Of a DNA stretch of 64,000 bases, positions 1 to 64,000 are shown in pieces. The position numbers were made by a program, and so were the translations under genes. Source of the DNA: Leptolyngbyaceae cyanobacterium (GTDB lineage: Bacteria > Cyanobacteriota > Cyanobacteriia > Phormidesmidales > Phormidesmidaceae); NCBI GenBank assembly GCA_965263355.1, contig CBDHHL010000032.1:64001-128000 (forward strand). Reading direction: 5' to 3'. Under the pieces are notes generated by a model, which searched no databases, was not told where the DNA came from, and worked only from the letters and a program-made list of their open reading frames with translations. Numbering within the stretch: the first letter of the stretch is position 1; every line of letters begins with the position of its first letter.

Positions 1-176
1 TCAGCTGCCATTCCCAAGCCATCCCGCAGGGTTTTACCCCCACCAAACACACATTCGTCGCCATAGACGGTGGTATCCCGTTCGACCTCCACTATCAGAG
101 AGGTGTCTCCCAGGCGGATGCGATCGCCCACCGTCGGACCAAATAGCTCGGCGTACCGTTCACGACTAATTTCCAT
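1..176 (-). CDS. ureC: Urease subunit alpha, N-terminal part (runs off the window)
   Basis: My translation from the ATG at 176 gives [55 protein letters not shown], with the UreC GPTxGD and FGGGKxxRDG motifs. It lies 11 nt downstream of ureB. Confidence 0.93.
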
Positions 177-187
177 AGGTAGTGCCC

Positions 188-574
188 TTACTTGCTTTCA
201 AATCCAGCAGTATGTAATCGGTCTAATGCTTCTTGTTTACAGGTGGCGTCATCTAGTGCTCCATCCACCAGGCTGTTGAGCCCCCGCACCTGGCGAGTGC
301 CCCCTAAGGCCACCAGCGTCACCGATTTGGTATCGCCTGGTTCAAACCGCACCGCCGTACCTGCAGGGATATCTAAACGAAAGCCAAAGGTCTCTGCTCG
401 ATCAAACTGAAGCGCTCGATTTACTTCAAAAAAGTGGTAGTGAGACCCCACCTGGATTGGTCGATCACCTCCATTGGCTACGGTAATAGTCTTGGTTTCC
501 CGATCGGCATTCAGCGACAGCATCCCTTCAGCACACATAATTCCACCGGGCGGTAAAGCAACATGATTAGACAT
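188..574 (-). CDS. ureB: Urease subunit beta
   Basis: Motifs [17 protein letters not shown] and [15 protein letters not shown]. The likely ATG at 574 overlaps the ureA stop (ATGTCTAA); the ORF track starts at 598. Confidence 0.95.
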
Positions 575-914
575 TGGCAGTTTCCCCTTGGATGGCATCT
601 GTCTGAACCATTGGACGAATGGGATTATGGATACTGACTAATTTAGTCCCATCGAGAAAATGGGCTTCCACCTGAATCAACGGAATCAATTCTGCCACAT
701 TGGGCAAAACATCCTCAGTGGTCAACAACATCGCCCCTTCTGACATCAGTTCTGCCACCGATTTATCCTCACGTGCCCCTTCAATAATGTAGTCAGTAAT
801 ATAGGCAATCGCCTCCGGCACATTTAGCTTGATGCCACGCTCTTTGCGCCTTCGAGCAATTTCTGCAGCGGTAAATATGGTGAGTCGTTCAAACTCTTTT
901 GGAGTGAGATACAT
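567..914 (-). CDS. ureA: Urease subunit gamma
   Basis: MYLTPKE...KLNVPEA...EGARE...[23 protein letters not shown]-like RBS context not assessed; first gene of the ureABC run. Confidence 0.95.
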
Positions 915-1324
915 GGAGTGCCCCTTATATGGGAGTGCTCGTCAGTTAAAGACATGGATAATGCCACTTGTTATAGTTAAAGCTCTTGCCCCATATCATT
1001 GTGATTATTGTTACTGTTTTTCCAACGAAGACCAGTAAAACACGAAAATTTTGACATAAATACGCTTTTGGGAATAGCAGTATTGAGATCATCAGAATAA
1101 GGAGTGAAATTATACGAGTATCATCACTTTCTTCATGATTTTTTGGGTTCTGCCTTATGTGAAAAATACTAATTGCATAATTGCACTCAGTGTATGCACT
1201 AACGCAATAATAGAAGTATTAATACAGGTAATCTGTTAAGCTGCGTAAATCTGTAATAAATGTAACCGTTTAGCCTGGAAATATTAATAACCTTGTTTTA
1301 TAAGAATTACATGGCTTCATTAGA

Positions 1325-1416
1325 TGGATATCCACTCAAGCAGAGAAATTCTGGTTAATTAGGAATCTAAAATCCAGGAGCCAGAATGGAGAAGGGATAG
1401 GTGACTAGTCTCCTGA
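1325..1416. repeat. ~90-bp dispersed repeat (MITE-like), inverted copy of 60909..61000
   Basis: tggatatccactcaagcagagaaattctggttaattaggaatctaaaatccaggagccagaatggagaagggata aligns with the reverse complement of 60909..61000 with few mismatches. Confidence 0.85.
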
Positions 1417-1549
1417 AAGATTACTAGATCGCAGCTTCTAAAATCTCTTGCCGCTTAGCCGCCTTATCTACAATCTTAGGCATCAGGTATAGGGATAGAG
1501 TCCGCTTTATACTTTACACCCTAACCTGAAAATTTATCAATTTACCACC

Positions 1550-1765
1550 GTGGGAATGTTAGAAATAGGGGTTGATCACCGTCAGCCCAAGACTCTCATG
1601 GTAGCCTATGCTAGGGGTCTGAAAATGCCATTTAACCTGTTAGATCCAGGTTGGGACTTTAAGGCAGTTTTAGACCAACCTATTGATAAACTGCGTCAAC
1701 AATATCAACTGCTCCCTCAACCCCAAATATCGCTAACTGAGTACGCACAAGATTTAGATTCCTAA
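1550..1765 (+). pseudogene. Probable C-terminal fragment of a Coq4-like protein
   Basis: The pattern AYARG...WDF...LDQPIDKLRQQY resembles the C-terminus of Coq4-like proteins. The ORF is only 71 aa and no N-terminal part is visible. Confidence 0.3.
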
Positions 1766-2175
1766 AACAGTTTTTTAGACAACAGACTTCGTATGCCACC
1801 TTCTTTTACAGCCGCCTTGATTTGTTGACGTTTGACATGGTCAGGCTTATGTTTGGCCAACTTCTGTTGAATCTTTATAGCCAGTTGATTGGTTGGATCC
1901 AATGCTAACGTCCGCTTAGCATGGATGCCTGCCATTGTATTCTGTTTTGTTTGGAAATATAAGACAGACAACGTACTATGGCACAGGGGACTCTCGGGAT
2001 GAAATTTAATGGCCTGTCGCAATTCAAAAATTGCACTTGAATAGTCTTGATTTTTAGCAAACTTTTGTGCTCGTATTAGATAGCTCTCAATTGTCATAGA
2101 ACAATTAGCAAAGGACGTTTTTTGCCCTCGAGCAGAGGCTTTAACTTGAGACACTTGACTCGTCATACCATTCAC
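1762..2175 (-). CDS. Small tetratricopeptide-repeat protein
   Basis: TPR-like helices YSSAIFELRQAIKFHPESPLCHSTL and AKRTLALDPTN; basic tail. Confidence 0.75.
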   Translation of the reverse strand: MNGMTSQVSQVKASARGQKTSFANCSMTIESYLIRAQKFAKNQDYSSAIFELRQAIKFHPESPLCHSTLSVLYFQTKQNTMAGIHAKRTLALDPTNQLAIKIQQKLAKHKPDHVKRQQIKAAVKEGGIRSLLSKKLF

Positions 2176-2835
2176 CTTAAAAACAACTTGATCAGCCTGA
2201 TGCTGTTAGTTTGGCTCTATACGAGAATTACACGCAGGAATTTAAGAGCCTTTTTCTGGCTTGTTTGTTAACGCTATCCTAGATAAAATTACCCAAATAA
2301 AAACTCCGTTTTTACACTGAACTGCTTGATAAGAAACTGTGAACCTATTCTCAACATAGGTACTTATATCAGCAACAAACCCATATCGTTTTGACGCAAC
2401 TTTATCAATGGTTAAGATATTTGCAATCGCTGTCCAGGGCACCCTGGGTAATTACAGAGCGTCCCCTAGGAACCATTCTTAGTCTTTTGACTGGGGCTTT
2501 GCCATCAGTTTCAACAATGCTGCGATGGGCTAGAATAACGGGATCACAATCCCACGTCAAGACTTTATAGGTAGAGTTTGCTATGGGTTATTGATCGCGT
2601 TATTCTATCTTTTCTGAGCGAGGTGGCTGAAGTTTGTTATAGCTTTCTAAAGCATGAGTAGTGAATTGAAGGGATAAACTTCTTATCGGTAGAACCATGG
2701 CTGGTCTGAATTAGACCACTTATGATGCTTTTCAAGTAGTTCTTTGAAGCCTTCTAACTTTTTGGGAATACTGAGATATGGGGGCATGAGCCTTGTCCAT
2801 TACTGGGAAGCATATCGATTGGAACCATAGATAAA

Positions 2836-3411
2836 ATGACCCACGATTTAGATTTAATTTCTACCTTTTTGGACAAGTCTTTAAGCAAAGAGCCCATAAT
2901 TATTACAAGCAATTACCTCAGAGCGCATACTATTTGCGATAACAATCAACTTTTTGTAAAAAACGAAGGGTTACTGGCATCTATCCATCTGACTCAAGAT
3001 CCTTGCTGCTTTTTAGTTAAACTGCGTTCTCCCTATTGGCAACTGGTTAATAACATTCTCTTAGAAAAGGGATTTATCCCCAACGAGAGTCAGGGAAACA
3101 TTGAATTCTATACCTATCAATATAGTGAGCTGCCAAAAGCTTACGAAATTAATTGTACCAGTCCCACTGAGCTGTGGCGTAAATGGTGGACCCAGAGCCG
3201 TCAGAAAAACGTATCCATCTGGAACCTTGACTTTTTAATTCGAACTCGTAGTAAATGGTATCCGGTGCGAAACATTGAGATTCTTAACCATTCCATCTTT
3301 ATTCAAACTTTGGGTAAACGAATTCGCCTAACTGAGAATGATGTAGCTGTGTGGCTGCAAAAGGCAAGGAATCAAATAAATCTCCAGCGTCATGTTTCTC
3401 CATTTTTGTAA
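2836..3411 (+). CDS. Hypothetical protein
   Basis: 191-aa ATG-started ORF with normal protein composition; no motif recognised. Confidence 0.7.
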   Translation: MTHDLDLISTFLDKSLSKEPIIITSNYLRAHTICDNNQLFVKNEGLLASIHLTQDPCCFLVKLRSPYWQLVNNILLEKGFIPNESQGNIEFYTYQYSELPKAYEINCTSPTELWRKWWTQSRQKNVSIWNLDFLIRTRSKWYPVRNIEILNHSIFIQTLGKRIRLTENDVAVWLQKARNQINLQRHVSPFL

Positions 3412-3586
3412 GACGGTGAGTTGGCTTCGGCAAGCTCAGTCGTCAGGGAATGGTTGATTAAGGCATGGGAGGAGTCCCACAATTAGGATGGTTAACATAA
3501 GTTAAGTGAAAAAATTGAGTAGTATTTGTATGTTACTCATTGGCGGCTGATATACTTGCCCTCAGGTTTTGATTTCAGCGTTTGCC

Positions 3587-4358
3587 ATGAATCCACTCCA
3601 GGATGCGTTTATTTCCTATGGTCGTGCCGACAGTAGACAATTCGCCCAGGAGCTTAGCAAACGCCTCAAAAGGTTAGGCTACACTGTCTGGTTTGATTGT
3701 AACGATATTCCCCTGGGGATAGATTACCAGAAGCAAATCGATGACGGTATTGAAAAAGCGGATGATTGTTTGTTTCTGATTTCGCCCCATTCGGTTAACT
3801 CGGCCTATTGCGGTTTGGAAGTTGAGCTGGCGCTAAAGCACAATAAGCGGATTATCCCGCTGCTGCATGTGGAGGAGATTAGCTACGAAACCTGGCAGCA
3901 GCGAAATCCGGATGGCACAAAGGACTAATGGGAGGCATATAAGGCAGCGGGTAAGCATTGCCATTTTGATAATATGCACCCGGAAATTCGCAAGATCAAC
4001 TGGGTGTATTTTCGCGATGGCCTTGACGACTATAGGGACTCGTTTGAAGGGCTGCTGGGGCTACTGGGTCGAGAAAAGGACTATGTGCATCAGCATACGG
4101 TGCTGCTAAACGATGCTCTGGAGTGGGAGCGTAACCAGAAGCAAACGCGCTATTTGCTGCCTCGGGAAGACCGACAGCAGGCGGAGGCATGGCTGGCCAC
4201 TCGGTTTAAGGAGAGTCAGCCGCCGGTAGTGCCTACGGATTTGCGCTATGAGTACATTACCGAGAGCATTAAAAACGGCGATAACCTGATGACCCGGGTG
4301 TTTTTATCCCATGGGTCGGAAGATGCTGAGGTAACAGAGCAGGTGCGGCGGACGTTGA
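3587..4358 (+). pseudogene. TIR-domain protein pseudogene (in-frame stop, truncated at the start of a second TIR)
   Basis: DAFISYGRAD...WFD...SPHSVNSAYCGLEVELA. A TAA at 3926-3928 separates two same-frame ORFs (3569 and 3974). A second TIR starts (RVFLSHGSED) and breaks off near 4358. Confidence 0.8.
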
Positions 4359-4886
4359 ACCTTTACTCAGAAAGATACTCATCGAATCACAAAAAAATAC
4401 ACGACCAAAATTGTTGCGCTAAATATTGTCTTAGTAACCGTTGCAACGATATCGTTATATCTTCACTATGGAGTATTTTTAGGACAATCTCGAACCCTGG
4501 AGTTTATAGAGTGTCAAAACTGCTTAAATAATCCAGGACTGGTTGAATTTTTCAGGATTATCATCCTATTGTCCGGTACATCTTACATGACAGATTTCCA
4601 TTGGCAAGATCAAGCTAATGAGCTGATACGGGGTAAATCCAAAAAAGCAAGATTTTTTAGGCTATTAATCTTAGCTATTTTTATCATTCTATTTGCGGCA
4701 TTGATCTGGCATATTTTTTTTAATGCACCACAGTACTTACAGGAAAAATGTCCCTCGATTGATCAACAGCTGACCGATCCATTTGAGAGATTTAAAGAAT
4801 ATCAATTCCCTTCATTAGTTTATGTGTCCTATGGATTTATCGTTTATTTCCTAATCGCACTCAAGTTCACTGATTCAAGAAACTGA
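4359..4886 (+). pseudogene. 5'-truncated AT-rich membrane protein gene
   Basis: The frame of ORF 4569..4886 is open back to 4359 with no start codon (...KIVALNIVLVTVATISLYLHYG...) and has several hydrophobic segments. Confidence 0.5.
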
Positions 4887-4887
4887 T

Positions 4888-5007
4888 GATAAAGCTAGAA
4901 AAGAAGAACGCCAGCAAATTGCTCAACGATTGAAAGGGCTGGGTCTTTCTGTACAAGATATTGTGCAGTCCACTGGTTTGAGTGAAGATGAAAGTCAAAA
5001 TCTTTGA
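4888..5007 (+). pseudogene. C-terminal tail resembling Rpn-family (PD-(D/E)XK) nuclease/putative transposase
   Basis: My translation DKARKEERQQIAQRLKGLGLSVQDIVQSTGLSEDESQNL* matches the typical Rpn C-terminal pattern IAxxLxxxGLSxxxIxxxTGLSxxE. Confidence 0.6.
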
Positions 5008-5083
5008 AAGCTCTATTCACCACAAAGGTTCAAGGCCATATGCTTACGCGTACTACCACTCACTATTTCCCTTTAAAAGAAAA

Positions 5084-5117
5084 ATGTCTGACCCCATAAA
5101 GCCCCCAGGGTCAGACA
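5084..5117 (-). terminator. Intrinsic terminator-like hairpin downstream of panC-cmk
   Basis: 10-bp inverted repeat tgtctgaccc...gggtcagaca, followed on the minus strand by a T-rich run (aaaagaaaaa on plus). Confidence 0.55.
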
Positions 5118-5365
5118 GCTCACCTGTAAAACGTGTCTAAACAAGTATTAACTGTCATCCAAATGCCCCCTCGGATGATAGTTGCCTTGTGCACGTTCTT
5201 CAGAATTAACTACATTTTCACCCGTACTTCTGGTAAAAAGCTTCCTCGTAAACACGTAAATCTGAACAGAAATAGTCCGAAAACCTGGGCCATTGTACGT
5301 ATATTTACCGCTAATTCCTTTCTATCCAGTGCCAGAAATATGACATTGATGACATCAGGGTTATC

Positions 5366-6919
5366 TTATTCTGCCGTCATCACAACGTTCTCTTTGTAAA
5401 GTATCATTAGCTTCTCTAATACGCTTTCAATGGTGAGAGAATCTGTAACAACTTCAATGGCATCGTCTGCCTGACGCAGGGGAGAAATCTCTCGGTTGCT
5501 GTCTTTATAATCCCGTTCGCTAATCGTTTGGACAAGTTCAGCTAGCTCGGGAACGGGCTGATTACGATTGGCTAAATCTTTCTGACGACGACGGGCACGC
5601 TCCTCTACCGATGCTGTCAAAAAAATCTTAAGCTCAGCATTGGGAAAGACCTGGGTGCCAATGTCGCGGCCATCGGCTACTACACCACCGGATACACCAT
5701 ATTGCATCTGCTGCTTTACAAGGGCCTGCCGTACGGTAGCCTGGGCTGCAATGGTGGATACTTGTGCCGTTACTTCCGAGGTGCGAATGGCCTGGGTGAC
5801 TGGGGTGTCGTTAACCCAAACTTCGGGAGGTTGAGGTTCGCCATCTGAATTGGGGACAGCGACCAGCTTAATGTCACATTTTGGTAACAAGTCAGCAACA
5901 GCGATGTCATCGGCTGGATCATAACCCTGGGAGAGGACATACCAGGTAAAGGCACGGTACATGGCTCCAGTGTCTAAGTAAAGTAGCCCTAACTGATGGG
6001 CTAGCTGCCTTGCCACAGTGGACTTTCCAGCTCCGGCAGGCCCGTCAATGGCAATGATCGGTCGCCTTGCCCGTAAAACAATGTTATCGATTAATCGGGT
6101 AGTTCCTACAAATGCTGCTACTGCCAACATACCAACTGTTTCCACTCTTTCTAAGGAGGACAATGTATAGGGATGTACCAGTTCTATATACTGGACATCA
6201 ATAGCAGGTTCCGGTTCTAAATACTGGGAGACGATGCGAGCGAGTGACTGTTGCGATCGCATGCCTACTTTAAATTCTTCCTCAGCTCTCTTTAACCCCC
6301 GATAGAGTATAACTGCTTGTTGACGTTCTTGCCCGCTTAAATACTTATTTCGAGAACTTAGGGCGAGTCCATCCGTTTCTCGAACAATCGGACAGCCAAT
6401 TACAGTTCCTGGCAGATTCAAGTCCTCAACCAATCGTCGAATAATCGCTAGCTGTTGGCCATCCTTTTGGCCAAAATAGGAGCGCTGGGGACGCACTAAA
6501 CTAATTAGCTTAGTGACTACCGTAGCTACCCCCTCGAAGTGTCCAGGTCTGAATTTTCCACACAAATGACTGGCTAAGGCCAGTGGTGGAACAACCTTAA
6601 CCAGGGTATTTGTATCCTTAAAATCAGGCCCATAGAGGGCTGAGGCGGTAGGGGCAAAAATGCAGTCCACACCAGCGTTGTCACACAATTGTGCATCTGA
6701 ATCTAGGGTGCGGGGATAGGCCTCTAAATCTTCATTAGGCCCAAATTGCAGCGGATTAACAAAAATACTGACGACAACCAAATCATTGTCACGACGAGCC
6801 CGACGAATTAAACTAAGATGCCCTTCATGCAATGCTCCCATGGTGGGAACCAGGCCAATAGAACCCGACTGCTTTTCTCGCCAACACCGTAGTCCTTCTA
6901 TCGTTTTTAGTAACCGCAA
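5366..6919 (-). CDS. panC/cmk: Bifunctional pantoate--beta-alanine ligase / (d)CMP kinase
   Basis: PanC motifs PTMGALHEGH, FVNPLQF, RPGHFEGV, GQKD, LSSRN, followed by Cmk motifs IAIDGPAGAGKST, DTGAMYR, DGRDIG. Confidence 0.97.
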   Translation of the reverse strand: MRLLKTIEGLRCWREKQSGSIGLVPTMGALHEGHLSLIRRARRDNDLVVVSIFVNPLQFGPNEDLEAYPRTLDSDAQLCDNAGVDCIFAPTASALYGPDFKDTNTLVKVVPPLALASHLCGKFRPGHFEGVATVVTKLISLVRPQRSYFGQKDGQQLAIIRRLVEDLNLPGTVIGCPIVRETDGLALSSRNKYLSGQERQQAVILYRGLKRAEEEFKVGMRSQQSLARIVSQYLEPEPAIDVQYIELVHPYTLSSLERVETVGMLAVAAFVGTTRLIDNIVLRARRPIIAIDGPAGAGKSTVARQLAHQLGLLYLDTGAMYRAFTWYVLSQGYDPADDIAVADLLPKCDIKLVAVPNSDGEPQPPEVWVNDTPVTQAIRTSEVTAQVSTIAAQATVRQALVKQQMQYGVSGGVVADGRDIGTQVFPNAELKIFLTASVEERARRRQKDLANRNQPVPELAELVQTISERDYKDSNREISPLRQADDAIEVVTDSLTIESVLEKLMILYKENVVMTAE

Positions 6920-6969
6920 AACAGACTTTGACCACCCTCGCTAAACACAAGGTTTAACGATAACAGACG

Positions 6970-6995
6970 GTAGGGGCATTGCATGCAATGCCCCT
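6970..6995. repeat. GTAG-type REP-like palindrome
   Basis: GT followed by the perfect 24-bp palindrome aggggcattgcatgcaatgcccct; related to 17103..17140. Confidence 0.75.
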
Positions 6996-7043
6996 GGATG
7001 TGTTAATACGTGGTGATTAATTAATAGGTAGGTCTACGGTACC

Positions 7044-7964
7044 CTAACGCAATATCTCAATTTGTACGGGACCCACCCCCGCTGACTGCAAACCAATAGC
7101 ATTGGCTGCTCCGGCGGACAGGTCAATAATACGTCCATGGCTGTAGGGACCCCGATCATTAATACGTACAACCACCTGACGACCATTGTTCAGATTGGTT
7201 ACCCGTACCTGGGTACCAAATGGCAGAGTGCGATGGGCAGCGGTCAGAGCATACTGGTTGAACGCTTCACCGCTAGCACTAGTGCGACCATGAAACCCTG
7301 GACCATACCAGGAGGCCATACCGCTGTAGCTAGAGCGGACAGCAGCCACTCGCTGGGGCGGTGGTGTGGGTCTGCCAATTACTTCAGTAACGGGCTCAGC
7401 TACGTCATTGCCCAGCAGACGCCGTAAACGGTTAGTAACCTGCAACACGTTTTCAGCAGCGTTGTCTGTCGCATCAGGCAGCTGTACCGTATCGCCCAGG
7501 GTAACTAATGTACGATCCCCTGACATTACCACATAGCTACCGTCATCCCAATGGGCGGTAAAGTCCATGTCATCAGTGCTCAATTGCTCCAATTGAGCGG
7601 CCATCTGAGTGGCATCAGCAATGGCTCCACCAGTGGCGGAAATTTCTGGGGTTAACCAACCAGAAACAACATCGCTGGTTTCCAATGCATCAACGTAGGT
7701 CAAGACAGGAATATTTTTGATGTAAACTGTTGCAGCCTGCCGGTTCTCATGGGCATGGGCATTAACTCGTACAGCAGCAGTCGACCTGAGATATTTCTGA
7801 AGCGTATGGGCCGACGATGATTCTAAAGACTGGTCAGTTACTGAAACTTGAACAGTTTCGTCGTAATCCGTATCAAACGATTGGGCAGAAACCCGCTCAG
7901 CTATGGGAACAAACGTAGCGAACAACGTTGCAGTTGCTACACGACCAAAAAAATTTCTGTTCAT
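7044..7964 (-). CDS. rlpA: Septal ring lytic transglycosylase RlpA family protein
   Basis: Signal peptide; C-terminal DPBB motifs [35 protein letters not shown]. Confidence 0.93.
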
Positions 7965-8502
7965 AAACTAGATTGCACCAGGCGTAAGCGTCTACATCGC
8001 AGAGCAAGAAGTGGCGAATTCAAAGCACTGAACAAGGCGACCTCAAGATGACAATGCATCGCGGATAAATTAAAAAAATGGCAACGCGAGCTAATCTATC
8101 ACGAAGGATTTGGGATTAAACTCCGCATTTTTGCCCGCAAAAACAGACAATGGGCCAGGGGAAAAACTTTATACTTTCTTCATCGATTAGTGCGATTCGT
8201 CGATGGGTAAGGTTTATAGACAGTTACCGAGCTGTCCTAGTAAGCTAATTAGTTTTTGAATAATTATGTATAGCTTTGCAAGTATTACAGATTATTAATA
8301 GATACTGAACCACTTTTTAGGGTGATTTAGCATCCAGCCTGTCACTGATGTCTAGTTTCCATGACCAATAATGTTCCTGTCAACGAACATTCGGTCAATA
8401 GCTATGTGGAAACCGATATTCGTTTACCAGCATTTGGGGTGGCAATGCCTACCAGCACCGCCCACCAGCCAACAGGTATTCTAGGGGATGCTATTTCTGG
8501 GG

Positions 8503-9579
8503 ATGTCTATGGATTATCGGCAAGCAGGAGTGGATGTTGAAGCCGGTCGCGCATTTGTGCAAACTATTCGCAGCTTGGTGGAAGGAACCTACAGGCCTGA
8601 AGTTTTAGGGGGTTTGGGTGGATTTGGCGGTTATTTTGAATTGCCTGCAGGGTATCGGCAGCCTGTTCTGGTGTCAGGCACAGATGGTGTAGGCACCAAA
8701 CTTAAGCTGGCCCACAGGCTGAATTGTCACGATACGGTAGGGATTGATCTGGTGGCCATGTGTGTCAATGATGTGTTGACCTCGGGGGCAGAACCGCTCT
8801 ACTTTTTGGATTATTTGGCTACCGGCCAGTTGCAACCTGAGCAGTTGGCCCAGGTGGTAGCAGGAGTGGCTGCAGGCTGTCGTCAGTCGGGCTGTGCGCT
8901 ATTGGGGGGTGAAACCGCTGAAATGCCTGGTTTTTATGGTCCAGGTGAGTATGACATGGCTGGGTTTTGTGTTGGCATTGTTGAGAAAAGTGCCATTCTG
9001 GATAGTTCCCAGGTGCGTACGGGGGATGTCTTAATTGGTTTGCCTAGCAGTGGTGTACATAGTAATGGTTACAGTCTGGTGCGCAAAATTATGGCAGAGG
9101 CCCCTCGGCAAGAGACGTTAGCGGGGCTGGGGCAAGTGGTTGAGCGCTCGGTGGGCTATGGCTGGGCGGAGTGCCCAGAATTGCTGGCGGGACAGTCCCT
9201 TGGGGAAGTTTTGCTGACACCGACTGAACTCTACGTACAATCTGTGCTAAGTGCTCTTAGACGTGGTTTAGAGATCCATGCCATGGCCCATATTACAGGG
9301 GGAGGTTTTTTTGAAAATTTGCCCCGTTGTTTGGGTGAAAATCAATCTATATATATAGAGGCTGATGGTTGGCCGATACTGCCAATTTTTAAGTGGCTAG
9401 AGGCTGCTGGCAATGTGCCTCGGGCTGAAATGTTTAAGACGTTTAATATGGGTATCGGTTTTGTGGTGGTCGTACCTGCTGATCAGGCTGAAGCCGCCCT
9501 TGCCCATTTTCAACCGGCTTATCAAATTGGTACTGTGATTGATGGCAATGGAGTGGTCACTGGGTTGCCGGAAGGTTAG
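8503..9579 (+). CDS. purM: Phosphoribosylformylglycinamidine cyclo-ligase (AIR synthase)
   Basis: [52 protein letters not shown]. The start could be 8488, 8503 or 8509. Confidence 0.97.
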
Positions 9580-9611
9580 GATACGTTGGAAAACATTTGG
9601 AGGCATAAATT

Positions 9612-10442
9612 TTGAGCGCTCGGACGGGTAGCTGGCAGCCAGCTGCGATCGCACTTTTGGCCATCATTATCGGCCTGACTCTAACCAGCACCTTGGTTAT
9701 CATTAATCCTGGCCAAGCTGGTGTCTTAAGCATTCTGGGAAAAGCCCAGGATAATCCCCTATTAGAAGGTATTCACCTGAAGCCACCTTTAATTTCATTT
9801 GTGGATATCTATGATGTAACGGTGCAAAAATTTGAAGTGCCGGCTGAAAGTTCTACCAAGGACCTTCAGGATTTACGGGCTCGATTTGCCATCAACTTTC
9901 GGTTGGATCCTGCCAACATTGTGGATATTCGTCGTAAGCAGGGGACGCTAGCTAATATTGTCACCAAGATTATTGCCCCCCAGACCCAGGAATCTTTTAA
10001 GATTGCGGCTGCTCGCCGTACTGTAGAAGAAGCAATTACGCAACGAACTCAGCTGAAAGAAGATTTTGATAATGCCTTAAGCAGTCGCCTGGAAAATTAC
10101 GGCATTATTGTTCTCGACACGAGTGTTGTGGACCTCACATTTTCAAAAGAGTTTGCTAAAGCGGTGGAAGAGAAACAAATTGCTGAACAAAGTGCTCGCC
10201 GTGCGGTGTACGTTGCTCAACAGGCTGAACAAGAAGCCCAGGCAGAAGTTAATCGTGCCAAAGGCCGAGCTGAAGCCCAGCGTTTGTTAGCGGAAACGCT
10301 CAAGGCTCAAGGGGGGGAACTGGTGCTAGAGAAAGAAGCCATTGAGGCTTGGAGAGCGGGTGGCTCCCAGATGCCTAGGGTATTGGTTATGGGTGATAAG
10401 GGCGGTCAGGTGCCCTTTATTTTCAACCTGGAACAGGAATAA
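9612..10442 (+). CDS. Prohibitin / SPFH (band 7) family protein
   Basis: N-terminal TM; SSTKDLQ, FAKAVEEKQIAEQ and an AEA-rich coiled coil. Confidence 0.92.
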   Translation: MSARTGSWQPAAIALLAIIIGLTLTSTLVIINPGQAGVLSILGKAQDNPLLEGIHLKPPLISFVDIYDVTVQKFEVPAESSTKDLQDLRARFAINFRLDPANIVDIRRKQGTLANIVTKIIAPQTQESFKIAAARRTVEEAITQRTQLKEDFDNALSSRLENYGIIVLDTSVVDLTFSKEFAKAVEEKQIAEQSARRAVYVAQQAEQEAQAEVNRAKGRAEAQRLLAETLKAQGGELVLEKEAIEAWRAGGSQMPRVLVMGDKGGQVPFIFNLEQE

Positions 10443-10469
10443 ACAATCTCTCACCTGCGTTGATCGCAT

Positions 10470-10505
10470 CCGTGTAGGGACATTCCATGGAACGTCCCTA
10501 CACGG
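10470..10505. repeat. GTAG-type REP-like palindrome between convergent genes (may also act as a terminator)
   Basis: ccgtgtagggacattccatggaacgtccctacacgg, a 36-bp palindrome with one mismatch. Confidence 0.75.
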
Positions 10506-10515
10506 ATTGTTTTTT

Positions 10516-12231
10516 TTAGCGCACGTAAATATGGATAAAACCATTGTTATTACGCTCAATACTGCCAGTTAACCCATTGTGCTCAAAGGGAAACTGATTC
10601 ACCTGACCCGTACGCACCTGTTCTAGACCAGCTTCAATTTCTCGGGTTGACTGACCATCCAGCATACCGGTCAGGGCTGTTCTCATAATCAGACGATCAT
10701 AGGACGGGGCAAAGGCAGCTTCAGTTTGTTGAATTGTATTGCCAGCGTCATAACTATAGGCGACAGTGGCGCGGTTAGGGGCAAGCTCGTATACGACGGT
10801 GGTGGCTAATGGGGAAATGGATTGTCTTGTAGGCTCCCCTAAACGATTAGTCACGGTGGTGGCAGTGGTACCAGGGGCAAACCCAGGAACAGAGACAATG
10901 TTACCACCACCAGGAGTAGCATTGTTAGGATTGCCGCTGTTCCCTAAGACTAATGGCGGCGCTGTTGTGGGTTCTACTACCGTCGTTGCTGGCGTTTCGG
11001 GTGGCTCAATCTCGCTGTTTTCTGGTGTTGTCGGTAGGTCTGGCAAGACCTCTTCTAACGTTGGCAGCTCAACCTCAGGTAGACTAACCTCGGGAACGGA
11101 GACCTCAGGCAGTTCTGCTGTTTTTTCCTTGACATTGTTGACAGTTTGCTGGGCCGTTCTATATAACCAGTATCCAGCCAACCCTAGCCCTGTTAACAGG
11201 CCTAATATAAACAGCGATAAGACTGCTTTAAACAGGCTCATAAAGAAACCGGACCCCTGTTTTTTGGGACGTTCTGGTTGTTGTTGGAGGCGTTCTTGCG
11301 ACTGTTGTTGTTGAGGAATGTCTGTACCGTCTGGCACAAGGTAGCTATTGTGTCCGTAAGCTGAGGGACCTCTGGGGGCAACAACCTGGGTGGGTTGGGT
11401 GGTGCTCTGGTGTTGTCTGCCGCGTCTGCCCCTGGCAGACAATAGCGTTAACCAGGTGGCAATGGATTGGGGACGCTGAGCAAGGTCTAGGGCCATACCT
11501 TGCAAAATTGCTTGCTCTGTATCAGGACTCAGGTTCGGGGTGAGTTGTCTGGGCGGTGTGAGTGGGTGGTGCGATCGCAAGACAGAGGCCACCGGGACCT
11601 CACCCGTCACGGCAGCATAAAGGGTAGCAGCCAAACCATACACATCTGAGGCTGCTGAGCGTCGTGCTTTCGACAAATATTGCTCCAAGGGGGCATAGCC
11701 TTCAGATACCAAATTCGTATGGGTTTGCGTTTGGCCCACAGCCAGCTCTCGAGCAATGCCAAAATCAATCAAAATCGCACTATCTTGATTAATCATGATA
11801 TTTTGAGGCTTTACATCCCGATGGAGTAGCCCTTGATTGTGAACCGTCTGTAAGGCACTGGCAATTTGTCTGATGTACTTGACGGCCAACTCTTCTGCCA
11901 GTGGTCGGTGAGGAAAAATCATCGCTGACAGCGGTTGCCCTGGAATAAAATCCATCACCAGATACGGTTGTCTCGACTCGATAAAAAAGTCAGTGACATT
12001 GACGATATTTGGATGTTGGCATTGGGCTAACCGGCGGGCCTCTGCCTGAAACTGCTGTAGCTGTTGCTCTGAGTCAGTGGCTGACCAGCGCAAGGTTTTA
12101 ATCACCACCACTTGATTGAGGGTTTTGTGCACAGCCCGATAGGTCACGCCAAAACCACCGCGCCCCAGCTCATTCTCGATAACATATTTGCCGTTTTGGA
12201 GACTGGTGCCCACCAAGTTTATGCTATTCAC
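10516..12231 (-). CDS. Membrane-anchored Hanks-type Ser/Thr protein kinase
   Basis: LGRGGFG, VVIK, HRDVKPQN, DFG, GYAPLEQ, SDVYGL; TM segment LFILGLLTGLGLAGYWLY; Pro/Glu-rich linker and a C-terminal domain. Confidence 0.93.
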   Translation of the reverse strand: MNSINLVGTSLQNGKYVIENELGRGGFGVTYRAVHKTLNQVVVIKTLRWSATDSEQQLQQFQAEARRLAQCQHPNIVNVTDFFIESRQPYLVMDFIPGQPLSAMIFPHRPLAEELAVKYIRQIASALQTVHNQGLLHRDVKPQNIMINQDSAILIDFGIARELAVGQTQTHTNLVSEGYAPLEQYLSKARRSAASDVYGLAATLYAAVTGEVPVASVLRSHHPLTPPRQLTPNLSPDTEQAILQGMALDLAQRPQSIATWLTLLSARGRRGRQHQSTTQPTQVVAPRGPSAYGHNSYLVPDGTDIPQQQQSQERLQQQPERPKKQGSGFFMSLFKAVLSLFILGLLTGLGLAGYWLYRTAQQTVNNVKEKTAELPEVSVPEVSLPEVELPTLEEVLPDLPTTPENSEIEPPETPATTVVEPTTAPPLVLGNSGNPNNATPGGGNIVSVPGFAPGTTATTVTNRLGEPTRQSISPLATTVVYELAPNRATVAYSYDAGNTIQQTEAAFAPSYDRLIMRTALTGMLDGQSTREIEAGLEQVRTGQVNQFPFEHNGLTGSIERNNNGFIHIYVR

Positions 12232-12534
12232 CCGTTGCCTCTGCGTCGTTTCACAGCCTCACGTTTAACATAAAATCTCCTTTCTTGCATGACATTAGCG
12301 ACAGCCTGAAAACTGTGCCACGACCTTTAAGACGAATGTGGCCGAAAAATATATATTGCTGAACAGGTAGATCGTTACAATCACCTATGGCTAGGGGATT
12401 AGCCCTGAAAAGGGCAGCAGGTGTCTAAACGTGATGCCGTAATCTTCTTTAAAGTATCTTTATGATTAGGATAAATTTGTGCTTTAATGTCCGCTGGGAC
12501 GGATATTTTTCAGAGTTTTCCGGAGTTCTTGTTC

Positions 12535-12963
12535 ATGAAGTCTGAGCAAAAGCAACGTCTTTCTAATGCCAAAGAAAATATTAAAGCAGCTCAGTTACTT
12601 GCCCATAGTCAGTTTTACGATATTGCGATTTCCCGTGCTTACTACGCAATGCTGTACGTGGCAGAAGCTTTGCTTTTAGATCAGATGTCTACCATACCTA
12701 CGCAGCATGAAGCTGTTAATAGTCTATTTTTGGCACAGTTTTCTGCGAAGATACCCCTGTTTCAGCCCTATGGCACTTACTTAAATGATGGCTTAAAGGC
12801 CAGGTTGCGGGCGGACTATTCCCATACTGATAAGGCAACGTTGGCGGTTGCTAAACAGCATATTAACCGTGCTAAAGCATGTTTAGATTTGGCCAAGCAT
12901 TACCTGAGCACAGAGCTAGTATCAGCAGCACCAGCCGGGGTAGGTACTGGGCAACGCAGTTAA
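12535..12963 (+). CDS. HEPN domain-containing protein
   Basis: AISRAYYAM...H..V...RLRADYSH pattern. The start is 12535 (MKSEQ) or 12487. Confidence 0.8.
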   Translation: MKSEQKQRLSNAKENIKAAQLLAHSQFYDIAISRAYYAMLYVAEALLLDQMSTIPTQHEAVNSLFLAQFSAKIPLFQPYGTYLNDGLKARLRADYSHTDKATLAVAKQHINRAKACLDLAKHYLSTELVSAAPAGVGTGQRS

Positions 12964-13055
12964 GCCACCTTAGAAATTAGGGGCTAAACCACATCCAAGT
13001 TGTAATCTAGAGTTTCCTCTACGGCAAAATTGCAGTTCTGGAGGTGGGGCAAGGT

Positions 13056-14465
13056 TTATTTATATTGGGCTTGCTGACGCCGCTCGGCAAGTTTGAGTAA
13101 CGTTTCAGCATGGGTTGCTTTAGTAATTGGATAAAAGTAGGCCAATGCCATGCCACCCAGCAGTAAAAACAGGGGCACAGGGCCGATAAATATGCGAATA
13201 GCCAGCAACGCAGAATCCGTTTGGATGGCTAGATCTTGATCAAAGCCTGAATAGGCTAAGGCCAGACCAAAAAGGGCAATCCCCCCAGCTAGACCCAACT
13301 TTTGTAGTAAGGTCATAAATGCATAAAAAGCACCTTCACTTCGTCGTCCGGTTTTAAGTTCGTTGAGTTCAATGACGTCTGGCAAAATTGACCAGGGAAC
13401 GACATAGGCCGTGGCCACACCAAAACTTGCCACCAGACACAATAGATACATGATGCCTAGTTGACCCGGTTGGAGGAAAAATAAGCCGATCTGCACCAGG
13501 ATCCAAACGCCACCCCCTAAAAAATAAACGCCTTTTTTACCAATACGTCTAGCCAGAAAGTTGCAGACGAACAGCATAATGATGGCTGTGCCCTGCACAA
13601 ACAGTAGCGCTAAAAAATAATTTTGATTACCCATCCAAAAAGTTACATAGTAGGGTAATACAGCGGCTGTAATCTGTAATGCCAACCAAGAAAATAGATA
13701 AATGCCAACAACAAACAGGAAAGGGCGATTGCTAAAAACAACCTTAAGTTGTTCTAAAAATGAGTCGTCATCGCCCTCTTGTCTACTATTGAGTGAACGC
13801 CCCAAATAAGCAGCGTGCCGTTGGTAGTGACCAAAGGTACCAAAAACACACCAGTAGGTTGTTGCGATGACAATTAATCCTCCCAAAATACTCAGTATTT
13901 GATATTGCAGTTGGAGGCTTTCAGTCCGTTCGCTAACAACAGCCCCTAACGCTAAAATCAGTACGGCTCCAACCAAAGAAAATGCCAACCGAAACGATGT
14001 TAGTTCCGTACGGCTGTCATAATCTTCAGTCATTTCAGCAGTTAACGTGGAGTAGGGCAGATTTGTAGTGGTGAAAAAAGACTGAAACACCATAAACGCA
14101 AAAACGTAGTACCAAAATAGTGCTGTTTGGCTCCTTAACTCCGGTACAATCCAGACAAAATAAAACGTGACTCCAAAGGGGATAGCAGTTAATGTAATCC
14201 ATGGATAACGTCGACCCCAGCGACTCTTCGTCCGGTCACTCAGCATCCCTACGAGGGGATCGTTTATGAGGTCCCAGATTTTGCCAATAGTGACTACGCC
14301 GCTAGCTAACCATGGCTCTAACCCAGCGACATTCGTTAAAAAGATCAAAAACGAAACGGCCAGCAGGTTAGATGTGAGGCCTGAGCCCATATCCCCTGCG
14401 CCATAGGCCAACTTGGTAGACCAGCTCAGTTTGGGAGGATGTGATGGTTTGCCTGAAGTTTCCAT
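13056..14465 (-). CDS. MFS transporter, glycoside-pentoside-hexuronide (MelB-like) family
   Basis: KLAYGAGD, WDLINDP, SDRTKSRWGRRYPW, RSEG; about 12 hydrophobic segments. Confidence 0.92.
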   Translation of the reverse strand: METSGKPSHPPKLSWSTKLAYGAGDMGSGLTSNLLAVSFLIFLTNVAGLEPWLASGVVTIGKIWDLINDPLVGMLSDRTKSRWGRRYPWITLTAIPFGVTFYFVWIVPELRSQTALFWYYVFAFMVFQSFFTTTNLPYSTLTAEMTEDYDSRTELTSFRLAFSLVGAVLILALGAVVSERTESLQLQYQILSILGGLIVIATTYWCVFGTFGHYQRHAAYLGRSLNSRQEGDDDSFLEQLKVVFSNRPFLFVVGIYLFSWLALQITAAVLPYYVTFWMGNQNYFLALLFVQGTAIIMLFVCNFLARRIGKKGVYFLGGGVWILVQIGLFFLQPGQLGIMYLLCLVASFGVATAYVVPWSILPDVIELNELKTGRRSEGAFYAFMTLLQKLGLAGGIALFGLALAYSGFDQDLAIQTDSALLAIRIFIGPVPLFLLLGGMALAYFYPITKATHAETLLKLAERRQQAQYK

Positions 14466-14668
14466 AGTGCGCGCGATTGCTAGAAATTATTAAATCATCT
14501 GTAGAATGAGGCTCAACCCTGACTGTACTGTCACACCAAGCGTCACACTAGACTCTTTGTACGTTGCCACAATTTAGAACAGTAATCTCAAGCAAGATGT
14601 CTGTCCTAATGACTATGGCAACGCTATATTATTGCCCTATTTGTGTCATCCTTTCCTTTTAATTACCG

Positions 14669-15223
14669 ATGTCAGCCACTTTTGATCTATCAGCTTCGAA
14701 CGTTTCCACCGACGCCGATCTGTATGTTTCCTGGGCAGATTACTATCAGGCCATTGAAAATTTAGCGATCGCAGTTCATACATCAGGATGGCAATTTAAT
14801 CAGATTGTCTGTTTAGCCAAAGGCGGTCTAAGGATTGGCGACATCCTCTGCCGTATTTATGAGCAACCCCTGGCTATTCTCTCAACGTCATCCTACGGCG
14901 GCGAAGGTAATCGTACCCGTGGGGCAATTACGTTTTCTAGAGACCTCAGTATGACGACGACTAATCTTGGCACCCATGTTCTTTTAGTCGATGATTTAGT
15001 GGATTCAGGCCAAAGTTTACAACGCAGTATTCGTTGGTTAGAACACCGTTATGGATTCTACATTGATGAGATTAAAACTGCCGTACTTTGGTACAAAGCC
15101 TGCTCAGCGATTAAGCCTGATTATTATGTTGAGTATTTAGAAACCAATCCTTGGATTCATCAACCATTTGAAAAGTATGAAGAGATGACTATTGATACCC
15201 TTGTTCAAGATAGAGCAGGTTAG
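14669..15223 (+). CDS. Type I phosphoribosyltransferase (purine salvage, Gpt/Hpt-like)
   Basis: PRPP-binding motif VLLVDDLVDSGQS; PDYY...WIHQPFE. Confidence 0.88.
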   Translation: MSATFDLSASNVSTDADLYVSWADYYQAIENLAIAVHTSGWQFNQIVCLAKGGLRIGDILCRIYEQPLAILSTSSYGGEGNRTRGAITFSRDLSMTTTNLGTHVLLVDDLVDSGQSLQRSIRWLEHRYGFYIDEIKTAVLWYKACSAIKPDYYVEYLETNPWIHQPFEKYEEMTIDTLVQDRAG

Positions 15224-15346
15224 GCTGAACCAGCATGGTGCAATCAATTCTATTAGTTATTGAAAGGCAATTATCTACTCTTAAAACCTATGTCTTTACT
15301 AACGGGATTTTCTCTTTCCCGGCTCTGTTGAATTAAGATAAAAACT

Positions 15347-16414
15347 ATGGTGCAAAAAAATCAGTTCCTGGCTCCATTTATGATGGTGTTAGTAGCACTT
15401 GGAATAATTGGTGCAGCGTTTGGATTTATTTCAAATAGTATGAATCCAAACGCTAGTGACTCTCAAGTAAATATAAACCTTGAGGAACCCCCAAAAACAA
15501 CGACGACGCTAGCACAACGTTCTCTAGCACAGCATACCGGCACCGTACTAAGTGTTGCGATTCACCCAGATACTTCTCTATTGGCTAGCGGTAGCTATGA
15601 CCAAACAATGAAGCTATGGGATCTAAACACAGGTAAAGTACAACGTACCTTCAACCATGCAGGGCGAGTGAATAGTGTGGTGTTCACCCCAAATGGACGA
15701 TATTTGCTCACAGGTAGTGGTGATGGTGACATTATTGTTTGGAATCCTGAAACTGGTGCAGAAGAACATCGCTTTTCAGGACGTTCCGGTAGAATTTTGA
15801 GTCTGGCGGTTAATGCTGATAGCTCTCTCATAGCCAGTGGCAGTAGTAACGGCACTATTCGTCTGTGGGATCTTGAAAAAAGACGTGAAGATACCACCAT
15901 ATTGGAGTCTGGCGCATCGATTAACAGTTTGACATTTTCTCCAATAAATTCTCAAGAATTAGTCAGCGGTGATCAAGATGGTGTTGTTACCCTCTGGGAT
16001 GTTGAAACTGAACAGTCTGTGCGCACTTACAAATCGGGGACAGACCGCATAACGGGTGTTGCTGTGAGTCCCGATGGCCAATATATTGCCAGCAGCAGTT
16101 ATGATACCAACGTACAAATTTGGAATTTGACAACAGGCACTACCGAACAAACCTTAAGTGGACATGACTTTGTTGTTGCCAATGTCGCGTTTAGTGTCGA
16201 TGGAGAAACCTTAGCCAGCAGCAGCTTTGATGAAACTATTAAAGTATGGAACTGGCAGCAAGCCTCAGAACGCTGTACTTTACGCGGACATTCTGGGTTT
16301 GTTTATGGTCTTGCCTTTAACCAACAAGGAACTGTATTAGCCACTGGTGGCTATGATGGTTTGGTAAAAACTTGGCCCCTGACAGATAAACAGACGGGAT
16401 GTTCGGCTGGTTAA
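15347..16414 (+). CDS. Membrane-anchored WD40 repeat protein (about 7 divergent repeats)
   Basis: N-terminal hydrophobic helix; repeated H..V..VA.SPDG..LASGS.D.TIKLWD units that are divergent at the DNA level. Confidence 0.9.
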   Translation: MVQKNQFLAPFMMVLVALGIIGAAFGFISNSMNPNASDSQVNINLEEPPKTTTTLAQRSLAQHTGTVLSVAIHPDTSLLASGSYDQTMKLWDLNTGKVQRTFNHAGRVNSVVFTPNGRYLLTGSGDGDIIVWNPETGAEEHRFSGRSGRILSLAVNADSSLIASGSSNGTIRLWDLEKRREDTTILESGASINSLTFSPINSQELVSGDQDGVVTLWDVETEQSVRTYKSGTDRITGVAVSPDGQYIASSSYDTNVQIWNLTTGTTEQTLSGHDFVVANVAFSVDGETLASSSFDETIKVWNWQQASERCTLRGHSGFVYGLAFNQQGTVLATGGYDGLVKTWPLTDKQTGCSAG

Positions 16415-16426
16415 GGGTTGAACTCA

Positions 16427-16480
16427 TCTTAAGTTCTAAGTTTTAAGCTATAAGGCTAACTCAAAACTTAGAACTTAAGA
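16427..16480. repeat. Heptamer-based hairpin (STRR-like), possible terminator
   Basis: 18-bp arms tcttaagttctaagtttt ... aaaacttagaacttaaga, built from TAAGTT(C/T) units, just after the WD40 gene stop. Confidence 0.6.
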
Positions 16481-16592
16481 TTGTAACTTGACGCACAAAG
16501 TGTACAACCCGCTTTAAGTTACTACCCATGTATTCAGCAGATTGCGATAAAGACTCTTCTTATAACAAATTTGAGTTCATTAAGCCTGATTA

Positions 16593-16829
16593 CTCATGGT
16601 TCGCTCAAAATAGAGAGGAGTTGAAAAGTTATCCTGTTAGCGCAAGATAAATATCATCAGATACCCCCAACAGCAGTAAGATAGGGTGTTGTATCTCAGA
16701 TAAAGTAGAGAGGAACCTTTGGACCACACCATTAATCTCCATGATGGTTAGAGTAATCCCCCGAAAAGCCCGTAGTAGTTCAGACGTCGGTTGGCTGGTT
16801 GCCCGTTTTGGATTCCCCGCATAAAGACG
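16593..16829 (-). mobile_element. IS1634-family transposase remnant (3' end only)
   Basis: Minus-strand 16829..16629 translates to RLYAGNPKRATSQPTSELLRAFRGITLT...LSTLSEIQHPILLLLGVSDDIY, matching my recollection of the C-terminus of cyanobacterial IS1634 transposases. A candidate element end lies near 16593. Confidence 0.65.
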
Positions 16830-17020
16830 GCACTGGTTCCGTCAGGTGGGAAGCCTATATCCTTTGCGTGAGAATAGTTAAACGGCATATCGAATCGATA
16901 ACAACTGTGACCATGAGAGTCCCTTGTCCAAAATCCCTATGCGGACAGCAGGCACCTGTTTTGTGGTGAAATGAACCCGCTAACATTGCCAACCATGGTT
17001 TGTGGTCAATCAATGTCGGA

Positions 17021-17084
17021 TTTGTTGGGTTGATATAGGGTAGTCAAAAGCAGAGTTTTTGGCGGGGTTGCAACCCAATCTACG
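17021..17084. repeat. GTAG-type REP-like element (long loop), inverted partner of 17410..17475
   Basis: The reverse complement reads cgtagattgggttg...caacccaacaaa; 17410 reads cgtaggttgggttg...aacccaacaaa. Confidence 0.65.
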
Positions 17085-17102
17085 CGGGATTTTCTATGGT
17101 TT

Positions 17103-17140
17103 CCCCTGTAGGGTCATTGCATGCAATGACCCTACAGGGG
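17103..17140. repeat. Perfect 38-bp palindrome, GTAG-type REP-like
   Basis: cccctgtagggtcattgca|tgcaatgaccctacagggg. Confidence 0.85.
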
Positions 17141-17163
17141 GGATGCCAAAGGTCCAAGTTAGG

Positions 17164-17292
17164 TTATTCAACGCGGATGCGTTTGGTCAAAATTGCCATT
17201 AGTTCATTGGGGCGTCCGGTGGGTAGGGGGTTGCTCCAATCGTTGGGTTCGGCGGAGTTGAGTTTGTGCTTGGAATCTCCGGGGTCAGTCAT
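17164..17292 (-). CDS. Possible 42-aa small protein or gene remnant
   Basis: My translation: MTDPGDSKHKLNSAEPNDWSNPLPTGRPNELMAILTKRIRVE*. It is GC-richer than the flanks and below the ORF-track cutoff. Confidence 0.3.
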   Translation of the reverse strand: MTDPGDSKHKLNSAEPNDWSNPLPTGRPNELMAILTKRIRVE

Positions 17293-17338
17293 CGGTACGG
17301 TGTTGGTAGCACTTGCCGATGGCGCAAAAGCAAACTGA

Positions 17339-17616
17339 GTTAATTAGGGTGTCGCAATTGGTGATAATGATTGGGTTATAGTTGAAACGGTGAACCATAG
17401 CCTATACCTCGTAGGTTGGGTTGATACCCCTATGATCTCTCCATCAACCGTCTTGCACCCATAAAACCCAACAAATTCAACATTGATGATATTCCATATC
17501 CATAATGATTGGGTTACGGGTGTGGAATGTAAAAATGTTGGCAATGTTGGGTTAATTAGGGTGTCGCAATTGGTGATGATGATTGGGTTACGGGTGTGGA
17601 ATATAAAAATGTTGGC
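17339..17616. repeat. Overlapping ~40-bp direct repeats
   Basis: gttaattagggtgtcgcaattggtgat(a/g)atgattgggtta at 17339 and 17551; atgattgggttacgggtgtggaat(g/a)taaaaatgttggc at 17505 and 17579. Confidence 0.75.
17410..17475. repeat. GTAG-type REP-like element (long loop)
   Basis: cgtaggttgggttg...aacccaacaaa. Confidence 0.6.
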
Positions 17617-17629
17617 TTGATGCGAGAGA

Positions 17630-20600
17630 TTAGTCTTGTTGCAAGGGTGGGACTCCGCAAAGGGCGCGATCTTCATCGTTGTATTTCGGATCAGGATTGT
17701 TGGTCAGAAAAGGTCTAAGATGCTCACAGGCACTGGCCAAAAGCTCATCTAGCCTATCCCAGGCATACAGAGGCCAAAGTGTCATCACATTGTCCTCTGT
17801 TAGAGCGATATATCGCCAATCACCACGAATATCAAAATTTGTACCCTCATATTGTGCAATTTGATTGCCGTTGAGGTCCCACAGACGCGCCGTGCCATCC
17901 TCCCCGCTCGTGGCGATCTGCTGACCATCCGGACTGAACGTCACCTGCAAAACACTCCCCTGATGGCCATCAAACTGCTGGATTTGATTGCCGTTGAGGT
18001 CCCACAGACGCGCCGTGCCATCCTCCCCGCTCGTGGCGATCTGCTGACCATCCGGACTGAACGTCACCTGCAAAACACTCCCCTGATGGCCATCAAACTG
18101 CTGGATTTGATTGCCGTTGAGGTCCCACAGACGCGCCGTGCCATCCGCCCCGCTCGTGGCGATTTGCTGACCATCCGGACTGAACGTCACCTGCCAAACA
18201 CTCCCCTGATGGCCCTCCAAACTGCTGGAGTTTGATTGCCGTTGAGGTCCCACAGACGCGCCGTGCCATCCTCGTGGCGATCTGCTGACCATCCGGACTG
18301 AACGTCACCTGCCAAACACTCCCCTGATGGCCATCAAACTGCTGGATTTGATTGCCGTTGAGGTCCCACAGACGCGCCGTGCCATCCGCCCCGCTCGTGG
18401 CGATCTGCTGACCATCCGGACTGAACGTCACCTGCCAAACACTCCCCTGATGGCCATCAAACTGCTGGATTTGATTGCCGTTGAGGTCCCACAGACGCGC
18501 CGTGCCATCCGCCCCGCTCGTGGCGATCTGCTGACCATCCGGACTGAACGTCACCTGCAAAACACTCCCCTGATGGCCCGTCAAAACAAGGGGCGTGTTT
18601 TCAGTATTAACAGAAATTGAATATTCTCCAATTGCTCCTTCAGCATATGTTGTTGCTATGACCTGATAAGAACCATCATTAGGTAACTGAAAAACAATTG
18701 CTGAATTGAGTTCTGAACCACCATCATCATCACGTGCAAGAATATTACCTTTGCTATCGACTAAGAAAAGAAAAGGATCAAACGAATCACTAGTGAGAGA
18801 GATGGAAACTATCTGATGTGCTTTTCCTGAGAATTTATGGCTTGCGTAATGTCTGCCTTCCCGTTCAGAGAAGAAATCAGACTCCGTAATGAGTTCACCG
18901 TCATCACTAAATATGGATTTTGATTTATATGTCTCTAATCTACTCAGATTCCACAGCCTTACTGCACCGCCGCCGCTTGTTAGAGCAATTTGCTCGGTTA
19001 TGGGATTAAACAATATAGATAGAACACTGTACATACTGTTGATTTGATTGCCGTTGAGGTCCCACAGACGCGCCGTGCCATCCTCCCCGCGCGTGGCGAT
19101 CTGCTGACCATCCGGACTGAACGTCACCTGCAAAACACTCCCCTGATGGCCATCAAACTGCTGGATTTGATTGCCGTTGAGGTCCCACAGACGCGCCGTG
19201 CCATCCGCCCCGCTCGTGGCGATCTGCTGACCATCCGGACTGAACGTCACCTGCAAAACACTCCCCTGATGGCCATCAAACTGCTGGATTTGATTGCCGT
19301 TGAGGTCCCACAGACGCGCCGTGCCATCCTCCCCGCTCGTGGCGATCTGCTGACCATCCGGACTGAACGTCACCTGCAAACACTCCCCTGATGGCCATCA
19401 AACTGCTGGATTTGATTGCCGTTGAGGTCCCACAGACGCGCCGTGCCATCCTCCCCGCTCGTGGCGATCTGCTGACCATCCGGACTGAACGTCACCTGCA
19501 AACACGCCCCTGATGGCCATCAAACTGCTGGATTTGATTGCCGTTGAGGTCCCACAGACGCGCCGTGCCATCCTCCCCGCTCGTGGCGATCTGCTGACCA
19601 TCCGGACTGAACGTCACCTGCAAAACACGCCCCTGATGGCCATCAAACTGCTGGATTTGATTGCCGTTGAGGTCCCACAGACGCGCCGTGCCATCCTCCC
19701 CGCTCGTGGCGATCTGCTGACCATCCGGACTGAACGTCACCTGCAAAACACTCCCCTGATGGCCATCAAACTGCTGGATTTGATTGCCGTTGAGGTCCCA
19801 CAGACGCGCCGTGCCATCCTCCCCGCTCGTGGCGATCTGCTGACCATCCGGACTGAACGTCACCTGCAAAACACGCCCCTGATGGCCATCAAACTGCTGG
19901 ATTTGATTGCCGTTGAGGTCCCACAGACGCGCCGTGCCATCCTCCCCGCTCGTGGCGATCTGCTGACCATCCGGACTGAACGTCACCTGCATCCGGAAAC
20001 ATGCCCCTGATGGCCCGTCAATTGAGTTTCACGAACATTATTTAAACCTGTTTGTAATGCTAATAGGGGACTCGCTGCCAGGTAATTTATTCCATTCGCC
20101 TTAATTATGTCATTGGCTTCTTTGGATAGCTTAAATGCCACAAATAAACTTTCTGACTGCTGGGCCTCAAACTTTCGAGATGCATTTACACCAGCCCTCT
20201 CCAAATTAGTCACCCGTCTTACCAATGTGGCCTCAAGTCTTGCGCTCTCCCGTTCTTCAAGGGCCGCAACCTCTGCCAATCTAGCAACCTCTAAATCTCT
20301 CTCAGCTTGCTGACTCGCAATTTCAGCTTCTGTTACTTTTGCCTGAGCACTTTCAATTGCTGCCTGGGCCTCCTGTTGTTCCGCTTTGGTCCGCCGATCA
20401 ATCTCTTTCAGACGAGTATTAGCCTCTTCAACTGATTTCTCAGCCTTTTTTACCTTTTTATCAGCTGCCTGCGCTCTCCTGCTAGCAATGTTTTGCCGAA
20501 ACTCTGCCACTTCAACATCGAAACCGGCTTTCCGTTGTTTCAAATTAGCCCAAATTTCTTGCCTATTTGCTTTCCATGTAGTGAGCCCAGCGTCCAAAGT

Positions 20601-23558
20601 GGACCTATCGGCGTTTTTAGTCGCTGCAATAGCTACCCCAACCGTGACAAAAGCAACTGCAGCGGCAGCGGCAATAGTTCCAGTTAATCCCCGCCGTGCC
20701 TGCCGATTCCTCGCCCGCAAATTCTCTCTTTCATCCTGTATCAGCCCCAACTCCTGACGAGCTTTCGCATTCGCCGCTTCCAGATCCGCCTTCTCACTTT
20801 CCAACAGCAACCGCTTCCGCTTCTCCTCCTCCAGCTCCGCCACCAGTTTCTCCAACTGCGGAGCCTGCGACGCCCGGATCACCCCCGCCAAATAATCATG
20901 CACCAACTGATACCGATCATCCGGCGTATCCGGCAGATACACCACAATGCCCGACCCAGTCAACACCCGTAACACCAGGTCCAGCCCCTGAACCTCTACC
21001 TCAGCCTCCAGACGTACCCCCAACGCCTCCAACTCCCGCACCAACTCCGGCCCCGTCTTTAACGGACGAGTCCCCCGCTCATCCGTCAACAAAAACAACA
21101 CCAGCGACGCCAGCCGTTGATTTTCCTCCCCACAATCCTCCACCACATCATCCAGGTAGCGCTGCACCAACGTCTCCTTTGGCTGTGCCCCCAACTGCCG
21201 ATACTCCCCCAGAGTCTGGATGCCATTTGTCTGCAGCTGCGCCCCCACCACCTGCATCTCGATGGGTCGCACCTCCCGCAACGGCCCCGCCAGATCCCTC
21301 ACCAGCGCATCCACCAGCTCCGGCTCCAAATACATCCGCGACCCCGACGCCAGATTTTCAATAATCGACTTCGTATCCTCCGGGCTAAAATTCCCAATCT
21401 CATAGAGAATCTGTTTCCCCAGAATATCCTCCAGCTGTGCCCGTGCCATCGACCCCGGCTCCAGCTGATTTTGCTTTACCAGCTGTCGCGCCTCTAGCAA
21501 ATAATGCAGATAATCCTCCCGAATCGAAAACACAATCTTTAACGCACCAGGCAGATCCAAACAACGCGCAACAAACTCAAAAAACACCCGCCGCCTCAAC
21601 GGATCAGGATTCGCAAAGAAAAACTCCTCAAACTGATCAAATAACAAAACCGGACGTAACGTTCTATCCTCACAAATTCGCAAAACATCAAGAATCTTGC
21701 TCTCCACCCGCATCTCAAAGTCCCCCAAACTTGGGGGATTTAGGGGGCCACCAACACTACTCACCTCCTCACCATCAGCCCCCCCATCCAAGTCTCCCCC
21801 CAGCAGCTTCAGACCCTCCAGCGCCTTCACCAACTCCTGCTGCCAATCCGTATACTTCCGCACCAATACCGGCACATTTTTCCGATTCTCCAGGGTCCGT
21901 CCCCTCAGCGCCGGCAACAGCCCCCCATTGATCAGCGAACTCTTCCCCACCCCCGATGTTCCATGGACCACCACCAGCTTATGGGTCTTCCCCGCAATCC
22001 GGTTTAAAAGTTCTGTCAGATCCCGCTTTCGCCCCGATGCCTCAATCTCTGGCGCAATCTCCTCCAACGTTTCCCGCTCAGACCGCACCGTCATTCGTTG
22101 TTCTATCCGTTGAGAGCGTAATCGTCCTGCCCCAATGAAGGCCCGTAGGCCGTACTGCTTCTCAATCGCTAACCGCTCTCGCTTAATCTTAAACGCCCTT
22201 AAATAATCTCCCTGCTCCCGCAAACATTGTTGTAACCCTAACAATATGCCACTATATAACGTTGGGTGCTCCATCACCCCCAGGGCCTGGGCTGCTTGTA
22301 AATGGGCGATGGCCGTTGCCCGCTCCCCCAGTCGATGCTTAGCTTCTGCCAACATTTTTAGATACAGCAGCCGCCACCAGCTATCTTGCTTTTTGAGCGT
22401 ATCTAAGGCTGTTTGGGCTAGCTCAGCGCCCCGTTGCCACTGCTGTCGATGCAAGGCCACATCGGCTAAAAAGCCATAGTCCTGGGCTTGTTTACTCGTG
22501 CCTGAATACCGCTGATGCAGCGCTAACGCTTGCTGCGCGGTGGCTTCTAGCTCGTCCCATCGCTCTAACCGATGCAGTACTCGCTCCAGCTGATTAATGC
22601 ATTTTGCCATCAGGTCGGGGCGCTCAGCCTGTTCAAACACAGCTAAAGAGTCCTGCAACGGTGGTACCACCCCTTCCCAGTCTGCACTGCGATACTTTGT
22701 ACTATCCACCACATAGTACCGAGCCCGCCCTAAATAAAACAGCGATAGCCCATATCGCAGCTGTTTATCGGCCTGGGTACGCCAGTAGTTAGCACTCTGC
22801 TGAAATAACTCAATCGCCACCTGGTTGGGCACATCCAGACCCCGCGCAAAGGCCACACTCGCCTGCAAATCTGGCTCTAGCGCGATGCCTTGTGCCTGTA
22901 AAGCTGTCAGGGCTAATGACAACTCATGGGGTTGCAAATAGCCAAAGGCATTGAGCTGTCTTAACTGTTTATTAAATGAAGCGGGGATATCGGGGGCTAA
23001 CAGCGTTTCAAACAAATGATCGCTGGCCAGCTGTAGCCCATGGGTCAGGGCCTCGATGGACAGGGTAAATTCAATGGTTTCACCCCCGGCAATACTTTCA
23101 AAATCGTTGGCATGCTTTGACAGCAGCCGATATCCCTGATCCGTAAACCACAATACCAACGGAAATGGAAACTCCCGCCGAAATTCTTCCCGTCGTTTAT
23201 TTAGCTCTACTAAAAAGACTTCTAAGGAGCCCAGTCGCTCCATGCCTAGCACCAGCACTGCCCCCGGCGGGCTATCCCCTCGCTGCATCATCTGCAGCTG
23301 CGCATACAGGTTGTAGTCATCTGTGCCTAATTGCAACACTTGCACCGGCCCCTGCAGGTCTTCCCCAGCCAGCCGTTGCCCCAGCTGCTCTACCATCTGG
23401 TCCCGCAGACGACCATAGTTGCACCGTGCTAACAGCAACGTAATCGTATCTGCCCCCTGGCCAAAGGCAATGGCACTGGTTAATTCCTCCAGCGCCGCCT
23501 GATTCTGCGCTGAATTCCCAGCAAATTCAAAATTGTCGGTAGGGGGCACAGTATTCAT
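17630..23558 (-). CDS. NLR-like STAND NTPase with TPR, TM and WD40 propellers plus an inserted PPC domain; frameshifted in this sequence (pseudogene or assembly errors)
   Basis: ORF 19983..23558 has an N-terminal domain lacking a Walker A, TPR-like helices, Walker A HGTSGVGKSS, Walker B LLFDQFEE, YQLVHDYL, a coiled coil and a TM. WD40 units continue through ORFs 19492..19992, 18093..19379 and 17630..18292 and end in ELLASACEHLRPFL...ALCG. Confidence 0.85.
17859..18577 (-). repeat. Six near-identical ~123-bp WD40-coding tandem repeats
   Basis: Plus-strand unit starts at 17859, 17982, 18105, 18229, 18346, 18469; each encodes GHQGSV(L/W)QVTFSPDGQQIATSG(E/A)DGTARLWDLNGNQIQQFD. Confidence 0.95.
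19042..20015 (-). repeat. Eight near-identical ~123-bp WD40-coding tandem repeats
   Basis: Plus-strand unit starts at 19042, 19165, 19288, 19410, 19532, 19655, 19778, 19901. Confidence 0.95.
21716..21749. repeat. Small G/C-run palindromic repeat embedded in frame in the STAND gene
   Basis: tcaaagtcccccaaacttgggggatttagggggcc with arms tcccccaa/ttggggga; encodes GPLNPPSLGDFE. Confidence 0.6.
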
Positions 23559-23659
23559 CAGATCATGCCTCCTGGGTGGGGCTCCTGGGTGGGTCTAACG
23601 TGCCTATAAAATAGCGAATCTTGGTTAATTGCAACAGGGGGGATGGATTATATATACCG

Positions 23660-23731
23660 GTGGGGGCGGTGGGTTGTGCTTTGTTGGGAGATACCTTCGT
23701 ATAAATGGTTTGTAAGCACAACCTACCCTAC
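23660..23731. repeat. GTAG-type REP-like element between the ATPase and STAND genes
   Basis: gggttgtgctt ... aagcacaacctaccctac; the minus strand begins GTAGGGTAGG. Confidence 0.55.
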
Positions 23732-23738
23732 GTCGCAA

Positions 23739-25151
23739 TTATCCCATTATCCCGCTATCGTCCTTTAATTCCTCGGCTTCTAGCAAAATTGGGTTTACGT
23801 CAAACCAGGATTCTCCCTGGTTGCGATATTCAAATACCAGACGACTGTGGATTAATCGCTGATAGTCGTCGTCGCCACCGACTTTTTTTTGCTGCTGTCT
23901 TACTTGCCGTAATAACGCCCATTCATCTGTCGATAGCTGCAGGGTCATCTCATTGCGTCGGGCGCGAATCACTTCTTCTAATTTCGCTTGCTTGAGGGGA
24001 AAATTACGTCCCTTGCGCACCCAGCCGTTGAGCAACCGCAACAGGTCTCGCACATGACCACCACTGGCCATACAAAGACGATCCAAAGATTCTGGCTGCT
24101 CGAACAATGTCATTAGTTGCTCTAACCGTTCGGTTTCTGACTGGGCTGGCATGGCTCGCGCTAGCACTAGCTGCCTGAGCAGCCGCATGCCTTCTTCACA
24201 CAGCTGGCCATTGCGCAACTTTACTGGCACCATGGGCAGCACCTTCGGGTCATCTGTGTACCGTGCCGTCAGCAGCCCATATTCACTGGAAAACTTCAGC
24301 GCCAGGGGAATGGTATACACCTTATGGCAGTGCAGCTTTTGCAAACATTCGTGCTGATCAATAAATAGGTATTCCTGCTGGGACCGGCCAAAGGCTTTGG
24401 GGCGATTGTCAATCCGGTCTAGATTGTCCACAATCACCACCAGCCCTTTTTTGCCCTGTTGCTTAAGCTGTTCGATGGCAGGCTTGAGCAACTCTTCGTT
24501 AATGGCCTCCACCAGCTGATTTTTTTGGGGACCTAAAAACTGATTTAATCGGTCCCGTAGGGTGGCGTCATTCTTCGCTCGGGCGGTGATTTTACCAATC
24601 CCTGCTGCCAGGGAAAATTCGCCGTTGGTATTGGCACTGGCGCTTAGGTCTGATATGCCCGGTGTCTTGATTGGCAACGGCACCGATGCTTCAGCCTCTA
24701 GCTCAATCTCGGTCATCAAGACCTTGGCGGCCTTTTGTAATAACCCCCGCAGGCCCTTCGCATCACCAATGTCGATGCCTTCTAGACTTTGGCTAATGCG
24801 TCGGGCAATGGCCAGCAACACATCGCCAATGTCCACATCGGCCATCTCCAGGTCTTCTGTGGATTCAAAATAAACGACGTGGAACCCCTCTACTTCTAGT
24901 TCTGCCCGCAGTTTTAGCAATTCCGTTGATTTACCACAGCCGATATGGCCGGTAAACAGAGTACAGGTAGGATTCTCGGGTTCGTAAAAGGTGATCAGGT
25001 CTTTGATTTCGGTAATAATCTGCTCCCCACGCACCTCGGAAAAGTCGATATACAGCTGCCGGTCGTCCTCGTTTTGCGGATCAAGGGTGCGGGCAGGGTT
25101 GGTGGCTTGAAAAAACTGACGAACATCTAGCACGGGCTTACCAGGGGGCAT
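23739..25151 (-). CDS. P-loop ATP-binding protein (AAA+/STAND/KAP-like), partner of the downstream NLR-like gene
   Basis: Walker A GHIGCGKST, Walker B VIVDNLDR, SGGHVRDLLRL, C-terminal WFDVNP. Co-oriented and 180 bp upstream of the STAND gene. Confidence 0.88.
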   Translation of the reverse strand: MPPGKPVLDVRQFFQATNPARTLDPQNEDDRQLYIDFSEVRGEQIITEIKDLITFYEPENPTCTLFTGHIGCGKSTELLKLRAELEVEGFHVVYFESTEDLEMADVDIGDVLLAIARRISQSLEGIDIGDAKGLRGLLQKAAKVLMTEIELEAEASVPLPIKTPGISDLSASANTNGEFSLAAGIGKITARAKNDATLRDRLNQFLGPQKNQLVEAINEELLKPAIEQLKQQGKKGLVVIVDNLDRIDNRPKAFGRSQQEYLFIDQHECLQKLHCHKVYTIPLALKFSSEYGLLTARYTDDPKVLPMVPVKLRNGQLCEEGMRLLRQLVLARAMPAQSETERLEQLMTLFEQPESLDRLCMASGGHVRDLLRLLNGWVRKGRNFPLKQAKLEEVIRARRNEMTLQLSTDEWALLRQVRQQQKKVGGDDDYQRLIHSRLVFEYRNQGESWFDVNPILLEAEELKDDSGIMG

Positions 25152-25290
25152 GGCGACGGTAATCGAGGTCTATGTCCCTATAGCTTCAGGTATCGCACAT
25201 TTTTCTCCCAGGGGATGCCCTGACATCGTAATAGTGCTTAACAAAGAAACCTTGATGACTCAATGCGGGATGATCTCCCAGGGGGTTAGA

Positions 25291-25346
25291 GTTCGGAATT
25301 CGGAATTTGGAATTCGGAAGGGAAGCGCATTCTGAACTCCGAATTA
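25291..25346. repeat. STRR-like heptamer tandem repeat with inverted arm
   Basis: (c/t)ggaatt repeated 3-4 times, followed by ttctgaactccgaatt. Confidence 0.6.
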
Positions 25347-25374
25347 AGTTCTTTCAACGATTGAATTCACCGAC

Positions 25375-26115
25375 TCAGGTAAAATCTACTCGTATAGTCA
25401 GGTTGGCCTTGACCCGACGACCGCCATCAACAATAAATAGAATTTCGGCAAATCCTCCAGGGCCGGGTTCTTTAACTGTATATAGACGAGTTACGGACCC
25501 AAATCGGGTTTCATAGGTAGTGACGCTACTCGGCCCCAAATATTGTCCCGTATTGGGATCCACATCCCCTTCCCAGGTGCCCCAGTCCTCAAATCGATTA
25601 CGGGTAGGGACCAGGGCACCATCTAGCTCCAGGGCATCTAAATGTTCATCACCGCCTAATACTGTCATGCCCCGATCTACGCCCGCTGTCGTTGAGCCGG
25701 TAAATGTAATGGGGCTAACAAAGTTGTTTGCAATTTGAATTGTTCCAAACCCTGGATTAGGTCCCAGGCGCTCATTACGTTGTCTACCCCAGAGAGGATT
25801 GTCCACATTGCCTAAACGTTTGGCAAACGGGGTGGCGTTGTCTATATAATTGCGGTTTGTAAACTCCTGTTGAACCGATTGCACGACGTCCGCAATGACC
25901 GGATCCGTTTCAGGCGGTAGGTTTTCCGATTCTCCTCGGGCGATATTAACCTGACGAAAGGTTCTAAAGACAGCATCGGCCCGACCATCTTGACTCAGAC
26001 GATAGTCCAGAGAGTAGGCATTAGCGGGTTTAGGAAAGAAGAAACTAGAGGTTCCAACAAAGGAAAGTCCTCCCAGGGTACTTGTCTGAATAAACCGACG
26101 TCGGTTTAAGCTCAT
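25375..26115 (-). CDS. Twin-arginine (Tat) signal-containing hypothetical protein
   Basis: N-terminus MSLNRRRFIQTSTLGGLSFVG...PKPANA; no catalytic motif recognised. Confidence 0.8.
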   Translation of the reverse strand: MSLNRRRFIQTSTLGGLSFVGTSSFFFPKPANAYSLDYRLSQDGRADAVFRTFRQVNIARGESENLPPETDPVIADVVQSVQQEFTNRNYIDNATPFAKRLGNVDNPLWGRQRNERLGPNPGFGTIQIANNFVSPITFTGSTTAGVDRGMTVLGGDEHLDALELDGALVPTRNRFEDWGTWEGDVDPNTGQYLGPSSVTTYETRFGSVTRLYTVKEPGPGGFAEILFIVDGGRRVKANLTIRVDFT

Positions 26116-26230
26116 AGAATTGGATATTGATACTCAGGTCTACGAATGAGAAAAAAGAGAGCACACACCTGACTTGAAGAGTCTATCTCAAGTTTGAATT
26201 ACCCAATCCCGATTCGAAATGAATAATTCT

Positions 26231-26258
26231 GTAGGGGCTGTAGCTTATGTCAGCCCTA
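26231..26258. repeat. Degenerate GTAG-type REP-like hairpin
   Basis: gtaggggctg...cagcccta. Confidence 0.45.
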
Positions 26259-26291
26259 AGGATATCAGGGGATATCAGTTAGGATTTCGGA

Positions 26292-27086
26292 TTAGAGAAG
26301 ATCTAAAATCCTCTCGATTGTATTCTCGAATTTTTCAATGTCGTCTAATACAGTGCCTGCATCCTCAACTACATCACCAGAATCGTTAGGACGTGTATGC
26401 CCCTCAGACCGTTCAGAATCTGTAGCCGTTGGATTATTTGTAGGCTCCTCACTTGTGCTTACGGTATCTCCCCTTAAGACTGCACCACTAGTACTGGGAC
26501 TGCTGTGCGTACTACTACCTCCGCCAGTATGGAGTTTGGCCTCTAAAAAATGAAGATTACAGTTGCTACTCTTCCCGCCGGGACCTGAGCGATGACAAAT
26601 TAGTTCGACTGAAAAATCTTCGCCATTGCCCAGTATCAAGGTTGTGTTGATTAAGCTCCCTGGAACAATGTTGTCATAGGAATGAATTATATTACCGCTT
26701 TGGTAAACATTAACGGTGGCTAAGGAATCTCTAGCTGCATCCTCATCAGGTACTCCCATCTGTAAAACTAACAATGGAAAGGTACTAGAGTCTGCCAAAC
26801 AAGTAAGCGCAGCTTCATAGGTAGCCCGAATCGGCATAAAAAACTGTGATTCATAGGGGCGTCTATTTACTGCAACTAGCGATGACCCGGTACTTAAACG
26901 ATCGTATGTTGAGCGCGATGTGTTGTACGTACATTGGGCACCATCTAGCAACGGCATTTCTTGTTCAGGTCCCACACGACCTCTGGCGTTGGGGTCCGAC
27001 TGACCGAAAGCGGGGGTAAGGGAGCAAAGCCACACGAGTGGCAAAATCAACGCGACAGCGTTTGCGTTTGAGTACAGATAAGACAT
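26292..27086 (-). CDS. Secreted hypothetical protein (possible beta-sandwich domain and disordered S/T-rich tail)
   Basis: Signal peptide ending PAFG-Q; four Cys in the mature part; low-complexity C-terminus. The start is uncertain (27086 or 27113). Confidence 0.7.
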   Translation of the reverse strand: MSYLYSNANAVALILPLVWLCSLTPAFGQSDPNARGRVGPEQEMPLLDGAQCTYNTSRSTYDRLSTGSSLVAVNRRPYESQFFMPIRATYEAALTCLADSSTFPLLVLQMGVPDEDAARDSLATVNVYQSGNIIHSYDNIVPGSLINTTLILGNGEDFSVELICHRSGPGGKSSNCNLHFLEAKLHTGGGSSTHSSPSTSGAVLRGDTVSTSEEPTNNPTATDSERSEGHTRPNDSGDVVEDAGTVLDDIEKFENTIERILDLL

Positions 27087-27255
27087 GGCTATTAGTTGCT
27101 CAGGAATGCCCACGGTTAACGTCTTGATTATCTAAGGTCTTATCACCAAAAGGCATTGATTGATGACTAACAAGAGGACCGATGTGTAAAAGTTCACCCT
27201 GCCCTGTTAACCGTTAAATATTGGTTAAAGATGCAGCGAAGACTATTAAATCAAG

Positions 27256-29943
27256 CTATAGCCAATTACCGATCAGCACAAACGGTGCCCAAAAGTAGGG
27301 ATGTTTTTGATATTGGTCATTTTCTATCAGCGCGACCTGGGCTTTTTGTAAAATCTCAGCTTTTGTCAGCGTACTATCAGCCAGTTGTTGGTAGAAATTG
27401 GTCATTAGGTCAGAGGTGCCCTGATCATCTACTTTCCACAGGGTGGCTAGGGTACTGCGAGCCCCCGAACGTACTGCAATCCCTGCTAACCCCAGGGCTG
27501 CTTGCTGGTCATCCCCTGAGGCTGTTTCACAGGCGCTAAGTACAAGTAATTCTAAGGCGGCATCGCGACTAATTTCACCTGCCTGTAGCATGGAACTGAG
27601 CTGATTAGCGTTAATCCTACCGTCAAAGGCCTGGATAAATGTTTTGTCTAAGTCGGAGCTAAACTCTCCATGGGTCGCTAAGTGAACAACCGGAAACGGT
27701 AAAGACGTTAGCTTATCTTGGAAAATGTCAATCTTAAACGCTTCATTTTCTAAAACCTCACTTGGGACCTGTGCCTCAATGGCATCAACTTCTACTTCTA
27801 CAGCTGGTAATTCGGGTAGCCCGCCTACTGACTCTGATAATCCGGCAACCAGTGCCTTTATTTGGCCTCTAGCTAGGGGTTGTGGGTCAATGAGTTCTAA
27901 CCCTGGGGTGAGTGCGATCGCATATTGCTCAATCAAATACTGCGATTGTTCCCGGTCGTAGAGGACTGACATCGGCACATTTCGTAAGGCCCCATCGAGG
28001 ACAAAGGCCAACACTTTTGTATCACCAATCGCTGGATCTTCGGTAATCGGGCGAATTAGCCAATCATAAAGCTGAGCAGCGGGGGCAATAAAATTAGCAT
28101 TTAAGTCAAGGGATGTATCGTCGGGTACTACCGCAACTGTGGCACGAGCAGCAGACCTGGCAGACGATACCCATTCGTCAATCTTATCAGTGGCCTCATT
28201 GAAGGGACGCAAAGAAATGATTCGTTGCAGCCGCTCAAGCTGAGCTTCAAAATCATCTTTGTCTACGTCAACTGTGTAATGCTTAAACGAGTTTTCACGA
28301 GATTCACTTGGAAAACCAACAATTACCTCGATACTGTTGTCCAGAATAATCGGATAAACAATGGCGGCATCGGCATCGATTTTATCAATGTCAGTGGTAC
28401 TCGTAACCACACAATCAGCCCGAAAGAAGTTAACCAGTTCTGCTACCTGCAAGTCTTCAATAACATTTCTGGCCTTAAATAAGTTTTCAGACGATTTTCC
28501 TGCAATACCACTCTCTGATTTCAATAAAAGACCCACCAATTCGCGATAGATAGGCTCGACCTCCCCACGGAATGAGAATTGTAGGTCCGTATTGGTGGAA
28601 ACCAGATCCCGTCTTAATTTTTCTAAGGTGCTCAGAGCTTGTTCGTAAGCATTGATCGCCTCATCTATGTTTCCTTGAGCGGCTAAAATCCGACCTAACT
28701 GCCACTGCCATTGATAAAGTGCAATGGCCGAATTGCTAGTCTCTGCAAGAATCCGTGCTTTTTGAGTGGCTTCTGCCGCTGCGTCCCATTGCTGGTTGAT
28801 TTCATACAAATGGCCCCAGTAGCCCCAAGCATAGGACTGACTCTGGCTATCTCCCTCGGCCTGTTGCAGGGTATCGGCCAAGTATTCTGCCAGCGCTTTG
28901 GCGGACCAGACTGATTTTGCTTCAATCAAATGGTTGGCCAGGTTCAGGCGAATCAGATTAGCCGTACGACCTGACCCCAGTTGGGGCAGTTGACCCTGTA
29001 TCTCTTTGAGCAGGTCTGGGTCTAGCGTAGCTTGACTAAGCTGTACCCCTAGCAAATTAACCTGTGCCTGTAGACGAAGCGACAGGGTGGGTGCAATGTC
29101 TGCGGCTTGTTGATAATAGGCGTTGATGCGACCATATGGAGACCCCTGCAATAGGCTATCGCCAGATTCAGCCAACAAATTCCCCAGGCTCAACAGGGTA
29201 CTACTTAATTCTGTTGTGTTACCACTGGCTTCGGCGAGTTGTCGACTCGCGTCCAAACTCTTTAGGGCATCGTCTATTTTACCATTTAACCGTTGGGTAT
29301 TTGCCAAGCGTCTTAGCCCCGCTGCTTTGATGGCCGGGTCTGACACGGTGTCTAGGGTCTCAGCAATGGTCTCAAGCTGTTGTGAGGCTTCCCGATAACG
29401 GCCCTGTACCTGAAGAATTTGGGCACGGTTGAGCTGTGTCCGCAATAGCCCGGTGGTATCGTCTAAATCTTGATAAATGTTTGCTGTTTGGTCTAACTGG
29501 GTCAGGGCATCGTTGAGTTGTCCCTGGGCCATACTGAGCTGGGCGTCGGCGTTAATTACCTGGGCGAATACTCGCTGACCATAGGAACTGTTGGGACTGT
29601 TGTTTAATTGATTGCGGGCAGTTGCGATCGCATCCTCAACTTCTTCGTAGTTACCCAAACGCAGGTGGGCCAGACCCATATTGCTGAGAATACTGGCTTG
29701 GTTGATGGTATCGCCTTGGGTTTCATAGCGTTGGGCGGCTTGTTGCCAGGTTGCGATCGCAGCGACATATTGCCCCGCTGCATACTGCTCCCGCCCCTGC
29801 TGTACCAACTGAGCAGGTGTTACCTGGGCTAATCGCTGTTCAACCCTGACTGCCTGGGGGAGTTGTGCCAGACTTGGCAGTCCTTGACCACAAAGACAGG
29901 CTGTTAAGCCAGCAATAATTAGAAACCGGAGCCATTTAACCAT
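27256..29943 (-). CDS. TPR and CHAT (caspase/HetF-like peptidase) domain protein with signal peptide
   Basis: Signal peptide, many TPR helices, catalytic-type motifs VHLATHG and LVLSACETA, TLWKVDD, HPYFWAPFVLIGNWL. Confidence 0.95.
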   Translation of the reverse strand: MVKWLRFLIIAGLTACLCGQGLPSLAQLPQAVRVEQRLAQVTPAQLVQQGREQYAAGQYVAAIATWQQAAQRYETQGDTINQASILSNMGLAHLRLGNYEEVEDAIATARNQLNNSPNSSYGQRVFAQVINADAQLSMAQGQLNDALTQLDQTANIYQDLDDTTGLLRTQLNRAQILQVQGRYREASQQLETIAETLDTVSDPAIKAAGLRRLANTQRLNGKIDDALKSLDASRQLAEASGNTTELSSTLLSLGNLLAESGDSLLQGSPYGRINAYYQQAADIAPTLSLRLQAQVNLLGVQLSQATLDPDLLKEIQGQLPQLGSGRTANLIRLNLANHLIEAKSVWSAKALAEYLADTLQQAEGDSQSQSYAWGYWGHLYEINQQWDAAAEATQKARILAETSNSAIALYQWQWQLGRILAAQGNIDEAINAYEQALSTLEKLRRDLVSTNTDLQFSFRGEVEPIYRELVGLLLKSESGIAGKSSENLFKARNVIEDLQVAELVNFFRADCVVTSTTDIDKIDADAAIVYPIILDNSIEVIVGFPSESRENSFKHYTVDVDKDDFEAQLERLQRIISLRPFNEATDKIDEWVSSARSAARATVAVVPDDTSLDLNANFIAPAAQLYDWLIRPITEDPAIGDTKVLAFVLDGALRNVPMSVLYDREQSQYLIEQYAIALTPGLELIDPQPLARGQIKALVAGLSESVGGLPELPAVEVEVDAIEAQVPSEVLENEAFKIDIFQDKLTSLPFPVVHLATHGEFSSDLDKTFIQAFDGRINANQLSSMLQAGEISRDAALELLVLSACETASGDDQQAALGLAGIAVRSGARSTLATLWKVDDQGTSDLMTNFYQQLADSTLTKAEILQKAQVALIENDQYQKHPYFWAPFVLIGNWL

Positions 29944-29952
29944 TTTACCGAC

Positions 29953-32900
29953 CTATCTAGAAACAGTAGAAGAAAGATTTGCTTGAGAAGGTACGCCACA
30001 TTGTTGAACCAGGGAGCTGTCAGCAGTTTCTAACCTTGATGAGGCATATAGATAAAGCCGACCATCAGCGTCTCGTCGCCAACCTCTAGGTTCAACAATG
30101 GTCTCGGTAGATACATCAGGCTGAGTCGGGGTAAGTATTTCATCAGTTAAATCATTGATAACATTCTCGGCAACGGGCTGTATCTCTTGAGGGCCTAAGT
30201 CATCTAATAAATGTGTTGCATCTAATGATTGCCTTGGGGTTACTGGTAATCCGCCTCGTCCAACCACTGTGAATTGGCTGGTTTCGCTATCATCCTGTCG
30301 TTGCTGACTGGCCAATAGGTCACACCGTTGATCAATCAGGCTAGTCGGATCGATCAGGTTAGTCGGCAACTCATTTAAACCTTCATCGGTGACTAAGCTA
30401 GAGAAAGAAACAGTCCCCGATGAGCCCTGGGCAGAATCAGCAGAGATATCGACTCGGTTATTGCCGCGAAATTGGGCAAAGCTACCTGGATTGCGACCTA
30501 CAGGAGTTGTCTGACCACTTTCAAAGAGGGTGGCTAAAAAGGCAGGGGAGTTAATGGTAATAATGCCCCCTGGCCCCAGTTCTGCATTGGCCAAAATATC
30601 ACTGTCTTCAATCAACACCAGCGCATCGGCATTGATGGTAATGTTGCCGCCACCGCCAGTACTATCGAAGACGCTCGTACTCAAAAGGCTACCCTGATTA
30701 AAAAATGTAATACCTGCATCAATTTCAACATTGCCGCCCCCAGCAGCATCTGCACTGGCTGAGATTTCTCCTACACTAATGGTCAGACGGTCGTCAGCAA
30801 GAATATCAATTTCACCAGCTGCTCCAGGTCCTTCGGCTCGGCTCAACAAACTAGACCCTTGTTGCAAGGTTACTCGATCGGAGATTACTTGAATATCACC
30901 ACCGGGGCTTTCGTTGAAAGTAATAGTTGCTACTGCTGAAGAACTATCAACAACTAGATTAGGTGTTTCAAAAATAATATTACCTGCTGGTCCTACAGTA
31001 TCTTCTCCAGCAACAGATTGTAGGCTACCTTGTGATATGGTGATAGAATCACGACCCTTGAGAAAAATATCACCACCAGTGCCTTGCCCACCCGGAAAAC
31101 CTCGCCTACTAGGAGCAATAGTAGAGCTAATTGCTGCGCCATTGTCTACAACAATATTTTGGGCATCGACAATAATATCTCCAGCGTTACCAACTCCTCC
31201 TTCTCTTAGGTCTGTTGCAATAGTACTATTGCCTGACAAAATAAAAGACTCATCCAGTTGAATTTCAATATTACCCGAATCTCCTATTCCTAAGACATCT
31301 GTACGAATAGCCGGGAATTTAGCATTCTGAACAAAAAGATTTCGGGCTTCAATGTTAATATCACCTGAGCTTCCGGCAGTTCCTTCTGCCAATCCTGTAT
31401 CAAATCCCGTATTGGCAGGTGCATCAAGGCTGGTTAGAAGGATATCTCCCTCTACGATGACATTAATATCACCGCTATTACCCTGCCCTGCTGGCAGACC
31501 ATCTTCAGCAGCACGGATAAATGTCCCCACAATTGCCCCCTGTGTTATGGTTAGTGAGCCTGCTTTAATCGTAATCTCACCGCCATCCGCATTGGCTCCG
31601 GCTCTAATGGTTGAAAGAATGCCCGTATTGGCACTTCCCGGAATTTCAGAGGCTGGAACATCACCAATAATTTCTAAGGAGTCAGTAACCTCAATATAGA
31701 TGTCTCCGCCTTTCTCCTGGGACGCTGTACTAGTAACAATCTGAGCAACCTCAGTCATACGCAGGTTATTGGCTAGAATATCCACCCGTCCACCTTGGCC
31801 AGTCCCTTGCGTTTCGCTAAGCAGAGCAGAGTCTTTGAGTAGAGCCACTTCACCCTCTGCAATTAGCGCTATACGCCCTGTCTTCCCCGTTAAACTGACA
31901 GTTTGAATTCTGCCTGGGGTTAGACCAGTGGAAAATATCTCTATATTACCTCGGGAATCGATAAAAACATCTCCACCATTACCGATAAAGGGCAAAAAAG
32001 GCAGTTGAGCATTAGTTGCAATTATATTTGTTCGAATATTACCACTTGCAAGACTCTCATCAGGCTGGAATTGATTAGTCAATAGCACAACCCCATCGGG
32101 TTGACTAATGAAGATTTTACCAATATTAATATCAGCGGAGGTTGCAATGCTTTCTTGGATGCCAATAGGCTCATTAATAAAAAAGCCACAGCCTAAACAA
32201 TTCAATGGTGTTTGAGCCGCTGTTGTACCAGCACGAATATCAACGACTGGTCGTACGCTGCCATTAGCTTCAACAAAACTGACTCCATCTGGCAAAGCCC
32301 GAGAGAGAGAAACTTGCTCGTCTGGAAAGGCTGGATCAGTGCCAAAAATAGTGAGTTCTCCAATAGTGACTGCACCACCTGCCAAAATTCGCAGTGAGCC
32401 ACCTATATAGGTGATAAAACTAACATCACCCTGGGCCTCAATCACAGGATCACGCACGCTGATCAAATTGCCTGGGCTACCGTCTAGCTGTTCTATCTGA
32501 AATTGCCCTCCAGACCAAAAATAAGCATCGCCTATAACCGGCTGCCCAGAGCGTAGGCTTAAGTCACCACCGGACCATAGTCCACTGTCTGGATGCTCCA
32601 ACACAGAAATATCTAAGGTCTCGTTGGCCTGAATATCAATCCCCTCACCCGCTGCTGCGATAAAGGGTTGGGCCACACTATCACGAATTTCGACGGTATC
32701 TGTTGCCCAAAGTTTTAAATGACCGGGGGTTAACAGCGAGCCTTGCAAATTCAGAGTTTCAGCCTGTAAGCTTAACAGCCCTCCTGTCTGAAGCTGGGCT
32801 TCACTTTGAATCAAGCCTTGTTGCGGTTCTCCATACTGCAGTCCGGGCGTCAGGGTGATTGCTAGCAGGGGTGGGGCTACTGGGTCGGTTGCACTGTAGC

Positions 32901-33360
32901 TTAGACCCTCACCAAACTCAAAGGCCTCAGCTGTACTGGCAAAAAACGAACCGGTAATATCGAGCTCTGCTGCCGGTCCAAAGACAATGCCATTGGGGTT
33001 AAGTAAAAATAAACTGGCATTACCATCAACGCCGAGGGTCCCCAATAGATTGGAGGGACTATTACCCGTGACGCGACTGAGAATATGGTCAATACCAACG
33101 GGGTTGGCAAAATAAACGCGCTGTAACTCAGCAACATTAAAGTCTGTAAAACTGTGGAAGAGGTTCGCGCCACGAATAGCTCCCCCTTCAATTAAATTAG
33201 CAGGCAAACTCTGGACCGTCGCATCCGTCACTGTCGAGGCTTCATTACCTAGGGTATTGTCCGGTGTGATTTGGGCCTGCACCGCCGCAATGCTGCCGAT
33301 GCTAAACAGGACAGGCAACAACGTTAGGGACACTTGGGTAGGGAGTCTAAACCTATTCAT
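29953..33360 (-). CDS. Filamentous haemagglutinin-family TpsA exoprotein
   Basis: AQITPDNTLG, NLFHSF, NPNGIVFG TPS domain; Gly-rich beta-helix repeats (G.GG.I.I.A); C-terminal FTVVGRGGLP...GW motif. Confidence 0.93.
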   Translation of the reverse strand: MNRFRLPTQVSLTLLPVLFSIGSIAAVQAQITPDNTLGNEASTVTDATVQSLPANLIEGGAIRGANLFHSFTDFNVAELQRVYFANPVGIDHILSRVTGNSPSNLLGTLGVDGNASLFLLNPNGIVFGPAAELDITGSFFASTAEAFEFGEGLSYSATDPVAPPLLAITLTPGLQYGEPQQGLIQSEAQLQTGGLLSLQAETLNLQGSLLTPGHLKLWATDTVEIRDSVAQPFIAAAGEGIDIQANETLDISVLEHPDSGLWSGGDLSLRSGQPVIGDAYFWSGGQFQIEQLDGSPGNLISVRDPVIEAQGDVSFITYIGGSLRILAGGAVTIGELTIFGTDPAFPDEQVSLSRALPDGVSFVEANGSVRPVVDIRAGTTAAQTPLNCLGCGFFINEPIGIQESIATSADINIGKIFISQPDGVVLLTNQFQPDESLASGNIRTNIIATNAQLPFLPFIGNGGDVFIDSRGNIEIFSTGLTPGRIQTVSLTGKTGRIALIAEGEVALLKDSALLSETQGTGQGGRVDILANNLRMTEVAQIVTSTASQEKGGDIYIEVTDSLEIIGDVPASEIPGSANTGILSTIRAGANADGGEITIKAGSLTITQGAIVGTFIRAAEDGLPAGQGNSGDINVIVEGDILLTSLDAPANTGFDTGLAEGTAGSSGDINIEARNLFVQNAKFPAIRTDVLGIGDSGNIEIQLDESFILSGNSTIATDLREGGVGNAGDIIVDAQNIVVDNGAAISSTIAPSRRGFPGGQGTGGDIFLKGRDSITISQGSLQSVAGEDTVGPAGNIIFETPNLVVDSSSAVATITFNESPGGDIQVISDRVTLQQGSSLLSRAEGPGAAGEIDILADDRLTISVGEISASADAAGGGNVEIDAGITFFNQGSLLSTSVFDSTGGGGNITINADALVLIEDSDILANAELGPGGIITINSPAFLATLFESGQTTPVGRNPGSFAQFRGNNRVDISADSAQGSSGTVSFSSLVTDEGLNELPTNLIDPTSLIDQRCDLLASQQRQDDSETSQFTVVGRGGLPVTPRQSLDATHLLDDLGPQEIQPVAENVINDLTDEILTPTQPDVSTETIVEPRGWRRDADGRLYLYASSRLETADSSLVQQCGVPSQANLSSTVSR

Positions 33361-36300
33361 AGGGCACTCGTTTGTCTAAAATTCTCGGAAACAGAGGCAC
33401 AATGGGCACTCAGATGAATGGGAGACTCTGTTGAGCGAGTCGCTGCATAGAGCACTAACTGGCCGTCAGCATTGCGTACCCAACCCTGCGGTTCAGAAAT
33501 CTTTTCTACTACTACATCTAATGAAGAGTTATTGGTTATTTGAGTATCGCTAGTGCCTTGATGGGCGTCACTGTCTTCTACAACAGGTCCCAAGTCATCG
33601 AGTAGTGCTTCTTCATTGAGGGGAGTATTGGGAGTAGTCGGCAGTCCACCACGACCCACCACTGTAAACTGGCTTCCCCCAGTGTCTGTGTTATTGGCTG
33701 CCAGTAAATCACACCGTTGATCAATCAAACTTGTCGGATCAACTAAATTTATAGGTAAATCATTTAACCCTTCCTGCACATCCACATTGGTCAGACGATT
33801 AAACTCGGTAATGCCTGCATCGCCTTCAACAGAACTGGCGGTAATATCACTAAAGGGTGTTAGTTCATCTTGAAATTCTAAGCCAATAATATCTCGTGCT
33901 GAGATTGTTACACGACCACCAGAACCACTAAAAGCATTGGCCGTAATGTCACTATTCTCGTTAAGAACGCTCACTACAAAAGGAGAATTTATCATGACAC
34001 TACCACCGTCACCACTGGCATTTAGAAAACCCGCTGTCGCAGAAATACCACTAATCTGTCTTAACAAAATATATTCGCTTACGTCGAATGTAATATTGCC
34101 GCCATCGCTCAAGTTACTAATTGTCTCGATCAAGCTCCTATTATCTGCAAAAACAGAATCTGCAATGATTTCAATATCGCCAGCTTCAGCAAATGCGCTA
34201 GTTGGAATCGAAGGAACACCAATAGTGCCTGAGGAAATATAAGCAGAATCTGTTAATCGTAAGTTATCCGTACGAATTAAAAGGTCCCCACTAAGACCAC
34301 TACCGCTTATTACATTGGTAAAAATTCGAGAATTGCTAACTTCAATGAAATCATCTGCCTGGATACTTATATCACCACTATTTCCCGAGCTTAAGGAACT
34401 TGTTGTTATAGTACTGTCATTTGAAATTAGTAGCTGGTTTGCTTGAATACCCAACTCACTACCTTGTCCCCCTGCAATTCCTGAGGCTATAATCATGCCA
34501 CTATCTATATTGACCAGACCTGTTGCTGTAAGCTCTAAAACATTGACAGGCCCTAATAAGCTTGATAGTAAGATCGAACTACCACTGCGAAGCGTTAAGT
34601 TATCTGTTACTATCGCTAACGTTCCACTGGTATCTCGGCCATTAGATACTGTTAATATGCCTGTGTCTTCAACCAAGATAGAATCACTTTGAATATTTAG
34701 AAAACCGGCGTTGCCTAGCAAATTACCATCTGCAGAAACTTCAGCAAAATCTCGCACAATTAAATTATCGGTCTCGATTTCTACAACACCGGCATTTCCG
34801 AAACTCTCTACAGTACGAGCAAAAATACCTGAGGGTTCACCATTGGGAGTGGTTCCTGAAACTTCAACGCTTTCAGCACCTACAATTTGAACCCGCCCTC
34901 CATTACCCCCTCCTGTCGTACTGGCATCAATTTCACCACCACCCTCAACAAGAATCTGATTCGCATCAATTTCGATAGTTCCTGCATCACCTGTGGCACC
35001 TGCCCTAGAGTCAGCCACAATACCAGACTTGAAACCGAGGAAGGTCCCTAACACCTCAACACTTTCAGCATCTGTAATCTGAACCCGCCCTCCATTACCC
35101 TGGCCCAGAAGAGTACCGGCATCGATGACACCAGCTTCGCGAACGATGATTTGATTCGCATCAATCAATATCTTTCCGCCTGCAGCTAATGGATTGATAG
35201 AAGCTGTCAAAGCAGAAATGTCACTATTGACTACTTCCAATAGCTCTGTTCCTTGGATAAGGATTTCTCCTGCACCCCCTAGCCCAAATGTTGATGCTCT
35301 AATGGCTGCCTCACCTTGAACTGTGATAACTGGAGATGTCACGATAATGTTCCCAGCCGAACCGGTACTTCCAGGGTCAGCATTAGCGTTCAAACCAGAC
35401 GATACGTTCCCCGACACACCCGTACCAAACCCATCTAATGTAACTGCTTCTGTTGCACTCACATTCAGTGTGCCGCCCCCTCCACTTAATGTGCCAACCC
35501 TAAACTGTGCACCGTCAGAGAGACGAATATTGGGGGCTGTTACTGTCAAATCACCGCTTAACCCCACGAAAGGAGCTGTGTCAATTTGTGCAGCATTGGT
35601 CAGTGCAACTTCATTATCAGCTTTCAGGCTGGCATCTCCACCATAGGTCCAAACAAACGCTAGGGGAGACGTAATCAAAATGTCATTACCTGCCATCAAA
35701 TCAATATCACCACTGCCGCGAAATTCAATCCGACGGTTAATAACAATATCATTTCCCGCCTCAACCTCTAGAGAAACATTAGGTCGAGTTGGGTCTATAA
35801 CAACATCTTCATCAAAACTGATATCGTTAGTTGCTTCTAAGACAATATTCGTATTTGCAGCTACATTTTCCAGGGCAGAAGCAGCTAATTTAGTATCTCC
35901 ATCTCCTCCTAAATCAGGAAAACTTGCGTCAGAAACTAAGGTCAAATCAGTAGTTTCAGCCTCTGCATCACTGACAATACGAATGTTGGTGGGATCTAAC
36001 AAAAGAGTACCAAAATCACCATTGGGTGCCTGGGTATTGGCTGTTCCCTGAAACTCTAAAAACAACTTTCCTGAGACTTCTATCAGGCCCCCATCGCCTG
36101 CTGTCTGACCCCCTTGGGCCGAAAATATTCCATAGGCCTGGGTTGTATCATCAGACCATACCACAATTTCACCACCATCACTAGCCTGCAGTCCATCTGC
36201 AGCAATGACCACACCTGGCCCAACAACAGTATGCTGTGCCGTGGGCAATGACTCACCCCCCCCAAACGCACCGCCTACATAAACAGCTCCACCCCCATTG

Positions 36301-37195
36301 CCAGAAGACACATCAACCAACGCAGACTCAAATAGCCCCACACGATTACCTAAAACCTGCACCGTGCCGCCAGGGGCAATCAATTCACCAGTAACCAGTA
36401 CATCACTGCCATGCAAACTCAGGGTTTCTGTTTCACCTACCTGTAGCACTCCAGCGAATGTCTCCTTGCGGGCTGCCATATTGCAGTCCAGGGGTTAACG
36501 TTACCGCTAGTAACGGAGGAACATCAGGATCTATTACGCCATACTGCAACCCATTGACACTGCGAATGTCTCCTTGCGGGCTGCCATATTGCAGTCCAGG
36601 GGTTAACGTTACCGCTAGTAACGGAGGAACATCGATCTATTACGCCATACTGCAACCCATTACCAAACTCAAACGCCTCGGCAGTAAAAAAAGAACCTTT
36701 AATATCCAACTGTGCATTGGGGCCAAAGGCAATGCCGTTAGGGTTTAGAAAAAACACATTGGCATCACCATCAACGCCGAGGGTGCCCAATAGATTGGAG
36801 GGATTATTACCCGTGACACGACTCAGAATATTGTCGATACCAACGGGATTGGCGAAGTAAACACGCTGCAGATCAGCAACATTAAACTCTGTAAAGCTAT
36901 GAAATATATTTGGTCCCCGAATAGCTCCACCTTCAATTAGATCAGTAGGTAGTCCCTGAACAGTGGCATCCTCAACAACTATTGAGGCTTCATGGCCCAA
37001 GGTACTGTCTGGAAGAATTTGGGCCTGGGCCGTAGTTCCTCTACTCAACGATAACAGGATACTTACACAAAGCAACGCGACACAACTACTTTGTCTCACC
37101 AAACAATCTGCCACCATAATTACCTTTACAGGTGAGAGATTCAGACTATTCATTAATACTTGAAAGGATACTACCATGGCATTTTCAGGAGGCAC
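33357..37195 (-). CDS. Second TpsA exoprotein, broken by a ~100-bp duplication and frameshifts (pseudogene or assembly artefact)
   Basis: TPS domain in ORF 36524..37195 (NIFHSF, NPNGIAFG); body in ORF 33357..36479 (GGLIEVSGK, GTLLLDP, GRGGLP). The stop overlaps the next ATG (ATGA). Confidence 0.85.
36454..36661. repeat. Tandem direct duplication (102-bp and 100-bp copies, 6-bp spacer)
   Basis: gcgaatgtctcc...gcaacccatt at 36454..36555 and 36562..36661; the second copy lacks 'ag'. Confidence 0.9.
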
Positions 37196-37228
37196 GTTTA
37201 AGTTTGTATAAAGAAAACCTAATATTTT

Positions 37229-38974
37229 CTAAAATAGTTCACCTGAAACGGTAAATAAAATACCACTTTCTTGCAGCGAATTACCTTCTGTGCCAGGGTC
37301 AATCAGCGGAATTCCAAAATCTACACGGCCCGTAAGGTGCTCCCCAACCTGCCAGAGTAAACCAGTGCCCACCGATAGAAAATCGTCAGGATCCGGATCG
37401 GCCTGGTCGCCATTGTTCCAACCCAATCCATAGTCAATAAACGGGGCAATTTGGGCGGTCGTCTCCCAGGCGGGAATTGACAATAAGGGAAATCGCATCT
37501 CAACCGAAGCAAACACACCATTATCCGCTGTAGACTGGTCTTGCCGATAACCACGAACGCTGCCTTGACCGCCTAGGCGAAACTGTTCTAACGAAAGTAA
37601 AGAACTATCAGCCCATTGTCCGTTAAGCCGTGCCACTAATAGTTGTTCTCGGGCTAAGGCTTTGACCCATTGGGCCTGACCTTGCCAGCTAAAAAACTCA
37701 CTGTCTGGCAAACTACCATTATTAGAGGTGGCCTCAAACCAGGGGACACCCAGGCTAAATTGCGATCGCAACGCCACCACCTCATCTGCACTGCGCTGGG
37801 TCCATTCCTGACTAAATCGCAGGGCTGACACCCGCGTCTTCCCATCTTCAGATCCCGGTGTCTCAAAGGCTAAACGAGGCGCACCGGGCAGTTGAAATGT
37901 GCTGCTGGTGCGATCATGGTCAAACGTTAGGCCTAAGGCCAACAGTTCCGTAGGTGTTTCAATTATTGGCTGCTGAAAGCTAAACGATAGCTGGTCAGAG
38001 TCAGAGCGAATGCCCAACACCTCAAAGTCATCCGCAACAACCCGACTATCGGTAGTACTAAACGAAGCACTCAGCGTTCCATTACGAGGATTAATCGGAA
38101 TTGTATAGTCAGCTTCCCACGTATCACTGCCATCGGTATTGTTATAGCTTAGATTAAACCCATCCCCCAGCCCAAAGACATTGGCATGGGAAAATGTGGC
38201 CCGCCGCCGAAAGCTACCAACGGTGGTGGAGCGGCTGTTGTCTAAGGTTAGTCGAGTACCCACGACAGGTGCTTCCTTAACCGTAAGATTGAGAATGCTC
38301 CCCCCAACCCGCGTCCCTGAGGCCAATTCAGCAGAGATACTTTCAATTAAGGGATCAATTTGCAATAACTGTAACGACTCCACCAAATTCTCTACATTGA
38401 GAGGGGGGCGAGCCGCCAGACCAATGCGACTACGGATATACCCAGGATTAAGCCGTTTTAAGCCTTCTATAGTAATGTCTTCTAAACTGCCCTCGACGAC
38501 ACGAAGTTCTACCGTACCATCATCAACAACCTGATCTGAGGGTAAAAACGCCCCTGACGAGATATAGCCCGCCTCAATGTAAAGGTTTGTAATTGCCGAT
38601 CTGACCTCAAACAGTTCAGCAAATGTGATGGGCTGACCAATGTAGTTTTCTGTTGCCGCTGCCAGCTCGGCGTCGCTAAATACAGTACTGCCGATTACCT
38701 CAAACTTGTCAACCACAATAGTCCCTGGCACATCTAACCCCGGTTCTGGCAACTCAGAAGGCGTTGAGGGTAATGGTAATAACTCCTCTGGTAAAGGCAA
38801 CGGGACTGGCTCAGGGATAGGTTCCTGGGTTTCAGGGGGTAAGCCTGTATCGCTAGGTGGAACTGATTGGGCAAAAACAGTGGTAGATAGACAGGTAGCT
38901 GAGGCTGCGATCGCAACACTAGCAATTACAAACGGCTGGGCTTTTTTAAGCAACATCAACGTCGGGGGCAACAA
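37229..38974 (-). CDS. ShlB/FhaC/HecB-family TpsB outer-membrane transporter
   Basis: POTRA-type motifs (YIEAGYISSGA, VVEGSLEDI), EQFRLGGQGSVRGY, terminal Phe. Confidence 0.95.
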   Translation of the reverse strand: MLPPTLMLLKKAQPFVIASVAIAASATCLSTTVFAQSVPPSDTGLPPETQEPIPEPVPLPLPEELLPLPSTPSELPEPGLDVPGTIVVDKFEVIGSTVFSDAELAAATENYIGQPITFAELFEVRSAITNLYIEAGYISSGAFLPSDQVVDDGTVELRVVEGSLEDITIEGLKRLNPGYIRSRIGLAARPPLNVENLVESLQLLQIDPLIESISAELASGTRVGGSILNLTVKEAPVVGTRLTLDNSRSTTVGSFRRRATFSHANVFGLGDGFNLSYNNTDGSDTWEADYTIPINPRNGTLSASFSTTDSRVVADDFEVLGIRSDSDQLSFSFQQPIIETPTELLALGLTFDHDRTSSTFQLPGAPRLAFETPGSEDGKTRVSALRFSQEWTQRSADEVVALRSQFSLGVPWFEATSNNGSLPDSEFFSWQGQAQWVKALAREQLLVARLNGQWADSSLLSLEQFRLGGQGSVRGYRQDQSTADNGVFASVEMRFPLLSIPAWETTAQIAPFIDYGLGWNNGDQADPDPDDFLSVGTGLLWQVGEHLTGRVDFGIPLIDPGTEGNSLQESGILFTVSGELF

Positions 38975-39027
38975 ACCTGTTTGTATTATTATCTATGCGC
39001 TTTAAAAGTCAAATACCTACTAGAAAA

Positions 39028-39137
39028 TGATACGAAATCCTAGCTGTCTGCGTCCGATATCGCAGGGCAACCACAAGGGATTGCCCCTACGGACTGATGC
39101 ATTTTAATCGGGATGAATCAATCCGGATTTGGTATGA
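39028..39137. mobile_element. Putative ~105-bp MITE with short TIRs enclosing a GTAG-type REP hairpin
   Basis: Ends atacgaaatcc (39030) and ggatttggtat (39125-39135) are inverted with 1 mismatch and contain TA at both ends. Internal hairpin agggcaaccacaagggattgcccctac. Confidence 0.5.
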
Positions 39138-39139
39138 CT

Positions 39140-40360
39140 TCACTCAGTAATTGTCGATCCCAGTACCGTCCATACGTTTCTTTTCGGCGTCTTCACCGGT
39201 TGAGTCGCTTTTCTTAGCAGCTGTGAGATTTGCAAATTAGTTCTTCCTAAATTAAATCGCTCAGCAGCCTCGACCTGAGCCCGACGTGCAATTTCCTTAG
39301 TTTGCGTAGGATTATGCTGACAGGTATTAATAATGTCAGCCAGTTTTTTAGCATCCCCAGGCGGGGTTAACCAACCCATTTGCCCATGGTCGATCAGCTC
39401 AACGGCACCGCCAGCCGCAGCCGCCACTACGGGTGTACCACACAGCATTGCTTCAACAATCACACGACCAAAGGGTTCAGGGGCCGTCGAAGTATGGGTA
39501 ACCAAATGGCAGGCCGCCATCAGTTGAGGAATGTCAGACCGAAACCCTAAAAACTTAACTCGATGCGCCAGGTTCAATGCCTGAATTCGCTGATGCAACT
39601 GTTGCACATAGGCTTGCTCACCAAATAGGGCATCTCCCACTAAGACGGCCATAACATTATCTGAACAATATTGAAGCGCCTCAATTAACACATGTTGCCC
39701 TTTCCAGGGAGACAGACGACTAAAATGCCCAACTATAAATGGGGCAGTACCCTCTCCCGAATCAGGTAAAGCAGAGACTATTGCATTTTGCCTGTGATCT
39801 TGTTCATACCTATGATTAGCATAGTTCTCCGGACAAAACCCGTTATAAACCACCTGCACCCGCTCGGCTCGTCCACCTGACTGAATAAAGGCTTCACGAC
39901 TAGCATAGGAATTCGCAATTACAACAGCTGCTCGGTTAGCCAACGTAATAATAATGCGACGATTAATAGCGCTAAAGTGGTCAGAAGAAACAATGTCATG
40001 AAGATGATAAACCAGCGGGCGACCACTCAAAATACTGGCCAGGGCACCGACGACTAGAGCCTTTTGAGTATTGGCATATAGCAAATCATAGCGCTTACTG
40101 AGTCGAACAACCCTGGTAACCAAAGGAATTAATCGATTTAAACTTTTAAGTCCTGCCAACAGACCACTCGCCTTTTGTACCTGAAGTGTCTGGTCAGCAA
40201 GAATTGTAACAGGAATACGACAGTTACGCAGATAGTCCGGGAATGGTCCTTCAGCAAACACACCCACCAGGCTGTTTTTATAAAACTGTCGGGCAATGTC
40301 GGCCAAACAAAGTTCAGCCCCACCAAGCTTACTACTCTGGTCTAGAAACAAAATTTTCAT
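39140..40360 (-). CDS. Glycosyltransferase family 4
   Basis: LGGAELCL, SRLSPWKGQ, EPFGRVIVEAM (EX7E). Confidence 0.92.
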   Translation of the reverse strand: MKILFLDQSSKLGGAELCLADIARQFYKNSLVGVFAEGPFPDYLRNCRIPVTILADQTLQVQKASGLLAGLKSLNRLIPLVTRVVRLSKRYDLLYANTQKALVVGALASILSGRPLVYHLHDIVSSDHFSAINRRIIITLANRAAVVIANSYASREAFIQSGGRAERVQVVYNGFCPENYANHRYEQDHRQNAIVSALPDSGEGTAPFIVGHFSRLSPWKGQHVLIEALQYCSDNVMAVLVGDALFGEQAYVQQLHQRIQALNLAHRVKFLGFRSDIPQLMAACHLVTHTSTAPEPFGRVIVEAMLCGTPVVAAAAGGAVELIDHGQMGWLTPPGDAKKLADIINTCQHNPTQTKEIARRAQVEAAERFNLGRTNLQISQLLRKATQPVKTPKRNVWTVLGSTITE

Positions 40361-41475
40361 ACGCTTGCATAAAATAGACGATTTCTAAGGATTGAAGTGA
40401 GTCTCTTCTCAATGGAGAAATGGATAATACATCCAAGTAAAACTGTCGCCAAACAAGACAAAACCATGCCAATGGTGTAAAGCTCAATGCTGTTAATTGC
40501 ACTGGCCTGCATGAATTTTGTGAATATGGAGAGAATTGGGTAGTGGGTTAGATAAATAGCAAAGGAAGCTTCGCCTAACACCACAAACCCTCTATTGATT
40601 GGCAGCCTACGATTCTTTTCTAAAAAGGCTGCCCCTGCCACAATAAGTATCGATGAGGTCCCATAGGCTATAAATTCGTAGTAACGAGAAATGTTTGAGG
40701 TTGCTACACTGGTCTTGAGAATATATACATCTAAAAATCCAGCAATCATAAAGCCCAGGCAACCGGTCAATAAAATAAATAAACTGCCAGCTGGTTTCAG
40801 CTGGCGTCTGCTAAAGAAAATACCGAGTAACCATCCTGCTACAAACTCAAAATTATAATGTGAGAATATGAAATCCAGCAAAAAGTGACTATCGCTCTTA
40901 AATTGAAACCCTGAGAGTATATCGGTTAGCATAAAAAATGCTGAGACTGACAGACCAGCAAGAATCACCTTGGATATCACATTGGGTAGCAAAATTACGG
41001 CTGTAAACACCAGGTAAAAAAGTAGTAAGTGACTCAGAAACCAAGCAACGGAAAGGATAGGTGCATGCTCTTGAGGAATCAGTAACAATGACTTAAGGAT
41101 TACCCCAATATCTTGTTCATAGCCTTTTCCAAAGGATGGCACTAAAAAATAAACCGGTATGATGCAAAGACTGACTAACCAATAAAGGGGATAAAGCCGT
41201 AAACAGCGTTTGACTAAAAAGTCTTTTGCTGTCTGTCGATGTCGGATAAGTTTATGGCCTGATAATGCTAAAAAAAAGCCACTCAAGACAAAAAAGAAAT
41301 CAACGCCTGAGTCTCCAAATTCAAATAAAGACAGTAAAAAGGGGTGATCAAATTTGAGGTTAAATAATTCCGTTGCATGAAACGCAACAATGAGTAGGGC
41401 TGCTACCCCTCTAAAGGTTTCTAAAAGCTCCAACTTTTGAAAAGGGGACTTGGTTATTTTTTGAGCATATTTCAT
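40357..41475 (-). CDS. Acyltransferase family 3 (polysaccharide O-acyltransferase)
   Basis: LETFRGVAALLIVAFH, GVDFFFVLSGF, KRCLRLYPLYW, LGEASFAIYLTH, IEK; multi-TM. Confidence 0.92.
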   Translation of the reverse strand: MKYAQKITKSPFQKLELLETFRGVAALLIVAFHATELFNLKFDHPFLLSLFEFGDSGVDFFFVLSGFFLALSGHKLIRHRQTAKDFLVKRCLRLYPLYWLVSLCIIPVYFLVPSFGKGYEQDIGVILKSLLLIPQEHAPILSVAWFLSHLLLFYLVFTAVILLPNVISKVILAGLSVSAFFMLTDILSGFQFKSDSHFLLDFIFSHYNFEFVAGWLLGIFFSRRQLKPAGSLFILLTGCLGFMIAGFLDVYILKTSVATSNISRYYEFIAYGTSSILIVAGAAFLEKNRRLPINRGFVVLGEASFAIYLTHYPILSIFTKFMQASAINSIELYTIGMVLSCLATVLLGCIIHFSIEKRLTSILRNRLFYASV

Positions 41476-42533
41476 ACATTTTTGAGTTCGCTGTAGACTC
41501 CTAGTGTTTCATTAACAACGCGGGTTACATTTAGCCAGTCGAGATTTTTTTTGGCCTGTTCTTTCCAATAATTGAGTTTGGTAGAATTCTTTAATAAATC
41601 GGCAATGGTGATGGCTAATGTCTGACTATCGCCTGGTGGGACTAACAAGCCTGCTTTGCCATGTTCTAAAACTTCGGGAATGCCATCCACATGGCTGGCC
41701 ACGATAGCACATCCCACTTCCCGAGCCTCTGAAATAGCCAGACCAAATGGTTCACGATGGGATGCTAAAACAAAGACATCAGTGGATAATAGATAGGCCC
41801 GTGGATCTGCTTGAAATCCTTCAAAATGGATGCGATTAGCAACACATGTTCGGCGGGCCTGGGTCTGAAACTGTTCTTTTTCCGGACCATGACCCACGAG
41901 ATATAGATGGGCGTCTGGACAATCTAGGGCCACTCGCTCAAATGCTGCTATCAACTCAGTAATGCCCTTACGTGAGTTCATCCCGGCCACGGTGGTTATG
42001 GCTGGGCGCTGCAGACAAACGGGTAGACAGTCTTGCAGCGAACCGGCCCTTGGGCTTTCCAGGGTACCGTTTGTGACAACGCGTAGCTTCCGTTGAGGAA
42101 TGCCTCGTTTTTGCATTGACTGAGAGACCGCCTGGCTAACGGCAATCACCCGATCGGCCAAGCCCATCAGATTGGCACTCCCTTGAAACTCATTGTGTAC
42201 AGTCGTGACTAACCCGTACTGACTCCAAAGTTTAAGGCTACGGGCCAGCACGGCCCCTGTCATCATATGGGCATGGACAATATCTGGTTGTATCTGCTGC
42301 ACAATGGCACGATATTGTAAAACAACTTGAGCTAAGTTATGCCATTTCCGGGTTTGGTTGAGTCGATAATGGTTAACTCCATACTCCTTTAAAAGAGTTT
42401 CATAGTCACCACCATCAGAAATTACGCTGACGTCATAGCCTGCTTGGGCCTGAAGACAGGCTAAATCGATGGCAACATTGACAATTCCATTTCCTACTTT
42501 CTGAATATGGTTAAGGATATGTAGGATTCGCAT
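41472..42533 (-). CDS. Glycosyltransferase family 4
   Basis: MRILHILNH start overlapping the upstream stop (TAATG); EPFGLAISEA. Confidence 0.92.
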   Translation of the reverse strand: MRILHILNHIQKVGNGIVNVAIDLACLQAQAGYDVSVISDGGDYETLLKEYGVNHYRLNQTRKWHNLAQVVLQYRAIVQQIQPDIVHAHMMTGAVLARSLKLWSQYGLVTTVHNEFQGSANLMGLADRVIAVSQAVSQSMQKRGIPQRKLRVVTNGTLESPRAGSLQDCLPVCLQRPAITTVAGMNSRKGITELIAAFERVALDCPDAHLYLVGHGPEKEQFQTQARRTCVANRIHFEGFQADPRAYLLSTDVFVLASHREPFGLAISEAREVGCAIVASHVDGIPEVLEHGKAGLLVPPGDSQTLAITIADLLKNSTKLNYWKEQAKKNLDWLNVTRVVNETLGVYSELKNV

Positions 42534-43690
42534 TACATTGCTCCAACAGTTGAATGCTGAATGGGCTGCAACCTGTTTAATACATCCAAATATTGGTGAA
42601 CGATACAATCTATGGTGAAGGCTTGCGATCGCGTCTTCAGTATCTGTTTATCGATGGGATGGTTCAGCGTTGCCACAATGGCATCAGCCATCGCCTTATG
42701 ATCGCCCACTGGCACCAATGCACCATATTGACCCTGGTTCAAAATTTCTGCTGGGCCGCTCTCACAGTCCGTCGAAACAACGGGTGTCCCCGCCGCAATC
42801 GCTTCCGCAACAACATTGCCAAACCCTTCATAAATGGACGATAAAACAAACACATTCGCCTTAGCCATATAGGCATAGGGATTCTCAACAAACCCGGAGA
42901 AGAGAACATCGTCCTTTAGACCAAACTTTTCAATTAAATTTTCCAGTTCAGGTTTTACATCAGGTTCACGAGTATCCACATCCCCCAAAATCATGAGTCG
43001 TGCGGCGCAGTGCTGACGCACCAGTGCAAATGCCTGAATCAGTGTTGCAAAACTCTTTTGCTTAACGATTCGCCCCACACCGATCAAAACTGGGGGCTGA
43101 TCCTGTTCAAACCAGGGATGAACAATAGCTTCCTGGGCTTTCCTGGCAAAGTCAGCTGTAACCACTGGATTATGAATTACCGTCATCCGCTGCATCGAGA
43201 TTTTAGCATTTTGCTCAATATCTCGCGCCACACCTTCCGATGCAGTCACAATGGCATCTGCCCAAGGATACAAATACTGCACTGCCGCCCACTTAAATTG
43301 TTGTATCAGCTTGATATGACGATCTTGAAATTGTTGAGAAAGGTTTGTCTGAACACACATGACCACTTGAGTGTTCACCCTTGCTAAACGTTTTGCTAAC
43401 GTCGCTGAACTAAAAATATCCAGTGTAGAAATGAGAAAGGCAGGCTGTTCCTGTTTTAAGTATTGCTTAAGGGCCAACGTCTTAAACAAAAATACAGGAG
43501 ACTTTGCATCTAAGTTAATCAGTCGTACGCTCGGTGGAATATTTGACAAATAAGCTCCCTCTGCTTTTGCAACAACAAGGTCAACCTCAAGTCCTCGTTC
43601 TGCAAATCCCTCGGCTAGATGCAGCATTACCCGCTCAGCACCGCCACCGTCAAGGTTAGGTATAAACAAGCTAATAAAGGGTTGTGGCAT
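42533..43690 (-). CDS. Glycosyltransferase family 4
   Basis: GGGAERV, GFVENPY, EGFGNVVAEA, SGPAEIL. Confidence 0.92.
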   Translation of the reverse strand: MPQPFISLFIPNLDGGGAERVMLHLAEGFAERGLEVDLVVAKAEGAYLSNIPPSVRLINLDAKSPVFLFKTLALKQYLKQEQPAFLISTLDIFSSATLAKRLARVNTQVVMCVQTNLSQQFQDRHIKLIQQFKWAAVQYLYPWADAIVTASEGVARDIEQNAKISMQRMTVIHNPVVTADFARKAQEAIVHPWFEQDQPPVLIGVGRIVKQKSFATLIQAFALVRQHCAARLMILGDVDTREPDVKPELENLIEKFGLKDDVLFSGFVENPYAYMAKANVFVLSSIYEGFGNVVAEAIAAGTPVVSTDCESGPAEILNQGQYGALVPVGDHKAMADAIVATLNHPIDKQILKTRSQAFTIDCIVHQYLDVLNRLQPIQHSTVGAM

Positions 43691-43732
43691 TTTTTTACTC
43701 CTCAACTTTAAATTCTAAAACAGACATCAACG

Positions 43733-45028
43733 TCAGCCAGTTGGAACAAGTTCCACTATTAGAGGGGCATCATTGACAGGTAAAACAAGCGATTTGGGAC
43801 TGTTATATTGCGCAGTCGATGCTACGGATTGCAAGGGCTGATAGAGCTTAGCAGAGCTAATAGCGGTATCTAGCTTGACCGTAACCGTTTGGTATGGCAC
43901 TGAAATATTGCCCTGGCTCAACAAATTAAAACTGGGAACTTCTTGCCAAAGAATCAAATAAAAGCGTCCATCCTGTTTCTGGAGTAGCGTGTGATGAACA
44001 TTTGTGGTTTCTCCAGTCATTGCATAGCTCAGGGTGCCTGGAGTAAATTGATCGTCTGTATCTTGAAGCAGGGTAATTAAATTTTTGATTGCTATAAACG
44101 CAGGTTTAGGAGAACCGTCTCTGTGTAAAAGACCAAAATTACCTTCCTTGTTGTTATTGTCCCATTTGTTAATTAGCTCATTTAGATATACCCGTTGAAT
44201 GCCCCGATTAAAGTATTCCAACCACAACCGAGGTACATACTTGCTAGCCGCTAACTCTGACACCCCTGGTTGTCCAGAGCTAGTAGAGAGTGCATTGTGC
44301 CATCCAGACTCAGTCGCAATGAGAGGTTTAGCAGGACATAATTTTTCTGTTGCTGGGATCCAGTTCCAGTCTAGCCCTGCTGTGGGAGGCTCACCACCAG
44401 GATAGCTATGCATAGCGCCATAATCACAGTCAACTGCCCCCAATTGACTGGCATTCCCCCAAAGCGCCACCGTTGGACTCAGCACATCGATACTGGTCGT
44501 TGCTGGGTCGGCTTTAATGGCATCATAAAGTTCAGATTGAAAGGTGCGCACCCCTGTTGGAAACGGCTGTCCTTTATAGGTCAAGTCTTCCCACACATCC
44601 CACTCATTGGGCCCTTCAACCGCCTCCACCGATGTGGGAATTGCTTTAACAATATCCACGGCAACAGAGGCCGTCGCCTGATCCCTAGGATCCATAACCA
44701 GCGTAGATTTGATGCCAAGGGTGGCCAGCTCAGCAAACTTCTGTTGCGTGACTGTGTCGTCTAGCTTAACCCCATCTCGAATGTGGTATACACCCAGTTC
44801 TTGCAATCTTGGCTTAATAATAGAATCGTAGTCACCGTAGGCGCTTTTCGTTCTGTTGAGATGGACAACCACACCCACTGAATCAATAAATGAACTGGCC
44901 GTACGTGCCGTTTCGGAAAAGCTTTGTGATTGGCTAGGAAGTACAGTACTACAGGAAAATACGGCACTCACTAAAACCATAAGCAAATACTGACGACGCT
45001 GCCTCCAGGTAGGTAACCAAGATTTCAT
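43733..45028 (-). CDS. Exported glycoside hydrolase-like protein (clan GH-A-like)
   Basis: Signal peptide; EGPNEWD (acid/base-like), HSYPG, ATESGW (nucleophile-like), FGLL..DGSPKPAF. Confidence 0.65.
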   Translation of the reverse strand: MKSWLPTWRQRRQYLLMVLVSAVFSCSTVLPSQSQSFSETARTASSFIDSVGVVVHLNRTKSAYGDYDSIIKPRLQELGVYHIRDGVKLDDTVTQQKFAELATLGIKSTLVMDPRDQATASVAVDIVKAIPTSVEAVEGPNEWDVWEDLTYKGQPFPTGVRTFQSELYDAIKADPATTSIDVLSPTVALWGNASQLGAVDCDYGAMHSYPGGEPPTAGLDWNWIPATEKLCPAKPLIATESGWHNALSTSSGQPGVSELAASKYVPRLWLEYFNRGIQRVYLNELINKWDNNNKEGNFGLLHRDGSPKPAFIAIKNLITLLQDTDDQFTPGTLSYAMTGETTNVHHTLLQKQDGRFYLILWQEVPSFNLLSQGNISVPYQTVTVKLDTAISSAKLYQPLQSVASTAQYNSPKSLVLPVNDAPLIVELVPTG

Positions 45029-45032
45029 AGGT

Positions 45033-45761
45033 CTAATTTTCCAAAAATTTTTGATACAGTAAGTTAGCAGTTGGCAGCAACGGATGTTCGGTTAATTCTT
45101 CCAGCACATCCTGCTTAATTCGAGCTTTTGCCTCGGTAGGAATAGCAACTAAATGTTCAGGCTGCTTGAGTTCTTTCTGAGCTTTCTTTAACTGGCTAAA
45201 AATAGTATCGCGTACTTCAGGGGTAATTGGCTCCATGTGGAATGAAGTATCATAGCGCTGGTTAATTCTCTCAACTACTTGGTGAGGATATTGGGTGGTG
45301 TCCTTAAAGTCGGAAAGAACAACATTGTTATGGACTGGCCAAATGCGCTCGTAAAAATTGATATAACTTTGAATCGCAAACTGAGTAGACAATGCTCGAT
45401 CAACGACTAATACTGAGGCAATGGCATCAATGGGATTACGAATCAAAACAACACATGGGATACCATACTCTATTGCTTTAATCACTTGTAAAGGAGCATG
45501 CATATGGTGGGCGGCCTTTACCGTAGGATTATACATTCGAAAAGCTCTAGAAAAGAACGAATTAGCTGAACGGGGAAAGCCTTCTATACAAATATCTTTC
45601 TCAGGAGAGATCTTCTTCCATCTATTTTTTTCTGCAAGCGGTAACATTCGGAACAAGAATTCATGACGTCCCATGATGTGTCCCGTTCGATATTTTGTAT
45701 TTTTAATCAGTCTTTTGGTAAGCATAGGTTGAAATCGATCCAGTGATTGAGCAAAAGGCAT
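45033..45761 (-). CDS. Sulfotransferase-like protein
   Basis: 5'-PSB-like IEGFPRSANSF; 3'-PB-like LIRNPIDAIAS. Confidence 0.65.
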   Translation of the reverse strand: MPFAQSLDRFQPMLTKRLIKNTKYRTGHIMGRHEFLFRMLPLAEKNRWKKISPEKDICIEGFPRSANSFFSRAFRMYNPTVKAAHHMHAPLQVIKAIEYGIPCVVLIRNPIDAIASVLVVDRALSTQFAIQSYINFYERIWPVHNNVVLSDFKDTTQYPHQVVERINQRYDTSFHMEPITPEVRDTIFSQLKKAQKELKQPEHLVAIPTEAKARIKQDVLEELTEHPLLPTANLLYQKFLEN

Positions 45762-45767
45762 GATTTC

Positions 45768-47198
45768 CTAGTTTTGGATATAAAAATTCTGGTGTGTATG
45801 ATAGCGAGATGCAGCCAGTCCAATGCCTAAAAACCCCCACAGCACCATGCCGACCACGCCAATCATGGTGACATTGAGACTCATTTGGGCAAAGATACCG
45901 AATGCGATCGCACGGGCTGCGCTAGCAAACGTATCAATCCGGGCTTCAACTCCCTGAAAGAGTTTAAAGAAAATCAACAACATTCCAGTCAGGTATGGCA
46001 AGGTGCCCACCCATCCTAGGGAAAACAAAAATGTCAAAATACTACTATCATTACTGCCTAAATACTCGCTTTTGACAACGGTTCCCAAGCCTTGACCCAT
46101 ACCTTGGTTCAGCGCCTCCCCTAGGAGTTCGTTATACCCCTCTAGTCGAGCTTGATAACTGCCATCTTGCTGGGTATTTGAGAAAGATTCCAACCGAGGC
46201 GCGATCTCACTTGCCAAGGGTTCTATTGAGGCCAATGGCACCACAAGTAACGCCATCACCATTAAGGTAATCAACAATCGCACCTGCAGGTGTGATTTGA
46301 GTGAGGGTAGGTAAAGCATTAATCCGGCCCCCCAACTCAGCCACCCTGATCGCGCCAATGTCAGCAAGAAAGAGAGATATCCCGCACCAGTGGCAACAAA
46401 CTTTAAACTCTCGCGATTGCTCAGTAATAAAATCAGACCCGCCATCATCATAGCGGCAAAAGGTTGGGGTGAATTCATTGTGCTCCATACACGAATACCT
46501 AAGGGTTCTGGATAACCAAATACATCGGTGTCTACCGCATTAATTAACCAAAACCGATCCCATTCGGGCGCGCTCAGGTATTGCCAGATGCCATAGCCCC
46601 CCATCACCATTACTCCCCAGAGAAATGTGCGCTGAATGGTTTGGCGATAAGCCGGATACTCTCGCCAGTTAATAAACAAGTGAAAGCCAAACAATAATGG
46701 CGGCAGCCAGTTTAACAAGGCGACTAAGGTTCCCGCCAACGGGTTTTGAACCAGTCCAATTAAGAATCCATAAAGGACACTGGTAAAACAGAGAATAAAG
46801 GGTCCCCCTCCCTGAAGATGAGCCCTTGGCAGGTGGCGGAACAAGGTTACAACAGAAATGAGTGTAACTAACGGCGGAGCTAACAAGACGAGGCTAGGAT
46901 CTTGCCAACCACTTTGCTGATCAATCAAACGGCGTACCAGGGGGGTTAGGAACCAAAGCCACCAGGTAAAACTAATATACAGCAAGGGATAACGTACATA
47001 AAGTAGCCCCCCAACAGCCACAGCACCTATTGGAAAAAGTAGGCGTAATAAACCACCAACTCCCGCCAAAATCCCTAAAACTACCATTAGGGCGAGTGCC
47101 AAAATTGCAGTCCAGGCTAAAGCAGGACGAAATCTAAGCCAAATAAATGTAGCCTGACTGGAAGAATAGGGAGTTCGCTGTTGCTCTTGTAGTATCAT
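45768..47198 (-). CDS. O-antigen ligase / Wzy-like polymerase
   Basis: Multi-TM; RVWSTMNSP, ARSGW, SYQAR, GQGLG; located within the EPS cluster. Confidence 0.8.
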   Translation of the reverse strand: MILQEQQRTPYSSSQATFIWLRFRPALAWTAILALALMVVLGILAGVGGLLRLLFPIGAVAVGGLLYVRYPLLYISFTWWLWFLTPLVRRLIDQQSGWQDPSLVLLAPPLVTLISVVTLFRHLPRAHLQGGGPFILCFTSVLYGFLIGLVQNPLAGTLVALLNWLPPLLFGFHLFINWREYPAYRQTIQRTFLWGVMVMGGYGIWQYLSAPEWDRFWLINAVDTDVFGYPEPLGIRVWSTMNSPQPFAAMMMAGLILLLSNRESLKFVATGAGYLSFLLTLARSGWLSWGAGLMLYLPSLKSHLQVRLLITLMVMALLVVPLASIEPLASEIAPRLESFSNTQQDGSYQARLEGYNELLGEALNQGMGQGLGTVVKSEYLGSNDSSILTFLFSLGWVGTLPYLTGMLLIFFKLFQGVEARIDTFASAARAIAFGIFAQMSLNVTMIGVVGMVLWGFLGIGLAASRYHTHQNFYIQN

Positions 47199-47305
47199 TA
47201 GATTTCACCAAAGGTATTGGTATCACTGTTGTGAACAATGCTTCCAAAACGTCTAACCCTATATTTTATTTTTGTAACTCAATAGGATAATGCTGCATCT
47301 GTTTT

Positions 47306-48277
47306 TTAATTCCGAGATAGCTTCACCAAAGCATTTACATTAGGCAATGATTGCCTTATCGATAGGACAAGACTGATGGGAAAATTGAGAAAAGGATAGT
47401 TAACTTTTGCTAGTCTTAACTTAAGATTTAAACAATGGCCAAAAAAGTGTAGAGTTGGATCAAACGTCAATGCTTGTTGGAGCAGTTCACTGGCTCTCTG
47501 CTTCTCCTCAGAGATGGAAAATGCCCTCCAAGCCGCATGAAGATAGGCACGACCAAAAGCTTTTCTCTTTAAGTAATTGTTACTAGAACTATAGTCTTGA
47601 AAAACCTTATTAAGGATTTTGCAAAAGCTATCTAACTGCCCCTCATAGTTTTTGGATTTATTGTTTGCATGTTCACGATACAAAACAAGAGGCTCATGAA
47701 TAGTCTCAAAGGAATAGTTAGCAGAAATTCTAATCCACATATCCCAATCTTCTGCATATTTCAATGTTTGGTCAAAGTAACCTACATCTTCAAAACAGCA
47801 GCGACGCACCATAGCAGTACTGCCACAGCGCACAAGATTGTAAACGACCATCTGTTCCCAAACATTTCCTTTGCCATGGGTAGTCATTAATCGCCCAGTA
47901 GGTATGCCATCAGACTGTATAAACGCAGTCCAGGTATGAACCAATCCTACAGCTGGATTATCCTCTAAATATCGAACCTGTTTTTCAAGCTTTGTGGTTC
48001 TCCAGAGATCATCTGCATCAAGAAAGGCGATATATTTGCCTTTAGAATACTTGATCCCAGTATTCCTTGCACTTGCTGCACCTTGATTAGGTTGTGAGAT
48101 AAGTCTTATGCGAGAATCATCTAATTGAGATACCCAATCAACAGTTTTATCCGAACTGCCATCATCAATAATTAAAAGCTCGAAATCAGCAAATGTTTGT
48201 TGAAGAACACTCTCTACCGTTTCTGGTAGGTATTTCATCGCATTGTAGGATGGAATGACTACTGATACCTTTGACAT
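47306..48277 (-). CDS. Glycosyltransferase family 2
   Basis: VSVVIPSYN, IDDGSSD, ARNTG, FLDADD, EDWD. Confidence 0.93.
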   Translation of the reverse strand: MSKVSVVIPSYNAMKYLPETVESVLQQTFADFELLIIDDGSSDKTVDWVSQLDDSRIRLISQPNQGAASARNTGIKYSKGKYIAFLDADDLWRTTKLEKQVRYLEDNPAVGLVHTWTAFIQSDGIPTGRLMTTHGKGNVWEQMVVYNLVRCGSTAMVRRCCFEDVGYFDQTLKYAEDWDMWIRISANYSFETIHEPLVLYREHANNKSKNYEGQLDSFCKILNKVFQDYSSSNNYLKRKAFGRAYLHAAWRAFSISEEKQRASELLQQALTFDPTLHFFGHCLNLKLRLAKVNYPFLNFPISLVLSIRQSLPNVNALVKLSRN

Positions 48278-48421
48278 TGGAAAATAACTCCCTCGATTAG
48301 ATCTACTTTTTAATGAGAAGAATGTTTTTAAGCCATATATTTTCAATAAGAAAACTGAATCCGACTTAGAAGACCGAAAAAGAAAACCAATTTATATCAT
48401 GTAAGCTTAACGACTGATAAA

Positions 48422-49330
48422 TTAAGTGCGGCGAGGCTCGAATCCTATCTGAAGACGTAGCAATTCAAAAAATTGAATATAATGTAAGAGAAAAATCATG
48501 ACGAAAATCGTCAATTTATGTTGTTGCCTTTTGAGGTTTTTCCTGAGATAGCTTTTTCGAATTGCTGAGCGTAAGGGGGGCCTAAGTTGAGTGATCAAGT
48601 TTTTAGTAAGCTTCAGATTCTGTTTAGGATTAAAACTATCTAAGGTATACATGCCCCCAATCCTGCGAATGAGTTTTTTGCGAATTTCCTTGAAAGAATG
48701 TCGAGCAGGGTGAGCAATACAGCTATCAGCAGCATAGACGATTTCAAATCCTTTATTAGTAACTCGTTTTCCCCATTCTAAATCCCCCCCTGATTTGAGA
48801 TCGGCATTAAAAAGACCAACATCCTCAAAAACATGTTGAAATGTAAAGAGATTTGCAGTAGCCCCCCATTTTTGTTCTTTTACATAAGTCTCCTGCTGCA
48901 GAAATTCAAGGCTATCGTAGAGTTCAAATGCATTTGGATGGCCTGATTCCTTAAAGAAAAAATTAATTTTCCCTGCCACAATGCCACAATTCTCAGTGGA
49001 GAGAAGCTTTTGGATCCCTTTTTCAATCCAGTCTGGTGAAGGAATACAGTCTGAATCGGTAAAGGCAAGAATATTACCCTTGGCAATGGTAATACCTTTG
49101 TTGCGAGCAGCATAAGAGCCAACTTTCTCTTCATAGGCAAGCCTTACCTGTGGGAAGAGTTTAACAGAGGTTTTGATATCTTGAGTTGATGCATTATCAA
49201 CAACAATGACTTCATAATTCTTGATTGGATACGTTTGTTGAATTAGCGCACTTAAGCATAGCTTTAATCTTTGAGCATCATTAAACGTAGGAATAATAAC
49301 GGATACGAAATCAGTCATTGGCTTATTCAT
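48422..49330 (-). CDS. Glycosyltransferase family 2
   Basis: VSVIIPTFN, VDNAST, AARNKG, FTDSDC. Confidence 0.92.
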   Translation of the reverse strand: MNKPMTDFVSVIIPTFNDAQRLKLCLSALIQQTYPIKNYEVIVVDNASTQDIKTSVKLFPQVRLAYEEKVGSYAARNKGITIAKGNILAFTDSDCIPSPDWIEKGIQKLLSTENCGIVAGKINFFFKESGHPNAFELYDSLEFLQQETYVKEQKWGATANLFTFQHVFEDVGLFNADLKSGGDLEWGKRVTNKGFEIVYAADSCIAHPARHSFKEIRKKLIRRIGGMYTLDSFNPKQNLKLTKNLITQLRPPLRSAIRKSYLRKNLKRQQHKLTIFVMIFLLHYIQFFELLRLQIGFEPRRT

Positions 49331-49399
49331 AAGAAATACTTCCAAAAATCAAGCTAATAAACGACGATGACAGTTGATGCTTATCGATTGCTGAATTGA

Positions 49400-50461
49400 T
49401 TAATCAACAAGACAATCTTGATAGACTTTAAGTGTCATCTCTGCAACCTTTTCCCAATTGTTTTCTTGAGCTAAGACTAAATTAGATTTCCCCATTAATT
49501 CACAAGCATACTTTTTATTGAGACTAGAACTCATTGCCTGAAATAATCCATCTGCTTTATGGGGATCATAAAGGAATGAAGTATCATCATTTAAAGTCTC
49601 TGGAATACAACCTATAGTAGGAGCAATACAGGCTCGACCAAATGACATAGCTAAGATCATAGCTCCTGATGTGAGTAAATTTCGATACGGCAAAACAACA
49701 ACATCACAAGCATTCATATATATTTGAACATCATCATCTGGAACAAATCCAGGATAAAATCGAATTCGGTTATTTTCCTGACTTTTTAGATAAATCCAAT
49801 TAGATAATTGTTTATCTCTTGAATTACCAACTATTAATAAATAAGCATCTTCAGCATTTAGTTGATTAAATGCTTTGATCAGTTCAGGAATTCCTTTATA
49901 AGCCCTAATAAGCCCAAAGAATAAGAAAACTGTAGCTGACTTGGGTAAATTGATTTTATGTCGAGCAGTCTCTTGATCGATTATGTTTTTATAATAACCA
50001 AAATAATTTCCGTGGGGAATCACAGAAATCTTCTTCCCATTTTTTCCTAGAAGTTTATTAGCAATTTCTTGCTTTGCTACTTTAGAGTGAGCAATGATTG
50101 CATCAGCCAATAAGGCCACAGCTAGGGTGCAAATCCTATCAGAAATATGAAATAAATTCTCATGGGCTTTAAGATTATGGGCTGTCCAGACAATCTTAGT
50201 ACTAGAAATCTTCAGCTTGATCAGTCCACAGACAAATTTCAAAGCTTTCAGAAATGATTTATAGCGATTACTAGAATGAGAATACTCATGTAACCAATGG
50301 AGGTGTAAAACTTCAGACTCTTGGTTCTTTACCTCTTTGGGTAAATAAATCTTGTTATGTGGAATTCCCTGAACTAAAACTTCTAATTCTGACAAAGCAC
50401 TTATCAGCTGTTTTTGATAGGGATTTATAGACAGAAATTGGGGAGCAAATGCTATTTTCAT
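49400..50461 (-). CDS. Glycosyltransferase (GT-B, family 4-like)
   Basis: NPYQ, HLHW, WTAHN, FGLIRAYKG, TSGAMILAMSFG. Confidence 0.88.
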   Translation of the reverse strand: MKIAFAPQFLSINPYQKQLISALSELEVLVQGIPHNKIYLPKEVKNQESEVLHLHWLHEYSHSSNRYKSFLKALKFVCGLIKLKISSTKIVWTAHNLKAHENLFHISDRICTLAVALLADAIIAHSKVAKQEIANKLLGKNGKKISVIPHGNYFGYYKNIIDQETARHKINLPKSATVFLFFGLIRAYKGIPELIKAFNQLNAEDAYLLIVGNSRDKQLSNWIYLKSQENNRIRFYPGFVPDDDVQIYMNACDVVVLPYRNLLTSGAMILAMSFGRACIAPTIGCIPETLNDDTSFLYDPHKADGLFQAMSSSLNKKYACELMGKSNLVLAQENNWEKVAEMTLKVYQDCLVD

Positions 50462-50574
50462 ACTATCTTCCAACCTATTTAAGAAAACTTTGTGAGCAAT
50501 AAAGATTACGAAAATAATAGCTAGGCAAATAGTCTACAGATCTTTATTGCAAAAAAGAAAGATAAAATCCCTAC

Positions 50575-51786
50575 CTATACTATTAAAGCGTTAGATTTCG
50601 AACCCAAGATTTTAAGGGCAATAATCCTTAAAATTTCGATAGGCCCCTGAGTTTTATGGAGATCTAGAGAATCTTGAAAGTAAATAGTAGAATATCCTCT
50701 GATTCGATGAGTCAATAAATAAATTAGTAAATTAATTAGTATAGAGATTCTTCTTAAAAGCTTACCTTTTAACGCAGGTAAATGGCAAATAAAGATATCT
50801 CTATTAGACGAATAAATCCCTTTAGATATATCATCTTCTGTAAGTGAAACTAATCTTTTACCGTTATTTGCTAACTCAACAAAAAAGCTTTCATTCTTCT
50901 CAATAAACTCTCGATCAAGTTGATACAAAGAATAGATAGATTTTGGCGATTCTACTCCATCGTAGCCAAAAGTCTCTACTCCAGGTAGGCAAGCATAGGT
51001 AGTCGCTCTGTGAAGATAGCTAGGCAATTCTCTTTTCCACACATATAATCGATCTAAAGCTAAAGGCTTTGCAACTTGAGCTTTCCAATATTCCTTTGGT
51101 GAGCTAACACTATGAGCTGATTTTGAAAAATTTAACATGGTTTCTTCGAAATCTTCTCCTATATGGTCACAAATCTTGCTAAGGATTAACTTCGGTTCCA
51201 AGACTAAATCTTCATAGCGGATAGTTAGGGTCTTTTTATCTTGAGTGCAAAATGCATGACTTGCAGAAAACCATTCATTCCACAGATAGCAATTTGCCAA
51301 AATCGATTGGCTAGCCCATGGCAGCTTTCGCATAGACATTGCTGAATCCCGAGGATCACGAATAATTCGAATAATTGGTGATTCAGGAAAAATGTTACGG
51401 ATTAAGGGTAGATGTAACACATGATTAGGGGTTTTCTCAGCCCAACGGGGCTTATCCATCTTTTGAGCATACTGGATTGTAAGCGATTCGAGTAGAGTTC
51501 GTATGGAGGGAGGCCTATTCATAAGATGACTTGTGATCTTATCAGGAGTTAGTCCAAAAAGCTCATGAACAGACTGACCTGATAACTTGAGAGACGTGAC
51601 TAAATCAGCTGCTTTGTGCGGCCAATTAATGTCTTGAAGAGCATTATTTAGGTCTCTTTTATTTAGCTTATTAAAAAAATGTGATTCAGGCCCACAGGCA
51701 ATTTGACTATGACTTGTCAGAAAAGCTGAGAGCAATGTCGTTCCTGAACGAGGCGCACCAACAATAAAAATTGGAGCATTCTTCAT
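50575..51786 (-). CDS. Sulfotransferase
   Basis: PIFIVGAPRSGTTLL, WAEKTP, IRDPRD..S, IRYEDLV. Confidence 0.92.
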   Translation of the reverse strand: MKNAPIFIVGAPRSGTTLLSAFLTSHSQIACGPESHFFNKLNKRDLNNALQDINWPHKAADLVTSLKLSGQSVHELFGLTPDKITSHLMNRPPSIRTLLESLTIQYAQKMDKPRWAEKTPNHVLHLPLIRNIFPESPIIRIIRDPRDSAMSMRKLPWASQSILANCYLWNEWFSASHAFCTQDKKTLTIRYEDLVLEPKLILSKICDHIGEDFEETMLNFSKSAHSVSSPKEYWKAQVAKPLALDRLYVWKRELPSYLHRATTYACLPGVETFGYDGVESPKSIYSLYQLDREFIEKNESFFVELANNGKRLVSLTEDDISKGIYSSNRDIFICHLPALKGKLLRRISILINLLIYLLTHRIRGYSTIYFQDSLDLHKTQGPIEILRIIALKILGSKSNALIV

Positions 51787-51850
51787 GGTATTTCCTAACA
51801 TGGTGTTACTGTGTACTACAGTCAATGATTAGCAACATTATTGCAAAATT

Positions 51851-52765
51851 TTACTCTCTTCCATTTGTGTCATTTATTGTCGATTCCTTGACCAAAGGCC
51901 AAAGTTTACCTGCACCTACAGCATTCTCTACATATTCTCGATCAGTTGATATGAGACTCTTTTTGCGGAAAATTGTATATAAGAGATGCCCAACTCTTGT
52001 ATTAGAAGCTCTTACAATATACCGTACTAGCCAGAGATGTATCGCTGATAATCGAAAACGGTAGAAAAGAATACCATCTGATAACAACTCAAGTTGATAA
52101 CCATATTTTTCGGCAATAAGTTTCATTGCCTTAGGCGAATAGAAAAAGACATGTCGACCAGTTAATACATTGAGATACTTCCACTCAGGACCTTGCTTAG
52201 TGTAAAGCGACGTGGTTACTAGTAAGACATCTGGCACAGACATAAAAATCTGCTCTATTTCTTCTTGTGGGTTAGTTAGATGTTCAAATACCTCAAAGGA
52301 GGTAACAAAGGAATAATGTTCATCTAAACTTCGCTCAAACCCTGAAGCGTACATATTCAGTGCATATTTATCCCAACAATAAGCGTTTAAGCCGTCGTCT
52401 CGAAGCATCCGAACAAATAAGCCATCTCCTGATCCCCAATCTAGAATTTTTGCGTCAGAGTTAAACTTTAAAATATGGAACAATAAGAATGTAATGCGCC
52501 TTAACTTCTGGATGCGAAGCACTGCACCAACATCTAAAACTCGTCGCTGGTCAGCATAGGCTTCATTTATCCAGTAAGGATTCTCAGTTTGCAAAGAATC
52601 ACAATGGCTACATTCATAGAATGCGGTTTCATACTTTCTCAAAATTTTACGTTGAAATAGAAACTTGGTTTTATGACCGCAAAGACGGCAATGGGTAGAA
52701 TGTGTGTTTGGCTTTACTTCTGAATCATGCAAGCTTAGGTTGTTTCTTTCTTGTTTTTCTATCAT
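51851..52765 (-). CDS. Class I SAM-dependent methyltransferase with N-terminal CxxC...CxxC
   Basis: CRLC...CSHC; ILDWGSGDG; FEVFEHL. Confidence 0.88.
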   Translation of the reverse strand: MIEKQERNNLSLHDSEVKPNTHSTHCRLCGHKTKFLFQRKILRKYETAFYECSHCDSLQTENPYWINEAYADQRRVLDVGAVLRIQKLRRITFLLFHILKFNSDAKILDWGSGDGLFVRMLRDDGLNAYCWDKYALNMYASGFERSLDEHYSFVTSFEVFEHLTNPQEEIEQIFMSVPDVLLVTTSLYTKQGPEWKYLNVLTGRHVFFYSPKAMKLIAEKYGYQLELLSDGILFYRFRLSAIHLWLVRYIVRASNTRVGHLLYTIFRKKSLISTDREYVENAVGAGKLWPLVKESTINDTNGRE

Positions 52766-52982
52766 AATTGCACCTAAAATTCTGAAAGTATTGATTTCAA
52801 ACCGAATATTTTGTATTCCTTCTCAATAATTCTCAGTAAGAGATTTATAGCATTTCTACTTTGCTTAGGAGGCTAAAAAAGAGAGGTCCTTGTACAGAAG
52901 ATGCCTTAGGCTGTAATCGAGAATAAATCTTCTTGAGGAGGTCTAGAGAGTTTTTCGACGTCAACATACTTTATCTTTATTT

Positions 52983-54437
52983 CTATCTTGATATGATCAT
53001 TCCAGGCAGTAAAATCTCCTTCACTTCCATAATGATCTTTGGTGAACTGAGAAATAGAGCGACTATATAAACTACAGCACCTAGAATAATGCTCAAAGAT
53101 AAAAGCAAGAGATCACTGTGAATCCACTCATTCACTAAATTTTGCATTAAGAAAATGGCTGTTGCCATGATTACTGTGGAGAAAATAGCAGGTGTAAACT
53201 GACGCAAATATCTGACTAAATCAATCTTAATCAACTTCTTAGTCAGAATTAGAGGAAATGGAGACAATAGATATCCTCTAATTACAAATCCTATAGCTAC
53301 AGCAACAATTCCCCATCGAACTAAGCCTAAAAATGCAACTACATTACACAAAACATTAAAACATTGAAAGCCCAGCCGCCAAGAAGGTTTACCCATGGAT
53401 ACTAAAATAGTTCCATTAAATTGGTTAATAGATTGAAGCACACCACTGAATGCTAGAATCCTCATCACAGGAACACTGGGTATCCAATCTTCACCAAAAA
53501 GGCTCTGGACTAATTCAGGTGCTAATACTGCCATGCCTATAAAAGCTGGAAATGAGATTAGGCTGGTGTATCGAGTAACCTTATAAAAAGTATCTCGTAG
53601 TCTCTCTAAATCATTTTGCATTCGAGAGAATGTTGGGAGAGCAACTTGATTAGTAACATTAGTTAGGAGCTTAATCATCACCAGCAGTAATCGATAAGCA
53701 ACGCTATAGTAACCCAGTGCGACTGGCCCCAGAAAATAACCGATCAACATGTCGTCTGAACGCCTAACAAAGAAATTTAGAAAGTTAAAACCTACAACGC
53801 TAATACCAAAGGGAAATAGCTCCTTAAAATGGTTAGAAGAAAATTTAAGTCTTGGCCGCCAGTTGCTTGAACTCCATAGCATCAGAGCACTTATGAAACC
53901 AAATACTATCTCCTTAATGACTAAGCTCCAAACGCCTAAACCCATAAGGGCAGCTCCAATTCCGGCTATCCCACAGGCTACTGTTGCAACTAGAGAGCGG
54001 GCTGCAAAAACCTTAAACTGCATATTGCGCTGCAAGATTGCAGTCTGCACACTGCTTAGTCCTAAAAACAGAAAGCTGATGGACATCCATCTGATAATGG
54101 GAGCTAACTCTGGTTCATTGTAGAAATTGGCAACTACCTCAGCTCCAGCTAAAACTACAAGCAAAAATACTCCCCCCATTAGAACACTTGTCCAGAAAGC
54201 TGTATCTAGGTGTTCTGGTTCCAGCTCATCCTTTTGAATAATCGCTTGGGCAAATCCTTGATCTAAAAAGATCTGCATAAAATACATAAAGACATTGGCT
54301 AGGGCCACTAAACCAAATGCTTCAGCGCCCAATAACCGAGCCAACAACAGAAAAATTATAGTTGAGACAAGCTGTGCACCCCATTTTTCTAAAGCAGACC
54401 ACATTGCCCCTCGAACTGCCTTCTGTCGTAAACTCAT
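52983..54437 (-). CDS. wzx: Polysaccharide flippase (Wzx / MOP family)
   Basis: LARLLGAEAFGL, GVWSLV, LGYYSVAY; about 12 TM. Confidence 0.9.
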   Translation of the reverse strand: MSLRQKAVRGAMWSALEKWGAQLVSTIIFLLLARLLGAEAFGLVALANVFMYFMQIFLDQGFAQAIIQKDELEPEHLDTAFWTSVLMGGVFLLVVLAGAEVVANFYNEPELAPIIRWMSISFLFLGLSSVQTAILQRNMQFKVFAARSLVATVACGIAGIGAALMGLGVWSLVIKEIVFGFISALMLWSSSNWRPRLKFSSNHFKELFPFGISVVGFNFLNFFVRRSDDMLIGYFLGPVALGYYSVAYRLLLVMIKLLTNVTNQVALPTFSRMQNDLERLRDTFYKVTRYTSLISFPAFIGMAVLAPELVQSLFGEDWIPSVPVMRILAFSGVLQSINQFNGTILVSMGKPSWRLGFQCFNVLCNVVAFLGLVRWGIVAVAIGFVIRGYLLSPFPLILTKKLIKIDLVRYLRQFTPAIFSTVIMATAIFLMQNLVNEWIHSDLLLLSLSIILGAVVYIVALFLSSPKIIMEVKEILLPGMIISR

Positions 54438-54480
54438 AAAATACTACTCACATTTTAGAGAGAACAAATTTTTGATTTGG

Positions 54481-54504
54481 TAATGGCTGCTGTTGCAGCC
54501 ATTA
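54481..54504. terminator. Stem-loop between the hepC-like gene and wzx
   Basis: taatggctgc-tgtt-gcagccatta, perfect 10-bp stem. Confidence 0.45.
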
Positions 54505-54562
54505 CGCTTTTTAATTAGCTTTTCCACGGCCTATGCATCCTGACTCAAAATCAAGCACTGAC

Positions 54563-55495
54563 CTAGAAAGCTCCAAAACCAGTAACTACCTTGGGCACTG
54601 TCAACAGTAACAACTTTAGATCTTCCAGAAATGTCCACTGGCGTAGATAGTCTAAATCCATCCGGTTAACCGATGTTAGATCACTCACATTGGATCGTGC
54701 GGTGACTTGCCACATCCCTGTCATCCCAGGGAGTGCTCTCAATCGCTTCCGCAACATTGGCTCAATGCGGACTGCATCGTATAGGGCCCAGGGTCTTGGT
54801 CCAACTAAACTCATTTCCCCACGCAATACATTTAACAGTTGTGGAAATTCATCTAAACTAAACTTTCGTAACCAATATCCCGCCTTTGTAACCCGTGGAT
54901 CTCGTTCCAGTTTATGAAGTCCTTTTTGCTGTCCCATTACCTTATGGTGCCGAGCCTCTGCATTAACCTCCATACTACGGAACTTACAAATCTGAAATAG
55001 TCTGCCTTGATAGCCAACTCGCCATTGGCGAAACAAAATGGGGCCAGGGGAATCTAACCATATCCATAGGGCCAATAGCCCCATCAGTGGACTCAACGTC
55101 ACCCCGAGCAAACAGGCGACGAACCAATCTGCTAGACGCTTTACACGCCAGGAAATAGGTTGGCGGGTTTGAGGCAAATCAAACACGTTGGGTACTGTTA
55201 AATAGACCTGTTTCTTTGCCACATGACACAGGTCTGCCCAAGCCTTAAATTTCGATGAGTCCATTTCTGGAGAGAGGTATACTCGTTTAACTGGTGAGCG
55301 CCGTAAGCAATCACGTAACCAAGTTTTATCTCTAAGAGCAGACATTTCAGCCTCTGCCTCAGAATAACGGGGGCGTACAATCAGCGAATCTTGCTCCCAA
55401 GTTAATATGCAGTCCTCAAAAGCAGACGAGGTTCGCTTAGTAGTTGGTACTTCAAAAACGATCGGGGTCTTTAATAAAACAGTGGATGTAGTCAT
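54563..55495 (-). CDS. hepC: HepC-like priming sugar transferase (phosphoglycosyl transferase)
   Basis: KRLAD, DSPGPILFRQWRVG, KFRSM, DPRVT, SLDEFPQLLNVLRGEMSLVGPRP; N-terminal extension (WLRDCLRRSPV...WAD.C) like cyanobacterial HepC. Confidence 0.8.
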   Translation of the reverse strand: MTTSTVLLKTPIVFEVPTTKRTSSAFEDCILTWEQDSLIVRPRYSEAEAEMSALRDKTWLRDCLRRSPVKRVYLSPEMDSSKFKAWADLCHVAKKQVYLTVPNVFDLPQTRQPISWRVKRLADWFVACLLGVTLSPLMGLLALWIWLDSPGPILFRQWRVGYQGRLFQICKFRSMEVNAEARHHKVMGQQKGLHKLERDPRVTKAGYWLRKFSLDEFPQLLNVLRGEMSLVGPRPWALYDAVRIEPMLRKRLRALPGMTGMWQVTARSNVSDLTSVNRMDLDYLRQWTFLEDLKLLLLTVPKVVTGFGAF

Positions 55496-55614
55496 AAATC
55501 TGAAGAATCTCTTGATAGAAAGCCTGGTTCAAGCTAGTCTGTTGCCTTAAAATTACGTTTATTTTGAGTAGATTTATCAGGAATAAATCTACATGTTGTC
55601 CCAGTTGTGCAGTC

Positions 55615-57870
55615 CTAGCTGCGCCAGAGCATTGCGGGTTCTCTAGAGACTTTTGCAGCCCCATTCCGTTCATATAATCTTTCTGGCCGGGTACTCTCTC
55701 GATGCCAATTAGCAACAATGCCGATGGTGTTGACTTGACTGAGCATGGTTATGGCATGGTTCAAGTCAGCTTGAGTAATGCGCTCTAATCGAGTAACCAT
55801 AATCGAAGCACTACACATAGATGCGAGCTGCAAACCATCGGCAAACCCTGAGATAGCAGGAGCATCAACAATTACCAAATCATAGTTTGTCTCAGCTTTT
55901 TCTAACACTTGTTGCATTTGCAAGGAACTGAGCAAACTGATGGGATCCTCTGGTATTGTCTCTGCTAATAATACATCAATATTAGTTTCTGAGTGTGACA
56001 ATGACACAGGTGAAATGGTTGTCTTACGCCAGTAAGTCAAGTTACTGTCTAACTGGGGTAATCGATCTTGCACATCTGACAATTCTAGGTATTGATGTAG
56101 AGATGGATTACGAAAGTTAGCATCTATCAGTAAGACACGTTGATGGGCACGGGCTGCACTCATTGCCAACCCAATGGATAATGTTGTCTTACCTTCCTCA
56201 ACTAAGGCTGATGTGACCAGCAGTGAAGATAATGGTTGACGGTTAGTCAGTTGGATCGTTTTGTAAATCAAATCAACGGCATCTTGAAACGGTTGACTTT
56301 GACTCAAAGCAAATGAATTAGCAGTAACCTGTCCTCCGTCAAACAATGTAAACAGCGGGTCTGTCTTGTTTGCGGATATTTCTGGAATAACGCCCAAAAG
56401 GGGTAAAGTCACCTGTTTTTGTAGTTCATCTGATGTCCGGACGACGGTGTCTATGGCTTCCCTGCCAAAGGCCAGGGCTCCACCTAAAAACAGTCCTGCT
56501 ACAATGCCTAACAGCACATTCTGTTTAGGTTGAGGTGAAATTTTCTCACCTAACTGCGAGGATTCCACAATATTCCAACTAAATCCACCCTGAGCTAGTT
56601 CATTGCTTAATTCCTGACGTAGCTTCAGAAGCTGTTCTAGGGACTGCTGTTGTATCTGAGCTTCAGGTTGAATGCGATCATATTCTGCAATTAAGCTGGG
56701 AAATTGGTCAAATTCAGTTTGCAGTTGTTGTGCAGCTTTCGCCAATCCTTCTCTTCGTGCCTCTAAACTTTGTAAACTAATGTTTGCCGCTACCAGATTA
56801 CTGACTAACTCTAAGTCAATTGCTCCCAATTGTCCCTCTTTGAGCAAAGCAGTTTCATTCAAATCAAACTGTGCTGGAATTTCTCCTAAGGTGCGTTCGA
56901 CTTCTGCCTGCAACAGTGAAATTCGTCCCTGTCTTTGGGCCATCAGATCTTGCACACCTGGATCGGCTGCGGCATAGAGGGATTGTCGTTGCTCCAGTGC
57001 TAGCTCCGTCTCTTGTAACGCAGTGAGAAGCTTCTGGTAACGAGATGATTGGCTCAACCGTGAGGCCATTAAAGCAGATTGAGGATCGGCTTTCAGTTGC
57101 TCTTGCAGGGCATTATATTCAGCTTGAACGTCAAGATATTGCGTTTCAACTTCTAGTTGGGTTTGCTCTATTTGTCTAAGGGATTCAGCCACTGTGAGGG
57201 ATTGCTGTTCTGGATCAATTAGGTTTTCTGTTTCGCGAAACTGCCTCAACGTTTGACGAGAGATAGCAAGGTTTTTTTGAACTTCTTCAATTTGTTGATT
57301 TACTAAAGCTAAACCACGTTTGAGGCGCTGTTTCTGTTGTTGCTGATTATAGTCTAAATAAATATTACCTAAGGTATCTAAAAATGATTGGACCACAGCC
57401 GGATCTTTGGCACGGAATGTCGCTTCAAAAATTCCGGTTTTGGCATCGCCCTCAGAAACCTGTGACAGTGTTAATGCGTTTTGGAACCGTTTAGCACAGT
57501 CTGTTAGTGATTCCTCTTCGTTGCATAAGTCTGGGTAATCAGCACGCAGTTGATCGACTGTTTGTTTAACAAATGATTGACTTCGCATTAAATTTAGTTG
57601 GGTAGCATAATCTGTTTGCGATGAAGAGGAACGCCGTCCCTGTTGCTGACTATTGGTAATATCAACTGTCTGACGATAGTTAGGTTCAACCAATAGCTGC
57701 ATCGAACTTTGATAGATGGGGTCCTCTTTTAGGGTCAATGCGATCGCAATACCAACTGTCCCTACGATAGCTCCCCCAAACCAGACAAACCGCCTCACAA
57801 GTATAGTCAGAAGCTGACCATAGCCAATCTCTGGCTTATCTACAGTGGGAGAGAATTGTGTCGCCTGCAT
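55615..57870 (-). CDS. wzc: Wzc/GumC-family polysaccharide co-polymerase with BY-kinase-like domain
   Basis: Two TMs around a coiled-coil periplasmic region; TSALVEEGKTT, LLIDANFRNP, VIVDAP. Confidence 0.88.
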   Translation of the reverse strand: MQATQFSPTVDKPEIGYGQLLTILVRRFVWFGGAIVGTVGIAIALTLKEDPIYQSSMQLLVEPNYRQTVDITNSQQQGRRSSSSQTDYATQLNLMRSQSFVKQTVDQLRADYPDLCNEEESLTDCAKRFQNALTLSQVSEGDAKTGIFEATFRAKDPAVVQSFLDTLGNIYLDYNQQQQKQRLKRGLALVNQQIEEVQKNLAISRQTLRQFRETENLIDPEQQSLTVAESLRQIEQTQLEVETQYLDVQAEYNALQEQLKADPQSALMASRLSQSSRYQKLLTALQETELALEQRQSLYAAADPGVQDLMAQRQGRISLLQAEVERTLGEIPAQFDLNETALLKEGQLGAIDLELVSNLVAANISLQSLEARREGLAKAAQQLQTEFDQFPSLIAEYDRIQPEAQIQQQSLEQLLKLRQELSNELAQGGFSWNIVESSQLGEKISPQPKQNVLLGIVAGLFLGGALAFGREAIDTVVRTSDELQKQVTLPLLGVIPEISANKTDPLFTLFDGGQVTANSFALSQSQPFQDAVDLIYKTIQLTNRQPLSSLLVTSALVEEGKTTLSIGLAMSAARAHQRVLLIDANFRNPSLHQYLELSDVQDRLPQLDSNLTYWRKTTISPVSLSHSETNIDVLLAETIPEDPISLLSSLQMQQVLEKAETNYDLVIVDAPAISGFADGLQLASMCSASIMVTRLERITQADLNHAITMLSQVNTIGIVANWHRESTRPERLYERNGAAKVSREPAMLWRS

Positions 57871-57935
57871 ATATCTGCGTCCTTTTTATCATCAGCCGTT
57901 CTAGATGCGCTCAGCCCCTATTTTTCATCATCATG

Positions 57936-59045
57936 TCAGTGGCGGGCAATCGTTTCGAGATGACTATCATAAGCATCTCGAATAACAGTCATCACCCTTT
58001 GAAAGAAGACATCTTCTGTAAAGCTCTTGAGAACGTGGTCTCGAATGAGATGGGAATCCCAACGAATACTATTAGCCTTAAGCAGTGCTCGGTGTAGAGC
58101 GTCTGGAGACTGACGATAGAAAAACACACCTGTTTTCTCAGGCACTTGAGTATCTAATACACCACCAGCTCCATAGGCAATCACAGGGGTACCGCTAGCA
58201 TTTGCTTCAATAGGAACTAACCCATAATCCTCTAAGGCAGCCACAATGACAGATTTTGCCCGTGACATTAAACTTTTCCGCTGCTCATCGCTGACATGAC
58301 CCAGAAATGAGATATTTGGTAGAGCTGCTGATTCTAATCTCTCTCTCTCAGGGCCATCCCCGGTAATAATCAGTGGCCATCCTAACCAGTTGAATGCTTC
58401 GACCACAATATCTATTCTTTTATACCCTAACAGACGGGATGAAACCAGATAAAATTTATCTTTTTGCTCAGAAAACTCAAATTGATTTGTATTAATCGGA
58501 TAGTTAACTGTGATAGCTGACTGATTGTAGATCCGCTGAATACGCTCAGCAACAACTGTAGAGTTGGAGATATACAAGTCTGGTTTTTTAGCATGGACTA
58601 AATCAACTTCTCTGAGCTTCTGAAAAATTGGTTGAATAATCGGCAGTAATGATTTGTACTTCTGATATTGTTCAACATAGGTATGGGTGTCCCAAAGAAA
58701 TCTAGTGATGTTGTGACAAAAACAAACATGATATGCATCAGGACGTTTAATCACTGATTTTGCAAAACTTGTGGTGCTACTAATAATCAGATCATAGGCC
58801 TGTAAATCCAATGCTTCAAACGCAGAGAAATAAAATGGTGCAAGCAGTCTAAAATTCTTGCTCGCTCCGGGAATTGCTTGAAGTTTAGTGGTATAAACAG
58901 ATCGCTCACCGACATCAATAGTATCGTTTGGACTATATAGCGAGGTATAAATATCGGCCTCAGGAAATTGTTTGCAAAGCAGCTCAAATACTCGTTCTGC
59001 CCCACCTTTTTGGGTTAGATAGTCATGCACCAAAGCAGTTCTCAT
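57936..59045 (-). CDS. Glycosyltransferase family 4
   Basis: MRTALVHDYLTQKGGAERV; EDYGLVPIEA. Confidence 0.92.
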   Translation of the reverse strand: MRTALVHDYLTQKGGAERVFELLCKQFPEADIYTSLYSPNDTIDVGERSVYTTKLQAIPGASKNFRLLAPFYFSAFEALDLQAYDLIISSTTSFAKSVIKRPDAYHVCFCHNITRFLWDTHTYVEQYQKYKSLLPIIQPIFQKLREVDLVHAKKPDLYISNSTVVAERIQRIYNQSAITVNYPINTNQFEFSEQKDKFYLVSSRLLGYKRIDIVVEAFNWLGWPLIITGDGPERERLESAALPNISFLGHVSDEQRKSLMSRAKSVIVAALEDYGLVPIEANASGTPVIAYGAGGVLDTQVPEKTGVFFYRQSPDALHRALLKANSIRWDSHLIRDHVLKSFTEDVFFQRVMTVIRDAYDSHLETIARH

Positions 59046-59113
59046 ACTCAGACACTCTCTAGAAAGAACAAAAAATCCAATGGATAGCAATCTAGAGGGA
59101 ACAAAAATTCGTA

Positions 59114-60258
59114 TTAAATGCCAAACAGACGAAAAATAAAATTCAATGGCGAAAATACAGCCCCAAACGCATCGGTTGCACGGGTTAAACCTGAGCGCTG
59201 AACAACAACGGTGTCGTTCGGACGTAATGATGGATTACTGTCTTCGTTAATCCCCTGGGAAAAGTCAACCTCAATATCTCTCTGGGATACTGTTCCATTG
59301 AGATTTAATCGCACCAGGCTTACTGTTGTTTTTTTAGCTCGATTGTTAAAGCCCCCAGCGGCTAATATTGCCTGATTAAGGGGGGTATTTGGCGGCACAA
59401 GAATATTTCCAGGAGCCTCCACCTCCCCAACAACATTAACAGAAATCTCATCGGGTGAAAAGCTTGCAGTGGCTAATTCTGCCACTTCATCTGCATTAAG
59501 ACTGGTGGCCGTAGGAATAATAATGCGATCCCCATCTTGCAATTGTAGATCTTTACTCAGATCTCCTGCTTTTAAGAGATCCCAAAGGTTGACTGAAATG
59601 GTATGAGATTTATTTCCCTGTACCTTACTCCCGACCAATGTATTTTGTAGGGTAGTTTGCGATCGCGGCAAATGACGTTGCACTTCAATCTGGCGAATAT
59701 CTGCTAGTTGCGTAATCCCACCAGCCAGATCAATCGCCTGTGTGAGCGTTGGGATATCAGAGACTGAGGCATTTGCAGTCCCCTCAGCTGTAATTTGATA
59801 GGCACCGGGGCGATGGACTTCACCAGCTACTGCAATCTGAATGGGGCGTGCCTCTAATAAACTAAGTGTTACAACCGGACGTTGAACATAGGGTGCAAGA
59901 TGTTGTTCAAGCTGCACAGTTGCCGCTTGTAACGACAATCCTTCAACATTAATAGCACCGACTATCGGAATCGTCAGACCACCGTTAGACAATATCCGAA
60001 ATTCACCACTGTAATCTGGAATATTAAATACATCAACCCGTAAATAATCTCCAACACCAAGGATATAAGTATCTGCAACAACATCAGTCGCTGCAAATTT
60101 GGGCATATTTGATGTTGTTAAGTGGGATAAAGATTCGCCTGAATACCCCATAGCATGGGGGCTTACAGATGCACCCAGCACCCAGCACATCAGAGTCAGT
60201 TTAGTTAAGAATACGCCCTTAGATGTGTCTAAAAAGACAGTTGAAAAATTCTTTTTCA
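59114..60258 (-). CDS. wza: Polysaccharide export protein (Wza-like, SLBB domains)
   Basis: YILGVGDYLRV, GEVHRPG, AGG, LQDGDRI, GEVEAPG, LRPND. The start is uncertain. Confidence 0.88.
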
Positions 60259-60858
60259 TGGCTACTGTCACTAAAACAATAAAATCTCTTAATCGCATAA
60301 GCGATCGCATACTTGTTGGCTGCAGCCACACAACTGCACACAAAATCTTTGCCTAAAGAAGCTAGTCTATTTAGGCATCAGGAATATAGAAACTAAAAAA
60401 CTACTAAGGATCAGTTTCTGAAGAGCACCAGATTGTGCATACCTGCAGATGGTCTATAACAATTCAGCTGGGTACACACAGAGATGAAACGCTAGCCTTT
60501 GTAAGTTTAGATACAGGGTACAAATAGAATTAGATCTTAATAGACTACTAACCTGAAACCATCTATTTAGAATGCTGCGGTCCACTACATATCATTAATA
60601 TAAAACTTCCTCGACTAGAAGAAGTGCGCACAGCGATACCTAAAAATCAGTTGGTTGACAAACTATAGCCTTTAAGAATCTTTAGAACTCAGAACCTACA
60701 AGCATTCTGAAACACTAAGCGTTAAGAATTAAACTGTGTATGTGGGTCTAACATAACTTAAATTTTAAAAATAGACCACACTATCTTTATGTTGTTACTG
60801 CGTAGTTTGTGTAAAGCACCCACAGAACAAAGAGATTCATCCGATATAAGGAGTTTAC

Positions 60859-61000
60859 GGGTACCAACTTAAAGCGCGGGAAGTTTTCCCAAGGATAGAT
60901 GTCAGCAGTCAGGAGCCAGAAGCCATATCCCTTCTCCATTCTGGCTCCTGGATTCTAGATTCCTAGTTAACCAGAATTTCCCGGCTTGAGTGGATACCCA
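60859..61000. mobile_element. Putative MITE; its right ~90 bp is repeated, inverted, at 1325..1416
   Basis: Imperfect terminal inverted ends (gggtaccaacttaaagcgcgggaa versus the reverse complement gggtatccactcaagccgggaaa); internal 12-bp hairpin caggagccagaa...ttctggctcctg. Confidence 0.6.
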
Positions 61001-61927
61001 AATTAATTTCAAAAATTCTGGGGGACTTTGAAGTCCCGACTCGACTGAGCACTCGCCGAACGTTCAGGATTCCGGGTTGAGTTTTTTTGCATGTCATCCT
61101 GGCGATGGCTCTGTGTAATTTATTTTGCCTACTTACTTACAAATATTTTAGGTTCTACCAGATTTTTTTGAGAAAGCACACCATCTAACGCATTGCAATG
61201 ATCATCGACATAACTAGAGTCTCTAATCTCGCATAGTTTAAGCATTAGCAACAAGGGAAATGATAGTGCTGTTCTCTTCTATGAGAAGAGTATCAACGAA
61301 GGAACAATGGCAACACGACGCTTTTATCCAAGACCTACGACCGTTTGATCAACCAGATGAATAGGTTAGGAAAGGACCTATAGAGATATTGTTGGACATC
61401 AACTCTTAAATGGATAGCCGTTTTGTTTCATGTTGACTAAAATCTTCTATGGACAGGGGGTGTTCCTATTTTTTTATTGGCCTCATAAATCAACTCAGCT
61501 ACGGGCTGACTATGCAATGTTATTGCTACGTTCCTTTGTAGACCGACCTTCAATAACACTGGACGCATTTATTTTTTTTCTCTCAGCAATTAAACTATTA
61601 AGTAGTTCTCTAAAAAGCTGTGATGTATATCAAACATTGAATACGAAGATTCTGATGCCGCATCAATATATGGCTCATTATTTCACTCGTAAAAATAAAT
61701 TTCATCAAAAAGATTTTATTAAGAAGCCACGACATTCATAAAGTTAGTAGGAATAATTCTATGAACACTTCATAGGATGTTTGTAATGCATGGAGTTTGT
61801 CCAAGTTGACACCCTAGGTTCACTGGCGAACACTCAAGTTCAAGGATGAACAATGCCTGTGCTAAAGCTCTTTGAGGCAACCTAGGGGGATTTTTTATAT
61901 AATTGCCGTTTCTTCAGTCCATACGTC

Positions 61928-62422
61928 TTGACTATGGTATTTGTTAGCACCAAACCCACCCTACCGCGCTGGCTCTGCGAAAACGTTTTGTTAGGCACAC
62001 TGCCCTGGCAGCATGGTCTATGTCAGGCTTATAGCGATTTCAGTCAAGTTTACACATTGCACGATTCCTATTTATTAGGCACTTATCAAAGTGCTGAAAC
62101 CTATGGGGAAACTGTTCTTTGTTTACTCTGGGATGCCCTATGGTTGCCTGAAACCATTACCCGTCAAGCTCACCAGAGCGAACCTATCTTTTTATTGATT
62201 AAGACAACCAAAACCCTGGGTATTGCTTTATCTGAAGGGACTTTACCTAAACCTGAGAAGCAAATCCGTCGCATTCTCAAAGCAGAGCATGTTGAAGTGG
62301 ATGACCAAACCGTTTTGGTGATTGATGACACTCAGAGAAATACATTGACAGTTGTATTTTCAGGACAGTTACATTTTCTAGCGGTAGATAACAAGCGACG
62401 GATTCTCAATCTGGCGATGTAA
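61928..62422 (+). CDS. Hypothetical protein
   Basis: 164-aa ORF with plausible composition (YTLHDS...WDALW); no motif recognised. Confidence 0.6.
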   Translation: MTMVFVSTKPTLPRWLCENVLLGTLPWQHGLCQAYSDFSQVYTLHDSYLLGTYQSAETYGETVLCLLWDALWLPETITRQAHQSEPIFLLIKTTKTLGIALSEGTLPKPEKQIRRILKAEHVEVDDQTVLVIDDTQRNTLTVVFSGQLHFLAVDNKRRILNLAM

Positions 62423-62563
62423 ATCACTTCTCAGTTGAAACCTGTAGATTCTGCACCGGAAAAATAATCGTTTTTCTAAATATGGACAAGGTTTAAACTT
62501 CGTCTAATGCCTGTAATCAAGGGCATAGCCAGCTACACTAGGGTCAGGTTAACAAATGTAAAC

Positions 62564-64000
62564 ATGCCCCTACTAACGAATGCTCGCTCATCTCACAATC
62601 GGCCAAAGGTTGTCGTAATCGGAGCTGGTATTGGTGGCCTGACATCGGCTGCCCTCTTAGCCAAGCGTGGCTATCAAGTGTATGTATTTGAGCAGGCAAT
62701 GGTGCCTGGGGGATGTGCATCGACCTTTCGACGACGGGGATTTACATTTGATGTGGGGGCCACCCAAGTTGCGGGTCTCGAACCTGGGGGAATTCATCAT
62801 CAAATTTTTTCAGAGTTGGGATTGGAGCTGCCTGTTGCTGACCATTGCGACCCGGCCTGTGCAGTTTTCTTGCCAGGGGAAACGATACCAGTGACTGTTT
62901 GGCGGGATCCACAACGTTGGCAAACGGAACGTAAGCAACAGTTTCCAGGGAGCGAACCATTTTGGCAAAAACTGAATGATTTATTTAGCTATAGCTGGCG
63001 GTTTCAAACTCGACAACCCATGTTACCCCCGCGCAGTCTATGGGATAGCTGGCAATTAACCAGGGCGCTAAGGCTGGATACACTGTGGACGGTTCCCTAT
63101 ACTTTTTCCACCGTAGGGCAATTGTTAAAAGGATATGGCCTTGACGAAAATCGACGACTAAAAACATTTCTAGATCTTCAACTCAAACTGTATTCCCAGG
63201 TAGGGGCTGACGAAACAGCGTTATTGTATGCAGCAACTGCGCTTGGCGTGTCCCAGGCTCCCCAAGGATTGTTTCACCTCCAGGGAAGTATGCAAGTCCT
63301 GAGTCAAGCTTTGGTCAAAGCAATTAAACAGTTTGGAGGAGATATTTTTCTAGGGCATGGGGTGGAGCAGATTCAGTTGGAGAATGGCCGACCAAGATTT
63401 GTCCGCATTCGTCATCAAAATAGCGATGAGACCTGGCTAGAATCTGCTTATCATATAGTGGCCAATGTTACTGTGCAAAATTTGACAACACTATTGGGTG
63501 AGCAAACCCCACCAGGCTATCAACGACGGGTGGATAAACTGGTACCGTCATCAGGGGCGTTTGTGGTGTACCTCGGTGTTGAGCAAGCGGCAATTCCTAA
63601 AAACTGTCCGCCCCACTTACAGTTTCTCTATGACTATGATGGCCCCATTGGCGAAAATAATTCCTTGTTTGTGTCGGTAAGTCGTTCAGGGGATGGGCGC
63701 GCTCCGACCGGAAAGGCAACTATCGTAGCTTCATCATTTACGGATGTGCAAGCATGGCAGAAGTGTAATGACTATGGGGCGTTAAAGGCTGACTATGAGC
63801 GGGATGCGATCGCAAAACTCAACCAGTTCTTCAACCTCGACCCGTCCCATATTATCCATGTAGAGTCTGCAACACCTCGCACATTCCAACGCTATACCGC
63901 TCGCCATCAGGGCATGGTCGGCGGTATAGGTCAGCGATTATCCACGTTTGGTCCCTTTGGCTTCGCCACCCGTACCCCCATCCCTAAGTTGTGGTTAGTG
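62564..64000 (+). CDS. crtD: Carotenoid C-3',4' desaturase CrtD (partial, runs off the window)
   Basis: My translation from the ATG at 62564 gives VVVIGAGIGGLTSAALLA...GGCASTF...FDVGATQVAGLEPGGIH. The frame matches the end of the window, GMVGGIGQRLSTFGPFGFATRTP. It is missing from the ORF track because there is no stop in the window. Confidence 0.9.
   Translation, partial: MPLLTNARSSHNRPKVVVIGAGIGGLTSAALLAKRGYQVYVFEQAMVPGGCASTFRRRGFTFDVGATQVAGLEPGGIHHQIFSELGLELPVADHCDPACAVFLPGETIPVTVWRDPQRWQTERKQQFPGSEPFWQKLNDLFSYSWRFQTRQPMLPPRSLWDSWQLTRALRLDTLWTVPYTFSTVGQLLKGYGLDENRRLKTFLDLQLKLYSQVGADETALLYAATALGVSQAPQGLFHLQGSMQVLSQALVKAIKQFGGDIFLGHGVEQIQLENGRPRFVRIRHQNSDETWLESAYHIVANVTVQNLTTLLGEQTPPGYQRRVDKLVPSSGAFVVYLGVEQAAIPKNCPPHLQFLYDYDGPIGENNSLFVSVSRSGDGRAPTGKATIVASSFTDVQAWQKCNDYGALKADYERDAIAKLNQFFNLDPSHIIHVESATPRTFQRYTARHQGMVGGIGQRLSTFGPFGFATRTPIPKLWLV

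Follow-up and report, generated by a model that had tools for sequence, protein, structure and literature searches.

The locus considered here lies in a window of 64,000 nucleotides from a Leptolyngbyaceae cyanobacterium and carries two adjacent genes, an ATPase gene (A) followed by a large receptor-like gene (B). It raises the question of whether the two proteins form one sensing system and, if so, on which side of the membrane sensing occurs and what the output is. The pair is not a chance arrangement, since both genes have protein family matches and their association is conserved in many genomes. The parts of the system are known already; the wiring between receptor and ATPase appears to be uncharacterised. 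The features of gene A are as follows.

23739–25151, minus strand: gene A, an unbroken ORF of 470 aa, ORC/Cdc6-clade AAA+ ATPase (KAP/archaeal-ATPase-like)
24924–24950, minus strand: Walker A of A, GHIGCGKST, residues 68–76
24570–24722, minus strand: insert following strand 2 of A, with polar and hydrophobic residues in alternation
about 24417–24440, minus strand: Walker B of A, core D-x-LD, a sequence motif
about 24261–24263, minus strand: putative arginine finger R297 of A, from its position in the AAA+ fold
about 24048–24062, minus strand: putative sensor-2 of A, GGHVR, from its position in the AAA+ fold

The protein comprises an AAA+ ATPase, a lid and a winged-helix-like C-terminal region. 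Its Walker motifs are intact, as a preliminary description made from the sequence had reported, and the G, K, S and T residues of Walker A and both aspartates of Walker B are invariant in 56/56 aligned homologues. The best folds in structural comparison were Cdc6/Orc1, the archaeal ATPase 2qen and TnsC (Z about 15), with weaker scores for BrxC (Z 11.7) and RdrA (Z 11.3). A matches PF07693 (KAP) at 22.5 bits for a cut-off of 20, and AAA_22 passes its cut-off too. For a homologue of A, the Atlas gave KAP/AAA_22-labelled clusters, some of them mostly Bacteroidota or Actinomycetota, which are leads only. No TM helix was called in A, and a sequence search of the PDB returned no real relative of it.

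Gene B starts at 23558 and encodes, in order, a Walker-less AAA+ domain (N-domain), TPR, nSTAND1, a coiled coil, a TM helix, a second coiled coil and a WD40 region with a PPC domain.

17630–23558, minus strand: gene B in full; four ORFs in the window, or about 1,976 codons should the four indel sites be errors
23064–23516, minus strand: N-domain, residues about 15–165, five-stranded AAA+/ORC-type core
22119–22961, minus strand: TPR-like helical region, with sub-cut-off TPR profile matches, conserved in relatives
20889–22034, minus strand: nSTAND1 NTPase (PF20703), intact Walker A and B
about 20694–20861, minus strand: coiled coil 1, between nSTAND1 and the TM helix
20619–20678, minus strand: single TM helix, residues 961–980
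about 20154–20606, minus strand: coiled coil 2, read from sequence
19041–19991, minus strand: WD40 array 1, 8 near-identical 123-bp units, with indels at about 19992, 19500 and 19378
about 18951–19040, minus strand: divergent WD40 blade, directly ahead of the PPC domain
18660–18845, minus strand: PPC (pre-peptidase C-terminal) domain, inserted in the propeller region
17859–18578, minus strand: WD40 array 2, 6 near-identical units, the unit at about 18191–18308 with several indels
17655–17732, minus strand: C-terminal cysteine pair motif, common to many relatives

The nSTAND1 domain (residues 509–890, E 6e-26, 92.3 bits versus a cut-off of 27.1) carries GTSGVGKSS at residue 533 and LLFDQFEE at 638, in agreement with the GxxGxGKSS and DQFEE motifs from which a STAND NTPase had been proposed; in relatives, the Walker A pattern is present in 67/68 and Walker B in 64/68. 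The TPR-like helices placed ahead of it match PF17874 (E 8e-8) and PF13424 (E 1e-4), neither reaching the curated cut-off, and the order coiled coil, hydrophobic TM, coiled coil was likewise recovered, with a 19-residue hydrophobic helix at about residues 961–980. The estimate of some 15 WD40 blades was right as to the presence of propeller repeats and needs correction as to their number: there are 14 near-identical units (41 residues or 123 bp, 95–99% matches), one divergent and one partial blade, ~16 in all, and the PPC domain (PF04151, E 8e-7, above cut-off) had gone unmentioned. No match to a nuclease, TIR, SIR2 or protease family was found in B with the Pfam, NCBIfam and PADLOC models.

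B had been presented as a gene of about 5.9 kb, which holds for its string of domains and not for its reading frame, split in the window into four ORFs (19983–23558, 19492–19992, 18093–19379 and 17630–18292). The four indel sites are a +5 at about 19992, a −1 twice in a T run, and a net −5 in unit 11. Taken at face value, they would make this copy a decayed pseudogene with real frameshifts and a propeller that is not made, and partner genes are indeed truncated or split in five relatives (L005, L054, L066, L094 and L096), as a gene of the filamentous-haemagglutinin type in the window also appears to be. I nevertheless regard decay as very improbable, given that all four sites fall inside the near-identical 123-bp array, two of them in the T run, that no break occurs in A or in the first 3.5 kb of B, and that the 5-nt insertion at about 19992 is missing from one contig of run X3 (depth 3.5, with only 25 letters on its short side, below the threshold for bridging). 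Contigs of run X1 end on either side of this insertion. At this site, which was checked against reads, the insertion is probably an assembly error.

The N-domain lacks Walker A, as had been noted: the P-loop is deleted, the Walker B Asp is replaced by Gly and there is no helical lid. Its AF2 model (pLDDT 90) matches AAA+ folds with Z scores of 10–12, so that the structural check called for by the preliminary description did find a P-loop/AAA+ fold, and all 50 VIA-align rows listed are AAA+/STAND-class NTPases. By structure, it belongs to the BrxB-like iSTAND class, with a five-stranded AAA+ core, eroded Walker A and B motifs and no lid. At the sequence level, 0/19 aligned N-domains matched a named iSTAND, BrxB or nSTAND2 Pfam family at E 1, Pfam, NCBIfam and PADLOC contain no model for the domain, a PDB sequence search gave no real relative, and the Atlas holds it only in unnamed cyanobacterial clusters (leads only). 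Conserved residues are N120, R123 (241/245) and D152 (239/245); R123 is not at the canonical arginine finger position. Of the proposal that the domain is a dead NTPase paralogue of A, the dead P-loop and AAA+ fold stand on the AF2 and VIA-align results. For kinship to A specifically, profile–profile comparison (hhalign) gave no support, at a probability of 0.3–0.7%, and the structural matches of the two show a common fold class only; comparison with A or with nSTAND1 yielded nothing significant.

That the N-domain pairs with the upstream ATPase, as had also been suggested, is favoured by complex prediction and by the linkage of the genes. The predicted complex of A with the N-domain scored 0.71 versus 0.00 for the best control, the controls being unrelated proteins and not other AAA+ domains; the pass may mirror a generic solved AAA+ interface. 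The score mark is reached by 116/157 solved pairs and 2/215 mismatched pairs. Runs showed at least 92% contact agreement, with partner pLDDT at least 84. Residues 25–163 of the N-domain are placed on the P-loop, Walker B and sensor-2 regions of A, no contact being listed for the TPR region, and the N-domain is hence predicted to bind over the ATP site of A, as BrxB does on BrxC. Sequence identities of A and of the N-domain co-vary over 56 pairs (Spearman 0.58, equalled in 0/1000 permutations, kinship uncontrolled).

The A–B family was found in 80/301 sampled cyanobacterial genomes, often in several copies, in line with the expectation that similar pairs occur in other cyanobacteria, and the genes are linked across genomes: 67/86 copies of A lie ahead of a B-type gene. 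The 19 others have no partner gene, and 12 of these adjoin one same housekeeping gene; partner genes or bare N-domains without A also exist (e.g. L113, L114 and L119, with no adjacent A). Minimal pairs consisting of A and an N-domain–TPR protein, with no TM helix and no other enzyme, occur in L100, L104 and L133, the last on an Acidobacterium plasmid, and in L136 an A-family domain occupies, as a fusion, the effector slot of a VMAP-MoxR-vWA-type operon. Of the close copies, eight are plasmid-borne, one of them between two integrases with HicAB, RelE and NACHT genes. Relatives whose ATPases are 88–93% identical have different neighbour genes. Among flanking ORFs of relatives (147 scanned of 227 picked, E 1e-20), most had no match, the matches were mostly generic kinases, ABC ATPases, TnpB and Uma2/PD-(D/E)XK proteins, and few were defence-like (an HEC-01 pair inside L078, AbiEii, methyltransferases), giving no clear defence-island signal around the pairs. 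Pfam, NCBIfam and PADLOC have no model for the pair, and searches of phage records and viral contigs with the queries used gave no relative of A. In seven close relatives, A and B are separated by a coiled-coil, PD-(D/E)XK-like gene with Pfam matches below cut-off; it was considered as an obligatory effector and set aside, being confined to these seven and missing from the window and most pairs.

On which side of the membrane does the propeller lie? The TM helix (19 residues, Kyte–Doolittle mean 2.26) is preceded by basic residues. A TM helix is found in 47/60 relatives, the basic side preceding it in 41/47, and among fusions it is absent in 3/3 with histidine kinases and present in 2/2 with CHASE2. 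I infer from this sequence pattern that B is oriented N-in, C-out, and the propeller is most likely on the other side of the membrane from the NTPase, where the preliminary description had put it. The cysteine pair motif is found in 27/44 complete TM-bearing relatives versus 3/10 TM-less ones, too weak a difference to serve as proof of topology; a disulfide outside the cytoplasm is possible for the pair in B.

Among the 14 units of the window, substitutions recur at R1-2, R1 and D-1 only, the top-face positions of WD40 repeats (PMC3419727), and all of these change the amino acid. In 8 independent arrays of relatives, top-face codons have 68 amino-acid changes to 1 silent, versus 52 to 26 elsewhere in the same arrays (Fisher p 1.6e-7), and by this codon measure the propeller top face bears a signature of diversifying selection. 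Near-identical repeats varying at top-face codons are a HET-E-like, HIC-WD40 feature, and the codons reported as selected in HET-E (7, 9, 25 and 27; PMC1805685) have the spacing seen in B-type arrays. Hotspot diversity has been reported for highly repetitive WD40s generally (PMC5587647), and the pattern is thus not specific to the A–B system. A second form of variation is located at a single point.

20812–20818: module junction directly after nSTAND1, marked by the end of DNA similarity and by contig divergence

DNA similarity to relatives L005 and L007 stops there, and contigs of two runs depart from the window sequence there. The sensor half of B thus appears, from sequence, to be swapped between strains just after nSTAND1. 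The earlier idea of a non-self sensor gains real support from the propeller variation, while immunity is not demonstrated.

I judge it probable, if only slightly so, that B is a type II membrane, NLR-like, outward-facing non-self receptor and A its separately encoded output. The nSTAND1 domain and all that is upstream of it would be cytoplasmic, and a coiled-coil stalk would carry the WD40 double propeller and PPC domain in the periplasm, an arrangement strongly supported by the sequence. Since its top face is diversifying and exchanged between strains, the propeller presumably tracks a changing foreign ligand, for example the tail protein of a phage, an effector from a competitor or a surface protein of non-kin. 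By analogy with STAND proteins, ligand would cluster B and nSTAND1 would oligomerise. The dead N-domain, in the place of the TIR or caspase effectors of other nSTAND1–TM–propeller proteins, is predicted to sit back-to-face on A and cover its ATP pocket, the arrangement of BrxB on BrxC. It would cap A at rest and, once clustered, seed a ring or filament of A at the membrane, R123 being the candidate for an arginine acting in trans. In the last and weakest step, assembled A might harm or arrest the cell, by membrane insertion of amphipathic hairpins in preference to ATP drain or winged-helix DNA binding. The preliminary description had seen no obvious effector; A itself is now the best candidate, the minimal pairs having no other enzyme.

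The same facts might be read as a general signalling system of filamentous cyanobacteria that serves envelope sensing or development and not defence. In it, A and the N-domain would together switch B on and off in an ATP-dependent manner, and the variable C-terminus of B (propeller, CHASE2 or PAS-kinase) would be an ordinary signalling input or output. The histidine-kinase (three) and CHASE2 (two) C-termini of relatives suggest signalling, for the kinases possibly in the reverse direction, and the clade of A copies without partner, found at a conserved housekeeping locus, the unlinked partners, the several paralogues per genome and flanks mostly devoid of defence matches point the same way. 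Against it stand the strong excess of amino-acid changes on the binding face, module swapping inside a population, differing neighbours among relatives with ATPases 88–93% identical, copies on plasmids and in a toxin–antitoxin island, and the effector-slot fusion of L136, and I consider this reading rather unlikely. It is less likely still that the receptor is as proposed and A only a brake or reset factor, holding B off or dismantling its oligomers, the output being the TM/nSTAND1 oligomer of B or a recruited effector, host- or trans-encoded. Partner genes with no adjacent A could be explained in this way, and the PD-(D/E)XK-like gene could be such an effector; against this, the minimal pairs lack TM helix and other enzyme, and neither the window nor most pairs contain the nuclease-like gene, whose Pfam matches are below cut-off.

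The outward-facing receptor with A as output can be set beside several described systems. Kaur et al. 2021 (PMC8195603) describe nSTAND1, TM and beta-propeller proteins with TIR or caspase N-termini, and the nSTAND1+TM string occurs 461 times in their supplement. B shares their nSTAND1 domain above cut-off; it has no TIR, caspase or EAD, the slot being filled by a dead AAA+ domain and TPR that would recruit a second ATPase. Four supplementary rows from two Nostoc genomes, 'AAA_22 -> TPR+nSTAND1+BetaPropeller', beside bDLD3 genes, are equated with the A–B family by architecture label alone, as they bear no N-domain mark; the operon is listed there unremarked, and the available text does not discuss the pair. 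Rows labelled '4stranded+TPRs+nSTAND1+TM' looked like B and proved to be wHTH fusions. In the seven supplementary files of PMC13581612 searched, neither the accessions of five relatives nor the word nSTAND1 was found, and a literature search, with most subscription journals outside its coverage, found no description of the pair.

In BREX, the inactive AAA+ protein BrxB gives an arginine to the ATP pocket of BrxC, prevents further stacking and stimulates ATPase activity (PMC13326643). As in BrxC–BrxB (PMC13326643, PMC12839542), an active ORC/Cdc6-clade ATPase would be covered at its ATP pocket by a lidless inactive STAND domain; unlike BREX, the A–B locus has no methyltransferase, PglZ, BrxA or BrxL (PglX/BrxX methyltransferase and PglZ were absent from the window flanks and from the 147 flanking ORFs), and unlike BrxB, the dead domain forms part of a membrane receptor and has no BrxB Pfam match. 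The nSTAND2 two-gene and iSTAND/iSTAND2 MoxR-vWA systems (PMC8195603, PMC7159879) also combine active and inactive STAND-type NTPases in operons of multicellular bacteria; in contrast to these, neither B nor its relatives carry a GT4 or HEPN effector, the A–B locus lacks a MoxR-vWA core and any match to the Pfam models of those systems, and a third, active NTPase and a TM sensor are added. The fungal NLRs HET-E/HET-D (PMC1805685) share a STAND domain and near-identical WD40 repeats whose variation falls on the same top-face codons, but are cytoplasmic NACHT proteins with a fused HET effector domain, whereas B has nSTAND1 and a propeller beyond a TM helix. Compared with Avs and bacterial NLR antiphage systems, B has no fused enzymatic or pore effector, its N-terminus being a dead AAA+ domain and TPR; the bacterial NLR-like proteins tested so far, in the sources available, sense phage proteins inside the cell with the effector on the same chain. 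If the proposal is right, the A–B family senses outside the inner membrane and signals through a dead-ATPase/live-ATPase handshake, seen structurally so far, in the sources available, in BREX. At the level of single repeats, its diversification follows the pattern seen in allorecognition receptors of fungi. The residues singled out, the junction at which the sensor can be swapped and the candidate effector insert give a concrete, testable entry point to the question of how multicellular cyanobacteria recognise non-self, and how they kill or silence a cell.

Tmn (YobI family) and KAP NTPases such as PifA form rings and act at the membrane in defence (bioRxiv 10.64898/2026.03.01.708804), and like A are P-loop NTPases with an insert in the NTPase domain; Tmn inserts two TM helices and carries its own sensor, whereas the insert of A is hairpin-like and its receptor a separate protein. 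A more far-reaching version of the proposal, which I hold to be unlikely as a whole, makes A a ring-forming AAA+ ATPase and beta-barrel pore former: the periplasm-facing, HET-E-like, hypervariable and swappable receptor would recognise non-self outside the cell, and the dead AAA+ domain would seed the assembly of A into a membrane pore, with 1–3 hairpins per subunit setting its width. This would amount to an outside-in analogue of inflammasome and gasdermin, or to a kin-recognition system, of filamentous cyanobacteria. The insert is amphipathic with beta periodicity of sequence, and its length in relatives is stepwise (26–29, 42–45, 49–51 and 60–64 aa), which is consistent with 1–3 beta-hairpins; it is possibly a set of quantised amphipathic hairpins and, on this sequence pattern, a candidate pore-forming element. 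In the AF2 monomer model the insert is mostly disordered (pLDDT <50 at model residues 142–172), and residues 175–187 are modelled as helix; the modelling of half of the insert as helix weighs against the proposal.

The ATPase gene A and the receptor gene B form a real, widespread module, kin to NLR-like conflict systems. In the window they lie where the preliminary description had placed them:

23739-25151, minus strand: A, ORC/Cdc6-like AAA+ ATPase, 470 aa
from 23558: B, proposed membrane NLR-like receptor

B encodes, behind a Walker-less N-domain (about residues 15-165), TPR-like helices, an nSTAND1 NTPase (PF20703, E 6e-26, Walker motifs intact), a coiled coil, a hydrophobic helix (961-980), a second coiled coil and WD40 repeats, with a PPC domain between two WD40 arrays. 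This agrees with the architecture described earlier, except that the gene of about 5.9 kb is four ORFs in the window. The four indel sites all fall within 14 near-identical 123-bp units. Four sequencing runs, possibly the source runs of the window itself, were compared over 19900-25200. In one X3 contig (depth 3.5, with only 25 letters on the short side) the 5-nt insertion at 19992 is missing, and X1 contigs stop at 19990 and restart at 19997, which favours an assembly error at this one of the four sites. A short imperfect palindrome at 21713-21750, in frame inside nSTAND1, matches many unrelated contigs and is, I presume, probably a small dispersed repeat; similar in-frame inserts are present in relatives.

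Of 301 genomes sampled from the phylum, 80 have A at E 1e-30, all of them at least 3.8 Mb in size. The expected linkage across cyanobacteria was borne out, an N-domain gene lying at most 2.5 kb downstream of 67 of 86 A copies in 82 fetched loci, a non-random sample of best matches in which L013 and L084 are probably the same place. Of the 19 copies without a partner, two run into a contig end, while 12 adjoin one and the same gene, which I take to be shikimate dehydrogenase (aroE) and which lies downstream of A in most members of this partnerless clade (L011-L015, L017, L021, L080, L082, L084-L086, L089, L090). The clade may serve unlinked receptors in trans. Partner C-termini comprise WD40, PAS/histidine kinase (3) and CHASE2 (2), others being N-domain and TPR only. 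An Acidobacterium plasmid carries such a minimal pair (N-domain E 4e-6). Ten plasmid records match, eight of them at 48% or more, and on Acaryochloris pREB2 the pair is flanked by two integrases, with HicAB, RelE and NACHT genes. In five fully searched genomes there are 4-8 N-domain genes apiece, among them bare N-domains of 154-165 aa and full receptors without A. Stand-alone N-domains of 154-187 aa, some with no A nearby (L115:3817-4281, L117:3838-4335, L118:3876-4373; also L010, L094, L112), are possible decoys or inhibitors of A. In L001 (1-15816), L002, L004 and L009, two paralogous pairs adjoin and are transcribed away from each other, the receptor of the second having no clear TM helix (KD 1.2). 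Between A and B, L078 carries a HEC-01-like pair, and seven close relatives carry a gene of 196-257 aa with weak DUF3782/REase matches; the gap in the window is 180 bp only, without this gene.

Loci with a coiled-coil and PD-(D/E)XK-like gene between A and B
L001:10502-11134
L002:10507-11184
L003:2957-3613
L004
L005
L006
L009

The N-domain had been described as a dead NTPase paralogue. Pfam gave no meaningful match for 19 members, and a profile search collected 2135 representatives at E 0.001. The AF2 model (67 sequences, pLDDT 90) has a five-stranded core, and all 50 rows listed by VIA-align are AAA+/STAND-class NTPases, in agreement with Foldseek; the best match among them is TnsC (Z 11.8, rmsd 5.6, 175 aligned), with ORC3 at Z 11.0, Cdc6 at Z 10.7 (rmsd 3.5, 144 aligned) and the inactive Sir3 AAA+ domain at Z 9.9. 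No P-loop separates strand 1 from the helix that follows, Gly replaces the Walker B Asp, and the lid is missing, while R123 and D152 are conserved in 241 and 239 of 245 sequences. A dead AAA+ domain is thus upheld; a paralogue of A is not established, since profile comparisons of the N-domain with A, as with nSTAND1, gave no significant match. Of two representative proteins, P0121 and P0225, one has a tandem N-domain duplication and the other starts with an A-insert-region fragment fused to the receptor, possibly by deletion or misassembly.

The fold matches of the A model (pLDDT 87) include Cdc6/Orc1 (Z 15.3, rmsd 4.8, 257 aligned), archaeal ATPase 2qen (Z 15.2) and TnsC (Z 15.1); BrxC, RdrA and NLRs follow at Z 11-13. 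All 56 homologues keep Walker A, the two Walker B Asp residues, the putative arginine finger and the arginine of sensor-2 unchanged. The proposed pairing of A with the N-domain gained support from complex modelling: the complex of A and B(1-480) reached 0.71 (0.72, 0.71 and 0.71 in three runs) against 0.00 for the best of three controls. The mark on this scale, which 116 of 157 solved pairs and 2 of 215 mismatched ones attain, is a rough guide here, the alignments being user-supplied. Contact agreement between runs was at least 92% and partner pLDDT at least 84. All listed B contacts fall within residues 25-163, including N120, R123, D152 and 155-161, and face the ATP side of A (N-terminal helix, P-loop, Walker B, sensor-2 helix); conservation is modestly higher at the interface than elsewhere (0.56 vs 0.47, p 0.045). 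The pass may reflect the generic AAA+ interface known from solved structures. Among experimental precedents BrxB on BrxC comes closest: inactive BrxB gives BrxC an arginine, stops further stacking and raises ATPase activity about six-fold at most (PMC13326643).

Topology was scanned in 68 nSTAND1-bearing partners, of which 60 were counted and eight, having no end motif or tail, left out. A helix of KD at least 1.6 follows nSTAND1 in 47 of 60, with more basic charge before than after it in 41 of the 47; it is absent from all three kinase fusions and present in both CHASE2 fusions. Together with the PPC insert, these results support the suggestion that the propeller lies across a membrane, plasma or thylakoid, from an NTPase in the cytoplasm.

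The window's 14 units show only three recurrent substitutions, all amino-acid changing, at R1-2, R1 and D-1, the top-face binding positions of WD40 (PMC3419727, in part). Nine arrays in relatives had at least four near-identical units; eight were counted after removal of a redundant one, and the array of the window was not among them. Their three top-face codons carry 68 amino-acid changes against 1 silent, and the other 27 codons 52 against 26 (Fisher p 1.6e-7); nine of the 27 are constrained by the search pattern, and without these there are about 23 vs 3 changes per codon. The spacing 5, 7, 23, 25 is the same as that of the selected codons 7, 9, 25 and 27 of HET-E (PMC1805685). The pattern is not unique to this system, since Hu et al. 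report hotspot diversity as general in highly repetitive WD40s (PMC5587647, accessible text). X1 depth, crude as contig depths are, is 22-24 for the contigs that span A plus B's first half, equal to a 14.6-kb flank contig, and divides at 20812-20857 between the window allele (6.8) and a second allele (15.1). The latter differs for at least 255 letters, its first 30 encoding in frame a related coiled coil (hand translation). In X2, from the same study, the window allele is uncovered at 20077-20430, and DNA similarity stops at 20818 to L005 and 20812 to L007. From these breaks I infer that the whole TM-stalk-propeller module is exchanged between strains. The top-face variation and this exchange would be marks of an arms race.

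The preliminary description saw no obvious nuclease or TIR effector and left the output blank; A itself is proposed here for that role. A is the sole enzyme in minimal pairs, and the N-domain fills the slot of TIR or caspase in other nSTAND1-TM-propeller proteins. There is also a single case, on a plasmid from Nostoc, of a vWA protein that follows a MoxR gene and ends in a divergent domain of the A family, where Kaur's scheme (PMC8195603) puts the effector. The whole model, with B as an NLR-like membrane receptor and A as its separately encoded output, has slightly better than even confidence. That A forms a membrane pore is unlikely. Its insert after strand 2, largely unfolded in the AF2 model, comes in steps of 26-29 (15 homologues), 42-45 (23), 49-51 (8) and 60-64 residues (10), and the family-average hydrophobic moment at 142-144 is about 0.55 at 170 degrees vs 0.15 at 100 degrees, most of the top 25 windows lying within the insert or at its edges. 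I read these lengths and this moment as one to three amphipathic hairpins, which could form a barrel in the membrane or an insert that grips substrate in a channel.

Ordinary signalling in place of defence would also fit: kinase and CHASE2 variants of the partner suit it, as does the partnerless A clade. PADLOC, one of the checks suggested earlier, did not recognise the pair as a defence system, and most flanking ORFs of relatives (147 scanned of 227 picked) had no defence match, most matches being generic. The literature search found no published description of the pair. nSTAND1-TM-propeller proteins and active/inactive STAND pairs are already published (PMC8195603, PMC7159879, PMC12839542, each in part), and an operon label of the A+B type stands uncommented in four rows of one supplement (PMC8195603). 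The accessible text of a survey of 589 STAND clades (Lee et al. 2026, PMC13581612) holds no clade call for the family, nor do the accessible parts of PMC10907252 and the Kibby, Tmn and ParA preprints, on periplasm-facing or membrane NTPase systems, describe the pair.

The pair's neighbours in the window are a secreted protein, CHAT/haemagglutinin genes, and transport and metabolic genes. The region 25375-27113, which precedes A on its strand, encodes two secreted-looking proteins of no Pfam family, the first with a Tat signal. Downstream of B, non-coding 17009-17616 holds duplicated 41-43-nt segments and a perfect palindrome with 19-bp arms (17103-17140). At 33357-37195 a filamentous-haemagglutinin-type gene is apparently split into a 223-aa ORF (N-terminal domain), 45 bp and a 1040-aa ORF, and adjoins a second such gene, a CHAT-TPR gene and an outer-membrane transporter. 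A large, ordinary exopolysaccharide biosynthesis cluster (glycosyltransferases, flippase, Wzc, export protein) occupies 39140-60343.
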